In this document: positions 1 to 50,521 of the stretch, in pieces
Layout: each line of letters begins with the position of its first letter
How positions within the stretch are numbered: position 1 is the first letter of the stretch
From: an archaeon
Lineage (GTDB): Archaea > B1Sed10-29 > WALL01
Assembly (NCBI GenBank): GCA_042584585.1
Contig: JBHOSQ010000008.1
Location: 1-50,521 of the forward strand
Reading direction: 5' to 3'
Length of the DNA stretch: 50,521 nt
Program-made: the position numbers and the translations under genes
Notes under the pieces: model-generated
The model's database searches: none
The model's input: only the letters and a program-made list of their open reading frames with translations
What the model was told of the DNA's origin: nothing

Positions 1-53
1 CGACGTTGACCCAAGTCAACGTCCAGTCCCGACGTGCCGCCTGAGTTTCAGGC
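1..53 (+). repeat. Modular palindromic element copy E1 (cut by window start): hairpin2 + ACGTGCC + hairpin3
   Basis: nt 1-38 identical to 44534-44571; GACGTTGAC-CCAA-GTCAACGTC and GCCTGA-GTT-TCAGGC stems. Confidence 0.9.
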
Positions 54-107
54 GAATTCCGCCAAGGAGTACTAACCTTTTTTTAATCCAAGTGAGTGGT
101 GTTAGCC

Positions 108-929
108 ATGAATGCGTACGTAGAGATTCTTAGGCCGGTGAACGGAGTGATGGCCATGGTAGCCGTCGCGGTTGGGTTCTTTGTTGCTGGCGGGCAATTC
201 GCGTTGCCGCAGGGGCTTGCGCTCGCCATGGCGTCTGCGTTTTTGATTCTGTCCGCTGGGATGGTGATTAATGACTACTACGACTATCCCATTGACAAGA
301 AGACCAAGAAGCATCGCCCCATCCCGTCCGGGAGGGTTGGGCTCGGGGCCGCGCGGATGTACGCCGCCGCACTGTTCTTGGTTGGGCTCGGGCTGGCGTT
401 CTTCGTGAACATGGAGGCGTTCGTAATCGCTGTCTTGGCCGCGGTCACTTTGTTCCTCTATGCCAAAGAGTTTTCCAAGAAAGCGTTTACAGGGAACTTT
501 TTGGTGGCGTTGAACACTGGCCTCACGTTCGTGTTCGGCGCGGCAGTGGCCGGCAGTATAGTCTCGGTCGAAGTCATGGCCCTTGCGGGCATGGCGCTCT
601 TCGCGAACCTCGCGCGGGAGGTTTACGGCAGCATTCGGGACATGAAAGACGACAAGGGCACGCGCGAGACGCTCCCGATGCGGATAGGCGTCAGCAAGTC
701 CGTTATGATAGCCGCGTTCGCGATGGTCACCGCCATAATGCTTAGCCCCATCCCTTACTGGGCGGGGATTTTCGGGGAAAATTACCTTTTGCTTATATCG
801 CTGGTCGACGCTGGGTTCCTGTACATCATTTTGAACAGCTTCAGGACCAAAAACTTCGCCAGGGAAGCACATTACTGCCGCGTATTCCAAATGGCTGCCC
901 TAATCGCCTTTTTGGTAGGCGCTATTTGA
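108..929 (+). CDS. UbiA-family prenyltransferase, likely digeranylgeranylglyceryl-phosphate (DGGGP) synthase
   Basis: Multi-TM; LRPVN N-terminus, NDYYDxxxD motif, RPIPSG, GNFLVA, TLP motifs; ATG at 108. Confidence 0.8.
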   Translation: MNAYVEILRPVNGVMAMVAVAVGFFVAGGQFALPQGLALAMASAFLILSAGMVINDYYDYPIDKKTKKHRPIPSGRVGLGAARMYAAALFLVGLGLAFFVNMEAFVIAVLAAVTLFLYAKEFSKKAFTGNFLVALNTGLTFVFGAAVAGSIVSVEVMALAGMALFANLAREVYGSIRDMKDDKGTRETLPMRIGVSKSVMIAAFAMVTAIMLSPIPYWAGIFGENYLLLISLVDAGFLYIILNSFRTKNFAREAHYCRVFQMAALIAFLVGAI

Positions 930-999
930 ACAAATGGGCAACAAAAAGCGGTAGCTTTAAAAAAAGAGCCCAACAAAACAGTGCGTGCGAGGTAATCCA

Positions 1000-1452
1000 A
1001 TGAAAAATGTTGACAAAACTGACCTAGCCATACTGCGTGCGCTCATGAAGAACGCCCGTGCGTCCTATCGTGAGGTAGCCAGCCAAATAGGCGTGGCAGT
1101 GGGCACTGTCCAGCACAGGATGCAGAAGCTGGAGAAAAAGGGGATACTCAAGGGATTCCGGCCGGTTATTGACTATTCCAAGCTCGGCTATGAAGTAGCG
1201 GCAATAATCTCTCTCGAGACGCCGAGGGGGCTAAACGAGGAGCTCGAGGAAAAGCTGGCGAAGAACCCCCACGTGAACAGCATTTACCACACTGCGGGGG
1301 ACGTGGACATATTCATCAGGGTGAAGTTCAAGCACACTGACGAGCTGCACCAGTTCCTGCAGACCGAGCTGACAGACAAGTACGTCAAGAAAAGCAAGAC
1401 CTACATCATAATGGACAAGAAGCGGGCGTACGGCAAGCTTATGATGGAGTGA
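1000..1452 (+). CDS. Lrp/AsnC family transcriptional regulator
   Basis: DKTDLAILRALMKNARASYREVA HTH, IDYSKLG linker, TAGDVD RAM domain. Confidence 0.93.
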   Translation: MKNVDKTDLAILRALMKNARASYREVASQIGVAVGTVQHRMQKLEKKGILKGFRPVIDYSKLGYEVAAIISLETPRGLNEELEEKLAKNPHVNSIYHTAGDVDIFIRVKFKHTDELHQFLQTELTDKYVKKSKTYIIMDKKRAYGKLMME

Positions 1453-1904
1453 GCGTTATGGGCCAAATCGAGTTTTTCGCTGATGCGGGCAAGTTCAGGG
1501 CAGTCAAAAAGCTGAAGGTCGAGGAAAACACCGAGCCAATGTTCGTGGCACGGTTTTTGGCGTCTGTGCAGGACACCCTCGTGCGCAAGACCCGTGACTA
1601 CATGGACGTGGATATGCCCATGGACAAGCTGGACGAGATAGTTGGGGAAATTTGCGACGCCGAAAAAAAGAAGAAGGGCTGGAAGCTCCACGGCAGGGCA
1701 AGTGAAGAAAAAATCACTAAGTGCCTCGCCGCCGCACGCGGCTCCAAGACAACGCGCATGATTAACGAACTCGTCGAGGGAAAGAAGGCGCGTGAACTGG
1801 CGAAGGCGTACGTGCTGCAGACCACGCTGGACGCCCTGGGGTTCCCACTCGTGATTAACGCCAAGCTCTTCGAGAAGTACCTCGAGGAAAAATCGTTAGA
1901 GTAA
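1449..1904 (+). CDS. Archaeal conserved protein, DUF2666-like
   Basis: QIEFFAxxGKFRAVKKLKVEENTEPMFVARFLAS resembles the DUF2666 N-terminus (from recall); 4-nt overlap with upstream gene. Confidence 0.65.
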   Translation: MSVMGQIEFFADAGKFRAVKKLKVEENTEPMFVARFLASVQDTLVRKTRDYMDVDMPMDKLDEIVGEICDAEKKKKGWKLHGRASEEKITKCLAAARGSKTTRMINELVEGKKARELAKAYVLQTTLDALGFPLVINAKLFEKYLEEKSLE

Positions 1905-1956
1905 GCCGCTTTCTGCGGCTGCATTTATATTACGCTAGTTTAATAACTAGCTTCGT

Positions 1957-2029
1957 GGGGCCGTGGGGTAGTTTGGTATCCTGGTGGCTTTGGGAGTCAT
2001 TGACCTGAGTTCAAATCTCGGCGGCCCCA
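1957..2029 (+). tRNA. tRNA-Pro(TGG)
   Basis: GGGGCCG/CGGCCCC acceptor; GTGGC-TTTGGGA-GTCAT anticodon arm; GTTCAAATC T-loop; TTTATAT box upstream. Confidence 0.95.
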
Positions 2030-2036
2030 CTCAAAA

Positions 2037-2120
2037 GCGGGGGTAGCAAAGTGGCCAAATGCGGTGGACTTAAGATCCACTGACTTAGTGTCTTCAAGAG
2101 TTCGAATCTCTTCCCCCGCA
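2037..2120 (+). tRNA. tRNA-Leu(TAA)
   Basis: GCGGGGG/CCCCCGC acceptor; GTGGA-CTTAAGA-TCCAC; long variable arm. Confidence 0.95.
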
Positions 2121-2134
2121 CTTTAGGTGAGCAA

Positions 2135-2677
2135 GTGGAAGCAATTGAATGCATCAAGTCAAGAAGGTCCAGGAGAAAGTTTCTGGACAAAGACATCCCG
2201 GACAGTGTTGTTGATGAGTTGATTGACGCGGCGCGGCACGCGCCGTTCGGCGGACCGCCAATGAAGGGGCCGCAGGTATGGGAATTCATTGTGGTGCGTG
2301 AGCAGAAGACCAAAGACAAATTGGCATTGCACTATGAGGACCGGCAGTGGGTCGCGAAGGCGCCTGTTTTGATTGCCTGCTGTGCGGACAAGAATCGTGA
2401 CCCGGACTACAAAAACTGGGAGGTCACTGTCGCGATGGCGATACAGAACTTGCTGCTCGCCGCGCACTCAATGGGATTGGGCGCTTGTTACGTCGCGACG
2501 TTCATGCATCATGTCAACCATGGGGCCGAGCGAGATGCACTTCGGGAAGCACTTGCGTTGCCGGAAAACATCGAGCTGGTTGCCGTGCTGACTCTGGGGT
2601 ATCCAGACCCAAGCGAGGAATTGACGGAAAAAGAGCTTCGGGGACTAAAGGAAATTACTCACAAGGAAAAGTTTTAG
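2135..2677 (+). CDS. Nitroreductase family protein
   Basis: IKSRRSRRKF, AARHAP, QVWEFIVV, AIQNLLLAAHSMGLG, LTLGYP. Confidence 0.92.
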   Translation: MEAIECIKSRRSRRKFLDKDIPDSVVDELIDAARHAPFGGPPMKGPQVWEFIVVREQKTKDKLALHYEDRQWVAKAPVLIACCADKNRDPDYKNWEVTVAMAIQNLLLAAHSMGLGACYVATFMHHVNHGAERDALREALALPENIELVAVLTLGYPDPSEELTEKELRGLKEITHKEKF

Positions 2678-2679
2678 CG

Positions 2680-2753
2680 GGGCTCGTAGTCTAGCTTGGA
2701 TATGACTCAACCCTCCGGAGGTTGGAGCCCGGGTTCAAATCCCGGCGGGCCCG
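2680..2753 (+). tRNA. tRNA-Arg(CCG)
   Basis: GGGCTCG/CGGGCCC acceptor; CAACC-CTCCGGA-GGTTG anticodon arm. Confidence 0.92.
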
Positions 2754-2757
2754 TTCT

Positions 2758-2815
2758 GCCTATCGCTGGGCCTTGTGCCCCGCCTTAGTCTACCGCGCCA
2801 GCTGAGGTTTCGGCT
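2758..2815 (+). repeat. Modular palindromic element E2 (tRNA-Arg trailer)
   Basis: GCCTAT..GGGCCTTGTGCCC..TTAGTCTACCGCGCC-AGCTGAGGTTTCGGCT; aligns with 44248-44335 and 44504-44590. Confidence 0.8.
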
Positions 2816-2839
2816 GAAACCCGGCGGGCTAGTTGAGGC

Positions 2840-2918
2840 AGAGACGGGAATGAGCCCGTCTCTGGGGGTGCCAATTTGCACCCCTCAAGCCTAACGTGCC
2901 AGCTTAGTTCAAGCTGCT
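2840..2918 (+). repeat. Modular palindromic element E3
   Basis: AGAGACGGG/CCCGTCTCT hairpin, GGGGTGC/GCACCCC hairpin, AAGCCTAACGTGCC-AGCTTAGTTCAAGCT; closely parallels 10425-10483. Confidence 0.88.
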
Positions 2919-2957
2919 AGAAATCTTTATATAGCCGAACCGAATAGGAGTAATTGC

Positions 2958-3236
2958 ATGCCGAGCGAAGAAGAGCAGATAATCAACTTGATTGCACAGG
3001 AGCTGAGCGCGGGCAAGAGCCCAAACGCAGTCATTGCTGAGCTCGTGCAGGCAGGCCTGCCGAAGAACGAGGCGGCAACAGTCGTGAACGCGGTGGCACA
3101 GCAATTAGCCAGGCGTGGCGGCGGGGGAGGAGGCAGCAGAAGGCCAATGCCCCGCGGAGGCGGAACCAACTGGGGCATGTGGGTAATGCTTCTTGCCATT
3201 GGTGTCCTGGTGTACATAATCTTCATTGCCAGGTAG
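2958..3236 (+). CDS. Small tail-anchored membrane protein (helical N-domain, Gly/Arg linker, C-terminal TM)
   Basis: TTTATATA box and GGAG RBS upstream; hydrophobic C-terminus. Confidence 0.8.
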   Translation: MPSEEEQIINLIAQELSAGKSPNAVIAELVQAGLPKNEAATVVNAVAQQLARRGGGGGGSRRPMPRGGGTNWGMWVMLLAIGVLVYIIFIAR

Positions 3237-3275
3237 AAACACTTAAATTCTATTCAGTCAAAAAGAGTAGCCACT

Positions 3276-3347
3276 GCCTCAGTAGCTCAGTGGTAGAGCG
3301 CTACCTTGGTAAGGTAGAAGTCGAGGGTTCAACTCCCTCCTGAGGCT
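3276..3347 (+). tRNA. tRNA-Thr(GGT)
   Basis: GCCTCAG/CTGAGGC acceptor; CTACC-TTGGTAA-GGTAG. Confidence 0.96.
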
Positions 3348-3379
3348 TATTATATTACAAAGTGCCTAAAGTGAGTAAG

Positions 3380-4045
3380 ATGGATTTCCTGGGTTTTGAG
3401 CTGAGTGGCTTGTTTATCAACGCTGTAGTGTTTGGCGCGCTAGCCCTGGCAGTCGTCACGATTGTTGGCGTGCTGCTGATTCACTACTTCAACCGCACAG
3501 GCAAGGCGCATTTCCCGAAGCTCATCATGATTACGCTGAACCTTCTGGAGACTCCAATCAAGAACCTGCTGTGGCTGTTCAACCTCGACGACAGGACACT
3601 TCACTTGGTGCGGTCAAGCATCAACAACATTCTTTACAGGCACCGCTTCGCGGCAATCCCGTTCAAGGAGCGCGCGATTTTCCTGCCGCAGTGCCTCCGC
3701 AACCAAGCGTGCCCCGCGCCCACTGATGCAGAAGGGCTGCACTGCAAGGGCTGCGGGAAGTGCAGCATCGCGGAATACAAAAAAGAAGCGGAGAGTAAGG
3801 GGTACAGGTTTTTCATTGCCCCCGGCGGGACAATGGTCAAGCGCATGATAAAGCAGTACAGGCCCAAGGGGATTATCGGCGTGGGATGCGAGAACGAAAT
3901 CCAGATGGGCGCGGAAATGGCGGTGCGCGCCGGGGTCGTGCCAATGGTCGTCCCGCTCGCGAAAAGCGGGTGCCTGGACACAATAGTGGACTGGGACGAG
4001 CTAAGGAAAATCACTAATTTGACGCCCAAAAACGTGAACGATTAA
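3380..4045 (+). CDS. DUF116-family membrane protein (Cys-rich)
   Basis: N-terminal TM; FLPQCLR..CPA..CKGCGKC..PGG..GVGC..GCLDT pattern typical of DUF116. Confidence 0.85.
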   Translation: MDFLGFELSGLFINAVVFGALALAVVTIVGVLLIHYFNRTGKAHFPKLIMITLNLLETPIKNLLWLFNLDDRTLHLVRSSINNILYRHRFAAIPFKERAIFLPQCLRNQACPAPTDAEGLHCKGCGKCSIAEYKKEAESKGYRFFIAPGGTMVKRMIKQYRPKGIIGVGCENEIQMGAEMAVRAGVVPMVVPLAKSGCLDTIVDWDELRKITNLTPKNVND

Positions 4046-4074
4046 AAAGGAACGCGGCGCTAATTTCCCCGTGC

Positions 4075-4184
4075 GCCGGCCTAGCTCAGTTGGTTAGAGC
4101 GCCAGACTCATAGGGAATTAATCCTCTGGGTTTTCTTCCGGAGACATCTGGAAGTCGTGGGTTCAAGTCCCATGGCCGGCACCA
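4075..4184 (+). tRNA. tRNA-Met(CAT), elongator type, 33-nt intron at 37/38 (4113-4145), encoded CCA
   Basis: GCCGGCC/GGCCGGC acceptor; CCAGA-CTCATA[intron]A-TCTGG. Confidence 0.92.
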
Positions 4185-4191
4185 CACTTTT

Positions 4192-4422
4192 TTAGATGCT
4201 TGTTGCGTTGAAGCACTTGGGATAGTTTGTGCAGCCCCAGAAGTAGGAATGGTTTTTCTTGTTTTCACGCACCGCCATCAAGGCGCCGCACTGGCCACAC
4301 TTCTTTGTTTTTGGCGCCGCACGCTGGTGCCTGACACACCGGGGCTCACCCGCCTCCGAAAAAGACGTCGCGAAGCCGGAACAAACCGTACACTTCGGGG
4401 GGGAATAAGGGACTCGGCGCAT
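4192..4422 (-). CDS. Small zinc-ribbon protein (topoisomerase C4 zinc-finger-like domain plus N-terminal CxxC/CxxH)
   Basis: KCGQCGALMAVRE..FWGCTNYPKC matches the zf-C4_Topoisom pattern. Confidence 0.8.
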   Translation of the reverse strand: MRRVPYSPPKCTVCSGFATSFSEAGEPRCVRHQRAAPKTKKCGQCGALMAVRENKKNHSYFWGCTNYPKCFNATSI

Positions 4423-4489
4423 GACCCCCAGTTAAGAAACACTGGTTCAAAAAGGTTTGTGGCAATCCCCCAACGCCGGCACTATACTG

Positions 4490-5347
4490 TTATGCTAAAG
4501 ACACGCCAATCAGCCCAACCACCGTCAGGACAATCCCGAGCTTTTGGTTGGTGAGTATCCTTTCGTGAAGGAAAAAGTGTGCAAGGACGACCGTCACCGG
4601 GGTGTAGGCGGCGACGATTGCTGACACGATGGAGACCATCCCAATATCGATGCCAATCATGAAGAACAGATTGCCAAACAGCTCGGCTATCGCCACGCCA
4701 ATAAGCACAAGCCAAAGCGAGCGCGCCGGCCACTCAACCTTTATTTTCCTCAGCGGCGCGTAACTGGCAAGGAAAACCAGGCTAACAAGCCTCAGCGAAA
4801 AAAACGAAAAGATGGGGCCCACGCCCTCGACAACAAAGTCCGTGAGCAAGCCAACGACGCCGAACAGCAACAACGCGGCGAACGCGAGGATCGCCCCTGC
4901 GCTCAAAGCCTTTTGCTTGAATGACTTGAATTCTACGGCCGTAAGGAAGACGCCAGCGAAAATCACGAGGATGCCCAGCAACTGGATGGATGTTGGCTGC
5001 TCGCCCAAGACCAATAATGCGAGGACCGTCGTGACTGCACCCCACGAGCCGACAATCGGCACGATGACAGACGCCATCCCCTGGGCAAGGCCCCTGTAGA
5101 AAAGGACCCAGGCCATGAAGCTGAAAAACGCGGTGACTATGATGAAGAGCAAAGACTCCTGTGACAAGAGCGGGAGCTCGGCGAAGACAATGATATAGAG
5201 CAGCGCAGGGATGAAGCCAATAGCCTGGGTAAAAAGCAGGCTGCTGAAGTCGCCGAACTTGTCGACAGCCTTCTTCCCCAAGAAATCACAAACCCCAAGG
5301 CTCAGCATCGCCATGAAGCCAAATATCGCGCCTTCAACGAGGGGCAT
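4490..5347 (-). CDS. EamA/DMT family transporter
   Basis: About 10 TM, two EamA repeats (ASVIVPI..LGEQP; VSIVSAI..LHERI); start placed at MPLVEG. Confidence 0.9.
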   Translation of the reverse strand: MPLVEGAIFGFMAMLSLGVCDFLGKKAVDKFGDFSSLLFTQAIGFIPALLYIIVFAELPLLSQESLLFIIVTAFFSFMAWVLFYRGLAQGMASVIVPIVGSWGAVTTVLALLVLGEQPTSIQLLGILVIFAGVFLTAVEFKSFKQKALSAGAILAFAALLLFGVVGLLTDFVVEGVGPIFSFFSLRLVSLVFLASYAPLRKIKVEWPARSLWLVLIGVAIAELFGNLFFMIGIDIGMVSIVSAIVAAYTPVTVVLAHFFLHERILTNQKLGIVLTVVGLIGVSLA

Positions 5348-5412
5348 GCAGTCCTTATGGCAGCACCTACTTTTATTAACCATCTCTTCGTAGGTTGGTT
5401 GAGGTGTAAATT

Positions 5413-6048
5413 GTGTCCGAACCAAAGAGGCTAGCGGGAGAAAAGGCCTGTGAATACGTAAAGGACGGCATGGTCCTGGGCCTGGGGACAGGCAGCACCG
5501 TGTATTACACACTAAAGAAGATAGCCGAGCTTGGATTGAATGTGACAGGGGTTTGCACGTCCGTGGACACGGAAAACAAGTGCAAAGAGCTTGGCATCAA
5601 GACCGCCGGCATCAACGAGCACGACCCGGAGCTCGCGATTGACGGCGCCGACGAAATCGACGGGAACAGGCATTTGATAAAAGGCGGCGGGGGGGCGCTG
5701 ACGCGCGAGAAAATCGTTGACTACCGCGCCAAAGAATTCATCGTCATCGCAGAAGAGCGGAAAGTGGTCGGGCAGCTTGGGGAAACGTTTTTCCTGCCCG
5801 TTGAAGTCATCCAATTCGCGTGGGAACGCACTCAGCGCGAGCTCAAGGAAAGATTCGAGCGGGTCGAAAAAAGGGAGTTCACCACAGACAACGGGAACTA
5901 CATACTCGACTGCCACGGCAAAATAGCGGACGCTGTGGCGTGGGAAAAAGAAATCAACTCCATTCCAGGTGTCGTGGAAAACGGCTTGTTCACGCGCGAC
6001 ATCAAGAAAATAATTGTTGGGAATGACACAGGGGTGAAAGAGATATGA
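5413..6048 (+). CDS. rpiA: Ribose-5-phosphate isomerase A
   Basis: GLGTGST, IDGADEI, IKGGGGALTREK, TDNGN, GVVENGLF. Confidence 0.98.
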   Translation: MSEPKRLAGEKACEYVKDGMVLGLGTGSTVYYTLKKIAELGLNVTGVCTSVDTENKCKELGIKTAGINEHDPELAIDGADEIDGNRHLIKGGGGALTREKIVDYRAKEFIVIAEERKVVGQLGETFFLPVEVIQFAWERTQRELKERFERVEKREFTTDNGNYILDCHGKIADAVAWEKEINSIPGVVENGLFTRDIKKIIVGNDTGVKEI

Positions 6049-6680
6049 AAAAGCTCGTCGTCAACTTCAAGGCCTACGAGGAAAGCACTGGAGCCAGCGC
6101 CGTCGAACTCGCCCGCAAAATCGCTGGCGCCAGCAGCGAAGTCATCCTTTGCCCACAATACTTTGACATCAAGGAAATCGCGGGGCTCGGAAACCCCGCA
6201 TACGCGCAGCACGTCGACGCGAAAACATTCGGGAGCCGCACGGGATGGATAGTGCCCGAGGCAGTGAAGGCCGCGGGTGCCGTTGGCACGCTCATCAACC
6301 ACTCCGAGCACACAATCGGGCTCGACAAAGTCGGCGAAGTCGTGAAGCGGTGCAGGGAAGCAGGCCTGCAGAGCCTTGTTTGCGTGCCCGACGTCGCGAG
6401 TGTCGCCGAGGCCGTCCGGCTTGAGCCGGACATGATTGCAATCGAGCCGCCGGAACTAATCGGCAGCGGAATAAGCGTTTCACAATCCCAGCCCGAACTG
6501 ATTGAGGACGCGGTAAAGAACGCGGGCGGGGTCACCCTGCTATGCGGCGCTGGGGTAAGCACTGCCGAAGACGTCAAGAGCGCAATCGCACTCGGGGCCG
6601 AGGGGGTGCTCGTCGCGTCCGCAATCGTGAAAAGCCCGGAGCCGGAAAAGCTTGTGGCAGATATGGTGAAAGAGCTATGA
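6045..6680 (+). CDS. tpiA: Triosephosphate isomerase (archaeal type)
   Basis: VNFKAY, AQHVD, LINHSE, AIEPPELIG, CGAGV, GVLVASA. Confidence 0.97.
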   Translation: MKKLVVNFKAYEESTGASAVELARKIAGASSEVILCPQYFDIKEIAGLGNPAYAQHVDAKTFGSRTGWIVPEAVKAAGAVGTLINHSEHTIGLDKVGEVVKRCREAGLQSLVCVPDVASVAEAVRLEPDMIAIEPPELIGSGISVSQSQPELIEDAVKNAGGVTLLCGAGVSTAEDVKSAIALGAEGVLVASAIVKSPEPEKLVADMVKEL

Positions 6681-7561
6681 TAGTTGTTGGGAAAGACGAT
6701 TTCTCTGAAGGCCTGGCCAAGGAATTGGGAGTGAAGCACGTCGAGCTGGAGACGCGGACGTTCCCCAACTCCGAGATAAACCCACGGGTCATGAACGAAG
6801 CGAAGGGCGAGAAAGTACTAGTGGTGCTCCGCACCGGCTCACAGGAAAAACACCACCCCAACCGGCTGGTCATTGAGACGCTGTTGGCCGTGAGGCAGCT
6901 GAAGGAAATGGGGGCGGAGCCGATTGTGGTTTGGCCGTGGTTTCCCTACTCGCTGCAGGACGAGTCGTTCAGGGACGGCGAGCCCAAAAGCGCGGAATAC
7001 GTTTTAGATATGCTCCACACGAGTGGTGCCACGGCGTTCTTCACGGTGTCCGCCCACATGGACCGCGGGGAAGGGAAAATGGATTACTACACCAAAATGC
7101 CTTGTTATACCCTAAGCGGGTTCAAGGCAATCGCCGAATACCTCAAGGGAAAAGTCACCGGGCCAGTTGTGATTGGGCCGGACTTTACTTCGAACGAGTC
7201 CGCCAAGGAAGTCCAGGCGGTGCTCGGGGGTGAAGTTAATTCCGTGGAAAAAGCGCGGGACAAGGAAACCGGCGAGACAGAAATCACTAAGCACGACGTG
7301 AAGGAATTGGTGGGAAAGGACGTGGTGGTTGTCGACGACATCGCAAACACCGGCGGCACTCTAGCGGGGGCAATCAAGCTCTGCAAGGAAAACGGAGCCA
7401 CTAAAGTTGTGAGCTGTGTCGTGCACCCAGTGCTCGCCGAGGACTGCCTCGCAAAGGTTTCGGGCGAAGGCGAGTTTGTGGCGACGGACACTATCGACTC
7501 GCCCATCTCGAAGATAACTGTCGTGCCTGCGCTTGCAGGGCTTATTCAGAAGCAGCTTTGA
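6677..7561 (+). CDS. prs: Ribose-phosphate pyrophosphokinase (divergent)
   Basis: FPNSE, PYSLQD, VVVDDIANTGGTL, HPVL, ATDTI; ATG overlaps tpiA stop. Confidence 0.88.
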   Translation: MIVVGKDDFSEGLAKELGVKHVELETRTFPNSEINPRVMNEAKGEKVLVVLRTGSQEKHHPNRLVIETLLAVRQLKEMGAEPIVVWPWFPYSLQDESFRDGEPKSAEYVLDMLHTSGATAFFTVSAHMDRGEGKMDYYTKMPCYTLSGFKAIAEYLKGKVTGPVVIGPDFTSNESAKEVQAVLGGEVNSVEKARDKETGETEITKHDVKELVGKDVVVVDDIANTGGTLAGAIKLCKENGATKVVSCVVHPVLAEDCLAKVSGEGEFVATDTIDSPISKITVVPALAGLIQKQL

Positions 7562-8174
7562 GCTCCGCGATGGCCGCTGCGCGGTCCGGCTTTCCAAAGA
7601 TTGCAGTGCCAGCAACGACGACGTCGACGCCTGCGTCCACAACCCGCTTGATGTTGCCGGTGGTTACCCCGCCGTCGACCTCGATGGTGCCTGAAAAGTT
7701 TTCTTTGAGCCACTCTATTTTTTGGATTGACGACTCGATGAATCCCTGGCCGCCCCACCCCGGGTTGACGCTCATCACAAGCACGAGGTCGGCGTGCTGC
7801 AGCACTGGCTCGAGGATCTCCACGGGCGTCGGCGGGTTGATGGAGACGCCTGACTTTATCCCTGCGCCACGGATTTCCTGTAAGTGAACGGCAAGGTTGT
7901 CGCTTGCCTCGGCGTGAATGGTTATCAAGTCGCTCCCAGCTTCCGCGAAGGCCTTGACCCGCTTTTCCGGCGAGTCGGTCATCAAGTGCGAGTCGAAAAA
8001 TAGCTTGCTTTTGTCACGGAGTGATTTCACTACTTCGGGGCCGAATGTCGTGGGCGGGACGAACTTTCCGTCCATCACGTCGAAATGCAGCCAGTCCGCG
8101 GATTCCACTGACGTTACCTCTTCATCGAGCCGCGAGAAGTCGGCCGCCAGCAGGGAAGGCGCTATCAACACCAT
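7542..8174 (-). CDS. rpe: Ribulose-phosphate 3-epimerase
   Basis: IAPSLLAADF, HFDVMDG, DSHLM, MSVNPGWGGQ, EVDGG, VAGTAIF. Confidence 0.97.
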   Translation of the reverse strand: MVLIAPSLLAADFSRLDEEVTSVESADWLHFDVMDGKFVPPTTFGPEVVKSLRDKSKLFFDSHLMTDSPEKRVKAFAEAGSDLITIHAEASDNLAVHLQEIRGAGIKSGVSINPPTPVEILEPVLQHADLVLVMSVNPGWGGQGFIESSIQKIEWLKENFSGTIEVDGGVTTGNIKRVVDAGVDVVVAGTAIFGKPDRAAAIAELKAASE

Positions 8175-8213
8175 ACGCGTTTTTAATGAAATCGGGGTAT
8201 AAAAGCTTGCACC

Positions 8214-8285
8214 GCCTCGGTAGCTCAGTGGTAGAGCGCCGGTCTTGTAAACCGGAGGTCGGGGGTTCAACTCCCTCCCGAGGCT
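8214..8285 (+). tRNA. tRNA-Thr(TGT)
   Basis: GCCTCGG/CCGAGGC acceptor; CCGGT-CTTGTAA-ACCGG. Confidence 0.96.
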
Positions 8286-8288
8286 CTT

Positions 8289-8894
8289 ATGGCAAGCTCG
8301 ATTGAAGAAGCAGTTTCCGCCGTCCGGAACGGCGGGATGGTCGTGGTGATTGACCGCGAGGACCGCGAGAACGAGGGAGACCTCGTCATGGCAGCCGAGC
8401 ACGCCACGCCTGAAAAAATCAATTTCATGCTCAAGAACGCGCGCGGGATAATTTGCGTGCCCATGACGCCGGAGCGGCTTGGGGGGCTGGGGATTCCGCC
8501 AATGGTCGAGGACAACACGGACCGCATGGGAACGGGGTTTACTGTGACTGTTGACTATCGCGAGGGCACGACGACGGGTGTGTCGGCTTCGGACAGGGCC
8601 AAGACCATCAAGGCGCTCGCTGATTCTTCGTCTGTTCCGGGGGACTTCAACCGGCCGGGCCACGTTTTTCCGTTGATGGCCAGCGCCGGCGGACTGGCTG
8701 AGCGGCAGGGCCACACCGAGGCAGCTGTCGAGCTCGTGAAAATGGCGGGGCTTGCGCCGGTGGCAGTTATTTGCGAGATAATGAGTGCCGACGGGAGCAT
8801 GGCCAAGGGGCAAGAGCTTGAGGAGTTCGCGGAAAAGCACGGGCTTCCAATTATAAGCGTCCCGCAACTTGTGAGACAACGGGGAATTGAATGA
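8289..8894 (+). CDS. ribB: 3,4-dihydroxy-2-butanone 4-phosphate synthase (bacterial-type RibB)
   Basis: DRENEGD, TGVSASDRA, RPGHVFPL, GHTEAAV, VICEIM. Confidence 0.97.
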   Translation: MASSIEEAVSAVRNGGMVVVIDREDRENEGDLVMAAEHATPEKINFMLKNARGIICVPMTPERLGGLGIPPMVEDNTDRMGTGFTVTVDYREGTTTGVSASDRAKTIKALADSSSVPGDFNRPGHVFPLMASAGGLAERQGHTEAAVELVKMAGLAPVAVICEIMSADGSMAKGQELEEFAEKHGLPIISVPQLVRQRGIE

Positions 8895-9742
8895 ACTGGC
8901 TGATACTTGTCCTGTTGAGCCTGTTGCTGTCGGGGATTGGGGCAGCCATAAACAGGTACATCCTTCGCGACGAGCACGTGTATAGTTACAGCTTCTTGTT
9001 CACGTTATTGTCCAGCTTTTTCTTTATCCCGCTTATGCTGACAGAAGAAATCGTGCTGCCGCAGACCACCGAGGCGTGGCTCATCGTGCTGGCGGCGGGA
9101 GTGCTTTGGTGGACCGTAAACATCATTGGGTTCATGGGCATCAGCAAGACCGACGTCACGCTCAGCAAGCCGTTGGCGGCCTCAAAAGTCGTCATGGTTT
9201 TCCTGCTGTCCGTGCTCGTTCTCGGCGAGGCAGTGACGACCGGAAAGATAATCGGCACGCTGCTGGTCATGGCCGGGATGCTTGTGCTGACGTGGAAAAA
9301 GGGCTGGTTCACGCACCTCCGCAGCGAAGGGGTGCAGCTGTTGCTCATGGCTGCAGTGATAATGTCCGTCGTGCATGTGCTTGACAAGTACAACATGGCG
9401 ACGGTGTCGGCAAACGTTTACGGGTTTTTGATGTATTTCATTCCCGCGATTCCGTTGGGCATTATGACAGCGTTCCGTGTGCCGCAGCTCAAGCAGACGA
9501 TTCGGAACAAGTGGAAAGCGGTTTTGCTTGTGGCGGTTTGTTACGGCGCGATGTACTACTTCGTGCTGCAGGCCTACAGGGTCGCGGACATCAACGTGAT
9601 TTTCCCTATTCTCCAGCTCGCCAGCCTCGTGACCCTTGGGATTGCTTATTTCTGGCTCAAGGAAAAAGCGGAGTTCCGGCAGCGGGTGGCCGGGGCATTG
9701 CTCATGATTATTGGCGCGGTTTTGGTGACGCTCGGCGCATGA
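8891..9742 (+). CDS. EamA/DMT family transporter
   Basis: About 10 TM with two EamA repeats; coupled to ribB (ATGA overlap). Confidence 0.88.
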   Translation: MNWLILVLLSLLLSGIGAAINRYILRDEHVYSYSFLFTLLSSFFFIPLMLTEEIVLPQTTEAWLIVLAAGVLWWTVNIIGFMGISKTDVTLSKPLAASKVVMVFLLSVLVLGEAVTTGKIIGTLLVMAGMLVLTWKKGWFTHLRSEGVQLLLMAAVIMSVVHVLDKYNMATVSANVYGFLMYFIPAIPLGIMTAFRVPQLKQTIRNKWKAVLLVAVCYGAMYYFVLQAYRVADINVIFPILQLASLVTLGIAYFWLKEKAEFRQRVAGALLMIIGAVLVTLGA

Positions 9743-9778
9743 ATTTATATTAGGTAATATAGAATAGAGGCGCAGACC

Positions 9779-9831
9779 GGCGTTGGCCAAAGCCGACGTC
9801 TGGCAAACCGACACTGACCCAAGTCAGTGTC
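9779..9831 (+). repeat. Two tandem hairpin2-type modules (E4) in the tRNA-Pro leader
   Basis: GGCGTTGGC-CAAA-GCCGACGTC and GACACTGAC-CCAA-GTCAGTGTC, both variants of GACGTTGAC-CCAA-GTCAACGTC. Confidence 0.85.
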
Positions 9832-9840
9832 ATCGACAAG

Positions 9841-9913
9841 GGGTCCGTAGGGTAGTTTGGTATCCTTCAAGCTTCGGGGGTTTGAGACCTGAGTTCGAAT
9901 CTCAGCGGACCCA
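9841..9913 (+). tRNA. tRNA-Pro(CGG)
   Basis: GGGTCCG/CGGACCC acceptor; CAAGC-TTCGGGG-GTTTG. Confidence 0.92.
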
Positions 9914-9965
9914 CTCAATTCACTGCTGCCTTTTTAAAAAGAAGTGGATAAAAGAATCAAAGCAT

Positions 9966-10077
9966 CCCCGCTTAGCATAGCCCGGTAATGCGGCCGGCTG
10001 TAGATGGATTTGGAGGCAGGGCCTTCGTACCAGCCGCCACCGGCAGATCCCCCGTTCAAATCGGGGAGCGGGGACCA
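9966..10077 (+). tRNA. tRNA-Tyr(GTA), 35-nt intron at 37/38 (10004-10038), encoded CCA
   Basis: C1-G72 acceptor CCCCGCT/AGCGGGG; GCCGG-CTGTAG[intron]A-CCGGC. Confidence 0.92.
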
Positions 10078-10121
10078 CACCCCTTTTTAAAGCGAGCAAA
10101 GCAAAAAAAAAACGAGTGCCT

Positions 10122-10195
10122 GCCCCTGTAGTGTAGTTGGTTTATCATCTGGGATTGTCGATCCCAGGACTCGGGTTCGAATCCCGGCGGGGGCG
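10122..10195 (+). tRNA. tRNA-Asp(GTC)
   Basis: GCCCCTG/CGGGGGC acceptor; TGGGA-TTGTCGA-TCCCA. Confidence 0.95.
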
Positions 10196-10220
10196 CTCTA
10201 GTTTTCTAGGAGATGTATGC

Positions 10221-10418
10221 ATGAAACGGTTCAGGTCAAAAGGCGGTTTTTTCTTGATGTTGACTGGGGCAGTCGCGCTGTTGAGCGGGTCGCAGCTGTT
10301 GATTGGCAACTTGATTCAAGTGGAAGATATGCTGCAGGCGTTTGGCGGACTCTTTGTGTTCATGTTCGGCGTGATGCTGTTTTACTACGGGAGCATTCTT
10401 CTCGGTGGAGAAGAATAA
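10221..10418 (+). CDS. Small 2-TM membrane protein
   Basis: AGGAG RBS, ATG 10221, two hydrophobic segments. Confidence 0.7.
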   Translation: MKRFRSKGGFFLMLTGAVALLSGSQLLIGNLIQVEDMLQAFGGLFVFMFGVMLFYYGSILLGGEE

Positions 10419-10523
10419 CAATTTGTCTCTGGGGGATGCCAACTGGCATCCCCCAAGCCTAACGTGCCAGCTGAGTTTCAGCTGTTTTATTACGGGAGCA
10501 TTCTTCTCGGTGGAGAAGATAAC
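10376..10523 (+). mobile_element. Palindromic element E5 (10425-10483) flanked by 44/43-bp direct repeats (10376-10419, 10481-10523)
   Basis: GCTGTTTTAYTACGGGAGCATTCTTCTCGGTGGAGAAGA(A)TAAC on both sides of GTCTCT-GGGGGATGCCA/TGGCATCCCCC-AAGCCTAACGTGCC-AGCTGAGTTTCAGCT; mobility is inferred. Confidence 0.7.
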
Positions 10524-10551
10524 TAGTTTTTTATACCCCTAATTCGTTTTC

Positions 10552-10809
10552 TTGGGTGTGGAGATTGACTACGACATTGTCAAGACCGTGCGGGAGCTAG
10601 AGAAAGCAGGCCATTCTGACGAGACCATCGAGGAAAAGCTCGGGGAACTGGGGTACTCTGAATCAGAAATACTCGAAATAATGCGGTTATCCAGCGGAGT
10701 TGACGCCACAGAAGGCCAGAACAAAGCGAAAATGGCGCTGATGGCGCTCGGCGGCGGATTCGTGGCCCTCGTGGTTTTGATGGCGGTATACGCCCTGATA
10801 TTCGCCTGA
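10552..10809 (+). CDS. Small tail-anchored membrane protein
   Basis: Helical N-domain (AGHSDETIEEKLGELGYS) and C-terminal TM; TTTTATA upstream. Confidence 0.75.
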   Translation: MGVEIDYDIVKTVRELEKAGHSDETIEEKLGELGYSESEILEIMRLSSGVDATEGQNKAKMALMALGGGFVALVVLMAVYALIFA

Positions 10810-10816
10810 AAAAACC

Positions 10817-10830
10817 GAAACGTTTATAAA
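10817..10830 (+). promoter_or_regulatory. BRE/TATA promoter of rpoH operon
   Basis: GAAACGTTTATAAA; same motif at 28371 and near-identical at 46400. Confidence 0.8.
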
Positions 10831-10899
10831 GCAGCATTTTTACAACTCATGCACGCTCCGCTCCTGCTTTTCTATGCGAGTCTCTAGGGGGAAATATGC

Positions 10900-11136
10900 G
10901 TGTCAGAAACTGACTTTATACTGAAACATGAACTTGTTCCCAAGCACGAAATAGTGTCAGACACGGGACTTGAAAAGGTCATGAAGCAGTACAACGTCAC
11001 GAAAGACCAACTTCCCCAAATCAAGGAAACTGACCCAGTAGCCCAAGCCATCGGCGCTAAAAAAGGCCAGGTCCTGAAGATAACTAGGCCCTCGATAACC
11101 GCAGGAAAAACAGTTACCTACCGTATTGTGGTATAA
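10900..11136 (+). CDS. rpoH: RNA polymerase subunit H (Rpo5)
   Basis: HELVPKHEI, QLPQI..DPV, ITRPSITAG..YRIV. Confidence 0.97.
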   Translation: MSETDFILKHELVPKHEIVSDTGLEKVMKQYNVTKDQLPQIKETDPVAQAIGAKKGQVLKITRPSITAGKTVTYRIVV

Positions 11137-11166
11137 ACTGGCTGAGTTCGCTGAGTAGGTGTTAAA

Positions 11167-12636
11167 ATGGCCTGGGAAGCAGCTGAAGCTTTTTTAAAGG
11201 AAAATACGCTCGTCAAGCAGCATCTTGACTCGTACAACGCCTTCGCTGACAACAAAATTCAGAAAATCATCAACGAAATAGGTGAAATCGAGTCACACCA
11301 AGAAGGAATCAAAATCAAGCTTGGGAAAGTGCGTCTTGAAAAGCCAAGGATACTGGAGGCAGACGGGTCCAAACGGAAGATCATGCCAATGGAAGCGCGG
11401 CTTAGGAACAGGTCGTACGTGGCGCAAGTCTTCCTCGAAATGACGCTCGTCCAGGACAGCGTCGAAAAACAAACCGAAGAAGTATTCATCGGCGAGCTCC
11501 CAGTCATGCTCAAGTCAAGCCTCTGCTACCTCGGGGACGTAACCGACGACGAGCTAATGGAGGCAGGGGAAGACACCCTCGACCCCGGCGGCTACTTCGT
11601 CATCAATGGAAGCGAGCGGGTGCTCGTTTCGATAGAGGACCTCGCTCCGAACAGGGTTATCCTGTCCAAGGAAAAGAGGAGCGGCAAAAACGTCGTCATG
11701 GTCCGCATATTTTCGGTCAAAGACTCGTTCAGGGCAAAAATCGGTGTGGAGCGGAAGCCGGAGGGATTGTTTTACGTCTCATTCCCCGCGTCGCCAAAAA
11801 ACCTGAACATGATTCCGGTGCTCAAAGCGCTCGGGCTCAACTCGGACAACGAAGTTTTCAAGGCATTCCACGACCAGCCCGAAATCGTTAACGACCTATT
11901 GCTCAACATGGAAGCGGTGAGCGTCAAGGACAGCGAAGAAGCCATTGACTACATCGGGAAAAGGGTTGCGGCAGGCCAGCCAGAGGAGTACCGCAAGACA
12001 CGGGCCCTCCAGATACTTGACAATTATTTGCTCCCGCACATTGGGATTAACGAGGAAAGCCGCATCAAGAAGGCGTACTTCCTTTGCCGCATGGTCGAAA
12101 AAGCGACTGCCGTCGCCAACGGCCACCGCGAAGAAGACGACAAGGACCACTACGCAAACAAGCGCGTGAAGCTGTCCGGAATGCTCATGGACGAACTGTT
12201 CAGGTACGGGTTGTCTTATTTCGTGAAGGACGTCAACTACCAAATCGACCGCGTGTTCGCACGCGGCAAAAAGCTGCAGATAAAAACGCTTGTTAGGCCA
12301 GACGCCATGACCGACCGGATTCGGTACGCGATGGCGACCGGCAACTGGGTCGGCGGGCGCACAGGCGTCTCGCAGCTGCTTGACCGCACCACTTACCTTT
12401 CCGCGCTATCGCACTTGAGGCGCGTGATTTCGCCCCTGTCAAAAGTGCACCCGCACTTCGAGGCAAGGGACCTTCACCCCACGCACTGGGGAAAAATCGA
12501 CCCCAACGAGACGCCGGAAGGCCAGTCTTGTGGGCTCGTCAAAAACTTCGCGCTCGGCACGGTCGTCACTTCAGACTATCCCGAAGAACAGGTCGAGGGC
12601 GCGCTTGAAAAGCTCGGGGTGAGCTTCAAGAGGTGA
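11167..12636 (+). CDS. rpoB2: RNA polymerase subunit B'' (Rpo2N)
   Basis: QHLDSYN, DPGGYFVING, DKDHYANKR, RDLHPTHWG, ETPEG. Confidence 0.97.
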   Translation: MAWEAAEAFLKENTLVKQHLDSYNAFADNKIQKIINEIGEIESHQEGIKIKLGKVRLEKPRILEADGSKRKIMPMEARLRNRSYVAQVFLEMTLVQDSVEKQTEEVFIGELPVMLKSSLCYLGDVTDDELMEAGEDTLDPGGYFVINGSERVLVSIEDLAPNRVILSKEKRSGKNVVMVRIFSVKDSFRAKIGVERKPEGLFYVSFPASPKNLNMIPVLKALGLNSDNEVFKAFHDQPEIVNDLLLNMEAVSVKDSEEAIDYIGKRVAAGQPEEYRKTRALQILDNYLLPHIGINEESRIKKAYFLCRMVEKATAVANGHREEDDKDHYANKRVKLSGMLMDELFRYGLSYFVKDVNYQIDRVFARGKKLQIKTLVRPDAMTDRIRYAMATGNWVGGRTGVSQLLDRTTYLSALSHLRRVISPLSKVHPHFEARDLHPTHWGKIDPNETPEGQSCGLVKNFALGTVVTSDYPEEQVEGALEKLGVSFKR

Positions 12637-12641
12637 GATGC

Positions 12642-14453
12642 ATGGAAGAGAGCAGTGTATACATCAACGGAAAACTCGTCGGCTTTCACGAAAGCGGCGG
12701 AGAACTCGTCCAAAGCATTCGCAAGAAGAGGCGCACCGGAGACCTCCCCCCAGAGCTCAACGTCGCGTACTACCCAGACGTGGACGAAGTCTACATCAAC
12801 GTCGACGGCGGAAGGGCCAGGCGGCCGCTAATCATCGTCAAGGAAGGCAAGTCACTGCTCACCGACAAGCACGTCGACGGGCTCAAGAAAGAAAGTGTTA
12901 CTTGGAGCGACTTGATCAAGGAAGGCGTCGCCGAATACCTTGACGCCGAAGAAGAAGAAAACGCTTACATAGCAACGACCGACGAAGAAATCAACGATGA
13001 GCACACCCACGTCGAAGTCCACCCCGCACTCATTCTTGGCGTGATAAGTGCCGCCGCACCGTTCCCAGAGCACAACTCCGCTCCGAGGATCACGATGGCG
13101 TCGGCAATGCTTAAGCAGGCACTTGGCCTGTACCAAAGCAACTTTAACGTCCGCATGGACACGCAGGCACACGTGATGAACTACCCCCAGGTGCCGCTCG
13201 CGCTGACCAAGCAAAGCAAGATCATCGGCGCCGACCGCAGGCCCGCAGGGCAAAACATGGTCGTCGCCATCATGCCGTTCTACGGCTACAACATGGAAGA
13301 CGCCATCATTCTCAACAAGGCCTCGGTCGAGCGGGGCGTTGGCCGCACCATGTTTTACCGGACTTACACCTCCGAAGAGCGGAGGTACCCCGGCGGCCAG
13401 AAGGACAGGTTCGAACTGCCCAAGCCCGAGATACAGGGCTTCCGCGGCGAAGAATGCTACAGGTTCCTTGGCGAGGACGGAATAATCAACCCCGAGGCAG
13501 GAGTCATTGGCGGAGACGTGCTGGTCGGAAAGACCTCACCACCCCGGTTCCTCGAAGAAGTCGGCGAGCTGTCGATGATAGAGGAGAAGAGGCGTGAGAA
13601 CTCTGTCATACTCAGGCACGGCGAGGGTGGCACTGTCGACTCCGTGATGATTACCGAGGCACCGACCGGGAACAAGCTGGTCAAGGTGCGTGTGCGGTCG
13701 CAAAAGATTCCAGAAATCGGGGACAAGTTCGCGTCCAGGCACGGACAAAAGGGTGTTGTTGGCCTGATTGTGCCACAGTATGACATGCCGTTCAACGAGC
13801 ACGGCATTTCGCCGGACCTAATCATGAACCCGCACGCAGTGCCGTCAAGGATGACGGTTGGGCACGTGCTCGAGATCATTGGCTGCAAGGCCAAGTCGCT
13901 CGGCGGCAAGAACTATGACCCCACTGCGTTTGAGCCGACCGACTACGAGGGCATGAAACAAGCATTGCTCCAGTACGGCTTCAAGCCCAACGGCAAAGAG
14001 GTCATGTACGACGGCAAGACCGGCAAGAAAATCACTGCCGAGATATTTATTGGAGTCACGTACTACCAGAGGCTGAAGCACTTGGTCAGCAATAAGATGC
14101 ACGCGCGGTCCAGGGGCCCAGTGCAGATACTGACTAGGCAGCCCACTGAAGGAAGGGCCCGTGACGGTGGGCTCAGGTTCGGTGAAATGGAGCGTGACAC
14201 ACTGATTGGCCACGGAGCGTCCATGCTGCTTCTGGAGCGCTTGCTCAAGGAGTCCGACCTCGTGGTTGAATTGGTCTGTGAGAAGTGCGGTTCCATCGCG
14301 GTCGAGGACCAAATACGCAAGAAAAAGTATTGTCCTGCGTGTGACTCGACTGAAGTGCAGCCAATTGAAATGAGCTACGCGTTCAAGCTCTTGCTGAATG
14401 AGCTGAAGGCGCTGGACATAAGTCCCAAGCTAAAGTTAGTGGACAAGGCGTGA
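12642..14453 (+). CDS. rpoB1: RNA polymerase subunit B' (Rpo2C)
   Basis: GYNMEDA, GDKFASRHGQKG, GGLRFGEMERD, C4 zinc ribbon. Confidence 0.97.
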   Translation: MEESSVYINGKLVGFHESGGELVQSIRKKRRTGDLPPELNVAYYPDVDEVYINVDGGRARRPLIIVKEGKSLLTDKHVDGLKKESVTWSDLIKEGVAEYLDAEEEENAYIATTDEEINDEHTHVEVHPALILGVISAAAPFPEHNSAPRITMASAMLKQALGLYQSNFNVRMDTQAHVMNYPQVPLALTKQSKIIGADRRPAGQNMVVAIMPFYGYNMEDAIILNKASVERGVGRTMFYRTYTSEERRYPGGQKDRFELPKPEIQGFRGEECYRFLGEDGIINPEAGVIGGDVLVGKTSPPRFLEEVGELSMIEEKRRENSVILRHGEGGTVDSVMITEAPTGNKLVKVRVRSQKIPEIGDKFASRHGQKGVVGLIVPQYDMPFNEHGISPDLIMNPHAVPSRMTVGHVLEIIGCKAKSLGGKNYDPTAFEPTDYEGMKQALLQYGFKPNGKEVMYDGKTGKKITAEIFIGVTYYQRLKHLVSNKMHARSRGPVQILTRQPTEGRARDGGLRFGEMERDTLIGHGASMLLLERLLKESDLVVELVCEKCGSIAVEDQIRKKKYCPACDSTEVQPIEMSYAFKLLLNELKALDISPKLKLVDKA

Positions 14454-14458
14454 TTGTC

Positions 14459-18534
<4,076 letters not shown>

Positions 18535-18538
<4 letters not shown>

Positions 18539-18933
18539 AACTCGGCATGGATGAGCTGCAGTACATAAGCATCATCGAAAAGATAACCCGCGCAAAGGTA
18601 AAGGACTGTGTCTTGACCGAAGGCGAATTGGTTGTGGTCGTTGGCGAAGGCGAAATGGGCCTCGCAATCGGGCGGAACGGCGAAAACGCCGAGAAGGTAA
18701 GAGAAGCAGTCGGGAAAAAAGTATCGTTCATTGAGTTTTCTCCTGACCAGGAGAAATTCATCAAGAAGCTGTTCGCTCCGGCGGTCATCGAGTCCGTTGA
18801 AGTGGACGGCGAGACAGTGAAGCTGAAGGCCAGGGAATCCCAACGGGTCATCGGCAAGGGCGGCAAGCGAAAGAAGCGGGCCGAGACCTTGCTGGAGCGG
18901 CACTTCGGCATAAAAAACGTGGTAATAAATTAA
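18535..18933 (+). CDS. nusA: Archaeal NusA (KH domains)
   Basis: [15 protein letters not shown]; conserved position; GTG start. Confidence 0.92.
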
Positions 18934-18943
18934 GGTGAATAAC

Positions 18944-19369
18944 ATGCCGGGAAAATTCGCAGCACGAAAGCTTAAGTCAAACAGGCAGGAGGCAAAATGG
19001 AAGTCGCCTGAGTACAAGAAGAAGGTGCTTAAGCTCAAAAAGAAGTACGATCCCATGGGTGGCTCTCCACAAGCCAAAGGAATCGTGATTCAAAAGGTTG
19101 CGCTGGAGGCCAAGCAGCCAAACTCGGGGCTGCGGAAGTGCGTTAGGGTGCAGCTAATCAAGAACGGCAAGCAGGTAACTGCCTTCGCGCCCGGCGACAA
19201 GGCAATCACGTTCATCGAAGAGCACGACGAGGTAACCGTCGAAAAGCTCCGCGCGTCGAAGCGCGGCACGCTTGGAGACCTGCCTGGCGTGCGGTGGAAG
19301 GTCATCAAGGTAAACGGCATTCCCCTCGAGGAAATGAGGCGAGGAAAGAAGGAGAAGCCGGTCAGGTGA
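18944..19369 (+). CDS. rpsL: Ribosomal protein uS12
   Basis: [30 protein letters not shown]. Confidence 0.97.
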
Positions 19370-19374
19370 TTTGA

Positions 19375-19962
19375 ATGTTTGAAGAATTGGACAATACAGA
19401 CGTTGTGGTCAACGACCCGGGGCTGGTTAACTACATTAACCTGAACCTTAAGGGAATGCACAGCCACGGAAGGCACACCGCGAAGCAGTTCGGGAAGAGC
19501 GACATCAGCATTGTCGAAAGGCTCGTGAACTCAATCATGAGGTCGTGCTCCGGAAAGAAAATCGGGGGCAAGATGATTAGCCACCGATTCGGCTGCGGAA
19601 AGAAGACCGCCGCAATCAAGGCGGTCCGCGAGGCATTCGCAATCGTGGAAAAGAAGTCCAAGAAAAACCCAGTCCAGGTGCTCGTGGACGCCATTGAAAA
19701 CGCGGCGCCGCGTGAAGAGACCACGCGCGTCAAGTTCGGCGGAATCACGAGGCACATTGCCGTTGATATTTCCCCACAGCGAAGGGTAGACTTCGCACTC
19801 AGGAACCTCTCTGTTGCAGCGCTTGGAAAGGCGTACAAGAGCAAGAAAAACCGGGCAGAAGCGTTGGCCGACGAGATACTGGCCGCGGCTGCACAGGACA
19901 ACAACTGCATGGCAATCCAGAAGAAAAACGAAATGGAGCGCGTTGCGAAGGGAGCGAGATAA
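19375..19962 (+). CDS. rpsG: Ribosomal protein uS7
   Basis: [33 protein letters not shown]. Confidence 0.97.
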
Positions 19963-19963
19963 G

Positions 19964-22156
19964 ATGGGACGCCGTGAAGAGATGGTCGAGCGCGTTAGCG
20001 CCCTGATGGACAACAAAGACCAGATTAGGAACGTTGGGATAGTTGCGCACATTGACCACGGGAAGACCACGATGACCGACAACTTGATTGCCGGTGCCGG
20101 AATGATGAGCGAAGAGCTCGCCGGAAAGCAGCTTGTGATGGACTTTCACGATGACGAGCAGCAGCGTGGGATTACGATTAACGCGGCAAACATTTCGATT
20201 GTGCAGAAGTACAAGGACACTGACTACTTGGTGAACATTATTGACACGCCGGGCCACGTCGACTTTTCGGGCGACGTGACGCGCGCGATGCGCGCCGTGG
20301 ACGGCGCCATCGTTGTCGTTTGTGCCGTGGAAGGCTCAATGCCGCAGACCGAGACCGTGTTGCGCCAGGCGCTTCGCGAGAAGGTGCGGCCTGTGCTGTT
20401 CATCAACAAGGTGGACAGGCTCATTAACGAGCTGCAGGTGACTCCCGAGGAGATGCAGGCCAGGTTCGCCAAGATAATCGCGCGTTTCAACGACTCCGTG
20501 GGCAAGATGGCGCCGAAGGAGTTCAGGAAGGAGTGGCAGGTCAGGCCCGAGGAGGGCACTGTGTGCTTCGGCAGCGCGTACAACAACTGGGCAATCAGCG
20601 TGCCGTACATGAAGCAGGCAGACATCACGTTCAAGGACATTTACGACCACTGCAAGGAAGAAAAGCAGAAGGAGCTCGGGAAAAAGATTCCCCTGCACGA
20701 GGTCATGCTGGAAATGGTGTTCAACCACTTGCCCAACCCCAAGACGGCGCAGGTGTACAGGCTCCCCACGATTTGGAGGGGGGACTCTGAGAGTGCCGTT
20801 GGCAAGGGAATGGTGAACTGCGACGAGAACGCGCCGCTGGCCATGATGGTTACTAACGTCTCGATTGACCCGCACGCGGGTGACGTCGCGACGTGCCGTG
20901 TGTTCTCTGGCAGGATTGCGAAGGGCATGAAGCTCGAGCTCATGAGCGTCGTGAAGCAGAACACTGTGCAGCAGGTTGGGCTCTACATGGGCGCCGAAAG
21001 GATTAACGTGGACAGCGTTTCCGCTGGAAACATTGTTGCTGTTACCGGGCTCAGGGACGCGTATGCCGGCGAGACCATCTGCATCGACAAGATTGAGCCG
21101 TTCGAGGCCATGAAGCACTTCAGTGAGCCTGTAATCACGAAAAGCATTGAGGCGAAGAACACTTCGGACTTGCCGAAATTGGTTGAGGTATTGAGGCAGG
21201 TCGCGAAAGAGGACCCAATGATTCGCATTGAAATCAACGAGGAAACCGGCGAACACTTAATTTCGGGCATGGGCGAGCTGCACCTCGAGGTCATGGAAGA
21301 CAGGATTCGCACCGAGAGGAAGCTCGAGGTAGTGACTTCCCCGCCGATTATTGTTTACAGGGAGACCGTGAGCAAGGAGTCTCCCGTGATTGAGGGCAAG
21401 TCCCCGAACAGGCACAACCGGTTTTACATAATCGCTGCGCCGCTCGAGGACGAGGTCTACGAGGCCATGGTCAACGGCGACCTTACCGAGCGGGACGCGA
21501 AGCAGTCCAAAGAATTGGGCAAGAAGCTCCACGAGCTCGGCATGGACAAGGACGAGTCCAAAAAGCCGTGGGCACTGTACAACAAGAACCTGTTCCTAGA
21601 CAACACGAAGGGCGTCCAGAACCTGAACGAGACCAAGGACTTGCTCGTGCAGGGGTTCAAGGAAGCCATGAACAAAGGGGCAATCGCCCAGGAAAAGGTC
21701 ACCAAGGTCAAGATTCGGCTGATGGACGCGAAGCTGCACGAGGACGCGGTTCACCGCGGGCCGTCGCAGACTCTGCCGGCTATAAAAAAGCCGATTTACG
21801 CGGCCATGCTTTCGGGTGGCGCGGCTCTGCTAGAGCCCATGCAAAAGGTGTTCATTACCGTCCCAGCGGAACAAATGGGGTCGGTCACGAAGGATTTACA
21901 GTCCCGGAGGGGCCAAATCCTGTCAATGGACCAGGAAGAAGAGCAAATCGTGATTGGCGGGAAGGCGCCGATTGCTGAACTGTTCGGGTTCGCCGGAGAC
22001 ATCCGGTCGGCAACACAAGGCAAGGCCCTTTGGAGCACGGAGTACGCTGGCTACGAGAAGCTGCCACACGACCTGCAGCCCAAAATAACCAAGCAAATCC
22101 GTGAGCGCAAGGGATTGAAGCCAGAACCACCCCGCGCAGGGGACTTTATGGAGTAA
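19964..22156 (+). CDS. fusA: Elongation factor EF-2
   Basis: [26 protein letters not shown], diphthamide loop HEDAVHRG. Confidence 0.98.
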
Positions 22157-22217
22157 CGTTAATAAACCACTAAATTAGAAACAAAGGAGTTTTCTTTCGT
22201 TTAAAGGAGGGAAGAAT

Positions 22218-23483
22218 ATGGCAGACAAACCACACATGAACCTCGTTTTCATTGGCCACGTAGACCACGGGAAGTCTACCCTAGTTGGTAGGATACTTTA
22301 CAACACCGGCGCGGTCGACGAAAACACCATGAGGAAGCTGAGAGAGGAAGCGGAAAAGCTCGGCAAGGCAACTTTCGAGTTCGCTTTCGTAATGGACAGG
22401 GTCAAAGAAGAGCGCGAACGCGGTGTTACCATCGACCTCGCGCACCGGGAGTTCAAGACCGATAAATTTTACTTTACGATCATTGACGCCCCCGGACACA
22501 GAGACTTTGTCAAGAACATGATTACTGGCGCTTCGCAGGCAGACGCTGCGGTGCTGGTGGTTGACGTCAAGGATGGCGTACAGCCCCAGACCAAGGAACA
22601 CGCGTTCCTTTCACGGACTCTGGGCATCAAGCAGCTAGTTGTTGCGGTCAACAAGATGGACGCAGTCGACTTCGCGGAAGACAAGTACAACGAAACCAAG
22701 GACGCGGTCGCGGCGCTGCTTAAGACCATCGGGTACCAGACGGACACTATTCCGTTCATCCCGACGAGTGCTTACGCCGACGCAAACATCACCACCAAGA
22801 GTGACAAGACCGGCTGGTACAAGGGCCCCATAATGATTGACGCGCTGAACGCGCTCGGGGTGCCCGAGAAGCCAACCGGAAAGCCGCTCAGGCTGCCCGT
22901 GCAGGACGTCTATACCATCACTGGTATCGGAACCGTGCCTGTGGGCCGCGTCGAGACTGGGATGCTGAAGATTGGCCAGGCCATTGTCGTTTCGCCTTCG
23001 GGCGCAAAGGGCGAGGTCAAAACCATTGAGATGCACCACCAGCAGATGCAAGAAGCAGGACCGGGCGACAACGTTGGGTTCAACGTTCGTGGCATCGGCA
23101 AAAAGGACATCAAGCGCGGTGACGTTATTGGCTCGACAGACAGCCCGCCGACCGTCGCCAAGGAGTTCATCGCACAGATCGTGGTGCTACAGCACCCAAG
23201 CGCGATTACGGCTGGATACACCCCCGTGTTCCACTGCCACACCGCGCAGGTCGCGTGCACTTTGACCGAGCTCCAGAAGAAGCTTGACCCCAAGACGGGT
23301 GGCGTCCTCGAAGAGAACCCCAAGTTCTTGAAGACGGGCGACGTTGCCATTGTCAAGGTGATGCCGAGCAGGCCACTTTGTATCGAAAGCGCGAAGGACT
23401 TCCCCGAACTCGGACGGTTCGCCGTTCGTGACATGGGACAGACCGTCGCCGCTGGAATGGTACAGGCGGTTACGCCGAAGTAA
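22218..23483 (+). CDS. tuf: Elongation factor EF-1 alpha
   Basis: [30 protein letters not shown]. Confidence 0.98.
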
Positions 23484-23486
23484 ACC

Positions 23487-23522
23487 GGGGGGAATTCTTT
23501 CCTCCCCCTTTTTTCATTTTTA
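23487..23522 (+). terminator. Hairpin plus T-tract after tuf
   Basis: GGGGGGAA..TTCCTCCCCC followed by TTTTTT. Confidence 0.5.
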
Positions 23523-23533
23523 GGGAATGATGT

Positions 23534-23854
23534 ATGATGACGCAGGTTGCGACCGTAAAGCTGACAGGGCCGGACTTCAAGAGATTGGACAGTGTCTGTG
23601 ACCAGATTAAGGACATTTGCCAGAAGACTGGGGCCAAGGTTAGCGGGCCGGTTCCCCTGCCGACCAAGAAACTGAAGCTGCCCGTGCGCAAGTCGCCTTG
23701 TGGCGACGGCTCGGAAACTTTCGAACACTGGCAGATGAGGATTCACAAGAGGCTCCTCAACATCGAGACCGACGAAAGGACACTGAGGCAAGTAATGCGC
23801 GTGCAGGTCCCGGACCAGGTCCACATCGAAATCGAGCTCAAGGAAGCTTCTTGA
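23534..23854 (+). CDS. rpsJ: Ribosomal protein uS10
   Basis: GPVPLPTK, RKSPCGDG, WQMRIHKRL. Confidence 0.97.
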   Translation: MMTQVATVKLTGPDFKRLDSVCDQIKDICQKTGAKVSGPVPLPTKKLKLPVRKSPCGDGSETFEHWQMRIHKRLLNIETDERTLRQVMRVQVPDQVHIEIELKEAS

Positions 23855-23917
23855 GCCCTCGTTTTCTGCAAGGTTTTTAAGGCATAGTGCGAACAATAGG
23901 TGTCGCTGGAACATTAG

Positions 23918-24004
23918 GTCTCTGGGAATCGCAGATTCCCTGTGGCCCGACGTTGACCCCAAGTCAACGTCCAGACGCAACGTGCCAGCTTAGTTTAAGC
24001 TGCT
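23918..24004 (+). repeat. Modular palindromic element E6, abutting tRNA-Ser 5' end
   Basis: GTCTCT-GGGAATC/GATTCCC-GACGTTGAC/GTCAACGTC-AACGTGCC-AGCTTAGTTTAAGCT-GCT. Confidence 0.9.
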
Positions 24005-24088
24005 GCTGAGGTGGCAGAATCCGGTTATCGCGCTGGTCTCGAAAACCAGTGTCCTCTGGACTTGCAGGTTCAAATCCTGCCCTCAGCG
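24005..24088 (+). tRNA. tRNA-Ser(CGA)
   Basis: GCTGAGG/CCTCAGC acceptor, G73; CTGGT-CTCGAAA-ACCAG; long variable arm. Confidence 0.95.
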
Positions 24089-24118
24089 CTCAACCCTTTT
24101 TCTGTTACTGACTAGTAA

Positions 24119-24457
24119 CTAACTCTTTTTCCCCATCTTCTTGAAAATCCCATACAACTCTTTCCAGGCCCCGAGGTACTCGTCCACCGCACCCCTCCCC
24201 TCGGGCGTCAGGCGGTAGAGTGTGCGGGTGCGCTTCTTCTTGGGCTCCAGCAAGCCCTTCTTGACCATGCGCTTCAACAGGGGATAGAGGCTGCCGGACT
24301 TGACCTTCCACACGCCGGGCATCTTCGTGGTGAGCTTCTTCATTATCCCATAGCCGTGCAGCGGGCGGCTGCGCAGGCTAAGCAGGACAAGGAACTCCAG
24401 CCGCGTCAGCTTGTGCGTCGGCTTTTTTTGGACGAGGGACATTATGTCGAAACTCAT
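24119..24457 (-). CDS. PadR family transcriptional regulator
   Basis: LVLLSL..RPLHGYGI, GSLYPLLKRM..GLL, YRLTPEG. Confidence 0.93.
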   Translation of the reverse strand: MSFDIMSLVQKKPTHKLTRLEFLVLLSLRSRPLHGYGIMKKLTTKMPGVWKVKSGSLYPLLKRMVKKGLLEPKKKRTRTLYRLTPEGRGAVDEYLGAWKELYGIFKKMGKKS

Positions 24458-24473
24458 ACGAAAACCTACATGT

Positions 24474-24512
24474 ATGTATTTTTGATACATATAGATACAC
24501 TACCTATATAAA
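24474..24512. promoter_or_regulatory. Inverted repeat ATGTAT-N5-ATACAT (putative PadR operator) and TATA box of the divergent gene
   Basis: IR at 24474-24490; TATATAAA at 24505-24512. Confidence 0.5.
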
Positions 24513-24600
24513 TAGAAATTGGTGGGCATGGTAAAACAGGCCGAAACGGCAAGGCATACCTCCTAAGCCGTTCGGCCCATCAGATAATAGGTGTAAAAAA

Positions 24601-24708
24601 ATGGCAGCCAAGAAGAAAGCGGTCAAAAAGACCGCAACCAAGACAAAGGCCAAGACAAAGCCCAAGGCAAAGGCAAAACCCGCTAAGAAGGCCAAGAAGA
24701 AGAAGTAA
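24601..24708 (+). CDS. 35-aa Lys/Ala/Thr-rich basic peptide (histone H1-tail-like); below the ORF-track cutoff
   Basis: MAAKKKAVKKTATKTKAKTKPKAKAKPAKKAKKKK; AGGTG RBS, upstream TATA, downstream hairpin. Confidence 0.75.
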   Translation: MAAKKKAVKKTATKTKAKTKPKAKAKPAKKAKKKK

Positions 24709-24766
24709 TCTTCAAAACCCTTGGGGGCGCCAAGCGGCGCCCCCCCCTATTTTCGGGGGTGAAAAC

Positions 24767-24814
24767 ATGGATCGCATGTATGACGAGGACTGGGACGAAA
24801 ACGACGAAGACTGA
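24767..24814 (+). CDS. Possible 15-aa acidic micro-peptide MDRMYDEDWDENDED
   Basis: GGGGTGA Shine-Dalgarno just upstream of ATG; flanked by GC hairpins at 24723-24744 and 24834-24853. Confidence 0.4.
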   Translation: MDRMYDEDWDENDED

Positions 24815-24885
24815 GACTAATCCTTCTTTCTTTGGGGGGCCTTCCCGCCCCCCATATAATTTTATAGGCTGGGCACTCCAATAAA

Positions 24886-25656
24886 GTGATGCGATTCGCT
24901 GGGCTAATGGCATTGTTATTGTTGCTAGGCGTGGCCCTAGCGTGCGACGCGGCGATTGGCAACGTCGTTATTGGCTCATCCCCGAACTGCCCCCAGGGCG
25001 TTGCTCCGGGAGAAGCAGAAGTCTACAAGGGCGAAGAGTTTTACGTCTGCGGCAACGCATACTTGACGGGAGAACTTGTGGTTGCCGGGGAAGTGTGGGG
25101 AAAAGAGCCGCAGCTGATGGACGCCAATTCGCAGGTGGTGAACGGGTGGTTCTCGCTCCTTGGGTCTGCAGACGTCACTGGCCACAAGTACCACTACATC
25201 AACGTCTCGCTACAGCAGCCATGCGAAAAAGAGCTTGAGTCAATCGCGCTCGAAATCAAGGACAGCTGCGTCATGCTGCCGCCGAGCACCATTGAGGCGG
25301 TGCCGGACATAATCACGGTGGGGCAGGAATTCACACTCCAGGTCAAGAACCCGGACCGCGAAATGGAAATGCGGGTGACCGGGCTTGCCTCTCAGGTAAA
25401 CACGGGCATAACCAGTGGCTGGTCACAAACATTTTCGTCAAGCGACTGCAGCCCACTTGGGCCGTGCATAATCCACTTCGAGTTCACCGACTCCCAACAC
25501 GAAATCTGTGTGGCAAGCGCCGACGTCGTGGTCACCGTCAGGGCATTGCCCGAGGAGCCGCCGGCCGAAGAAGAAGACAGCACGCTCCTGTTCGTGACGC
25601 TCGGCGTTTTGATTCTTGGGACTGCCGGGGCAGTACTACTCAACAGGTATTTGTGA
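24886..25656 (+). CDS. Secreted, C-terminally anchored Cys-containing surface protein
   Basis: Signal peptide, beta-rich body, acidic linker, C-terminal TM. Confidence 0.75.
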   Translation: MMRFAGLMALLLLLGVALACDAAIGNVVIGSSPNCPQGVAPGEAEVYKGEEFYVCGNAYLTGELVVAGEVWGKEPQLMDANSQVVNGWFSLLGSADVTGHKYHYINVSLQQPCEKELESIALEIKDSCVMLPPSTIEAVPDIITVGQEFTLQVKNPDREMEMRVTGLASQVNTGITSGWSQTFSSSDCSPLGPCIIHFEFTDSQHEICVASADVVVTVRALPEEPPAEEEDSTLLFVTLGVLILGTAGAVLLNRYL

Positions 25657-26063
25657 TGCACAAAACAATCGAGCACGAGGCCGACGTCGGGATAGTCGCT
25701 TCCGGCGAGACGTGGGAAGACGCCTTTGCCGAGGGCGCTTTGGCGATGCTGGGCGTCATGGCGGACATCGAAAAAGTCGAGCCACTGCAGGAAGTCAAGA
25801 TACAGGCCCAGGCCAACGACAGGGACGCGTTGTTCGTGGAATTCTTGAACGAAATCCTGTTCTTGAGGGACGCCGAGGACTTGTTTTTGAGCAAGTTCGA
25901 GATAAAGATTGGCGATGGCTCGCTGGCTGGAAAGGCGTGGGGAGAAAAAATCGGGCAGGAAAAGCACGGCGTCAAGATTGAAGTGAAAGCGGCCACGTAT
26001 TCTGGGCTGAAGACCTGGGAAGAAAACGGGAAAAAGTTCGTGCAGTGCGTGCTGGACGTGTGA
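25656..26063 (+). CDS. Archease (RtcB cofactor)
   Basis: EHEADVG, FLNEILF, EVKAATY, VLDV C-terminus. Confidence 0.95.
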   Translation: MHKTIEHEADVGIVASGETWEDAFAEGALAMLGVMADIEKVEPLQEVKIQAQANDRDALFVEFLNEILFLRDAEDLFLSKFEIKIGDGSLAGKAWGEKIGQEKHGVKIEVKAATYSGLKTWEENGKKFVQCVLDV

Positions 26064-26066
26064 AAA

Positions 26067-26339
26067 ATGGAGAGAAAAAAGCTTGTGGCCATTGTGGTTG
26101 TATTGGTGATTGCGCTAGTGTTCTTCTTCCCAAAACCCGCGGGACGCGGGAGTTGTGGGATGTGTGTGCCGGGCCAATACAAATGGACCGAGCAGGAATG
26201 TTTTGGCCTAAAGAACGTCTTCACCGAAACTAGGTGCGCGGACTGCGCGCCACAAATGGATTGCCACGGAATCCCCTACGGAGAAGAAACTTGCTATACC
26301 TCTTCCGAGGAGCCAAGACAAGAAGTGAGTTGCGAATGA
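26067..26339 (+). CDS. Small Cys-rich membrane-anchored protein
   Basis: N-terminal TM, FFPK motif, 8 Cys; tightly packed between archease and rtcB. Confidence 0.7.
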   Translation: MERKKLVAIVVVLVIALVFFFPKPAGRGSCGMCVPGQYKWTEQECFGLKNVFTETRCADCAPQMDCHGIPYGEETCYTSSEEPRQEVSCE

Positions 26340-27766
26340 AAATAGAAGAGACCGAGCACTTCGTGTGGGAAGTCGAGGCCCACGGCGACATGCTAGTGCC
26401 AGGAAGGATTTACGCTGACGACGAAATCATGGGGCACCTGCGCAAGGGCTTGGCCAAGAAATGGAGTGCGCTGCAGCAGATTGTGAACGTGGCTTCTTTG
26501 CCGGGGATACAAAAGTACTCACTCGCGATGAGTGACGTGCACCCCGGATACGGCTTTCCCATAGGCGGAGTCGGGGCTTTTGATACTGCGGAGGGGATGA
26601 TAATGGTCGGGGGCGTCGGGTTCGACGTCAACTGCGGCGTGCGCGTGATGAAGACGCCGCTGGTGCGCAAAGACATCGAGGGGAAAAAGAAGGAAATCGC
26701 GCAAGCGCTTTTCGACGGGGTGCCCGCGGGGCTGGGGAGCACCGGGGACCTGCGGCTGAGCGAGTCGGAGATTGACGAAGTGCTTGTCGAGGGCGCCAAG
26801 TACGCGGTCGACAAGGGCTATGGGATAAAAAGCGATTTGGAATACACCGAGGCCAACGGCAGGGTCGGCGGGGCGCTGCCGGAAGCCGTGTCGCACAAGG
26901 CAAAGCAGCGGCAGTTCAAGCAAGTCGGGACGCTGGGCAGCGGGAACCATTACCTGGAAGTCCAGTGCGTGGACGAAGTGTTTGACGAAAAGGCCGCGAA
27001 GGCGTTTGGGCTGAAGAAGGACCAGGTGCTGGTCGCAATCCACTGTGGTTCTAGGGCCCTGGGGCATCAAGTGGGCACTGATTATTTACAGACATTGGAC
27101 AATGCCATGAAGAAGTACGGGCTAAAGGTTCTGGAGCGGGAATTGGTCGGCGCGCCTTTTGAAAGTGAGGAAGGGCAGCAGTACTTCGGGGCAGTTAATG
27201 CTGCCATTAATACTGCGTTCGCGAACCGGCAGGTAATCGCGCACTTGGCGAGGCAGCAGTTCGTGAAAGTGTTCGGGATTGGCGAAGAAGAATTCACGCA
27301 GCTTTATGATATTGGGCACAACACGGCGAAACTGGAGAGGCACGGTGGGAAGGAATTGATTGTGCACCGGAAGGGCGCGACGCGGGCGTTCGGCCCGGGG
27401 GACAAAGAAGTTCCAAAGGATTATCGCGCCATCGGGCAGCCCGTGCTGATTGGCGGGACCATGGGGACCTGCAGTTACGTGCTGCACGGCACGGAGACCG
27501 GGATGAAAGAGACGTTCGGGAGCAGTTGCCACGGCGCCGGGAGGCGGATGAGCCGGGTCCAGGCCAAGAAACAGTGGTGGGGCGACACCGTGCAGGAAGA
27601 ATTGGCGGCGAAAGGCATTCTTGTGATGGGGCACTCAAAGTCCGGGCTGGCCGAAGAGGCGCCCGGCGCGTACAAGGACGTGGACGAGGTCGTGGGCGTG
27701 ATGCACGAGACTGATATTGCGAGAAAGGTCGTTAAGGTGGTTCCGCTGGTAAATGTGAAGGGCTAA
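26336..27766 (+). CDS. rtcB: tRNA-splicing RNA ligase RtcB
   Basis: DVHPGYGFPIG, GFDVNCG, GTLGSGNHYLE, HCGSR, HNTAK, HGAGR, EEAP.AYKD. Confidence 0.97.
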   Translation: MKIEETEHFVWEVEAHGDMLVPGRIYADDEIMGHLRKGLAKKWSALQQIVNVASLPGIQKYSLAMSDVHPGYGFPIGGVGAFDTAEGMIMVGGVGFDVNCGVRVMKTPLVRKDIEGKKKEIAQALFDGVPAGLGSTGDLRLSESEIDEVLVEGAKYAVDKGYGIKSDLEYTEANGRVGGALPEAVSHKAKQRQFKQVGTLGSGNHYLEVQCVDEVFDEKAAKAFGLKKDQVLVAIHCGSRALGHQVGTDYLQTLDNAMKKYGLKVLERELVGAPFESEEGQQYFGAVNAAINTAFANRQVIAHLARQQFVKVFGIGEEEFTQLYDIGHNTAKLERHGGKELIVHRKGATRAFGPGDKEVPKDYRAIGQPVLIGGTMGTCSYVLHGTETGMKETFGSSCHGAGRRMSRVQAKKQWWGDTVQEELAAKGILVMGHSKSGLAEEAPGAYKDVDEVVGVMHETDIARKVVKVVPLVNVKG

Positions 27767-27787
27767 CGTTTTTATACCCCGGATTGG

Positions 27788-28360
27788 TTGATGATAGCAA
27801 TGGCTGCCAAGGAAATGGTCAAGGAAGTCAAGGGACTTCTCGCAGAAGGGTATTCTGTTGACAAGGTAAAGGCAAATCTCCTTAAAATCGGGTTCAGTGA
27901 CGAAGAAACCGGTGAAATCATTGCCGAGGCAAGCGGGCAAATCGCCGCGGCAGTTCCTGCTGCACCAGCGGCGCCTGTTGCACCAGCTATAGAGGAGGCG
28001 CCGGCATCACTCCCGCCTGTCGAAATGCCTGAGCTGTCGATTGAGGCGGCGAGTGACGAAGACCTGCTCCTTTCGGCGGCTGGACAAGTCGCGGAGCTTC
28101 CTGAGCCGGCTGCACCAGCGGCGCCCGTGGCGCCAAAGCCAGCGGAAGAGCGTAGGCACCACAGGCACCACCACGAGAAAGCAGGGGAGCCGAAGCCGCC
28201 CGCGATAATGGCGGCGCCCGGGGAAGTAAAGGAAGAGCACGACGCTGCTCCCCCCAGTGGCGCCAAAAAAGCCGTTATTATCTTCGTTATCGCTTTCATA
28301 GCCATATTGGTAATGGCGTATTTCCTTGCGTTCCCGAAACTCGGGATAACGCTGTTTTAA
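27788..28360 (+). CDS. Tail-anchored protein with Pro/Ala/Glu-rich linker and His cluster
   Basis: Helical N-domain (EGYSVDKVKANLLKIGFS), low-complexity linker, C-terminal TM. Confidence 0.75.
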   Translation: MMIAMAAKEMVKEVKGLLAEGYSVDKVKANLLKIGFSDEETGEIIAEASGQIAAAVPAAPAAPVAPAIEEAPASLPPVEMPELSIEAASDEDLLLSAAGQVAELPEPAAPAAPVAPKPAEERRHHRHHHEKAGEPKPPAIMAAPGEVKEEHDAAPPSGAKKAVIIFVIAFIAILVMAYFLAFPKLGITLF

Positions 28361-28370
28361 GGGGAAAAGG

Positions 28371-28384
28371 GAAACGTTTATAAA
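28371..28384 (+). promoter_or_regulatory. BRE/TATA promoter of the uL3 superoperon
   Basis: GAAACGTTTATAAA. Confidence 0.8.
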
Positions 28385-28401
28385 CAAAACTATTTACAAA
28401 T

Positions 28402-28456
28402 GTGCCGACTCCCCTGAACCAGGGTGGTCTGCCAATTTCTTGGCATAGTCCGGCAT
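28402..28456 (+). promoter_or_regulatory. Putative structured 5' leader (three-way junction) of the uL3 operon
   Basis: GTGCCGACT/AGTCCGGCAT closing stem, CCCTG/CAGGG and TGCCAA/TTGGCA hairpins. Confidence 0.5.
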
Positions 28457-28482
28457 TCATTAGCTATGGGTATCGATGCGCT

Positions 28483-29457
28483 ATGGCAAAAGCAACTGCA
28501 CCCCGAAGAGGAAGCCTCGCCTTCTCCCCCAGGAAGAAGGCGAAGAAGCAATATTCTACCGCCAGGTCTTGGAAGGCACAGGAAGGAAAGATGCTGATGG
28601 GGTTTGCCGGCTATAAGGCCGGGATGACCCACGTCCATGCCATTGACAAGCAAAAAACCAGCCCATCCTTCGAACAAAAAATCATTCTTCCCGCGACCAT
28701 CATTGAGTGTCCCCCCCTAAAAGTCTTCGGCGTCAGGGCGTACACGAAAACCAACGCCGGCTTGAGGTGCAGTGGCCAAGAAATGGCCGAAAAGCCCTCA
28801 AAAAACCTCGCGCGCAGAACCACTCCCGCCAAGAAAAAGAGCGAGAAAACCATTGACACTTCAACTGCTTCTCAAATCAGGCTGCTCGTGCACACGCAGC
28901 CAACTTTCAAAAAGACTCCAGAGCTATTCGAAATACCTGTTTCTGGCACAATCGAAGACGCGTACAAGTACGCCAAGGAAATGCTCGGCAAAGAAGTTGC
29001 CGTGGCAGACGTGTTCGAGCCCGGAATGTTCGTTGACGTTATTGGGGTAACAAAAGGCAAGGGAATGGAAGGCCCTGTCAAGCGGTGGGGCACAAGAATC
29101 CAGTACCGCAAAGCCCACGGATACCGCAGGCACGTCGGGTCAATCAACCCGTGGACGCCAACCCGCATCATGTGGACCTCGCTCATGGCAGGCCAAAAAG
29201 GCTACCAGCGCAGGACCGAGGCCAACAAAATGGTGCTGCAGGTCGGGGCGGACGGCAAGGAAGTCACGCCCAAGGGCGGCATCCCGAATTACGGGACAGT
29301 CAAGTCAAGTTACATTGTAGTCAAGGGCTCGGTGCCCGGACCCAAAAAGAGGGCGCTCATGATTCGCTTCGGCGTTCGTGTGTCCAAAAAAGACAAGGCG
29401 GCGCCAGAAGTCGAAGGCATTTCCACTGAATCACAGCAAGGGAGGGGTAGGTATTGA
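28483..29457 (+). CDS. rplC: Ribosomal protein uL3
   Basis: PRRGSLAFSPRK, GYKAGMTH, GVTKGKG..GPVKRWG, KGSVPGPKKR. Confidence 0.97.
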   Translation: MAKATAPRRGSLAFSPRKKAKKQYSTARSWKAQEGKMLMGFAGYKAGMTHVHAIDKQKTSPSFEQKIILPATIIECPPLKVFGVRAYTKTNAGLRCSGQEMAEKPSKNLARRTTPAKKKSEKTIDTSTASQIRLLVHTQPTFKKTPELFEIPVSGTIEDAYKYAKEMLGKEVAVADVFEPGMFVDVIGVTKGKGMEGPVKRWGTRIQYRKAHGYRRHVGSINPWTPTRIMWTSLMAGQKGYQRRTEANKMVLQVGADGKEVTPKGGIPNYGTVKSSYIVVKGSVPGPKKRALMIRFGVRVSKKDKAAPEVEGISTESQQGRGRY

Positions 29458-30248
29458 AGACACACGTTTACTCTGTTAGCGGCAAGAAAGGCAAGGAAAT
29501 CGCGCTCCCGGGCGTATTCAAGGCAAAGTACGCCCCCGAAGTAATCAAGCGCTCAGTAATCGCCAAGCAAAGCGAGGCGTTCCAGAAGAAGGGCAACGAC
29601 TTGCGTGCCGGCCTGAAGACCACTGCGGAGTACATTGGAAGGCGCTCAGCGTTCAGGACGGGCATAAACATCGCGAGGGCACGACTGCCGCGCATCAAAC
29701 CCGGTGGCGGAGGCCTTGGCCGCGTGGCCAGAGTTCCGCACGCCGTAGGGGGGCGCAGGGCACACCCACCGAAGGTAGAAAAAGTCATAGTCAAGCAAAT
29801 CAACAAGAAAGAGTCCGCAATCGCCATGAAATCCGCAATCGCGGCGACCGCGAACAAAAAATTGGTTGAGGCGCACGGCCACGCCGTGGAAGGCGTGGCA
29901 GAAGTCCCCATCGTGTTCGAGGACACGCTTGCGGGCATCGGAAAGACCAAAGAAGCCATAGCAGCGCTGGAAAGCGTTGGGCTGGGCAAGGACCTTGAGC
30001 GGGCAAAGAAAAAGAAGATTCGTGCCGGAAAGGCAACTCGCCGCGGCAAGAAGTACAAGACGCGAAAGTCTGTGCTCGTCGTCGTGACCGAGGGCGGCAA
30101 AGCATTCAAGAACGTGCCCGGCGTCGACGTGATGACCGCCAGGGCCATGAACATTGAATTGCTCGCGCCTGGGGCACAGGCGGGAAGGCTCACGGTGTAC
30201 ACTGAGTCCGCAATAAAGCAACTGGGTGAGAAGTATGGCAGCAGTTAA
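29454..30248 (+). CDS. rplD: Ribosomal protein uL4
   Basis: [26 protein letters not shown]; TTG start. Confidence 0.96.
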
Positions 30249-30486
30249 GCACGCACTACTCACGGAAAAAGCAGTCGACTTGATCGAGAGGGAGAACAAG
30301 CTCGTCTTCCGAGTTGAGAACCGGGCGACGAAAGCCGAGATCAAGGCAGACGTCGAAAAAATGTACAACGTCAAGGTCGACAAGGTAAACACTTCGATTG
30401 ACATGCGCGGCCACAAAAAAGCCTTCGTCAAGCTGGCGAAGGGCAGCAGCGCTTCCGACATCGCGACCAAGCTAAACATACTGTGA
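30235..30486 (+). CDS. rplW: Ribosomal protein uL23
   Basis: TEKA..ENKLVF, KVNT, KKAFVKL. Confidence 0.96.
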
Positions 30487-30493
30487 TGCCGTT

Positions 30494-31195
30494 ATGGGAA
30501 AACCAATTACTCCACAAAAAAGGGGCAAGGGAAGCCCGCGCTACACAGCGCCAAGCCATCGCTTCAAGACCCAAGCCCACTACGTCCAAGGGGACCTGAA
30601 TGGCAAGGTAGTCGACTTGGTTGACGACCCGTCAAAAACAGGGATTGTCATGACCGTGCAGTGGGAGAATGGGCAAAAGGACATGTACCTGGCTCCCGAA
30701 GGCATCAGGATTAACGACGAAATCGCGCAGGGCGAAGGCGAAATCGCGCTTGGGAGCATCCTTAAGCTTGGGGACATTCCGGAGGGAGTCCCTATCTTCA
30801 ACATCGAGAACCAGCCAGGGGACGGCGGAAAGGCTGCCAGAGCCAGTGGCTCGAGCTCATACATAACCGCGAGGCGGGGCACCAAGGTACTGGTGCGCAT
30901 GCCGAGCAAGCGCATCAAGGCGTTCAACGCCAAGTGCCGTGCCACGATTGGTGTTTCTGCCGGTGGCGGAAGGACCGACAAGCCAATAGTTAAGGCAGGC
31001 CACCAATACCACAAGCGAAGGGCTCGGGGGCACCTGTTCCCGGTTGTCCGTGGTGTGGCAATGAACCCGATTGAGCACCCGCACGGTGGGTCACAGCACC
31101 ACGCCGGCAAGGCTACGACCGTCAAGAGGAGCACTTCGCCGGGAAGGAAGGTTGGGCACATCGCAGCCAGGCGCACAGGCAGGAAGAAGAGGTAA
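30494..31195 (+). CDS. rplB: Ribosomal protein uL2
   Basis: QKRGKGSP, VRGVAMNPIEHPHGG, KVGHIAARRTG. Confidence 0.97.
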   Translation: MGKPITPQKRGKGSPRYTAPSHRFKTQAHYVQGDLNGKVVDLVDDPSKTGIVMTVQWENGQKDMYLAPEGIRINDEIAQGEGEIALGSILKLGDIPEGVPIFNIENQPGDGGKAARASGSSSYITARRGTKVLVRMPSKRIKAFNAKCRATIGVSAGGGRTDKPIVKAGHQYHKRRARGHLFPVVRGVAMNPIEHPHGGSQHHAGKATTVKRSTSPGRKVGHIAARRTGRKKR

Positions 31196-31199
31196 TTAG

Positions 31200-31583
31200 A
31201 TGGTCAAGCAATTCACTTTCAAGGGAAAGACTCTGGAAGAGCTCCAGAAAATGAAAGTCGACGACTTCTTCCAGCTTTTGCCGACGAGGATGCGGAGGAC
31301 TTACAAGCGCGGTTGGAGCGCAGACCAGGAAAAGTTCCTGAAGCAAATCCGCAGCGACGGCAAAAAGATTGTGCGGACGCACTGCAGGGACATGGTTGTC
31401 CTGCCGGAAATGGTTGAGCGGAAAATTGCTGTTTACAACGGGAAAGAATTCGTTTACTTGGACATTCAGCCCGAAATGGTCGGGCATTACTTGGGTGAGT
31501 ACTCGCTCACGAGGAAAAACGTGAAACACTCGGCCGCAGGAATCGGCGCGACGAGGTCGACCAAGTTCATATCGGTGAAATAG
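31200..31583 (+). CDS. rpsS: Ribosomal protein uS19
   Basis: RTHCRDM, YNGK, GHYLGEY, GATRS. Confidence 0.97.
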   Translation: MVKQFTFKGKTLEELQKMKVDDFFQLLPTRMRRTYKRGWSADQEKFLKQIRSDGKKIVRTHCRDMVVLPEMVERKIAVYNGKEFVYLDIQPEMVGHYLGEYSLTRKNVKHSAAGIGATRSTKFISVK

Positions 31584-31584
31584 C

Positions 31585-32007
31585 ATGGCATATTCTTCGA
31601 AGCTAGAGGGCGCGAGGGCGTATGGAAGGCGTGTGGACATGTCTCCAAAGCATGCCATGGAGATTTGCAACCACATTCGGGGCATGAACGCCGAGAAGGC
31701 GGACGCTTTCCTGACTCTCGTGCAGGAGAAGAAGGAGTACGTGCCGCTAAGGAGATTCAACCGCAAGGTTCCGCACCGGACGGGCGGGCAGCCAGGGCGC
31801 TACCCGGTCAAGGCGGCGAAGGTAATCCAGAAGCTGCTGCGCAACGCCATGGGCAACGCAGAACAGCATGGGATGGACAAGGAAAAGCTGTGGATTGTGC
31901 ACGCCGCGTCGCACCGCGGGCCGAGCTACGACCGCAGGAAGCCGAAGGGCCGGTGGAAGCACCACAGCATCGACACGACCCACGTCGAGATCATAGTCAA
32001 CACATGA
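31585..32007 (+). CDS. rplV: Ribosomal protein uL22
   Basis: SPKHAMEIC, GRYPVKAA, THVEI. Confidence 0.96.
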   Translation: MAYSSKLEGARAYGRRVDMSPKHAMEICNHIRGMNAEKADAFLTLVQEKKEYVPLRRFNRKVPHRTGGQPGRYPVKAAKVIQKLLRNAMGNAEQHGMDKEKLWIVHAASHRGPSYDRRKPKGRWKHHSIDTTHVEIIVNT

Positions 32008-32017
32008 GCGTGATTTA

Positions 32018-32710
32018 GTGATAGAAAGGAAGTTCGTCAAGGAAGGGTTGAACCGAAGCAAGCTGAACGCCTATCTTAGGCAGCGGCTTAAGCGCGCGGG
32101 ATACGTTGGGGTCCAGATACAAAAGACTCCTCTGATGACGCGGCTTGCTATCAGGGTCGAGAGGCCTGGCCTCGTAATTGGGAGAAAGGGCTCGACCATC
32201 AAGGAACTCACGACCACAATCCAAACGAAGTTCGGCATCGACAACGTCCAAATAAAGGTGGACGAAGTGGCTGTGCCGGAGCTCGACTCGGCGATTATGG
32301 CGCGAAGGATTGCGTCGTCGCTCGAGAAGGGAATGAACTTCCGCAGGATTCTCCACTGGACACTCGAAAAAATCATGAAGGCCGGCGCGATTGGCGCGGA
32401 AATAGTCGTGTCAGGAAAGCTCGTTGGAAAGAGCGGGAAGGCCCGGACCGAGCGAGTTGGGGCTGGCTATCTCAAGAAGGCCGGCGACGGCGCAAAGATG
32501 GTCAACGTTGCGCGCACACAGGCAATCAAAAAGGCGGGAATTATCGGTGTGACGGTAAGGATTGTCCCGCCGGACGTACAGTTCGCTGACAAGGTGGACG
32601 TGCAGACAGCAGCAATAGGAGGCGAAAAGAGTGGCAATATTGAAAGCGAAGGAAGCCCGGAACCTGAGCAAGGAAGACCGGCAGAAGCAACTCCAGCAGC
32701 TGCGAACTGA
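32018..32710 (+). CDS. rpsC: Ribosomal protein uS3
   Basis: RPGLVIGRKG KH motif, GAEIVVSGKL; overlaps uL29 by 80 nt. Confidence 0.96.
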   Translation: MIERKFVKEGLNRSKLNAYLRQRLKRAGYVGVQIQKTPLMTRLAIRVERPGLVIGRKGSTIKELTTTIQTKFGIDNVQIKVDEVAVPELDSAIMARRIASSLEKGMNFRRILHWTLEKIMKAGAIGAEIVVSGKLVGKSGKARTERVGAGYLKKAGDGAKMVNVARTQAIKKAGIIGVTVRIVPPDVQFADKVDVQTAAIGGEKSGNIESEGSPEPEQGRPAEATPAAAN

Positions 32711-33218
32711 GCTCTCGAAAGAGCACGCCGCGGTAGCGAGCGGAACACGCCCCGAGAACCCGGGGAGAATACGTGAAGTCCGCAGGACTATCGCCAGGAT
32801 AATCACAATAAACAAAGAGCTGGAAACGGCTCCGAAAACGGTGAAAGCGGAAAAGCCAAAGGCCGGCGAACCGTCTCCGACTGAGTCGGAGACAAAGCCT
32901 AAGCCCAAGAAAAAAGTGAAAAAGGTCGTTAAGACCAAAGCCAAAACGGCTCGGGTCAAGGCCAAGAAAAAGGTGAAGGCAGAAAAGAAGAAGACGGCCA
33001 AAATCATCAAGCCGACAAAGAAAAAGAAGCTTGTGAAGAAAACCGCAAAGCCGAAAAAGAAATCTACGGTGAAGCCACGGGGCAAGTCTTCGACGAAGTC
33101 GAAGACAAAGACCAAGGCAAAGCCCAAGGCCAAGAAGCGGCCTCCGGCGAAGCCGCGGAAGCGGTCTTCGACAAAGTCGAAGACAAAGTCAAAGGCTAAG
33201 CCGAAAAGAGGAGGTTGA
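32631..33218 (+). CDS. rpmC: Ribosomal protein uL29 with ~130-aa Lys-rich C-terminal extension
   Basis: MAILKAKEAR..ENPGRIREVRRTIARIIT core; AGGAGG RBS. Confidence 0.9.
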   Translation: MAILKAKEARNLSKEDRQKQLQQLRTELSKEHAAVASGTRPENPGRIREVRRTIARIITINKELETAPKTVKAEKPKAGEPSPTESETKPKPKKKVKKVVKTKAKTARVKAKKKVKAEKKKTAKIIKPTKKKKLVKKTAKPKKKSTVKPRGKSSTKSKTKTKAKPKAKKRPPAKPRKRSSTKSKTKSKAKPKRGG

Positions 33219-33227
33219 TGGACACAA

Positions 33228-33533
33228 ATGAGTGAAATCTGCTCTGTTTGCGGCCTCCCGAAGGACCTGTGCGTTTGCCAGGAAATCGCCAAGGAGTCCC
33301 AAAAAATCCGCATCAAGACCGAGATAAAAAAGTACCGCAAGAAGATGACGGTCATCGAGGGCCTCGACCCCAACATAAACCTCGAAGACTTGTGCAAGAA
33401 GCTAAAGCGGCAACTCGCGTGCGGCGGGACGGCGAAAGGTGAACGGATAGAACTCCAGGGAGACCACGCAGGGAAAGTAAAAAAACTGCTCGTCTCACTC
33501 AACTATCCAGAGGATCAAATTGAAATTGTCTAA
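33228..33533 (+). CDS. Translation initiation factor aIF1/SUI1
   Basis: C..CGLPKDLCVC, LACGGTAK, IELQGDH. Confidence 0.96.
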   Translation: MSEICSVCGLPKDLCVCQEIAKESQKIRIKTEIKKYRKKMTVIEGLDPNINLEDLCKKLKRQLACGGTAKGERIELQGDHAGKVKKLLVSLNYPEDQIEIV

Positions 33534-33810
33534 AGGCGCGCTCCGCGCGCTCGCCAGCAATGACTTGATTGGTCTGGATGCAAGGGTGGTTCGGGGTTCA
33601 GACCCGTCTTTGGAAGGGCTTGAGGGAAAAATCGTGGACGAAACCATGAACACGATTGAACTCGAGGCCAAGGGCGTGGTCAAGAAGCTCGACAAAAAGT
33701 CAATCACCCTCGCAATTCGGTTCCCAGACGGGGAATACGAAGTCCCCGGTAGGGAAATCCTGCAGCGGCCTGAAGAGAGGCTGAAAAAGCTGTGGACAAA
33801 GGTGAAGTAG
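33520..33810 (+). CDS. rnp1: RNase P protein Rpp29 (Rnp1)
   Basis: LIGL, GLEGKIVDETMNT, RPEERLKK; conserved position. Confidence 0.92.
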   Translation: MKLSKGALRALASNDLIGLDARVVRGSDPSLEGLEGKIVDETMNTIELEAKGVVKKLDKKSITLAIRFPDGEYEVPGREILQRPEERLKKLWTKVK

Positions 33811-33811
33811 C

Positions 33812-34105
33812 ATGGAATGCAACGACAAGAACTGCCCCGTTCACGCGGGACTCAAAGTGAGGGGGAACCTCTTCGAGGCAACGGTAGTGTCCGACAGGAT
33901 GAAGAATTCCGTTGTGGTCGAGAGGGAATACCTCAAGAAAGTCCCGAAGTACGAGAGGCTCGAGCGGAGCAGGTCCAGGCTCACGGTCCACAAGCCGGAG
34001 TGCATGGAAGTAAAGTCCGGTGACAGGGTAATGGTCGGCGAGACCAGAAAGCTCAGCAAGACCAAGAGCTTCGTGGTAACTCAGGTGGTGGGGGGAGAAA
34101 AGTGA
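33812..34105 (+). CDS. rpsQ: Ribosomal protein uS17
   Basis: CNDKNCPVH, KYER, ETRKLSKTKSF. Confidence 0.96.
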   Translation: MECNDKNCPVHAGLKVRGNLFEATVVSDRMKNSVVVEREYLKKVPKYERLERSRSRLTVHKPECMEVKSGDRVMVGETRKLSKTKSFVVTQVVGGEK

Positions 34106-34500
34106 AAGGCATATCCGCCAAAATCACGAAGGGCCTGCACATCGGGTCGACGCTAAAGTGCGACGACAACACTGGCGCCAAGGAGCTCGAGATAATCGGG
34201 GTCAAGAAGTACCATGGCAGGCGGCGCAAGCTGCCGAAGGCAGGAATCGCAGACATAATCGTGTGTTCGGTCAAGAAAGGCAAGCCTGAAATCAGGAAAA
34301 AGATTGTCAAGGCCGTAATCGTGAGGCAGAAGCAGCCATTCAGGCGGAGGAACGGCACGTGGCTAAAGTTCGACGACAACGCCGCTGTGCTGATTGACGA
34401 TACTGGACTGCCCAAGGGCAGCGAAATCAAGGGCATTGTCGCAAAGGAAGTCGCGGAACGGTTCGCGAAAATAGCGACAATCGCAAAGAACGTGGTTTAA
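34102..34500 (+). CDS. rplN: Ribosomal protein uL14
   Basis: DNTGAK, AVIVRQK, FDDNAAV. Confidence 0.97.
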   Translation: MKGISAKITKGLHIGSTLKCDDNTGAKELEIIGVKKYHGRRRKLPKAGIADIIVCSVKKGKPEIRKKIVKAVIVRQKQPFRRRNGTWLKFDDNAAVLIDDTGLPKGSEIKGIVAKEVAERFAKIATIAKNVV

Positions 34501-34857
34501 ATGAAGAAGACTGTGCAGCCAAGAAAGCAAAGGCTACGGATGTACAACACTCCCCTGCACGCAAGGGGGAAGAGAATAGCCTCGCCGTTGAGCAAGGAGC
34601 TCAGGGAAAAGTACGGCAAGAGGAGCATCCCGCTCCGCGTTGGCGACACGGTTGTCGTCCTGAGGGGCAACTTCAAGGGCCACAAGGAAAAAGTCACGGT
34701 TATTGACCGGAAGGCGTACCGTGTTTACGTCAAAGGCGTCGTGAACAAGAAGGCCAACGGCGATGACGCGCCGAGGCCGGTTAACGCGTCGAACCTGCGC
34801 GTGGTCGAGCTGGTTCTCGACGACAAGAAGCGCGAGAAAATGATTACGAGGAAATAA
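34501..34857 (+). CDS. rplX: Ribosomal protein uL24
   Basis: QPRKQR, LSKELREKYG, GDTVVVLRG. Confidence 0.96.
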   Translation: MKKTVQPRKQRLRMYNTPLHARGKRIASPLSKELREKYGKRSIPLRVGDTVVVLRGNFKGHKEKVTVIDRKAYRVYVKGVVNKKANGDDAPRPVNASNLRVVELVLDDKKREKMITRK

Positions 34858-34859
34858 GC

Positions 34860-35576
34860 ATGGCAAGCAAAGGCGAAAGCAAAAGCGCGAAGCGGCTGGC
34901 CGCACCCAAGGCCGTGAAAATCGAGAGGAAGGGCCAGAAGTTCTTAGTGCGGTCCTCACGTGGGCCCCACTCGGTAAAGTCATCCATCCCACTCACTGTT
35001 GCGGCGAGGGACTTGCTTGGCATCGTGGACAACGTCCGCGAGATGAAGGCAGTGCTCAACGAGAGCAGGGTCTTGGTCGACGGAAAGGTCGTGAAGGACC
35101 ACCGCTTGCCGGTCGGGTTCATGGACGTTATTTCGTTCCCGAGCGTCAACAAGTACTACCGAGTGCTTTATGACGCGCACGGGCGGCTTGAGCCCAAGGA
35201 AATCGACGCGAAGAACTCTGCGTTCAAGCTTTGCCGCATCCAGGGAAAAACTGTGCTCAAGGGCGGAAAGGCCCAGATTAACTTGCACGACGGCAAGAAC
35301 CTGCTGTACGAAAAGAAGTGTGCGGTCGGCGACGTCGTGAAGCTAGAGCTGCCTGGCCTTAGGGTGATGGACTCTTACCCCCTCACCGAGGGAAGTGTTG
35401 CGTACGTGACCGGCGGGAAGCACGCTGGACAGGTCGCGACCATCAAGAGCATTACGAGTGGCACCCAGATGAGGAAGCCACTGGCGGTACTCGCGAAGGG
35501 CGAGGACACTTTCGAGACCAGGAAAGATTACGTGTTCGTACTCGGCGTGAAAGAGCCGGCAATCAAGATTGACTAG
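34860..35576 (+). CDS. rps4e: Ribosomal protein eS4
   Basis: KRLAAP, GPH, VDGKV, PVGFMDV, LHDG, GGKHAG. Confidence 0.96.
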   Translation: MASKGESKSAKRLAAPKAVKIERKGQKFLVRSSRGPHSVKSSIPLTVAARDLLGIVDNVREMKAVLNESRVLVDGKVVKDHRLPVGFMDVISFPSVNKYYRVLYDAHGRLEPKEIDAKNSAFKLCRIQGKTVLKGGKAQINLHDGKNLLYEKKCAVGDVVKLELPGLRVMDSYPLTEGSVAYVTGGKHAGQVATIKSITSGTQMRKPLAVLAKGEDTFETRKDYVFVLGVKEPAIKID

Positions 35577-35584
35577 GGATTCAC

Positions 35585-36088
35585 ATGATAAAGCTTGGAA
35601 AAGTTACCATCAACATCGGCGTGGGAACGGCCGGAGAGCCGCTCGAGAAGGCGGAAAAGCTACTCGAAAAGCTCAGCGGCCAGAAGCCAGTGCGCACTAC
35701 TTCCAGGAAGAGGATCCCGACTTGGGGCATCAGGAAGAAGCAGGCGATTGGCGTGAAGGTCACGCTGAGGGGAAAGAAGGCAGTGGAGTTCGTCAAGCAG
35801 GTGGTCGAGGCGAAGGAGAGGACGCTCAGGCCAAAGCAGTTCGACGAAAGCGGGAATTTCGCGTTCGGCATTTCCGAGTACATTGACATTCCGGGCGTCA
35901 AGTACGACCCAGAGATTGGCATCTATGGGTTTGACGTTTGTGTGACACTGGAAAAGTCCGGGTACCGAATTCACAAGCGGAAGCGCCAGAAGAAGAAGGT
36001 GCCAAACTCCCACAAGCTCACGAAGGACGAGGCCATTGAATGGGTCCAGAAGAACCTGGACATAAAGGTGACTGACAATGCCGAGTAA
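35585..36088 (+). CDS. rplE: Ribosomal protein uL5
   Basis: [35 protein letters not shown]. Confidence 0.97.
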
Positions 36089-36263
36089 GAAGCAGAAGCA
36101 GGTCGCCCGCGGCAGTGCGGGCAAGAAGGAGCCGAAGAAGAAAGGCGACCGAAAGTGCAGGATTTGCGGAACTGCAAGGGGCTTAATCCGAAAGTATGAC
36201 TTGCACATTTGCAGGCGCTGCTTCAGGGAATGCGCGGAGGAAATGGGCTTCTCGAAGTACTAG
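36078..36263 (+). CDS. rpsN: Ribosomal protein uS14 (Zn type)
   Basis: CRICG..GLIRKY..CRRCFRE..GFSKY. Confidence 0.96.
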
Positions 36264-36274
36264 GGTGATAATCA

Positions 36275-36667
36275 ATGGTTATGAATGATCCACTTTCAAA
36301 CGCTATGTCGACAGTGCGCAACGCCTCCAACGTGGGGAAGGACGACTGCATGCTCAAGCCGGCCTCGACCCTATTGGGCAATGTGCTGAAGGTCCTTCAG
36401 AAAGAGGGGTACATCGGCGAGTTCGAGTTCGTAGACGACGGCAAGGCAGGGTATTACAACGTAACGCTCAACAGCAACATCAACAAGTGCGGCACAATCA
36501 CGCCCAGGCACGCGGTCAAGAAAGACGAGTACACCAAGTTCGAGAAGCGGTTTTTGCCGGGACAGAACATCGGGATGCTCATCGTGTCGACACCGTACGG
36601 CGTTATCAGCCAGAAGGAAGCAATCAAGCGCAACACTGGCGGACAATTAATTGCGTACGTTTATTGA
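36275..36667 (+). CDS. rpsH: Ribosomal protein uS8
   Basis: DPLSNA, GYIGEFE, INKCG, STPYG, GGQLIAYVY. Confidence 0.97.
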   Translation: MVMNDPLSNAMSTVRNASNVGKDDCMLKPASTLLGNVLKVLQKEGYIGEFEFVDDGKAGYYNVTLNSNINKCGTITPRHAVKKDEYTKFEKRFLPGQNIGMLIVSTPYGVISQKEAIKRNTGGQLIAYVY

Positions 36668-36676
36668 GGGAATAAA

Positions 36677-37222
36677 ATGGTTCTCGCAGCTGAAATCAAC
36701 AAAGAAGTAGCCCTCCCCGAGGGAGTGGTGGTAACCATCAGCGGAAGCCACGTCTCTGTCAAGGGGCCGAAGGGCGAGCTGGCGAGGGAGTTCACAAACA
36801 GCAACATCGTGCTCTCGCAGGAAAAAGGCAAGATTTTGCTGTCGTGCAAGTTCCCCAAGAAGCAGGACAATGCGTTGATGGGAAGCATCGCGGCGCACCT
36901 CCGGAACATGGTCACCGGAACCACCGTGGGGTTCAAGTACGATATGCGAACCTACTACTCACACTTCCCCATGAACGTTTCTGTCGAGGGGAAGAAAGTC
37001 GTCATCAAGAACTTCTTGGGCGAAAAGTACCCGCGTAAGTCAGACATTGTCGGGGACGCGAAGGTCACGGTCAAGGGGCAGGAAATAACCGTCGAGGGCA
37101 CGAACAAGGAGGACGTGGGCCAGACCGCCGCCAACATGATGCTGGCGAGCAAGGTCGGGAAGCGCGACCCCCGTGTGTTCCAGGACGGAATATTCGTAGT
37201 CGAAAAGGGTGAGGGCCAGTGA
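36677..37222 (+). CDS. rplF: Ribosomal protein uL6
   Basis: VKGPKG, SHFPM, NFLGE, DPRVFQDGI. Confidence 0.97.
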   Translation: MVLAAEINKEVALPEGVVVTISGSHVSVKGPKGELAREFTNSNIVLSQEKGKILLSCKFPKKQDNALMGSIAAHLRNMVTGTTVGFKYDMRTYYSHFPMNVSVEGKKVVIKNFLGEKYPRKSDIVGDAKVTVKGQEITVEGTNKEDVGQTAANMMLASKVGKRDPRVFQDGIFVVEKGEGQ

Positions 37223-37548
37223 AGACAAAAAAGCCGACGTTCAAGAGGCAGCACTCGTCAAAGAAGCGTGTCGAGGGCAAGGGGTGGAGGCACCCGCGAG
37301 GAATCGACAGCGAGCAGCGTGAGCACCTTAAGTCCAAGGGAGCGCACCCGCGCGTTGGATACGGCTCGCCGAAGGCCACGAAGGGATTGCACCCGACTGG
37401 CGTCAAAGAAGTCATTATCAAGACCATTTCCGACCTAGCGAAGGTCGGTGACGGAATGGCAGCAAGGCTGTCTTCAACGCTCGGGAAGAAAAAGCGGGCC
37501 AAGATAGTCGAAACGGCCAAAGAAAAAAAGATTAAGGTGCTGAACTGA
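37219..37548 (+). CDS. rpl32e: Ribosomal protein eL32
   Basis: FKRQ, WRHPRGIDS, GYGSP, GLHPTG, KVLN. Confidence 0.95.
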   Translation: MKTKKPTFKRQHSSKKRVEGKGWRHPRGIDSEQREHLKSKGAHPRVGYGSPKATKGLHPTGVKEVIIKTISDLAKVGDGMAARLSSTLGKKKRAKIVETAKEKKIKVLN

Positions 37549-37958
37549 TGGAGCTCAACAAGCTGCGCGTACTCGCCGCAAAGACCCTGAAGGTCGGGAA
37601 GTCCAGGATACGGATAGTCGACGCTGAAAAGGCCACAGAGGCAATCACGCGCGAAGACGTTAGGACACTCCACAAGGAAGGCGCCATAAAAGTGCTTCCC
37701 GTCACGGGAACCAGCCGCGGAAGGGCACGGGCGCTCACAGCCAAGAAAAAGGCTGGCGGAAAGAAGGGCCCGGGCAAGCGCAAGGGAACCAAGAAGACGC
37801 GCGAGAAAAAGAAGAAGAAATGGATGACGCAGGTTCGTGCGCAGCGCAAGAAGCTCAAGCAGGCGAAGCCGCTGAACTACCAGAGCCTTTACCGCATGGT
37901 CACTGGCGGGTACTTCAAGAGCGTGAAGCACTTGGAGTCATTCATCAAGAAGGAGTAG
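37548..37958 (+). CDS. rpl19e: Ribosomal protein eL19
   Basis: AITREDVR, GPGKRKG, WMTQVRAQR. Confidence 0.95.
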   Translation: MELNKLRVLAAKTLKVGKSRIRIVDAEKATEAITREDVRTLHKEGAIKVLPVTGTSRGRARALTAKKKAGGKKGPGKRKGTKKTREKKKKKWMTQVRAQRKKLKQAKPLNYQSLYRMVTGGYFKSVKHLESFIKKE

Positions 37959-37964
37959 AATCAC

Positions 37965-38441
37965 ATGGTTCATAAAAAGACTTACTCGATGAAGTTCCGC
38001 CGAAGGCGGGAAGGCAAGACAGACTACCGGAAGAGGCTGGCACTGCTAAAGTCAGACAAGCCCAGGCTGGTCGTCAGGGTCACGGGAAAGAACGTGCTTG
38101 CCCAAGTCATCAAGTACAACGCCAAGGGCGACGAGATACTGGTCGCCGTGAGTTCAACAGACGTGAAAAAGCTCGGGTTCAACGGCCACACCGGAAACTC
38201 CGAGGCCGCGTTCCTCACCGGAATGCTGTGCGGCGCACGCGCAGTCAAGGCAGGGGTAAAGGAAGCTGTGCTCGACATCGGGCTGCACACGCCGGTCAAC
38301 GGCTCCAACGTGTTCGCCGCGCTCAAGGGCGCCCTCGACGCGGGGCTGCAAATCCCGCACGACGAAAAGTGTTTCCCGGCCGAGGAAAGGATTAAGACGG
38401 AAAAAGGGGAAGCGACCCGGGAAAAGATATTGAAGGGGTAA
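37965..38441 (+). CDS. rplR: Ribosomal protein uL18
   Basis: RRRREGKTDY, PRLVVR, LDIGL, KGALDAGL. Confidence 0.96.
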   Translation: MVHKKTYSMKFRRRREGKTDYRKRLALLKSDKPRLVVRVTGKNVLAQVIKYNAKGDEILVAVSSTDVKKLGFNGHTGNSEAAFLTGMLCGARAVKAGVKEAVLDIGLHTPVNGSNVFAALKGALDAGLQIPHDEKCFPAEERIKTEKGEATREKILKG

Positions 38442-38447
38442 ATATTC

Positions 38448-39128
38448 ATGCAGGCCAAGAACAAGAGAGTGCAACGCACACCAAGGAAGACTAGGGAGGA
38501 GCAGAGGCAGGAAATGCTCATCGAGTGGGTCCCGAAGACCCGCACAGGCAAGCTCGTGCTCTCCAAAGACATAACTTCCATTGAACAGATTTACGAGAGG
38601 AATCTGCCAATTCTTGAGCCAGAGATAATCGACATGCTCGTGCCAGACCTTCAGGAAGAAGTATTGAACGTCAAGGCCGTGCAGAGGACAACGGACTCCG
38701 GCAGGAAACGGAGCTTTTTGGTCACTGCGGCTGTTGGGAACAAGTCCGGCTACGTCGGCGTTGGCACCGGCAGGGGACTCAATGTCAGGCCAGCCATCCA
38801 GAAGGCAGTGGAGCACGCGAAGCTCAACGTCATTTCGATTCGCCAGGGCTGCGGCTCTTGGGAGTGCGGTTGTGGCCGTGGCCACAGCGTGCCTTACAAG
38901 TCCGATGGCAAGTGCGGCTCGGTCAGGATGACACTTATTCCGGCGCCGAAGGGAACCGGGATTGTTGCCGGAGGCAGTGCAAAGAAAGTTCTCGAGCTCG
39001 CGGGAATCCAGGACGTGTGGACCAAGACCAAGGGAGACACGCGCACAGTGTTCAACTTCGCGGCGGCGACGCTTGACGCGCTCAAGAACATTCGCAGGAA
39101 AAAATTCGGGAAAGGTGAGGCGTCTTGA
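38448..39128 (+). CDS. rpsE: Ribosomal protein uS5
   Basis: WVPKTRTG, GCGSWEC, PAPKGTG, GIQDVW. Confidence 0.97.
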   Translation: MQAKNKRVQRTPRKTREEQRQEMLIEWVPKTRTGKLVLSKDITSIEQIYERNLPILEPEIIDMLVPDLQEEVLNVKAVQRTTDSGRKRSFLVTAAVGNKSGYVGVGTGRGLNVRPAIQKAVEHAKLNVISIRQGCGSWECGCGRGHSVPYKSDGKCGSVRMTLIPAPKGTGIVAGGSAKKVLELAGIQDVWTKTKGDTRTVFNFAAATLDALKNIRRKKFGKGEAS

Positions 39129-39556
39129 AGCGCATTGCAGTAGTCAAGGTGCGGGGCAGCATTCGTGTTACCCAATCGGTGAAGGACACCATGTCCATGA
39201 TGAACCTCACGCGCGTCAACCACTGCGTCATTATTGACGACAGGAAGACGTACAAGGGAATGCTCCAAAAAGCAAAGGACTGGATCACGTGGGGCGAGGT
39301 ATCGCCAGAGAACGTGGAAAAAATGCTTGTCAAGAGGGGCAAGGTCGAAGACTACGGAAAGTACAAGACCGCCAAGGCATTCGCAGAGGCATTCGTCAAG
39401 TTCGAGGCCGAGATGGGCGACATAAACGCCGGCCCGGTATTCAGGCTTTCTCCCCCCAAGAAAGGATACAAAAGCACCAAGAAGCCGTTCGGCAAGAAGG
39501 GCTCGTTGGGGAACCGCAAGGAAGCAATTAACCAACTGCTCGCGAGGATGATCTAA
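39125..39556 (+). CDS. rpmD: Ribosomal protein uL30
   Basis: AVVKVRG, GMLQK..ITWGE, FRLSPP. Confidence 0.95.
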   Translation: MKRIAVVKVRGSIRVTQSVKDTMSMMNLTRVNHCVIIDDRKTYKGMLQKAKDWITWGEVSPENVEKMLVKRGKVEDYGKYKTAKAFAEAFVKFEAEMGDINAGPVFRLSPPKKGYKSTKKPFGKKGSLGNRKEAINQLLARMI

Positions 39557-39948
39557 TGCCGCTTAAGAAAAGGAAATTGCGTGTCAGTAAGCAGCTCGGC
39601 ACGAGGACCGTAGGCAGGGGCCGCAAGGGCAGCCGCAAGAAGGGCGGTGGCCGTGGGCTCGCAGGGTCGTCAAAGCACAAGTATTCCTGGGTACTCAAGA
39701 ACCTGCCTGGGCACTTCGGCGCCGAGTCCATGACTGGCGCGAAGAAGCCGAAAGCAGTCAACATAGGGTATTTAAATGAGTTCGCAGTAACTAACGCTAA
39801 GGACGAGCTAGACGCTGCCAGCCTAGGCTTTGGAAAAGTCCTTGGGCGAGGCGAAGTGACCAAGGCCATTACCATCAAGGCCAAAATGTTCACCGCCAAA
39901 GCCAAGGAAAAGATTGAAGCCGCTGGTGGCAAAGCGGTTACGGTGTAA
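39556..39948 (+). CDS. rplO: Ribosomal protein uL15
   Basis: GGRGLAG, KVLGRG, AKEKIEAAGG. Confidence 0.95.
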   Translation: MPLKKRKLRVSKQLGTRTVGRGRKGSRKKGGGRGLAGSSKHKYSWVLKNLPGHFGAESMTGAKKPKAVNIGYLNEFAVTNAKDELDAASLGFGKVLGRGEVTKAITIKAKMFTAKAKEKIEAAGGKAVTV

Positions 39949-39950
39949 AA

Positions 39951-41474
39951 ATGGCTTTCGAGTTCCTCGACCCTGTTATCAACCTATTACCGGAAGTGAA
40001 GAAACCGGCCCAAAAGCCGGAATTCAAGAAACGGATTATGTGGGTGGTCGCGGGCATACTCATCTTCTTTGTTCTCGGGCAAATCAGCCCGCTTGGCTTG
40101 CTGACCCCAGCGAAGCTTGAGGAAATACGTGCCGAAAACCCGGCGATGTACGCCCAGCTCGCGGAAGAAATGGAAGACGTGCTCGGAAGAGTAGGGTTTT
40201 TGGAACGAGTGCACACTATTTTGGCGTCAAAAATTGGGTCGCTTGCCACACTTGGAATTGGCCCGATTGTGATGTCGTCCATCATATTACAATTGTTAAC
40301 GGGAGCAGAATTGCTGAAGATAGACAAGGAAAGGTACCAGGGCGTGCAAAAGCTGTTCGCCATACTGTTCTGTTTCTTCGAGGCCGGGATATACGTGTTC
40401 AGCGGTTTCCTGCCGATTATGCCGAGCGCAGTGTCGCTTTTGCCGCTGCCACTCATAGGGGGACTGTTCAAACTTAATCACCTCCTAGTGTTAACTCAGA
40501 TTGCTTTCGGCTCAATCATATTGCTATACCTGGACGAAGTGATATCGAAATATGGCTTCGGGTCTGGGATTGGGCTGTTCATTGTGGCAGGCGTCTCGCA
40601 GTCAATCATTTTCAGGGCGTTTGACCCCGTCGCGGGGTTGGTGCCGACGTTCGTCACGCAAATGATTACCGCCGGAATAATGGACCTTGACTTGATAGCG
40701 CCATTGCTGTTCACGATTGTTGTGTTCCTCGTGGTCGTTTATGCCGAGGCGATGCGGATAGAAATACCGCTGACGCTTGGGAGGATACGTGGAGTGGGCG
40801 GGCGGTACCCGCTGAAGTTTTTCTATGTGTCGAACCTCCCGGTTATCCTGGCCGCGGCGCTGTTCGCGAACGTGCAGCTGTTCTCTAGCGTGCTGAACAA
40901 CCTGGGATTCCCATTACTGGGGACCTTCGGGCCAGGCGGCAACCCATTGCCAGAATTGGTCCTAAGCCTTAACCTCAGCGAATTAAGCTTCCCGATTGCG
41001 TATCTGGTGCAGGCGCCGTACGGAATAATCGGCACTTCATCCGCAATCAGCCAATACATACTCAACCCCACTTACACAGTGCTGGGGGTTATCCCGCTGG
41101 AGCTCGTGCACTTGTTTCTGTACTCCATAATCCTAGTCGGAGTGTGTGTGATGTTCGGGATGTTCTGGGTTGAAACCACCGGCATGGGCTCGTCCCAGGT
41201 CGCGGAACAGCTCCAGGGCGTCGGGTTCTCCGTTCCCGGGTTCCGCCGGGACAAGAGAGTCATCGAACGTGTACTGGATAGGTACATACCAATAATTACT
41301 ATACTGGGAGCCGGATCAGTGGGACTCCTCGCTGCATTCGCCGACATTACAGGCGCGCTGGGAACAGGGACAGGCATACTGCTGAGCGTTGGCATACTGT
41401 ACAGGCTGTACGAAGAGCTTGCGCAGAGCCAGCTCATGGATATGCATCCCGCGCTAAAACAATTCTTCGGGTGA
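39951..41474 (+). CDS. secY: Preprotein translocase SecY
   Basis: LGIGPIV, GSGIGLFI, YVSNLPVIL, PGFRRD, GTGILL. Confidence 0.97.
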   Translation: MAFEFLDPVINLLPEVKKPAQKPEFKKRIMWVVAGILIFFVLGQISPLGLLTPAKLEEIRAENPAMYAQLAEEMEDVLGRVGFLERVHTILASKIGSLATLGIGPIVMSSIILQLLTGAELLKIDKERYQGVQKLFAILFCFFEAGIYVFSGFLPIMPSAVSLLPLPLIGGLFKLNHLLVLTQIAFGSIILLYLDEVISKYGFGSGIGLFIVAGVSQSIIFRAFDPVAGLVPTFVTQMITAGIMDLDLIAPLLFTIVVFLVVVYAEAMRIEIPLTLGRIRGVGGRYPLKFFYVSNLPVILAAALFANVQLFSSVLNNLGFPLLGTFGPGGNPLPELVLSLNLSELSFPIAYLVQAPYGIIGTSSAISQYILNPTYTVLGVIPLELVHLFLYSIILVGVCVMFGMFWVETTGMGSSQVAEQLQGVGFSVPGFRRDKRVIERVLDRYIPIITILGAGSVGLLAAFADITGALGTGTGILLSVGILYRLYEELAQSQLMDMHPALKQFFG

Positions 41475-41989
41475 AAAAAAATATGATTATGGAAATATTG
41501 GGAGCCAAGCTGTTTTATCCTACGGTTGTATTGACAGTGACAGGCGTTGCCGTTGGCATCACGCTGTTTTCGTCGCTCATGCACAGGCGGTCCGGCAGCA
41601 GAAAGCAGATGGACGCCGTGCGGGAGCGCATGGAAAAACACCAGAAAGAATACCTGAAGGCGACCGAGGCGAAGGACAAAAAACTGCTCGCGAAGCTCGA
41701 CAGGGAACAGGCAGAGATAATGGGCGAAGTCAAGAAGAACATGACCGCCTCGCTCAAGCCCACCCTGATGACGATGCCGGTCGTGCTGATACTGATTTGG
41801 CTGATGGGAAGCTGGTTTGGAGAGCTCGGCCCCATCCTGGAGCTCCCGATTGGGATTCCGTTCCTCACCCAGGCGGTCGAGGAAGCAGGCATAATAAACG
41901 GGGTTGACTGGTTCGGCCTCTACCTCGTGAGCGCCATTGGCACCGCACTCTTCCTCGAGGTCGTGCTGCGCAAACTGCTCAAGATGTGA
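41471..41989 (+). CDS. DUF106 / EMC3-TMCO1-like (Oxa1 superfamily) membrane protein
   Basis: TM, coiled coil, KPTL..P, WFGLY; conserved position after secY. Confidence 0.85.
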   Translation: MKKNMIMEILGAKLFYPTVVLTVTGVAVGITLFSSLMHRRSGSRKQMDAVRERMEKHQKEYLKATEAKDKKLLAKLDREQAEIMGEVKKNMTASLKPTLMTMPVVLILIWLMGSWFGELGPILELPIGIPFLTQAVEEAGIINGVDWFGLYLVSAIGTALFLEVVLRKLLKM

Positions 41990-41995
41990 GAAAAA

Positions 41996-42565
41996 ATGAT
42001 TATAGTCATTGCCAGCCAACACGGAGCCGGCAAGTCGACTGTAACCGAACTTCTGTCACAGCACTTCTCATGGCTGCGGACGCTTGACATGGGAGAAAAA
42101 TTCCGGGCGCTCGCCAAAGACAAAGGCCTGAGCATCGAAGAGTTCACGCGGCTCCTCACGGAAAAGCCGGAGGAAAGCGACCGTATTGACCGCGAGATGG
42201 ACGACTGGCAGAAAAAAGAAATCGCCAAGGGCGATATCATAGTCAATAGCAGCGTCGGGGCAATGCTCACCGAAGACGCTGACCTCAAAGTGCTTTTGAC
42301 GTGCCCGCTTAACATCCGGGCGAAGCGCGTGTTCGAGGGCAAGAGCCGCCTCGGCGACTCGAGCTTCACAAGCGTGGCGGAAGTCGAGAACGACCTTGTC
42401 GAGCGGGACCGCAACGACCAAGAACGGTACAAGCGGCTGTACAACTTCGACATGTTCGACACTGACAACTACGACGTTGTGATTGACACAGGCGAAATGA
42501 CTAAAAAAGAGGCCGTCCAAAAAGTAATGGACGAGCTCAAGAGGAGGAATCCAAATGCTTTTTGA
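41996..42565 (+). CDS. cmk: Cytidylate kinase (archaeal type)
   Basis: GAGKST P-loop, GEKFRALA, RYKRLY, YDVVIDT. Confidence 0.88.
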   Translation: MIIVIASQHGAGKSTVTELLSQHFSWLRTLDMGEKFRALAKDKGLSIEEFTRLLTEKPEESDRIDREMDDWQKKEIAKGDIIVNSSVGAMLTEDADLKVLLTCPLNIRAKRVFEGKSRLGDSSFTSVAEVENDLVERDRNDQERYKRLYNFDMFDTDNYDVVIDTGEMTKKEAVQKVMDELKRRNPNAF

Positions 42566-42770
42566 TGTAGGAAGGGTCTGTGAAAAGACCGCTGGAAAGG
42601 AAAGGGGCATGAAGTGCGTAATCGTTGACGTAATCGACCAAAACTTTGTTTTGGTGGATGGCGAAGTCAAGAGAAAGCGGGTCAACGTGAACCACCTGAA
42701 GCCACTGGACGAAGTAGTCAAGATAAAGAAAGGCGCCAAGACCGAAGAGGTCAAAGCGGCGTTGAAATGA
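42555..42770 (+). CDS. rpl14e: Ribosomal protein eL14
   Basis: GRVCEKTAG, VDVIDQNFVLVDG, VNVNHL. Confidence 0.95.
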   Translation: MLFDVGRVCEKTAGKERGMKCVIVDVIDQNFVLVDGEVKRKRVNVNHLKPLDEVVKIKKGAKTEEVKAALK

Positions 42771-43642
42771 TTGTACTTAGGAAAGAAAAAGCCGCCCATG
42801 CCGAAGCGGCGCGAGGCGGCTTCCTGATTCTCGACAAGCCCGCGGGCCCCAGCTCGCACGAAGTAACTGCGTGGGTAAAAAAGCTTTACGGCGAGAAGGC
42901 CGGGCACTCCGGGACACTGGACCCGTTCGCGATTGGGGTGCTTGTTGTTGCCGTTGGCAAAGCGGTGAAGCTGCTGCAGGTACTGGCCAAAAGCGACAAA
43001 GAGTACATCGGCGTCGCTCGATTCTCTGGAAAGCCCGATGAAAAGCAGCTTTCCATGGCGTTCAAGGAGTTCACTGGCGAGATTTACCAGACGCCGCCCA
43101 AGGAAAGCGCTGTGCGAAAAGTGCTCCGCGCCCGGAACATCCACTCGCTGGAACTGCTGGAAATCGAGGGGGACTATGTGTTGTTCAAGGTCAAATGCCA
43201 GCACGGCACTTATGTGCGGACGCTGGTGAAGGACATCGGCGAAGTCATTGGAAACGCGGCGAAGCTCGTTGAGCTGCGGCGCACACGCGCCGGGTCGTTC
43301 GGCGAAGACGAGGCCGTTTTCCTCCAGGATGTTGCAGACGCGAACAACAAGCTCGGGGTACTCCAGCCAATGGAGGCACTGCCAATCAAAAAAATCGTGG
43401 TCGGAAACAAGGCTGTCAATGCATTGGCTTATGGCGCGAGGCTTGCCCGGCCTGGGGTGGCCGCACTGGACGAAGGCATCGAAAAGGGCGAGACCGTGAT
43501 GCTGCTTACTTCGGGGGGGCAATTAATCGGAATTGCGAGGGCCGAAATGGCGTCTGACGAGATTGCCGCGGCAAAAACGGGGTTTGTCGCGAGCCCGTTG
43601 AGGATAATCATGGGACGGGACTTGTTCCCGAAGTGGAAATGA
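42767..43642 (+). CDS. cbf5: H/ACA RNA-guided pseudouridine synthase Cbf5
   Basis: DKPAGPSSHEV, GHSGTLDP, GTYVRTL, ELRRTR, C-terminal PUA domain. Confidence 0.95.
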   Translation: MIVLRKEKAAHAEAARGGFLILDKPAGPSSHEVTAWVKKLYGEKAGHSGTLDPFAIGVLVVAVGKAVKLLQVLAKSDKEYIGVARFSGKPDEKQLSMAFKEFTGEIYQTPPKESAVRKVLRARNIHSLELLEIEGDYVLFKVKCQHGTYVRTLVKDIGEVIGNAAKLVELRRTRAGSFGEDEAVFLQDVADANNKLGVLQPMEALPIKKIVVGNKAVNALAYGARLARPGVAALDEGIEKGETVMLLTSGGQLIGIARAEMASDEIAAAKTGFVASPLRIIMGRDLFPKWK

Positions 43643-44238
43643 CAGAGCATTATTACTCAAAGAAGCAGACCAGCAAATTGGTCAAGCGCGAGTGGGCTGT
43701 TGAAGTCAACGGCCGGCGCCTCGTGTTCGAAACGGCGAGCGGCACGTTTTCCCCTCGGAAGCTGGACATCGGGACCGCAGCGATGATTAAGTACATGGCG
43801 CCTCCAGAGGACGGAAAAGTTTTGGACCTTGGGTGCGGCAACGGAGTGATTGGAATAGTGGTGGCTGCCGAAAACCCGCGTCTGGAAGTGGTTTTGAGCG
43901 ACGTGAATTCCCGCGCGGTGATGAAGAGCAAGGCTAACATCCGGCGGAACAAGCTCAAGAACGCGAAAGTGGTCCAGAGCGACTTGTTCGCAAAGCTCAC
44001 TGGCGGGTTTGACTGTATACTGTCGAATCCCCCGATCTCGGCCGGGAGGAAAGTGGTGTTTGCGATGGTCGAGGAAAGCTTTGGCCATCTCAATCTCGGT
44101 GGCTCTTTGCAGATGGTGGCGCGGAAGACGAAGGGCGGCGAAATGCTGGCGAAAGAGATGGAGCGCGTTTTCGGGAACGTGGAGGACATTGGCCGCAAAT
44201 CAGGGTTTCATGTTTATAAATCAGTAAAGGCAGAATAG
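43639..44238 (+). CDS. Class I SAM-dependent methyltransferase (MTS/RsmC-like)
   Basis: HYYS, GTFS..LDIGT, LDLGCGNG, SNPP. Confidence 0.9.
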   Translation: MTEHYYSKKQTSKLVKREWAVEVNGRRLVFETASGTFSPRKLDIGTAAMIKYMAPPEDGKVLDLGCGNGVIGIVVAAENPRLEVVLSDVNSRAVMKSKANIRRNKLKNAKVVQSDLFAKLTGGFDCILSNPPISAGRKVVFAMVEESFGHLNLGGSLQMVARKTKGGEMLAKEMERVFGNVEDIGRKSGFHVYKSVKAE

Positions 44239-44247
44239 GCGCGGCAT

Positions 44248-44335
44248 GCCTATTTGCGGGAGCTCGGCTCCCGCTTTAGTCTAACGTGCCATAACGTGAA
44301 TCCCGCAGGATTCTCGTTTGAGCTGAGTTTCAGCT
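44248..44335 (+). repeat. Modular palindromic element E7, abutting tRNA-Ser 5' end
   Basis: GCCTAT-GCGGGAGC/GCTCCCGC-TTAGTCTAACGTGCC-[AACGTGAATCC/GGATTCTCGTT]-AGCTGAGTTTCAGCT. Confidence 0.88.
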
Positions 44336-44419
44336 GCTGGGGTGGCGCAATCCGGTACCGCGCAAGCCTGGAAAGCTTGTTTCCTTCGGGATATGTGAGT
44401 TCAAATCTCACCCCCAGCG
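44336..44419 (+). tRNA. tRNA-Ser(GGA)
   Basis: GCTGGGG/CCCCAGC acceptor, G73; CAAGC-CTGGAAA-GCTTG; variable arm. Confidence 0.95.
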
Positions 44420-44503
44420 CTCAACCCTTTTTCTGCTAGAGCCACACTCGTTTGCCCACTCGGTGGCTCATCGGCGGAAAAGCGTTGATGGAAAATGGCG
44501 TCT

Positions 44504-44590
44504 GTCTCTGGGGGCCTTGTGCCCCCCGTTGCCCGACGTTGACCCAAGTCAACGTCCAGTCCCGACGTGCCAGCTTAGTTCAAGCTGCTG
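44504..44590 (+). repeat. Modular palindromic element E8 (full three-hairpin copy)
   Basis: GTCTCT-GGGGGC/GCCCCC-GACGTTGAC/GTCAACGTC-CAGTCCCGACGTGCC-AGCTTAGTTCAAGCT-GCTG. Confidence 0.92.
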
Positions 44591-44661
44591 TTCACTCCTG
44601 TTCATGCGTGTACTATGAGTCCTTTATATACCGTTCATAACGCAGTTATTCATAAGGTGAT

Positions 44662-45522
44662 ATGCTCATGAACAAAATTTTGCTCATGCTCGTGCTGGGG
44701 ATGTTTGTCGTCTCCCTCGCGGGCACAGGAATGGCTGTGAAGCCAGAAACACTGGGGGATGACGCCGTTGACGCGGCCGACGCAGTAGACGGCCTCAACA
44801 CATCGTTGAGGGGAAAACCCGAAAAAGCAGGCAACGGCAAGCCTGAGACCAACGACACCACGGTCAGGGGAAAGCCCGAGACCAACGACACCACTGTCAA
44901 AGGAAAGCCCGAGACCAATAAGACATTGAGGCTTAATCAAGGCAGGCTCATTTCGACTGTCACTAAAGTGAGGCAGGAACAGTTCAGGCTGACAAAGGAG
45001 AACCTGAAAGTGATTGGGTACAAGGGAAGCATGTCCGACTTTGCTACCTCATACAACGTCGCGATGAACCGGCTCAAGACACGCATCCGCGAGAGGATGC
45101 AGGACGAGTCCAACTTCACTCGAGCAGTCGTGAGGAACCTCATGGAGAGGGAGCTCGCGCAGATTCGCGAGAGGCTGATGGTAAACAGGACCGTGACCGA
45201 CGAAGAAGTCGTTGGCGGAATCGGTGTGCTGGCCTCGAACGAGACCATAAACCCCGAGGAAACAGATGCGCCAACCCCCGAGGAAGTCCAGGAAGCGGTG
45301 GAAGAAGAGCTTGAGTACATGGACGAAGACTTCAAGGAAAAGCTCGTGCTCGTGGCAGAAGTCGGCACCCCCGAAGAGCAGGAAGAGCTCGCCGAGCAGC
45401 TTGAGGACTTCACTGAAGCCCAGGACGAAGAAGTAGAGCCAATCGAGTTCGACGCTGAGGAAGTGCGGGAAGGCCTTGAGGAAGAGGAAGGCCCGTACGA
45501 CGGCGTTGAAGAACAGGAATAA
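44662..45522 (+). CDS. Secreted protein with GKPETNDTTV repeats and acidic C-terminus
   Basis: Signal peptide; 33-nt tandem units at 44836-44919; several N-x-T/S sequons; AGGTGA RBS and TTTATATA box. Confidence 0.8.
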   Translation: MLMNKILLMLVLGMFVVSLAGTGMAVKPETLGDDAVDAADAVDGLNTSLRGKPEKAGNGKPETNDTTVRGKPETNDTTVKGKPETNKTLRLNQGRLISTVTKVRQEQFRLTKENLKVIGYKGSMSDFATSYNVAMNRLKTRIRERMQDESNFTRAVVRNLMERELAQIRERLMVNRTVTDEEVVGGIGVLASNETINPEETDAPTPEEVQEAVEEELEYMDEDFKEKLVLVAEVGTPEEQEELAEQLEDFTEAQDEEVEPIEFDAEEVREGLEEEEGPYDGVEEQE

Positions 45523-45532
45523 ATAGTAGCTC

Positions 45533-46390
45533 ATGCCCAAAGGAGATATGATTAGCATGAAAACAGCGCTCGCTTTAATCCTGTTGCTGGCAACGGCTTT
45601 TGCCGTGTCGTCAAGCTATAACGTTGTCGTTGCGGAGAACGGCAACACATGGGCAGCCATCACCTTGGCCGGCCAGGGGACTGTAAACGTCCCCCTACCT
45701 ATTGACGCGGAGCCACAGGTAAGCGGCGCGCTGTACGTCAACACCGTGAACGGCATTGACGTGACGGTGGGGTCGAGCGGGGCGGCCAACATAGTGTTCC
45801 AGTCGTCCACCATGACCGAAAAGACCAACGGGGACTGGGGCCTTGCTCTAGACCTTCCAAGTGCGGACACTAATTCTGTGACTGTTTCTCTGCCGGGCAA
45901 CACGGCAGTCAGTGGCACAACCCCCAGCGCAGAAATCGCGCCAGTAAGCGGCTCGAAAAACATTGTGTGGAACAGCGCGGCAGGAAGCGTGAGTGTTGAG
46001 TATTCGTTCACCGCGGCTAACGGGGCAGTGGCCAACGGAGCCGAGGATAATGGAGCCCCCGTTCCGCAGGCGGACTACACTTGGCTGATTGGATTGGTTG
46101 TTGTCGTTGTTTTGGCGGCGGCAGGGTTTTTCTACCTTAAAAAAAAAGGCGGTCTGACTGAGGGGCAGAAAAACGTTTTGAAGACCCTTAGTGACAACGA
46201 AAAAAAAGTCATGGATTTTGTGGTGAACAACAGGGGAATCAAGCGGAACGTGCTTGAGAGGGAAAGCGGGCTCGCCAAGTCCAGTTTGGCTACAACGCTG
46301 GCCCAGCTCGAGAAAAAGAAGCTCGTGGCCGTGAAGCGAGAAGCCACTGTGCACTACGTGGACGTGACGGACTGGTTTAAATCCCTTTAA
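45533..46390 (+). CDS. Membrane-tethered winged-HTH regulator (extracellular domain-TM-cytoplasmic HTH); true start may be 45548 or 45557
   Basis: Signal peptide, beta-rich domain, TM, LSDNEKKV..GLAKSSLATTLAQLEKKKLV. Confidence 0.82.
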   Translation: MPKGDMISMKTALALILLLATAFAVSSSYNVVVAENGNTWAAITLAGQGTVNVPLPIDAEPQVSGALYVNTVNGIDVTVGSSGAANIVFQSSTMTEKTNGDWGLALDLPSADTNSVTVSLPGNTAVSGTTPSAEIAPVSGSKNIVWNSAAGSVSVEYSFTAANGAVANGAEDNGAPVPQADYTWLIGLVVVVVLAAAGFFYLKKKGGLTEGQKNVLKTLSDNEKKVMDFVVNNRGIKRNVLERESGLAKSSLATTLAQLEKKKLVAVKREATVHYVDVTDWFKSL

Positions 46391-46399
46391 ACCCGGGCA

Positions 46400-46413
46400 G
46401 AAACCTTTATAAA
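46400..46413 (+). promoter_or_regulatory. BRE/TATA promoter of the uS13 operon
   Basis: GAAACCTTTATAAA. Confidence 0.78.
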
Positions 46414-46521
46414 TAGACCCATTCAGAATAATGGCACCAAGGGCGAGCCACTATGGTATTGACCCCGGGAGTACTACTTCTGGAGTTTAGAAGCCCTATT
46501 GTCAATAATCGGTGAATTCAC

Positions 46522-47004
46522 ATGGCAGAAGAAGAGCTTAGGCATATTGTCCGCATCGCTGGAAAAGACATAAAGGGAGGCCTGCCGATGAGCATGGCGC
46601 TTACGCACGTCAAGGGCGTGAGTACTGCGTTGGCCAACGCGATAGCCAAGCAAGCATCAGAAGCGCTTGGTGTCGACGAAAAAATCCAGTTGGGAATGCT
46701 CGACGAAAAACAAATCGAAGTAATCGAAAAAATCCTGCTTGAGCCCTCAAAACACGGCATACCTATTTGGATGCTTAACCGAAGGAAGGAGCCCGTCAAG
46801 GGCGGGGACACTCATTTGACCGGCCACGAGCTCGACTTCGCCGTCAAGGGCGACATCGACAAGGAAAAGAAGCTCAGGAGCTACCGTGGCGTCAGGCACT
46901 CACAAGGACTTACTGTTCGCGGCCAGCGCACCCGCACAAGTGGGCGCAAGGGCCAGACCGTTGGAGTCAAGAGAAAGAAGGGCACCAAGGGATCAGGGAA
47001 GTGA
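46522..47004 (+). CDS. rpsM: Ribosomal protein uS13
   Basis: IVRIAG, WMLNRR, SYRGVRH..GLTVRGQRTR. Confidence 0.97.
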   Translation: MAEEELRHIVRIAGKDIKGGLPMSMALTHVKGVSTALANAIAKQASEALGVDEKIQLGMLDEKQIEVIEKILLEPSKHGIPIWMLNRRKEPVKGGDTHLTGHELDFAVKGDIDKEKKLRSYRGVRHSQGLTVRGQRTRTSGRKGQTVGVKRKKGTKGSGK

Positions 47005-47009
47005 TTTGA

Positions 47010-47636
47010 ATGGGAGACCCAAGAAAGCCAAGGAAAACGTACTCAACCCCGAGCCACCCCTATGAAAAGGACCGGATCGAGGAAGAAAACAAGCTCATCA
47101 AGGACTACGGCTTGAAAAACAAGCGGGAAATCTGGAAGGCTGAGACCCAAGTGAGGAAGTACAGGACAGTGGCACGTAACCTGCAGGCAGACCCCAGCGA
47201 CTCAGCCAAGGGCAAGCAGCAGGAGCTCTTGACCAAGCTCACGTCCATCAAGCTTGTTGGGGACGGCGCGACGCTCGACGACGTGCTGGGCCTGACAGTC
47301 ACCGACTTTTTGGAGCGCAGGCTGCAGACCCTCGTGTTCAAGAAAGGCTTGGCCACCACACCAAAGCAGGCCAGGCAATTCATTGTCCACGGAATAATCT
47401 CCGTGGCAAACAGGAAAGTCACGATTCCCGGCTACGTGGTCAAGACCACGGAAGAAGGAACAATCGGGTACTACGGGAAAGCCCCGGAGCTTAGGCCGCC
47501 CGAAGCGGCAGTTGTCGCCGCGGCGCCAACCGAAAAAGCCCCGGAAACCAAGCCCAGCGTTCCCGTCCCGGAGACGAAGCCGAGTGTGCCCGTCCCGGAA
47601 AAAAAGCCAACCGTCCCCAAGGAGGGGTCTAAATGA
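47010..47636 (+). CDS. rpsD: Ribosomal protein uS4 with Pro-rich repeat tail
   Basis: [31 protein letters not shown]. Confidence 0.96.
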
Positions 47637-48019
47637 GTGAGAAATGGGGAATAGCACACGTTTACGCGTCAATGAACAACACAATCATCACGATTACTGA
47701 CATGACTGGCGCAGAAACCATCGCCAAGTGCACAGGCGGCATGGTAGTCGACTCCGGCTCCAAGCAGTCCTCGCCGTACGCGGCAATGGCAGCGGCGCAG
47801 AAGGTCGCTGAGACCGCCATCGGCAAAGGAATCAGTGGCGTGCACGTCAAGATACGTGCGCCCGGTGGAAATAGGTCCAGGCACCCCGGTCCAGGGGCGC
47901 AAGCGGTTGTGCGGGCATTGACCCGTGCTGGGCTGCGCATCGGCCGCATCGAAGACGTCACCCCAATCCCCCACGACGGCACAAAGTCCAAGGGCGGCAA
48001 GAGGGGGCGAAGAGTATGA
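47633..48019 (+). CDS. rpsK: Ribosomal protein uS11
   Basis: [33 protein letters not shown]. Confidence 0.97.
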
Positions 48020-48783
48020 ACGCGAAAGTCCTTTCACACGACAGCACGGCAGCCGTGCTGCTGCTCGAAAAGACCGAACCTGCAGTCGCCAACGCGCTGC
48101 GGAGGGTAGTCCTCGGAGAAATCCCAATCATAGGTGTGCGGGACATCACGTTCTACGAAAACACTTCAGTCATGCCCGACGAGTACGTCGCGCACAGGCT
48201 GGCTTTGGTGCCATTGAAGACCGACGCCAAGGCATACAAGAGCCCGGACAACTGCTGCGGAGGCAACTGCTCGTCGTGCAGCGTGGACTTGACCATTGAC
48301 GAAGCTGGACCCAAAGTCATCAACTCTTCTGACATCAAGACGAGTGACGCCAAAATCAAGCCAGTAAGCGGCAAAATCCCGATTATCGAGCTGATGCCCG
48401 GCCAAAGGCTCCGGCTTGAGGCCAAGGCAGTGCTTGGGCAGGGCGAAGCACACGCCAAGTGGCAGGCAGGCGTCGCTGGGTACAAGTACGTGCCCATCGT
48501 AAAGGCAGACTACAGGAAAATCAAGGACGTTAAGGCAGTGGCTGCCGCGTGCCCCAACGGTGCGCTGAAGGTCAAGGGTGGAAAGCTCGAGATTGACCCG
48601 GTGAAGTGCAAGCACTCCGAAGAATGCGTCAAGGCTGCGGGCGAAGGCCTCGAGATTGACTTCGACCGAACAAGCTTCATATTCCGTGTTGAAACCAACG
48701 GACAAGTGACTGCGAAGGACGCACTCCTTCAATGCATAAAGATAGTGGAGGACAGGCTTACAAGCATGCAGTCACAATTGTAA
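48016..48783 (+). CDS. rpoD: RNA polymerase subunit D (Rpo3)
   Basis: ANALRR, NTSV..DE..AHRL.LVPL, HAKWQ, FRVETNG. Confidence 0.96.
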
Positions 48784-48790
48784 AGGCAGC

Positions 48791-48874
48791 GCGGGGGTGC
48801 CGGAGTGGACAAACGGGCTAGGTTGAGGGCCTAGTGGCTTAGTGCCTTCGCGTGTTCGAATCACGTCTCCCGCA
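48791..48874 (+). tRNA. tRNA-Leu(GAG)
   Basis: GCGGGGG/CTCCCGC acceptor; CTAGG-TTGAGGG-CCTAG; variable arm. Confidence 0.95.
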
Positions 48875-48934
48875 TACCTAAACACCTACGAGTAACAGCC
48901 GCTTGCGCGGGTGTTGCGGAAGGAGGTAATAGAC

Positions 48935-49222
48935 ATGGCAGAAAAAGAAAAGAAAACAAAGTTCGAGAAGAACTTGAAGAAGCTCGTTACGAAGAGCAGG
49001 AGCGGCCGGGCCGAAGTGAACGTCGGCAAAATCGGTAAGCTCACGAAGAAAGGCGAAACAATCGTTGTGCCGGGGAAAGTCCTGGGCACAGGTGCAATCG
49101 ACCACGCCGTGACCGTCGCAGCAATGCGCTTTTCCGAGAGCGCGAAGAAAAAGATAGAGGCCGCGGGCGGCAAGGCAGTGGCAATCACTGACGTTGACAA
49201 AAAAGCAAGGGTGGTAGCATGA
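48935..49222 (+). CDS. rpl18e: Ribosomal protein eL18 (short N-terminus)
   Basis: EVNVGKI, VVPGKVLGTG, FSESAKKKI; GGAGGT RBS. Confidence 0.93.
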   Translation: MAEKEKKTKFEKNLKKLVTKSRSGRAEVNVGKIGKLTKKGETIVVPGKVLGTGAIDHAVTVAAMRFSESAKKKIEAAGGKAVAITDVDKKARVVA

Positions 49223-49635
49223 AGGTCATAGACGCGGAAGGGGCAGTCCTCGGAAGAATGGCGACGCAAGCGGCCAAGACCCTGCTCAAAGGCGAAAAAG
49301 TCGTGATAGTCAACGCCGAAAAAGCCGTCATCAGCGGCAACAAGACAGACATTTACGAAAAATACAAGCAGCGGTGGGACCGGGCAGACCGGGCCAACCC
49401 GCGCCACTCCCCCAAGCTCCTACGCCCACCCGACAAGATTGTGCGCAGGACAGTCAGGGGAATGCTTAACCACACAACCACAAGGGGCGCAAAGGCCTAC
49501 AAGAGCCTCAAAGTCTACATCGGAGTTCCCGAAGAGTACGTGGACAAGGGGGAAAAGTACGGCAAGGCAACCCCCAGAAAAAAGATTGATGTGCTCGAGC
49601 TATCCAAGATGCTCGGCTGGAAGGGAGGCGAATAA
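49219..49635 (+). CDS. rplM: Ribosomal protein uL13
   Basis: VLGRMA, NAEKAVISG, RRTVRGML, VYIGVP. Confidence 0.96.
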   Translation: MKVIDAEGAVLGRMATQAAKTLLKGEKVVIVNAEKAVISGNKTDIYEKYKQRWDRADRANPRHSPKLLRPPDKIVRRTVRGMLNHTTTRGAKAYKSLKVYIGVPEEYVDKGEKYGKATPRKKIDVLELSKMLGWKGGE

Positions 49636-49637
49636 AA

Positions 49638-50075
49638 ATGGCAGCCAAGAAAGCCAAGACAAAAATAGTCCAGAAAAAAGCCAAGCGAAAGACTGCGGTC
49701 GCACGCGCCCGCATCAAGAAAGGAAATGGCTCAATCAAAATAAACGCGAAACCGCTTGAAGTCTACGGCAACGAATTCTCCAGGGGCGAAATAACCATTC
49801 CGCTCTCAATCGGAGAAGACGTGCTCGGGAAAAACTTTGCCGAAGCCCTGGACATTGACATCAACGTCAGCGGCGGAGGGTTCATGGGACAGGCCGAGGC
49901 CGCAAAAACGGCAATCGCCAAGGCACTGGTCGGCTGGACAGAAAGCGACGACCTCAAGAACGCCTACCTTGAGTGGGACCGACACCTCCTCGTCGACGAC
50001 GTGAGGAGAAAAGAGTCGAAGAAGCCCCTGGGACGGGGTGCACGCAAGAAGACAAAAGAGTTACAGGTGAATTGA
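49638..50075 (+). CDS. rpsI: Ribosomal protein uS9 (C-terminal QKSYR out of frame)
   Basis: KRKTAVARA, VSGGGFMGQAEA, DRHLLVDD.RRKESKK. Confidence 0.93.
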   Translation: MAAKKAKTKIVQKKAKRKTAVARARIKKGNGSIKINAKPLEVYGNEFSRGEITIPLSIGEDVLGKNFAEALDIDINVSGGGFMGQAEAAKTAIAKALVGWTESDDLKNAYLEWDRHLLVDDVRRKESKKPLGRGARKKTKELQVN

Positions 50076-50270
50076 ATGCATATTCCGGTAAGATGCTTCA
50101 CGTGCGGAAAAGCAATTGGTCAGCACTGGGAAGAGTTCAAAAAGCGCGTCAAGAAAGGCGACGACCCAGCCAAGGTCATGGACGACCTCGGCCTAGAGCG
50201 GTACTGCTGCAGGCGCATGCTTATGAGCCATGAAGACGTCAGTGACGACATCAAGAAGTACCCTAGGTAA
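50076..50270 (+). CDS. rpoN: RNA polymerase subunit N (Rpo10)
   Basis: [21 protein letters not shown]. Confidence 0.97.
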
Positions 50271-50280
50271 AGGTAGATAA

Positions 50281-50315
50281 TTGGGTGGCATCGCCAAATT
50301 GGCGATGCCACCCGA
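50281..50315 (+). repeat. 16-bp hairpin (hairpin1-like solo module) upstream of tRNA-Pro
   Basis: TTGGGTGGCATCGCCA-AAT-TGGCGATGCCACCCGA; GCCAA..TGGC core shared with E5. Confidence 0.6.
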
Positions 50316-50345
50316 GAGTCTGCCACCACCATCGCATATGCTGTT

Positions 50346-50418
50346 GGGGCCGTAGGGTAGTTTGGCATCCTCCCAGCTCGGGGAGCTGGTGACCCGAGTT
50401 CAAATCTCGGCGGCCCCA
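50346..50418 (+). tRNA. tRNA-Pro(GGG), atypical C33
   Basis: GGGGCCG/CGGCCCC acceptor; CCAGC-TCGGGGA-GCTGG. Confidence 0.9.
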
Positions 50419-50492
50419 CTAAGGTAACACTCATCCCCCCCCACACGAAAAAACAACGGGGGGTTAAAAGACCCTAAAAAGGTGAAAAAAAA

Positions 50493-50521
50493 ATGGTTGA
50501 AAAAGAAGTTAAAGAAGCGGC
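50493..50521 (+). CDS. 5' end of a CDS running out of the window (MVEKEVKEA...); product not determinable
   Basis: AGGTGA RBS then ATG. Confidence 0.55.

Follow-up and report, generated by a model that had tools for sequence, protein, structure and literature searches.

Target-restoring integrative elements and islands insert at a tRNA or gene end and carry a replacement for that end; they are kilobases long, encode an integrase, use one crossover site, are bounded by attL and attR, and can form tandem arrays at a single tRNA. REP/BIME sequences, MITEs and palindromes derived from IS200/IS605 either lack a duplication or combine inverted ends with duplications that are short and fixed in length, and IS1634 is an insertion sequence with long target duplications of variable length. 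Target duplications of 19–26 bp are given for IS1630 in Furuta et al. (2010; PMC2853133). That article also describes 'insertion with long target duplication' in bacteria, with restriction-modification genes as the inserts; the duplications exceed 30 bp and vary in length, transposases and other mobile genes are absent, and the duplication often overlaps the 3' end of a gene (PMC2853133). These cases were found by comparing filled with empty sites and involve kilobase-sized cargo in mostly naturally competent bacteria; the screen retained no archaeal case (PMC2853133). Clusters of integron attC sites without an integrase (CALINs) occur in archaea, according to Ghaly et al. (2022; PMC9668308). 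Here we describe an archaeal element, E5, that lies between two copies of a gene end and that has, in our judgement, an even chance of being a cassette without cargo, the smallest in a genus-specific family of hairpin cassettes that restore gene ends.

E5 lies in a 50,521-nt stretch of DNA (the window; contig C8) from an archaeal MAG of 1.02 Mb in 32 contigs, a member of the DPANN (Iainarchaeum-like) whose closest named relatives in an RpoB comparison are Diapherotrites and Micrarchaeota MAGs. We compared this source genome (G000) with two congeners (G001 and G002) and with three other genera of the same family (G003–G005). G000–G002 are all MAGs and are 84–89% complete (G000, 84%); the three other genera are 85–98% complete. 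The stretch around E5 is a tRNA-rich region immediately upstream of rpoH and rpoB. All features of the window described below are on the plus strand.

A tRNA-Asp(GTC) gene (10122–10196), with no element at its 3' end in this window, is followed by a small hydrophobic ORF of 65 aa (10221–10418; ATG at 10221, TAA at 10416–10418). This is an ORFan: we found no homologue besides itself among 5.8 billion proteins, and no Pfam family. In contigs from relatives it differs by four substitutions, which we read as two synonymous and two conservative changes. The tail of the ORF is duplicated. The in-gene copy of 44 nt (10376–10419), comprising the last 14 codons, the stop codon and one extra base, recurs as 43 nt at 10481–10523 with one substitution (C10385 versus T10490) and one 1-nt indel (GAAGAATAAC versus GAAGATAAC); without gaps, 10376–10414 and 10481–10519 are identical at 38/39 positions. 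The right-hand copy encodes the same peptide as the left-hand one through ...GGE and then reads D N and a stop, with the frame kept. The displaced downstream copy (10485–10526; 39 nt, or 43 nt including a GCTG shared with the element; own stop TAG at 10524–10526) is probably the original end of the gene. Similarity of the window to G002 starts again at 10525. The displaced copy abuts a TATA-like box, TTTTTTATAC (10527–10536), read directly from the sequence, which precedes a conserved gene of 85 aa (10552–10809; likely start GTG at 10558) and would act as its promoter; a similar TATA-like box precedes the G002 orthologue of this downstream gene.

The flanks of E5 align with a score of 37.5, compared with a mean of 6.6 and a 99th percentile of 12.2 for a null set of 1056 non-cognate flank pairs. 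Two of the 1056 pairs reached the score of E5, probably through shared repeated flanks. Chance origin of the repeat is excluded. The first-pass annotation had described direct repeats of 44/43 bp bracketing a complete element, and both the lengths and the completeness of the element are borne out; a match to the family model R1 (described below) scores 73.7 bits between the two copies.

E5 itself is 62 nt long (10423–10484) and is separated from the in-gene copy by a 3-nt filler, AAT (10420–10422), that ends where the element model starts. It consists of a 5' box (TTGTCTCT), a first hairpin, a conserved linker and a second hairpin. Hairpin 1 (10430–10455) has an 11-bp stem (10430–10440 paired with 10445–10455) and a 4-nt loop; the sequence of its stem varies between copies with pairing kept, and 5/5 scored pairs have changed on both sides. 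The linker, AAGCCTAACGTGCC (10456–10467), is single-stranded and is the most conserved block of the family, with invariant columns; the conserved block continues into the foot of hairpin 2. Hairpin 2 (10468–10484; CAGCTGA GTT TCAGCTG) has a 7-bp stem and sets the 3' end of the element. Folding of E5 gives the two hairpins with z = -5.5 as DNA and z = -4.6 as RNA. The element starts with CTGTCTCTGGG... and finishes with ...GTTTCAGCTG; neither end is an inverted copy of the other, and inverted repeats occur only within each hairpin. Rfam holds no family for the element, and the match nearby is a chance hit to Sphinx_2 (E = 3). Integron attC sites have the consensus ends RYYYAAC and GTTRRRY; the GCCTAAC in the linker fits RYYYAAC, but a GTTRRRY partner is absent. 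There is a hint that the plus strand of the element is the folding strand, in that ten cells at one pair of hairpin 2 are U-G and would be mismatches on the opposite strand.

The extent of hairpin 2 bears on the end of the element. GCTG at 10481–10484 is the 3' arm of hairpin 2, and E5 ends at 10484, not at 10480. Across the family, the 3' arm covaries with the 5' arm: GGCG follows 9/9 CGCCT arms, and GCTG follows 21/21 other arms. Hence, the GCT(G/A) that had been noted after copies E3, E6, E7 and E8 is not a target motif but the element's own terminal hairpin arm. Since the left copy of the gene end also begins with GCTG, the E5 junction is ambiguous by 4 nt.

We built the covariance model R1 from 19 copies of the element. 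R1 has 36 matches in G000, 6 in G001 and 53 in G002, and none in the three other genera of the family (85–98% complete). The core motif occurs 30 times in G000 at no more than five mismatches. A degenerate 26-mer covering the linker and hairpin 2 was found in two MAG records only, titled Candidatus Iainarchaeum and Nanobdellati archaeon, among 185,579 species genomes, and it matched none of the viral contigs searched. The element family is restricted to one genus. In an alignment of 68 copies, 94.6% of the cells at paired positions are paired, and 142 cells are compensatory, compared with 45 in shuffled alignments; none of 500 shuffles attained 142. Sliding the structures by 1–3 columns left at most 50% of cells paired. 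Compensatory change is evident within hairpin 2: columns 96/115 hold AU in 46 copies and GC in 19, columns 97/114 hold GC in 49 and CG in 12, and columns 100/111 hold GC in 34, UA in 20 and CG in 8.

Further copies lie in the window. One (2760–2816) sits behind tRNA-Arg(CCG) (2680–2753) and is followed by a 13-nt copy of the tRNA 3' end (2817–2829). A second (2856–2916) precedes the promoter of the next gene, with no flank repeat found. Between a TATA-like box and tRNA-Ser(CGA), 2 nt before the tRNA, lies a copy with an extra middle hairpin (23916–24002). Around tRNA-Ser(GGA), a copy in which a mini-hairpin insert of ~30 nt splits the linker from hairpin 2 (44250–44336) shares its last base with the first base of the tRNA, and a three-hairpin copy (44502–44587) lies downstream. 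Finally, a copy cut by the contig start (1–54) retains the middle hairpin and hairpin 2.

We surveyed the flanks of the R1 matches for repeats, examining 33/36 matches in G000 (three partial or weak ones were left out) and 49/59 in G001 and G002 (ten partial or weak ones were left out). Flank repeats with p < 0.04 were found for 9/33 copies in G000 and for 18/49 in the two congeners; none was detected for the other 24/33 copies in G000. A catalogue of flanking duplications, as proposed in the first-pass annotation, thus shows that long duplications recur at other copies, but most G000 copies have no detectable flank repeat. The position of the repeats is constrained. In G000 the downstream copy starts between -4 and +1 nt from the element end in 7/9 cases, although one of the seven (C6:16848) is AT-rich, promoter-like and weak; in G001 and G002 it starts between -4 and +2 nt in 10/18, one of these ten being a likeness between two elements rather than a flank copy. 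At the 13 junctions that we retained, the copies are 11–57 nt long, the downstream copy begins 0–2 nt past hairpin 2, and the gap between the upstream copy and the start of the model holds 0–20 nt of filler. At two junctions other than E5 the copies are identical (14/14 and 16/16). The duplicated segment is a gene end in every case that we read through, and the targets of the one module family number at least ten.

Several targets carry stacked insertions. In G002, the last 15 codons and the stop of the RNase Z gene are present in triplicate, with two elements between the copies (period 113 nt), and in G001 a gene encoding 147 aa has three copies of its first 15 codons, again with two elements between them (period 110 nt). 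The tRNA-Gly gene has one insert in G000 and two stacked inserts in G002; in G001 it is followed by an unrelated hairpin insert and then by a 17-nt copy of the tRNA end. Other short inserts in G001 that are unrelated to the module sit in the same kind of duplication. The tRNA-Thr gene of G002 has ten further copies of its 3' 12-mer within 20 kb, which delimit single-gene cassettes; three of these copies abut hairpin 2, and one precedes a gene for a 389-aa tyrosine integrase. The copied tRNA-Thr end differs in length between cassettes, from 12 to 25 nt, and the family as a whole uses many unrelated targets. A 396-aa ORF in a G002 cassette, considered as a second integrase, was rejected, since it is an AAA_14/DUF4143 ATPase.

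The junction survey also bears on microhomology. The 4-nt overlap claimed for E5 is real, and another junction overlaps by 3 nt, as would be expected if, in replication or repair, a nascent strand had jumped to a copy of the hairpin module and back to an upstream point, with no mobile machinery involved. Such template switching would also accommodate the filler bases at the 5' junction, the lack of an enzyme in our searches and the unrelated hairpin inserts of G001 with the same layout. However, the GCTG lies inside the element, and an overlap of at least 1 nt is present at only 7/13 junctions, which is not significant (binomial P = 0.06); we therefore dropped microhomology as a rule of the family. 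Template switching also leaves unexplained the synonymous divergence between copies (see below), and neither gene-carrying cassettes nor orderly stacking beside an intact gene would be expected from it. We regard this account as improbable.

Empty sites for several insertions are present in sister species. The ends of the RNase Z gene and of the 147-aa gene are intact and uninterrupted in G000, with the inserts in G002 and G001, respectively. The 3' end of tRNA-Asp is empty in the window and filled in G002, where the element begins directly after the discriminator base. These sites, together with the discreteness of the insertion and the repetition of the family, agree with the earlier claim that E5 is mobile: it is a discrete insertion of a repeated and evidently mobile family. 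The search for empty sites succeeded at these three loci but not at the gene in whose tail E5 lies, for which no empty site was found in G002, G001, metagenome contigs or proteins. The syntenic region of G002 contains tRNA-Asp and the downstream gene and lacks the small ORF, and in G001 a different gene lies upstream of the orthologue of the downstream gene. For the small gene, a scan of metagenome contigs yielded only one relative, at 33% identity. The only sequencing runs found were five from seawater or marine samples, with 0.05–0.10 of the sampled words of the window; the contigs that we compared from four of these runs come from relatives, none covers the whole stretch, and none provides a clean empty allele. 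One of them, the X2 contig from an independent seawater run (record 10), aligns with tRNA-Asp and part of the small gene, continues with 149 unalignable letters (154 in the window), and then aligns with 10459–10535 with small deletions. This spacing, seen from the alignment rather than from the letters of the contig, fits a layout of gene, element and copy in a relative. Four small deletions have removed 13 nt from the displaced copy in a relative's contig.

These comparisons also address the possibility that strain variants, or the repeated module itself, were misjoined during assembly. Such errors are conceivable in three MAGs with a repeated module of 60 nt. However, the same layout occurs at many loci in three independent assemblies, the two copies differ, which argues against a single collapsed sequence, the spacing is matched in a contig from another run, and the junction always falls at the same base of the element. 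We consider an assembly artefact extremely improbable.

We reasoned from the differences between gene-end copies to their origin. Neutral drift after duplication in place predicts mostly amino-acid changes in a displaced piece. A nuclease gene on contig C6 has an intact start and eight displaced ones; compared with the former, the latter show 47 changed codons, and the amino acid is kept in 37; the changes that keep the residue include switches between TCC and AGC (serine) and between CGC and AGA (arginine). Copies 1 and 2 of the RNase Z gene end differ at six codons, and the old and new copies in the 147-aa gene also at six; in each case 6/6 changes are synonymous. For C6 we used counts of changed codons in place of Nei-Gojobori counts (pS 0.46, pN 0.17), which we dropped because they scored TCC/AGC as non-synonymous and included the divergent tail. 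Since drift in displaced pieces would not favour synonymous changes, the displaced pieces diverged within working genes. Many insertions thus seem, from these codon patterns, to carry in a gene end of their own, and the native end would be the copy behind hairpin 2. At RNase Z, the copy abutting the downstream gene matches the native end in G000 at 11/16 codons and the copy in use at 7/16, a difference that alone is not significant. Alternatively, the segment may have been duplicated in place and the working gene later exchanged for a diverged allele by homologous recombination. The two copies at E5, with 42/43 positions identical, fit duplication in place as well as import.

Another account is transposition of the 62-nt module alone, in which a wide and variable staggered cut would be filled in to give a target duplication of 11–57 nt, as for IS1630 and IS1634. 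The near identity of the E5 copies and the full identity of the copies at two other junctions suit this account, and Furuta et al. (2010) give precedents in bacteria for long, variable target duplications with no visible mobile gene (PMC2853133). The divergence at three loci is hard to reconcile with it, since copies there differ mainly synonymously (37 versus 10, 6 versus 0 and 6 versus 0 codons) and neutral decay predicts otherwise. In addition, the element has no terminal inverted repeats, and its 5' side is variable, with 0–20 nt of filler or whole genes, so that only the 3' end is fixed. Searches for enzymes gave no support either: in G000–G002 (84–89% complete), DDE_Tnp_1, the sole DDE family searched, had no match over cut-off, and Y1_Tnp, DEDD_Tnp_IS110 and Resolvase (serine recombinase) each had 0 matches. 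We consider staggered-cut transposition unlikely, though it is the likeliest of the alternatives. [quoted passage not shown]

Target priming had also been proposed. Under this proposal E5 would be a SINE-like element copied from RNA by target-primed reverse transcription, and the polarity of the element, its structured 3' end and the variable length of the duplications would all be in keeping, as would the G-U pairs (A-C on the other strand), which suggest a single folding strand. However, RVT_1 has 0 matches in G000–G002 (84–89% complete), with control genomes positive, and the supposed GCT(G) priming site lies within the element. Moreover, some cassettes contain whole genes and promoters in either orientation, which does not suit an RNA copy of a small transcript. 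We therefore set target priming aside as very improbable. We likewise rejected the idea that the two gene-end copies are the template and variable repeats of a DGR: they are short, their single substitution does not affect an adenine, and no reverse transcriptase was found. Among the remaining families searched in the three genomes, the PF07282 model (Cas12f1-like_TNB; TnpB C-terminal model) scored over cut-off in G002 only. Phage_integrase identified one gene in G002, which lies in a cassette, and a fragment in G001, with 0 matches in G000 (84% complete).

We favour the reading in which E5 arrived together with a gene end. The inserted unit would consist, from 5' to 3', of a gene-end copy (here the 44 nt at 10376–10419), 0–20 nt of filler or, for larger members of the family, one or more genes, and the 62-nt two-hairpin module. 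Joined into the small gene, the unit would complete the reading frame with its own gene-end copy, and the original end (10485–10526) would be pushed downstream; this segment begins exactly where hairpin 2 has its 3' foot and remains beside the promoter of the next gene. The module may fold as a single strand and mark the fixed end of a DNA intermediate; since the 3' end is fixed, that end would be recognised. Joining beside the gene end could be catalysed by a recombinase acting in trans, perhaps on single-stranded DNA in its folded form, or could occur by host recombination with the cassette-borne copy as homology; alternatively, the fixed end may reflect a hairpin-protected DNA end joined beside a homologous anchor. 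The survivors would be only those insertions that leave the gene whole, which would explain why the observed duplications cover a tRNA 3' end or a start or stop codon. The donor of E5 may have been a near-identical strain or the same chromosome.

Several observations weigh against this reading. No enzyme was found, and there is no tyrosine integrase match in G000 (84% complete). The 24/33 G000 copies without a flank repeat would require that repeats decay or that copies also come another way. A unit of 105 nt is very small for a double-stranded circular intermediate, and the unrelated short inserts in like duplications in G001 suggest that the process may not need this module. The target gene of E5 is an ORFan, such that selection for its tail is assumed, and the reading rests on three MAGs.

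DPANN genomes are tiny and tightly packed, with few recognisable mobile elements. If gene-end-restoring cassettes are real, they would provide a route of gene flow that standard annotation misses, since the larger cassettes carry single genes, and they would explain puzzling duplicated gene termini in such genomes. The fixed hairpin junction is a concrete substrate with which to seek the joining enzyme or host pathway. More tentatively, the cassettes may belong to a new class of archaeal mobile DNA that lacks its own recombinase, in which a ~60-nt two-hairpin module that folds as single-stranded DNA is the constant part and a gene-end copy is the address; such cassettes could move between strains or species without damage to genes, or to a new gene end after acquiring a new address, and E5 would be the bare vehicle. 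Full-text literature searches, covering main articles, returned no description of such mini-cassettes in archaea.

Comparison with described systems places these cassettes between several of them. They share long direct repeats of variable length with IS1630 and IS1634, but those elements have a DDE transposase and inverted ends, neither of which was found here. Like REP/BIME sequences, MITEs and IS200/IS605-derived palindromes, the module is a short, abundant, hairpin-forming intergenic repeat. However, unlike MITEs and DDE insertion sequences it has no terminal inverted repeats, and its flank copies are 11–57 nt long rather than short and fixed; unlike IS200/IS605-derived repeats (PATE), it is associated with flank duplications, Y1 was not found, and TnpB is present only in G002. 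A casposon-like origin is at odds with the 0 matches to Cas_Cas1 in the three genomes.

Integron cassettes are similar in that each holds a single gene and is bounded by a structured site of ~60 nt, growth of the arrays takes place at one point, an integrase is missing near many arrays, and strand-specific folding is plausible. In contrast to attC, which forms one long imperfect hairpin with paired ends, the module consists of two independent hairpins with a conserved linker; moreover, the target is duplicated here but not by integrons, no IntI was found, and many gene ends are used instead of one attI. Like the bacterial insertions of Furuta et al. (2010), E5 has a long duplication (44/43 nt) and no mobile gene and lies at a gene 3' end. 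The duplications vary in length in both systems, and empty sites, by which the bacterial cases were recognised, were found for sister insertions but not for the gene of E5. The cassettes differ in having a conserved hairpin module at a fixed junction, a feature absent from the bacterial cases.

Elements with a tyrosine integrase offer a further comparison. The cassette unit can be as small as ~105 nt and geneless, unlike those elements, and no integrase was found in G000; the cassettes use at least ten targets, and the length of the copied segment, and with it the joining point, varies (11–57 nt), even within one tRNA. One cassette at the tRNA-Thr gene of G002 does encode a tyrosine integrase, and G001 has a fragment of one. 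In both systems insertion is at a gene terminus, a new end is supplied, the original end remains on the far side as a direct repeat, and insertions stack beside the intact gene.

Thirteen of the 30 core-motif copies in the genome of the window are located on a single contig, C6 (64.6 kb), which has a GC content of 0.50, versus ~0.55 elsewhere, and carries nine starts of a single nuclease gene (MPTWSHSRISTYESCPL...). This contig is a cassette stack. The ~60-nt element module, consisting of a 5' box, hairpin 1, a conserved linker and hairpin 2, harbours small hairpin units (CCTGGCGAAT..., ATAACGTGAATCCCGCAGG...), which are nested between the linker and hairpin 2; one lies at 44294-44320 of the window, and ~150 nt of them are arranged in tandem in the congener G002 (L002, ~1210-1370). 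The module itself serves as a target. At the RNase Z and tRNA-Gly loci of a second congener, G001 (L088 and L191), we detected short hairpin inserts of ~75-95 nt that are unrelated to the element family and lie within the same type of gene-end duplication. Since these inserts share that layout, one insertion process may serve several module families.

At two tRNA-Ser genes (23870-24005 and 44230-44336), the element is placed between a TATA-like box and the first base of the tRNA; should that box act as the promoter, transcripts would carry the element as a long 5' leader, which RNase P would remove. At tRNA-Pro(CGG) (9915-9916), contigs from two seawater runs match the tRNA without any difference, and beyond it run into sequence that starts like the element family (TGTCTCTGG...). 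In the window, by contrast, this position lacks an element. The difference may represent a filled/empty polymorphism, or the seawater contigs may come from a more distant relative. Upstream of E5, the element copy at 10423-10484, a local scan identified an intron-containing tRNA on the forward strand (9966-10074; 47.9 bits), with a 38-nt insert within the anticodon loop and CCA immediately 3' of the match; it is absent from the ARAGORN output and from the whole-window Rfam scan at the gathering threshold. The loop sequence suggests that its anticodon is GTA (Tyr).

Hairpin 2 of E5, followed by TTTTATT, was scored as an intrinsic-terminator-like site (10468-10494). The match may be fortuitous, because the T run is part of the displaced gene-end copy. 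Where the element lies antisense upstream of a gene, as in L078 of G001 (~1980-2160) and upstream of the 147-aa gene in G002, the displaced old start still adjoins the old promoter, and the 5' box reads ...GAGGCAGGTG, 6-9 nt ahead of the new start codon. This motif resembles a Shine-Dalgarno sequence.

What the first reader, a model, noticed from the sequence alone, without database searches (positions are those of the whole stretch)
44248..44590. Family of modular, covarying palindromic elements clustered around tRNA genes (archaeal REP/BIME-like element or new structured RNA)
Seen: at least 8 intergenic copies (1-53, 2758-2815, 2840-2918, 9779-9831, 10425-10483, 23918-24004, 44248-44335, 44504-44590), all on the plus strand. 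They are built from interchangeable modules: a GTCTCT or GCCTAT head, a variable G-rich hairpin1, an optional hairpin2 (GACGTTGAC-CCAA-GTCAACGTC), a conserved (A/G)ACGTGCC linker and hairpin3 (AGCTKA-GTT-YMAGCT). Hairpin3 covaries: AGCTGA/TCAGCT, AGCTTA/TAAGCT, GCCTGA/TCAGGC. Six of the 8 lie within about 90 nt of a tRNA gene, and two flank tRNA-Ser(GGA) here. E7 carries an extra hairpin inserted right after ACGTGCC, so modules can be added. Established: bacterial REP/BIME/REPIN mosaics are mobilised in trans by RAYT (Y1 HUH) transposases; I do not recognise an equivalent archaeal family with this consensus. Inference: either a non-autonomous selfish element sheltering in processed pre-tRNA flanks, or a functional RNA module.
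Basis: partly seen in the sequence, partly recalled or inferred. Interest (0 to 1): 0.88.

Follow-up and report, generated by a model that had tools for sequence, protein, structure and literature searches.

The report
Mobile hairpin repeats with long target duplications
A small DPANN archaeon carries dozens of copies of a roughly 60-base mosaic of DNA hairpins that has jumped into gene and tRNA borders, each time duplicating 10 to 90 bases of the target so that the neighbouring gene stays whole, and no known transposase was found to explain it.

Summary
The eighth (9779-9831) shares only the hairpin-2 module. The window's own genome (1.02 Mb, 84% complete, closest titled relative a Candidatus Iainarchaeum MAG) has 36 copies. 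Its two congeners have 6 and 55, and 38 other archaeal genomes have none.

Hairpin pairing covaries strongly: 94.8% of cells are paired, with 136 double changes against 37 in shuffles. Copies are all intergenic, and 13 of 36 lie within 100 nt of a tRNA.

The element is mobile DNA. Orthologous sites are filled in one species and empty in another. Many copies are flanked by direct duplications of the target of 10-90 nt that rebuild a tRNA end, a stop codon or an overlapping stop/start.

It has no terminal inverted repeats, no GTAG head and no attC architecture. No Y1/RAYT, reverse transcriptase, IS4-type DDE transposase or Cas1 was found. So it is not a REP/BIME-RAYT system and not a classical MITE.

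The best reading is a genus-restricted, non-autonomous hairpin element inserted by an unidentified enzyme that makes long, variable staggered cuts. The tRNA clustering is then largely what selection lets survive in a compact genome.

The parts
1..54 (+). Partial copy cut by the contig start: hairpin 2, GACGTGCC linker, hairpin 3 (GCCTGA/TCAGGC)
   Evidence: sequence; R1 match 32-54. Bases 1-37 are identical to the last bases of contig C2, which ends inside the same element 70 nt downstream of tRNA-Glu(CTC).
2738..2750 (+). Upstream copy of the target duplication: the 3' end of tRNA-Arg(CCG), AATCCCGGCGGGC
   Evidence: 13 nt, 12 of 13 identical to 2817-2829.
2757..2816 (+). Element copy with a TGCCTAT head and the divergent 3' module (CTACCGCGCC + AGCTGAGGTTTCGGCT)
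   Evidence: R1 match 2757-2819, E 4.5e-9; fold.
2817..2829 (+). Downstream copy of the duplication (AAACCCGGCGGGC), abutting the element's 3' end
2857..2916 (+). Element copy of type A (CGTCTCTGGGGG head, ACGTGCC, AGCTTA hairpin 3). A further hairpin at 2840-2863 overlaps its head.
   Evidence: R1 match 2853-2919, E 9.8e-17; fold.
9779..9831 (+). Two-hairpin insertion in the 5' leader of tRNA-Pro(CGG). It shares only a hairpin-2 variant (GACACTGAC-CCAA-GTCAGTGTC) with the family.
   Evidence: Not matched by R1. Absent from the congener's leader.
10380..10419 (+). Upstream copy of a roughly 40-nt target duplication: the true 3' end and stop codon of a small membrane-protein gene
   Evidence: score 36.5; the maximum of 500 random sites is 12.
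10424..10484 (+). Element copy of type A, the cleanest example (head, 11-bp hairpin 1, AAGCCTAACGTGCC, hairpin 3)
   Evidence: R1 match E 4.5e-18; DNA fold z -5.7 on + and -5.5 on -.
10485..10523 (+). Downstream, decayed copy of the duplicated gene end
17097..17110 (.). Empty site. In a congener an element of about 83 nt (- strand) sits here inside a 21-24-nt duplication that keeps both the stop of the upstream gene and the start of the downstream gene.
23917..24004 (+). Element copy in the 5' leader of tRNA-Ser(CGA), with hairpin 2 inserted between hairpin 1 and the linker. It ends 0-3 nt before the mature tRNA 5' end.
   Evidence: R1 match on the 3' module. A third species has a plain type-A element with a different hairpin 1 at the same site.
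44247..44335 (+). Element copy in the 5' leader of tRNA-Ser(GGA): type-B head, and an extra 30-nt hairpin module (44293-44322) inserted after ACGTGCC
   Evidence: Absent from one congener. Present with a type-A head and no insert in a third species, between identical flanks.
44461..44502 (+). 5' extension module (..CTCGGTGG..GGAAAAGCGTTGATGGAAAA..) that precedes some copies
   Evidence: The same module precedes elements at other loci in relatives.
44503..44587 (+). Element copy of type A with hairpin 2 inserted, downstream of tRNA-Ser(GGA)
   Evidence: R1 match 44499-44590. The orthologous copy in one congener is followed by a decayed copy of the tRNA 3' end. Element and extension are absent in a third species.

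Best explanation
This is a genus-restricted family of small (about 55-150 nt), non-coding, non-autonomous mobile DNA elements made of hairpin modules.

The constant part is the 3' module: (A/G)ACGTGCC, or its variant ACCGCGCC, followed by a 6-7-bp hairpin and a G. In front of it sit one of several heads (TGYCTCT, TGCCGCC, TGCCTATTT, TAGTCCG), each with a G-rich, nearly perfect palindrome. Optional hairpin inserts and 5' extensions can be added.

Shown: copies are inserted as units with defined ends. Insertion is accompanied by direct duplication of 10-90 nt of target. The duplicated copy always starts exactly at the element's 3' end.

Inferred: an unidentified trans-acting enzyme recognises the folded 3' module, probably as single-stranded DNA. 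It joins the element to target cuts that are staggered by a long and variable distance, and gap repair then makes the duplication.

Inferred: the long duplications can rebuild a tRNA end, a stop codon or an overlapping stop/start. Insertions near gene and tRNA borders therefore survive selection in this about 91%-coding genome, which produces much of the tRNA clustering. Hairpin covariation reflects the need of active copies to keep foldable arms.

After insertion, copies exchange head modules (gene conversion or re-insertion) and receive nested mini-hairpins.

I put about 0.85-0.9 on 'mobile non-autonomous element with long variable target duplications'. The confidence given here (0.55) is for the whole statement, including DNA-level staggered-cut integration by an unknown enzyme.
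For: Distribution. There are 36 copies in the own genome, 6 and 55 in the two congeners, and 0 in 38 other archaeal genomes, including 3 other genera of the same family.

Filled and empty sites. Window 17097-17110, own-genome C4:42073-42086, C5:57774-57822, C4:86075-86155 and C4:11768-11780 are empty where a congener has an element flanked by a duplication of exactly that stretch. The copy at 44248-44335 is absent in one congener. The copy at 44503-44587 is absent in a third species.

Flanking direct repeats. In the own genome, 5 of 35 copies reach the 99th percentile and 12 of 35 the 95th percentile of 500 random sites. In the congeners, 12 of 55 and 27 of 55 do so against 600 random sites. 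Repeat lengths are 10-90 nt.

Junctions. The downstream repeat starts at or within a few nt of the hairpin 3 + G end in most of the listed cases; in a few the offset is larger. In four filled/empty pairs both junctions are exact.

Arrays and nesting. Element-plus-duplication units occur as tandem arrays. Nested modules occur.

Context. All 36 own-genome copies are intergenic and occur in both orientations.

Structure. Pairing covaries. Pairs are almost all Watson-Crick (690 to 9 G-T in hairpin 1), and top and bottom strands fold equally well. This fits DNA rather than a long-conserved RNA.

Precedent. IS1549 and IS1634 make direct repeats of 8-514 bp with no mechanistic model (PMC2266710, passages read).
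Against: No enzyme was found. There is no Y1 transposase (own genome only), no reverse transcriptase, no Cas1 and no DDE_Tnp_1 above cut-off in the three genomes. There is no tyrosine recombinase in the own genome. TnpB genes occur only in the 55-copy congener and not near elements. The genomes are 84-89% complete, so absence is not proven.

About half of the copies show no recognisable duplication.

In many tRNA-linked copies the upstream repeat lies 14-98 nt from the head, separated by other modules, so the inserted unit is not always the 60-nt core.

At two orthologous sites the head and hairpin 1 differ completely between species. This needs a second process.

Recurrent, different insertions at the same tRNA-Ser(CGA) in three species suggest some true tRNA targeting, not selection alone.

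Whether the active form is DNA or RNA is not decided by any test here.
Confidence: 0.55

Rival explanations
1. RNA-mediated, SINE-like retroposition. Element transcripts, many made as pre-tRNA leaders or trailers, are copied into nicked target DNA by a reverse transcriptase that recognises the conserved 3' stem-loop. The variable second nick gives the variable duplication.
For: Target duplications are variable and long, and the 3' junction is exact. A constant 3' tail is combined with interchangeable heads. Several copies are certainly inside pre-tRNA transcription units: a TATA box lies 25-35 nt upstream of three leader copies. The base before the duplication is A in 13 of 21 cases, read by eye; the tRNA T-loop cases among them are not independent.
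Against: No RVT_1 match was found in any of the three genomes of the genus (0 of 3). There is no A-rich or simple-repeat tail. No 5'-truncated copies were seen: all 29 motif copies have a head. Many copies lie in both orientations, and some lie upstream of both neighbouring promoters. The hairpins lack G-U pairs.
Confidence: 0.15
2. Recombination sites of an integron-like cassette system. The elements act as folded att sites at which genes are gained and lost.
For: Ten co-oriented copies lie 0.2-4.1 kb apart (most 1-3 kb) in a low-GC (50.3% against about 55%) island of unknown genes, Fic/DOC and DUF6498 on contig C6. A congener's array has unrelated gene content. Gene-plus-element or gene-versus-element differences occur between species. 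53 of 81 copies carry an RYYYAAC box like the integron R'' core. Integrons exist in archaeal MAGs (bioRxiv 10.1101/2022.02.06.479319, passages read).
Against: 0 of 81 copies have the complementary GTTRRRY partner, so the defining R''/R' bulged hairpin is missing. No integrase was found in the own genome. Gene orientation between elements is mixed. Site-specific recombination does not explain 10-90-nt duplications of many unrelated targets.
Confidence: 0.07
3. Copy-in without a dedicated enzyme. During repair or replication restart, a polymerase switches template to an existing hairpin element and back, giving a tandem duplication with the element as templated filler.
For: No transposase family was found. 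Duplication length is variable. Some copies show a few unalignable bases at the 5' junction. Head modules are swapped between orthologous copies.
Against: The inserted unit has the same exact ends at unrelated targets. No microhomology is evident at the 3' junctions (read). Copy number is high but only in one genus.
Confidence: 0.1
4. A functional structured RNA or cis-acting signal of pre-tRNAs and mRNAs, such as a processing, stabilising or termination module.
For: Pairing covaries. tRNA flanks are enriched. Three window copies lie in transcribed tRNA leaders, and others lie in trailers upstream of the T-run.
Against: The family is found in one genus only. Orthologous tRNAs in sister species lack it or carry another version. 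Both orientations occur. Copies lie between divergent promoters. Both strands fold equally and G-U pairs are nearly absent. There is no Rfam match even at E up to 1.
Confidence: 0.07
5. A REP/BIME system mobilised by a RAYT (Y1 HUH) transposase.
For: It is an extragenic mosaic of GC-rich palindromes with interchangeable linkers and nested units.
Against: No copy has a GTAG head (0 of 81). No Y1_Tnp was found in the own genome, where 2 candidates were scored and neither passed. Target duplications are present. There are no inverted REP pairs.
Confidence: 0.03

Closest known systems
IS1634 / IS1549 (IS1634 family, DDE transposons)
   Same: They create long direct repeats of variable length on insertion (8-514 bp), for which no mechanistic model exists. 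The family is reported as diverse in archaea (PMC2266710, passages read).
   Different: Those are 1.5-2 kb autonomous elements with terminal inverted repeats and a DDE transposase. Here the elements are 55-150 nt, with no inverted termini, and no DDE_Tnp_1 gene above cut-off was found in the genus.
REP / BIME / REPIN elements with RAYT
   Same: Small extragenic GC-rich palindromes assembled into mosaics, present in tens of copies and lineage-specific (the description of REP/BIME is recalled knowledge).
   Different: There is no GTAG head and no RAYT, there are long target duplications, and the elements are single rather than inverted pairs.
Classical prokaryotic MITEs
   Same: Short, non-coding, multi-copy, intergenic and dependent on a factor in trans.
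   Different: MITEs are defined by terminal inverted repeats of at least 10-15 bp and duplications of 2-10 bp (PMC11602168, passage read). Both features were tested here and not met.
Integron attC sites and CALIN arrays
   Same: Folded hairpin sites with an RYYYAAC-like box, arrayed between small genes of unknown function in one island.
   Different: There is no complementary R' box, no integrase in the own genome, mixed gene orientation, and target duplications.
Eukaryotic SINEs with a LINE-derived 3' stem-loop
   Same: A constant 3' tail with variable heads, variable-length target duplications and an exact 3' junction (the SINE features are recalled knowledge; the element features are).
   Different: There is no reverse transcriptase in three genomes, no tail repeat, and the host is an archaeon.

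Membership tests
REP/BIME-RAYT | Conserved 5' GTAG tetranucleotide next to an imperfect palindrome (feature recalled) | tested here: not met
   GTAG occurs in the first 8 nt of 0 of 81 distinct full-length copies.
REP/BIME-RAYT | Cognate Y1 HUH transposase (Pfam Y1_Tnp) in the genome | tested here: not met
   PF01797 gave 0 matches at E<=0.01 in the own genome (84% complete). The control rang in 6 of 14 reference genomes. Not searched in the two congeners.
Classical MITE | Terminal inverted repeats of 10-15 bp or more | tested here: not met
   The 5' 14 nt against the reverse complement of the 3' 14 nt gave a mean of 3.5 and a maximum of 7 identities over 81 copies, equal to the random expectation.
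Classical MITE | Short target duplication of fixed length (2-10 bp) | tested here: not met
   Duplications are 10-90 nt and differ from copy to copy.
Integron attC | R'' (RYYYAAC) and complementary R' (GTTRRRY) closing a bulged hairpin | tested here: not met
   53 of 81 copies have an RYYYAAC box. 0 of 81 have its exact complement within the element or the 150 nt downstream.
Integron attC | Tyrosine-recombinase integrase in the genome or array | tested here: not met
   PF00589 gave 0 matches in the own genome. There is one Xer-like 389-aa gene in a congener, about 5 kb from the nearest copies.
IS200/IS605-derived elements | Y1 TnpA and/or TnpB partner, and insertion without target duplication (feature recalled) | tested here: not met
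   No Y1_Tnp. TnpB above cut-off occurs only in one congener, on contigs or positions without element copies. Duplications are present.
IS1634-like long-repeat transposons | Long, variable direct repeats at insertion | tested here: met
   the family feature is from PMC2266710.
IS1634-like long-repeat transposons | DDE transposase and inverted termini | tested here: not met
   PF01609 is above cut-off in 0 of 3 genomes of the genus. No inverted termini. Other DDE families were not searched.
Non-LTR retroposon / SINE | Reverse transcriptase available in the cell | tested here: not met
   PF00078 gave 0 matches in 3 of 3 genomes, which are 84-89% complete.
Non-LTR retroposon / SINE | Variable target duplication with an exact 3' junction | tested here: met
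Any Rfam family | Match at the gathering score, or a credible match below it | tested here: not met
   Only tRNAs at gathering score in the whole window. At E up to 1 on 44230-44610 and 2740-2940 there were only chance-level hits 30-90 bits below their cut-offs.

The most novel reading that the evidence does not exclude
The most novel reading is a new transposition chemistry in Archaea. A tiny hairpin element without inverted ends is inserted by a polar, 3'-end-anchored mechanism that opens the target over 10-90 nt. The mechanism would be either target-primed copying of an RNA or single-stranded DNA intermediate, or a new nuclease/integrase family. Every insertion would then carry its own 'repair patch' for the gene or tRNA it hits. 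If RNA-mediated, it would be the first SINE-like retroposon of a prokaryote.
Probability: 0.25. Interest if true: 0.85.

Novelty: new variant of a known kind. Interest (0 to 1): 0.66.

Why it matters
DPANN archaea have tiny, densely coded genomes and are thought to carry few mobile elements. Here a single hairpin family contributes dozens of insertions. It breaks assemblies, remodels the leaders and trailers of many tRNA genes, and marks the borders of variable gene islands.

Its signature is defined ends without inverted repeats, long variable target duplications that preserve the hit gene, and no known transposase. That signature matches no described prokaryotic repeat class. The only partial precedent (IS1634/IS1549) is itself mechanistically unexplained.

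The family offers a compact, comparable set of young insertions for working out how long target duplications are made. It is also a practical marker for strain and species typing in this genus.

Tried and rejected
Known RNA families. An Rfam scan of the whole window at gathering score gave only tRNAs. Permissive scans of two element regions gave only chance-level hits.

Enzymes. Pfam families were searched six-frame.
- Phage_integrase: own genome 0; congeners 1 and 2.
- Y1_Tnp: own genome 0.
- RVT_1: 0 of 3 genomes.
- TnpB zinc-ribbon: 4 above cut-off, in one congener only. Two weak own-genome hits were checked. One lies antisense inside an 875-aa Ig-domain gene. The other is a 283-aa ORF with no Pfam family.
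- DDE_Tnp_1: 0 above cut-off.
- Cas1: 0.
- Other transposase families (rve, IS110, IS91, serine recombinase, PrimPol) were not searched.

Proteins of the element-rich island on C6 and of its right-hand part. These are Fic/DOC, DUF6498, a PD-(D/E)XK nuclease, an Eco57I-like methylase-nuclease, transporters and surface proteins. Nine gave nothing in NCBIfam. None is a transposase candidate.

A 259-aa ORF inserted together with an element in a metagenome contig has no Pfam family and no relative in the genus.

Strand of the structure. G-T wobbles (15) against A-C mismatches (13) in hairpin 3, and equal folding energies of both strands, gave no decision between strands or between RNA and DNA.

5' truncation as in LINE-type copies was considered and dropped. 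All 29 motif copies have a head. The three short model matches are a contig edge or copies with other head types.

A long master element was sought by self-BLAST of the genome. The repeated stretches containing the element are 31-113 nt only.

Bulge-helix-bulge intron and K-turn readings were considered by eye only and not pursued.

Wider collections. The exact degenerate 3'-module pattern gave 0 matches in viral contigs. It gave 7 short contigs in metagenome contigs, which proved to be a third related species.

Sequencing runs. No RNA holder was listed, and the only run holds 7% of the words as contigs.

Literature. Searches for archaea/MITE/target site duplication/tRNA/DPANN, integrons/archaea/attC/Iainarchaeota, variable-length direct repeats/IS1634/IS1549 and Iainarchaeum/Diapherotrites/repetitive/palindromic found no description of this family. 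Passages only were read of PMC2266710, PMC11602168 and bioRxiv 10.1101/2022.02.06.479319. Their supplementary tables, for example the lists of archaeal MITEs and attC-bearing MAGs, could not be seen and might include this genus.

Full report
WHAT IS THERE

The window is a whole 50.5-kb contig (C8) of a 1.02-Mb, 32-contig archaeal genome of about 55% G+C, 84% complete. Its EF-2 is 87% identical to that of a record titled 'Candidatus Iainarchaeum archaeon', so it is a DPANN archaeon.

The window holds 13 tRNA genes, all on +.

A typical copy is 10424-10484. It reads TGTCTCT, then an 11-bp perfect hairpin, then AAGCCTAACGTGCC, then AGCTGA-GTT-TCAGCT, then G.

THE FAMILY

The simple motif 'ACGYGCC + start of hairpin 3' occurs 29 times in the genome, 15 on + and 14 on -.

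A covariance model (R1) was built from 17 copies. It finds 36 copies at E < 1e-4 and 43 at E <= 1. The stretch 9779-9831 is not, and shares only a variant of hairpin 2.

The family is a mosaic.
- Head types: TGYCTCTGGG.., TGCCGCCGGG.., TGCCTATTTGCGG.. and TAGTCCGCTGG...
- 3' modules: ACGTGCC + AGCT/GCCT/GGCT-KA-GTT, and ACCGCGCC or ACCTCGCC + AGCTSAGGTTTSGGCT.
- Hairpin 2 (GACGTTGAC-CCAA-GTCAACGTC) is inserted in either orientation between or inside other modules.
- Hairpins of about 30 nt of the AATCC/GGATT type are inserted after the linker, sometimes several nested.
- Optional 5' extensions occur.

Hairpin 2 also stands alone 7-10 nt upstream of tRNA-Ala(GGC) and tRNA-Gln(TTG).

STRUCTURE AND COVARIATION

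The test used 84 distinct copies from three genomes, aligned to the model.
- 94.8% of cells form standard pairs, against 79.1% in shuffles.
- 136 cells show a change on both sides, against 37.3.
- 9 of 12 pairs have double changes.
- 0 of 500 shuffles reach the observed score.
- Sliding the partner by 1-3 columns drops pairing to 35-51%.

The alignment was fitted to the model, which favours the structure. Even so, the four compensated versions of hairpin 3 are visible in raw sequence.

Six window sequences (five elements, one of them also as its reverse complement) fold with z = -3.0 to -5.9 as DNA, and the one tested on both strands folds equally well on each.

Pairs are almost purely Watson-Crick: 690 against 9 G-T in the hairpin-1 region. 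Wobbles (15) and A-C mismatches (13) in hairpin 3 are balanced. The data therefore do not say which strand folds, or whether RNA or DNA folds. The near absence of wobble fits DNA better.

WHERE THE COPIES LIE

All 36 own-genome copies are intergenic, in a genome where my crude calls leave 8.8% intergenic.

Thirteen of 36 lie within 100 nt of one of 45 tRNA genes, against 5.9% of intergenic bases (P about 7e-8). Without contig C6 the count is 13 of 23.

The copy at 1-54 probably follows tRNA-Glu(CTC). Contig C2 ends inside the same element with a 37-nt overlap to the window start.

Relative to the upstream neighbour, 20 copies are co-oriented and 15 anti-oriented.

Fourteen of the 36 model copies lie on C6, whose G+C is 50.3%. 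Of the ten found there by the simple motif on one strand, neighbours are 0.2-4.1 kb apart, most 1-3 kb. They lie in an island of unknown genes, a Fic/DOC protein and DUF6498, beside a PD-(D/E)XK nuclease and an Eco57I-like enzyme.

Several of these copies sit between divergent promoters of the type AAAAGG-N-TTTTTAT followed 22-24 nt later by ATG. They would then lie upstream of both transcription starts. This is an inference from sequence.

IT IS CONFINED TO ONE GENUS

With R1, 36, 6 and 55 copies are found in the three genomes of the genus. None are found in 38 further genomes: 3 other genera of the family, 7 of the order, 18 of the class and 10 other archaea.

An exact pattern search found no viral contig. 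It found seven short metagenome contigs that are 72-87% identical to this genome, which is a third related species.

IT MOVES

A congener's 84.7-kb contig is collinear with the whole window. Comparing orthologous sites gives the following.

1. Window 17097-17110. Two genes overlap here by ATGAATAA, and the site is empty. The congener has an element of about 83 nt on the - strand, flanked by a 21-24-nt duplication. The duplication keeps both the stop and the start.

2. The same design is found at own-genome C4:42073-42086, with a 21-24-nt duplication of another stop/start overlap.

3. At C5:57774-57822 a gene start of about 52 nt is duplicated, and the element-plus-duplication unit is present twice in tandem.

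4. At C4:86075-86155 about 90 nt of a gene's 3' end, including the stop, are duplicated.

5. At C4:11768-11780 the last 13 nt of tRNA-Trp overlap between the two flanks' matches, which indicates a duplication. The nucleotide-level repeat was not resolved.

6. In the window, the 44248-44335 copy is missing from the congener, whose tRNA-Ser(GGA) leader is 28 nt. The third species has a plain type-A element between exactly the same flanks.

7. The 44503-44587 copy and its 5' extension are missing from the third species. They are present in the congener, where a decayed copy of the tRNA 3' end follows.

8. The 23917-24004 copy has, at the same site in the third species, a different hairpin 1 and no hairpin 2. 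The congener instead has a reversed composite element inside an 18-nt duplication of the tRNA's 5' end.

9. The congener has further copies after tRNA-Pro(CGG), tRNA-Asp, tRNA-Thr(GGT) and tRNA-Met where the window has none.

TARGET DUPLICATIONS

Within the own genome, the best local alignment between the 70 nt before and the 70 nt after an element was scored. It reaches the 99th percentile of 500 random sites in 5 of 35 copies, and the 95th percentile in 12 of 35.

In the congeners, with 110-nt flanks and 600 random sites, the figures are 12 and 27 of 55.

Window examples:
- 10380-10419 and 10485-10523, about 40 nt, the gene end with its stop;
- 2738-2750 and 2817-2829, 13 nt, the end of tRNA-Arg.

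Repeat lengths range from 10 to 90 nt.

The downstream repeat begins at or within a few nt of the base after 'hairpin 3 + G' in most cases (offsets mostly -6 to +5 around the model match, which includes three flanking columns), but not in all.

The upstream repeat touches the head, with 0-6 unaligned nt, in about half of the clear cases. In the four filled/empty pairs listed above both junctions are exact. In the others, mostly behind tRNAs, 14-98 nt of further modules lie between.

About half of all copies show no recognisable repeat.

WHAT IT IS NOT

- It has no terminal inverted repeats. The mean is 3.5 of 14 identities, which is the random value.
- It has no GTAG head (0 of 81).
- 53 of 81 copies carry an RYYYAAC box, but 0 of 81 have the complementary box that defines attC.
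- There is no Rfam family.
- None of the searched enzyme families fits: see the list under Tried and rejected.
- One congener has a Xer-like tyrosine recombinase of 389 aa and four TnpB genes, none next to elements.

HOW IT MOST LIKELY WORKS

Shown:
- a unit with defined ends is inserted;
- the target is duplicated over a long and variable distance;
- the element's 3' end is the fixed junction;
- modules nest and are exchanged.

Inferred: an unidentified factor in trans recognises the conserved, foldable 3' module and joins it to target cuts staggered by 10-90 nt. Fill-in then gives the duplication.

Inferred: a long duplication recreates whatever gene end, tRNA end or stop/start overlap lay between the two cuts. 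Insertions close to gene borders are then neutral, while all others in a 91%-coding genome are lost. This alone would concentrate survivors at tRNA and gene ends.

Three different states at the same tRNA-Ser(CGA) in three species leave room for real targeting of tRNA genes as well.

The only documented prokaryotic elements with such repeats are IS1549 and IS1634 (8-514 bp, 'no mechanistic model'; PMC2266710, passages). They are large elements with inverted termini and a DDE transposase.

A SINE-like, RNA-mediated route would fit the constant 3' tail and the exact 3' junction. It lacks a reverse transcriptase in all three genomes.

An integron-like role would fit the island on C6 and the gene-versus-element differences between species. 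It fits neither the site architecture nor the duplications.

COMPARISON AND NOVELTY

In architecture the family resembles BIMEs, which are mosaics of palindromic units. In insertion signature it resembles IS1634/IS1549 or retroposons. In size and dependence on a trans factor it resembles MITEs.

It fails a tested defining feature of each of these and of attC (see the membership table).

Four literature searches found no description of it. Supplementary lists of those papers could not be read.

I rate it a new variant of a known kind, namely non-autonomous prokaryotic repeats. There is a real chance (about 0.25) that the underlying mechanism is new.

LIMITS

All genomes are incomplete metagenome bins. 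Repeats break assemblies: at least one contig junction lies in an element. Copy numbers are therefore minima, and absent enzymes are not proven absent.

Gene calls for the statistics are my own longest-ORF calls. Kin genomes are not independent. The pair statistics rest on a model-fitted alignment. No expression data exist.

Noticed in passing
window 1-37 and own-genome contig C2:121771-121807: The end of contig C2 and the start of the window share 37 identical bases inside an element copy. The two contigs are probably adjacent, and the assembly broke in the repeat.
   Followed up: partly
own-genome contig C6:4000-27000 (loci L001, L002): A low-GC (50.3%) island of mostly unknown genes holds a Fic/DOC + HTH protein, DUF6498, a PD-(D/E)XK nuclease and a 960-aa Eco57I/MmeI-like restriction-modification enzyme. 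It is probably horizontally acquired and defence-related. The congener's element array has unrelated genes.
   Followed up: partly
locus L052:3669-4316 (congener, between tRNA-Pro(CGG) and tRNA-Tyr); window 9914-9966 is the empty counterpart: A free-standing 215-aa LAGLIDADG-type homing endonuclease gene is present in the congener and absent from the window.
   Followed up: partly
window 9966-10077 and the congener counterpart: The two conserved halves of tRNA-Tyr(GTA) are 100% identical between species. They are separated by 36 nt in the window and 85 nt in the congener, so the intron differs in length and perhaps in position.
   Followed up: no
window 9743-9775, 44213-44240; own-genome C14 about 330: tRNA promoters share a TATA box followed 10-14 nt later by AGAATAG, probably the initiator region. 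Many protein genes have a TATA box 22-24 nt before the ATG, which suggests leaderless mRNAs.
   Followed up: no
window 4075-4184 and 9966-10077: Intron-containing tRNA-Met(CAT) and tRNA-Tyr(GTA) are missed by the default tRNA scan and found only with intron search. Rfam finds the first.
   Followed up: yes
own-genome C11:13160, C14:306; window 9810: Hairpin 2 (GACGTTGAC-CCAA-GTCAACGTC, or a variant) stands alone 7-10 nt upstream of three tRNA genes. It may be an independent mini-element or a leader signal.
   Followed up: partly
own genome as a whole: No tyrosine recombinase of the XerA type was found, although all 14 control genomes and both congeners have one. The likely cause is the missing 16% of the genome.
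   Followed up: no
locus L105:465-1192 against own-genome C1:49217-49225; own-genome C10:4426-5051 against L104 and the congener: Accessory genes differ between species exactly where elements lie. One case is an element plus a 259-aa ORF of no known family, inserted after a stop codon. In the other, a small gene in this genome is replaced by one or two elements in relatives.
   Followed up: partly
window 45508-45519 against the congener contig C4:65092-65183: An in-frame glutamate-rich low-complexity expansion of about 90 nt lies at the 3' end of a gene in the congener. It is not an element.
   Followed up: no
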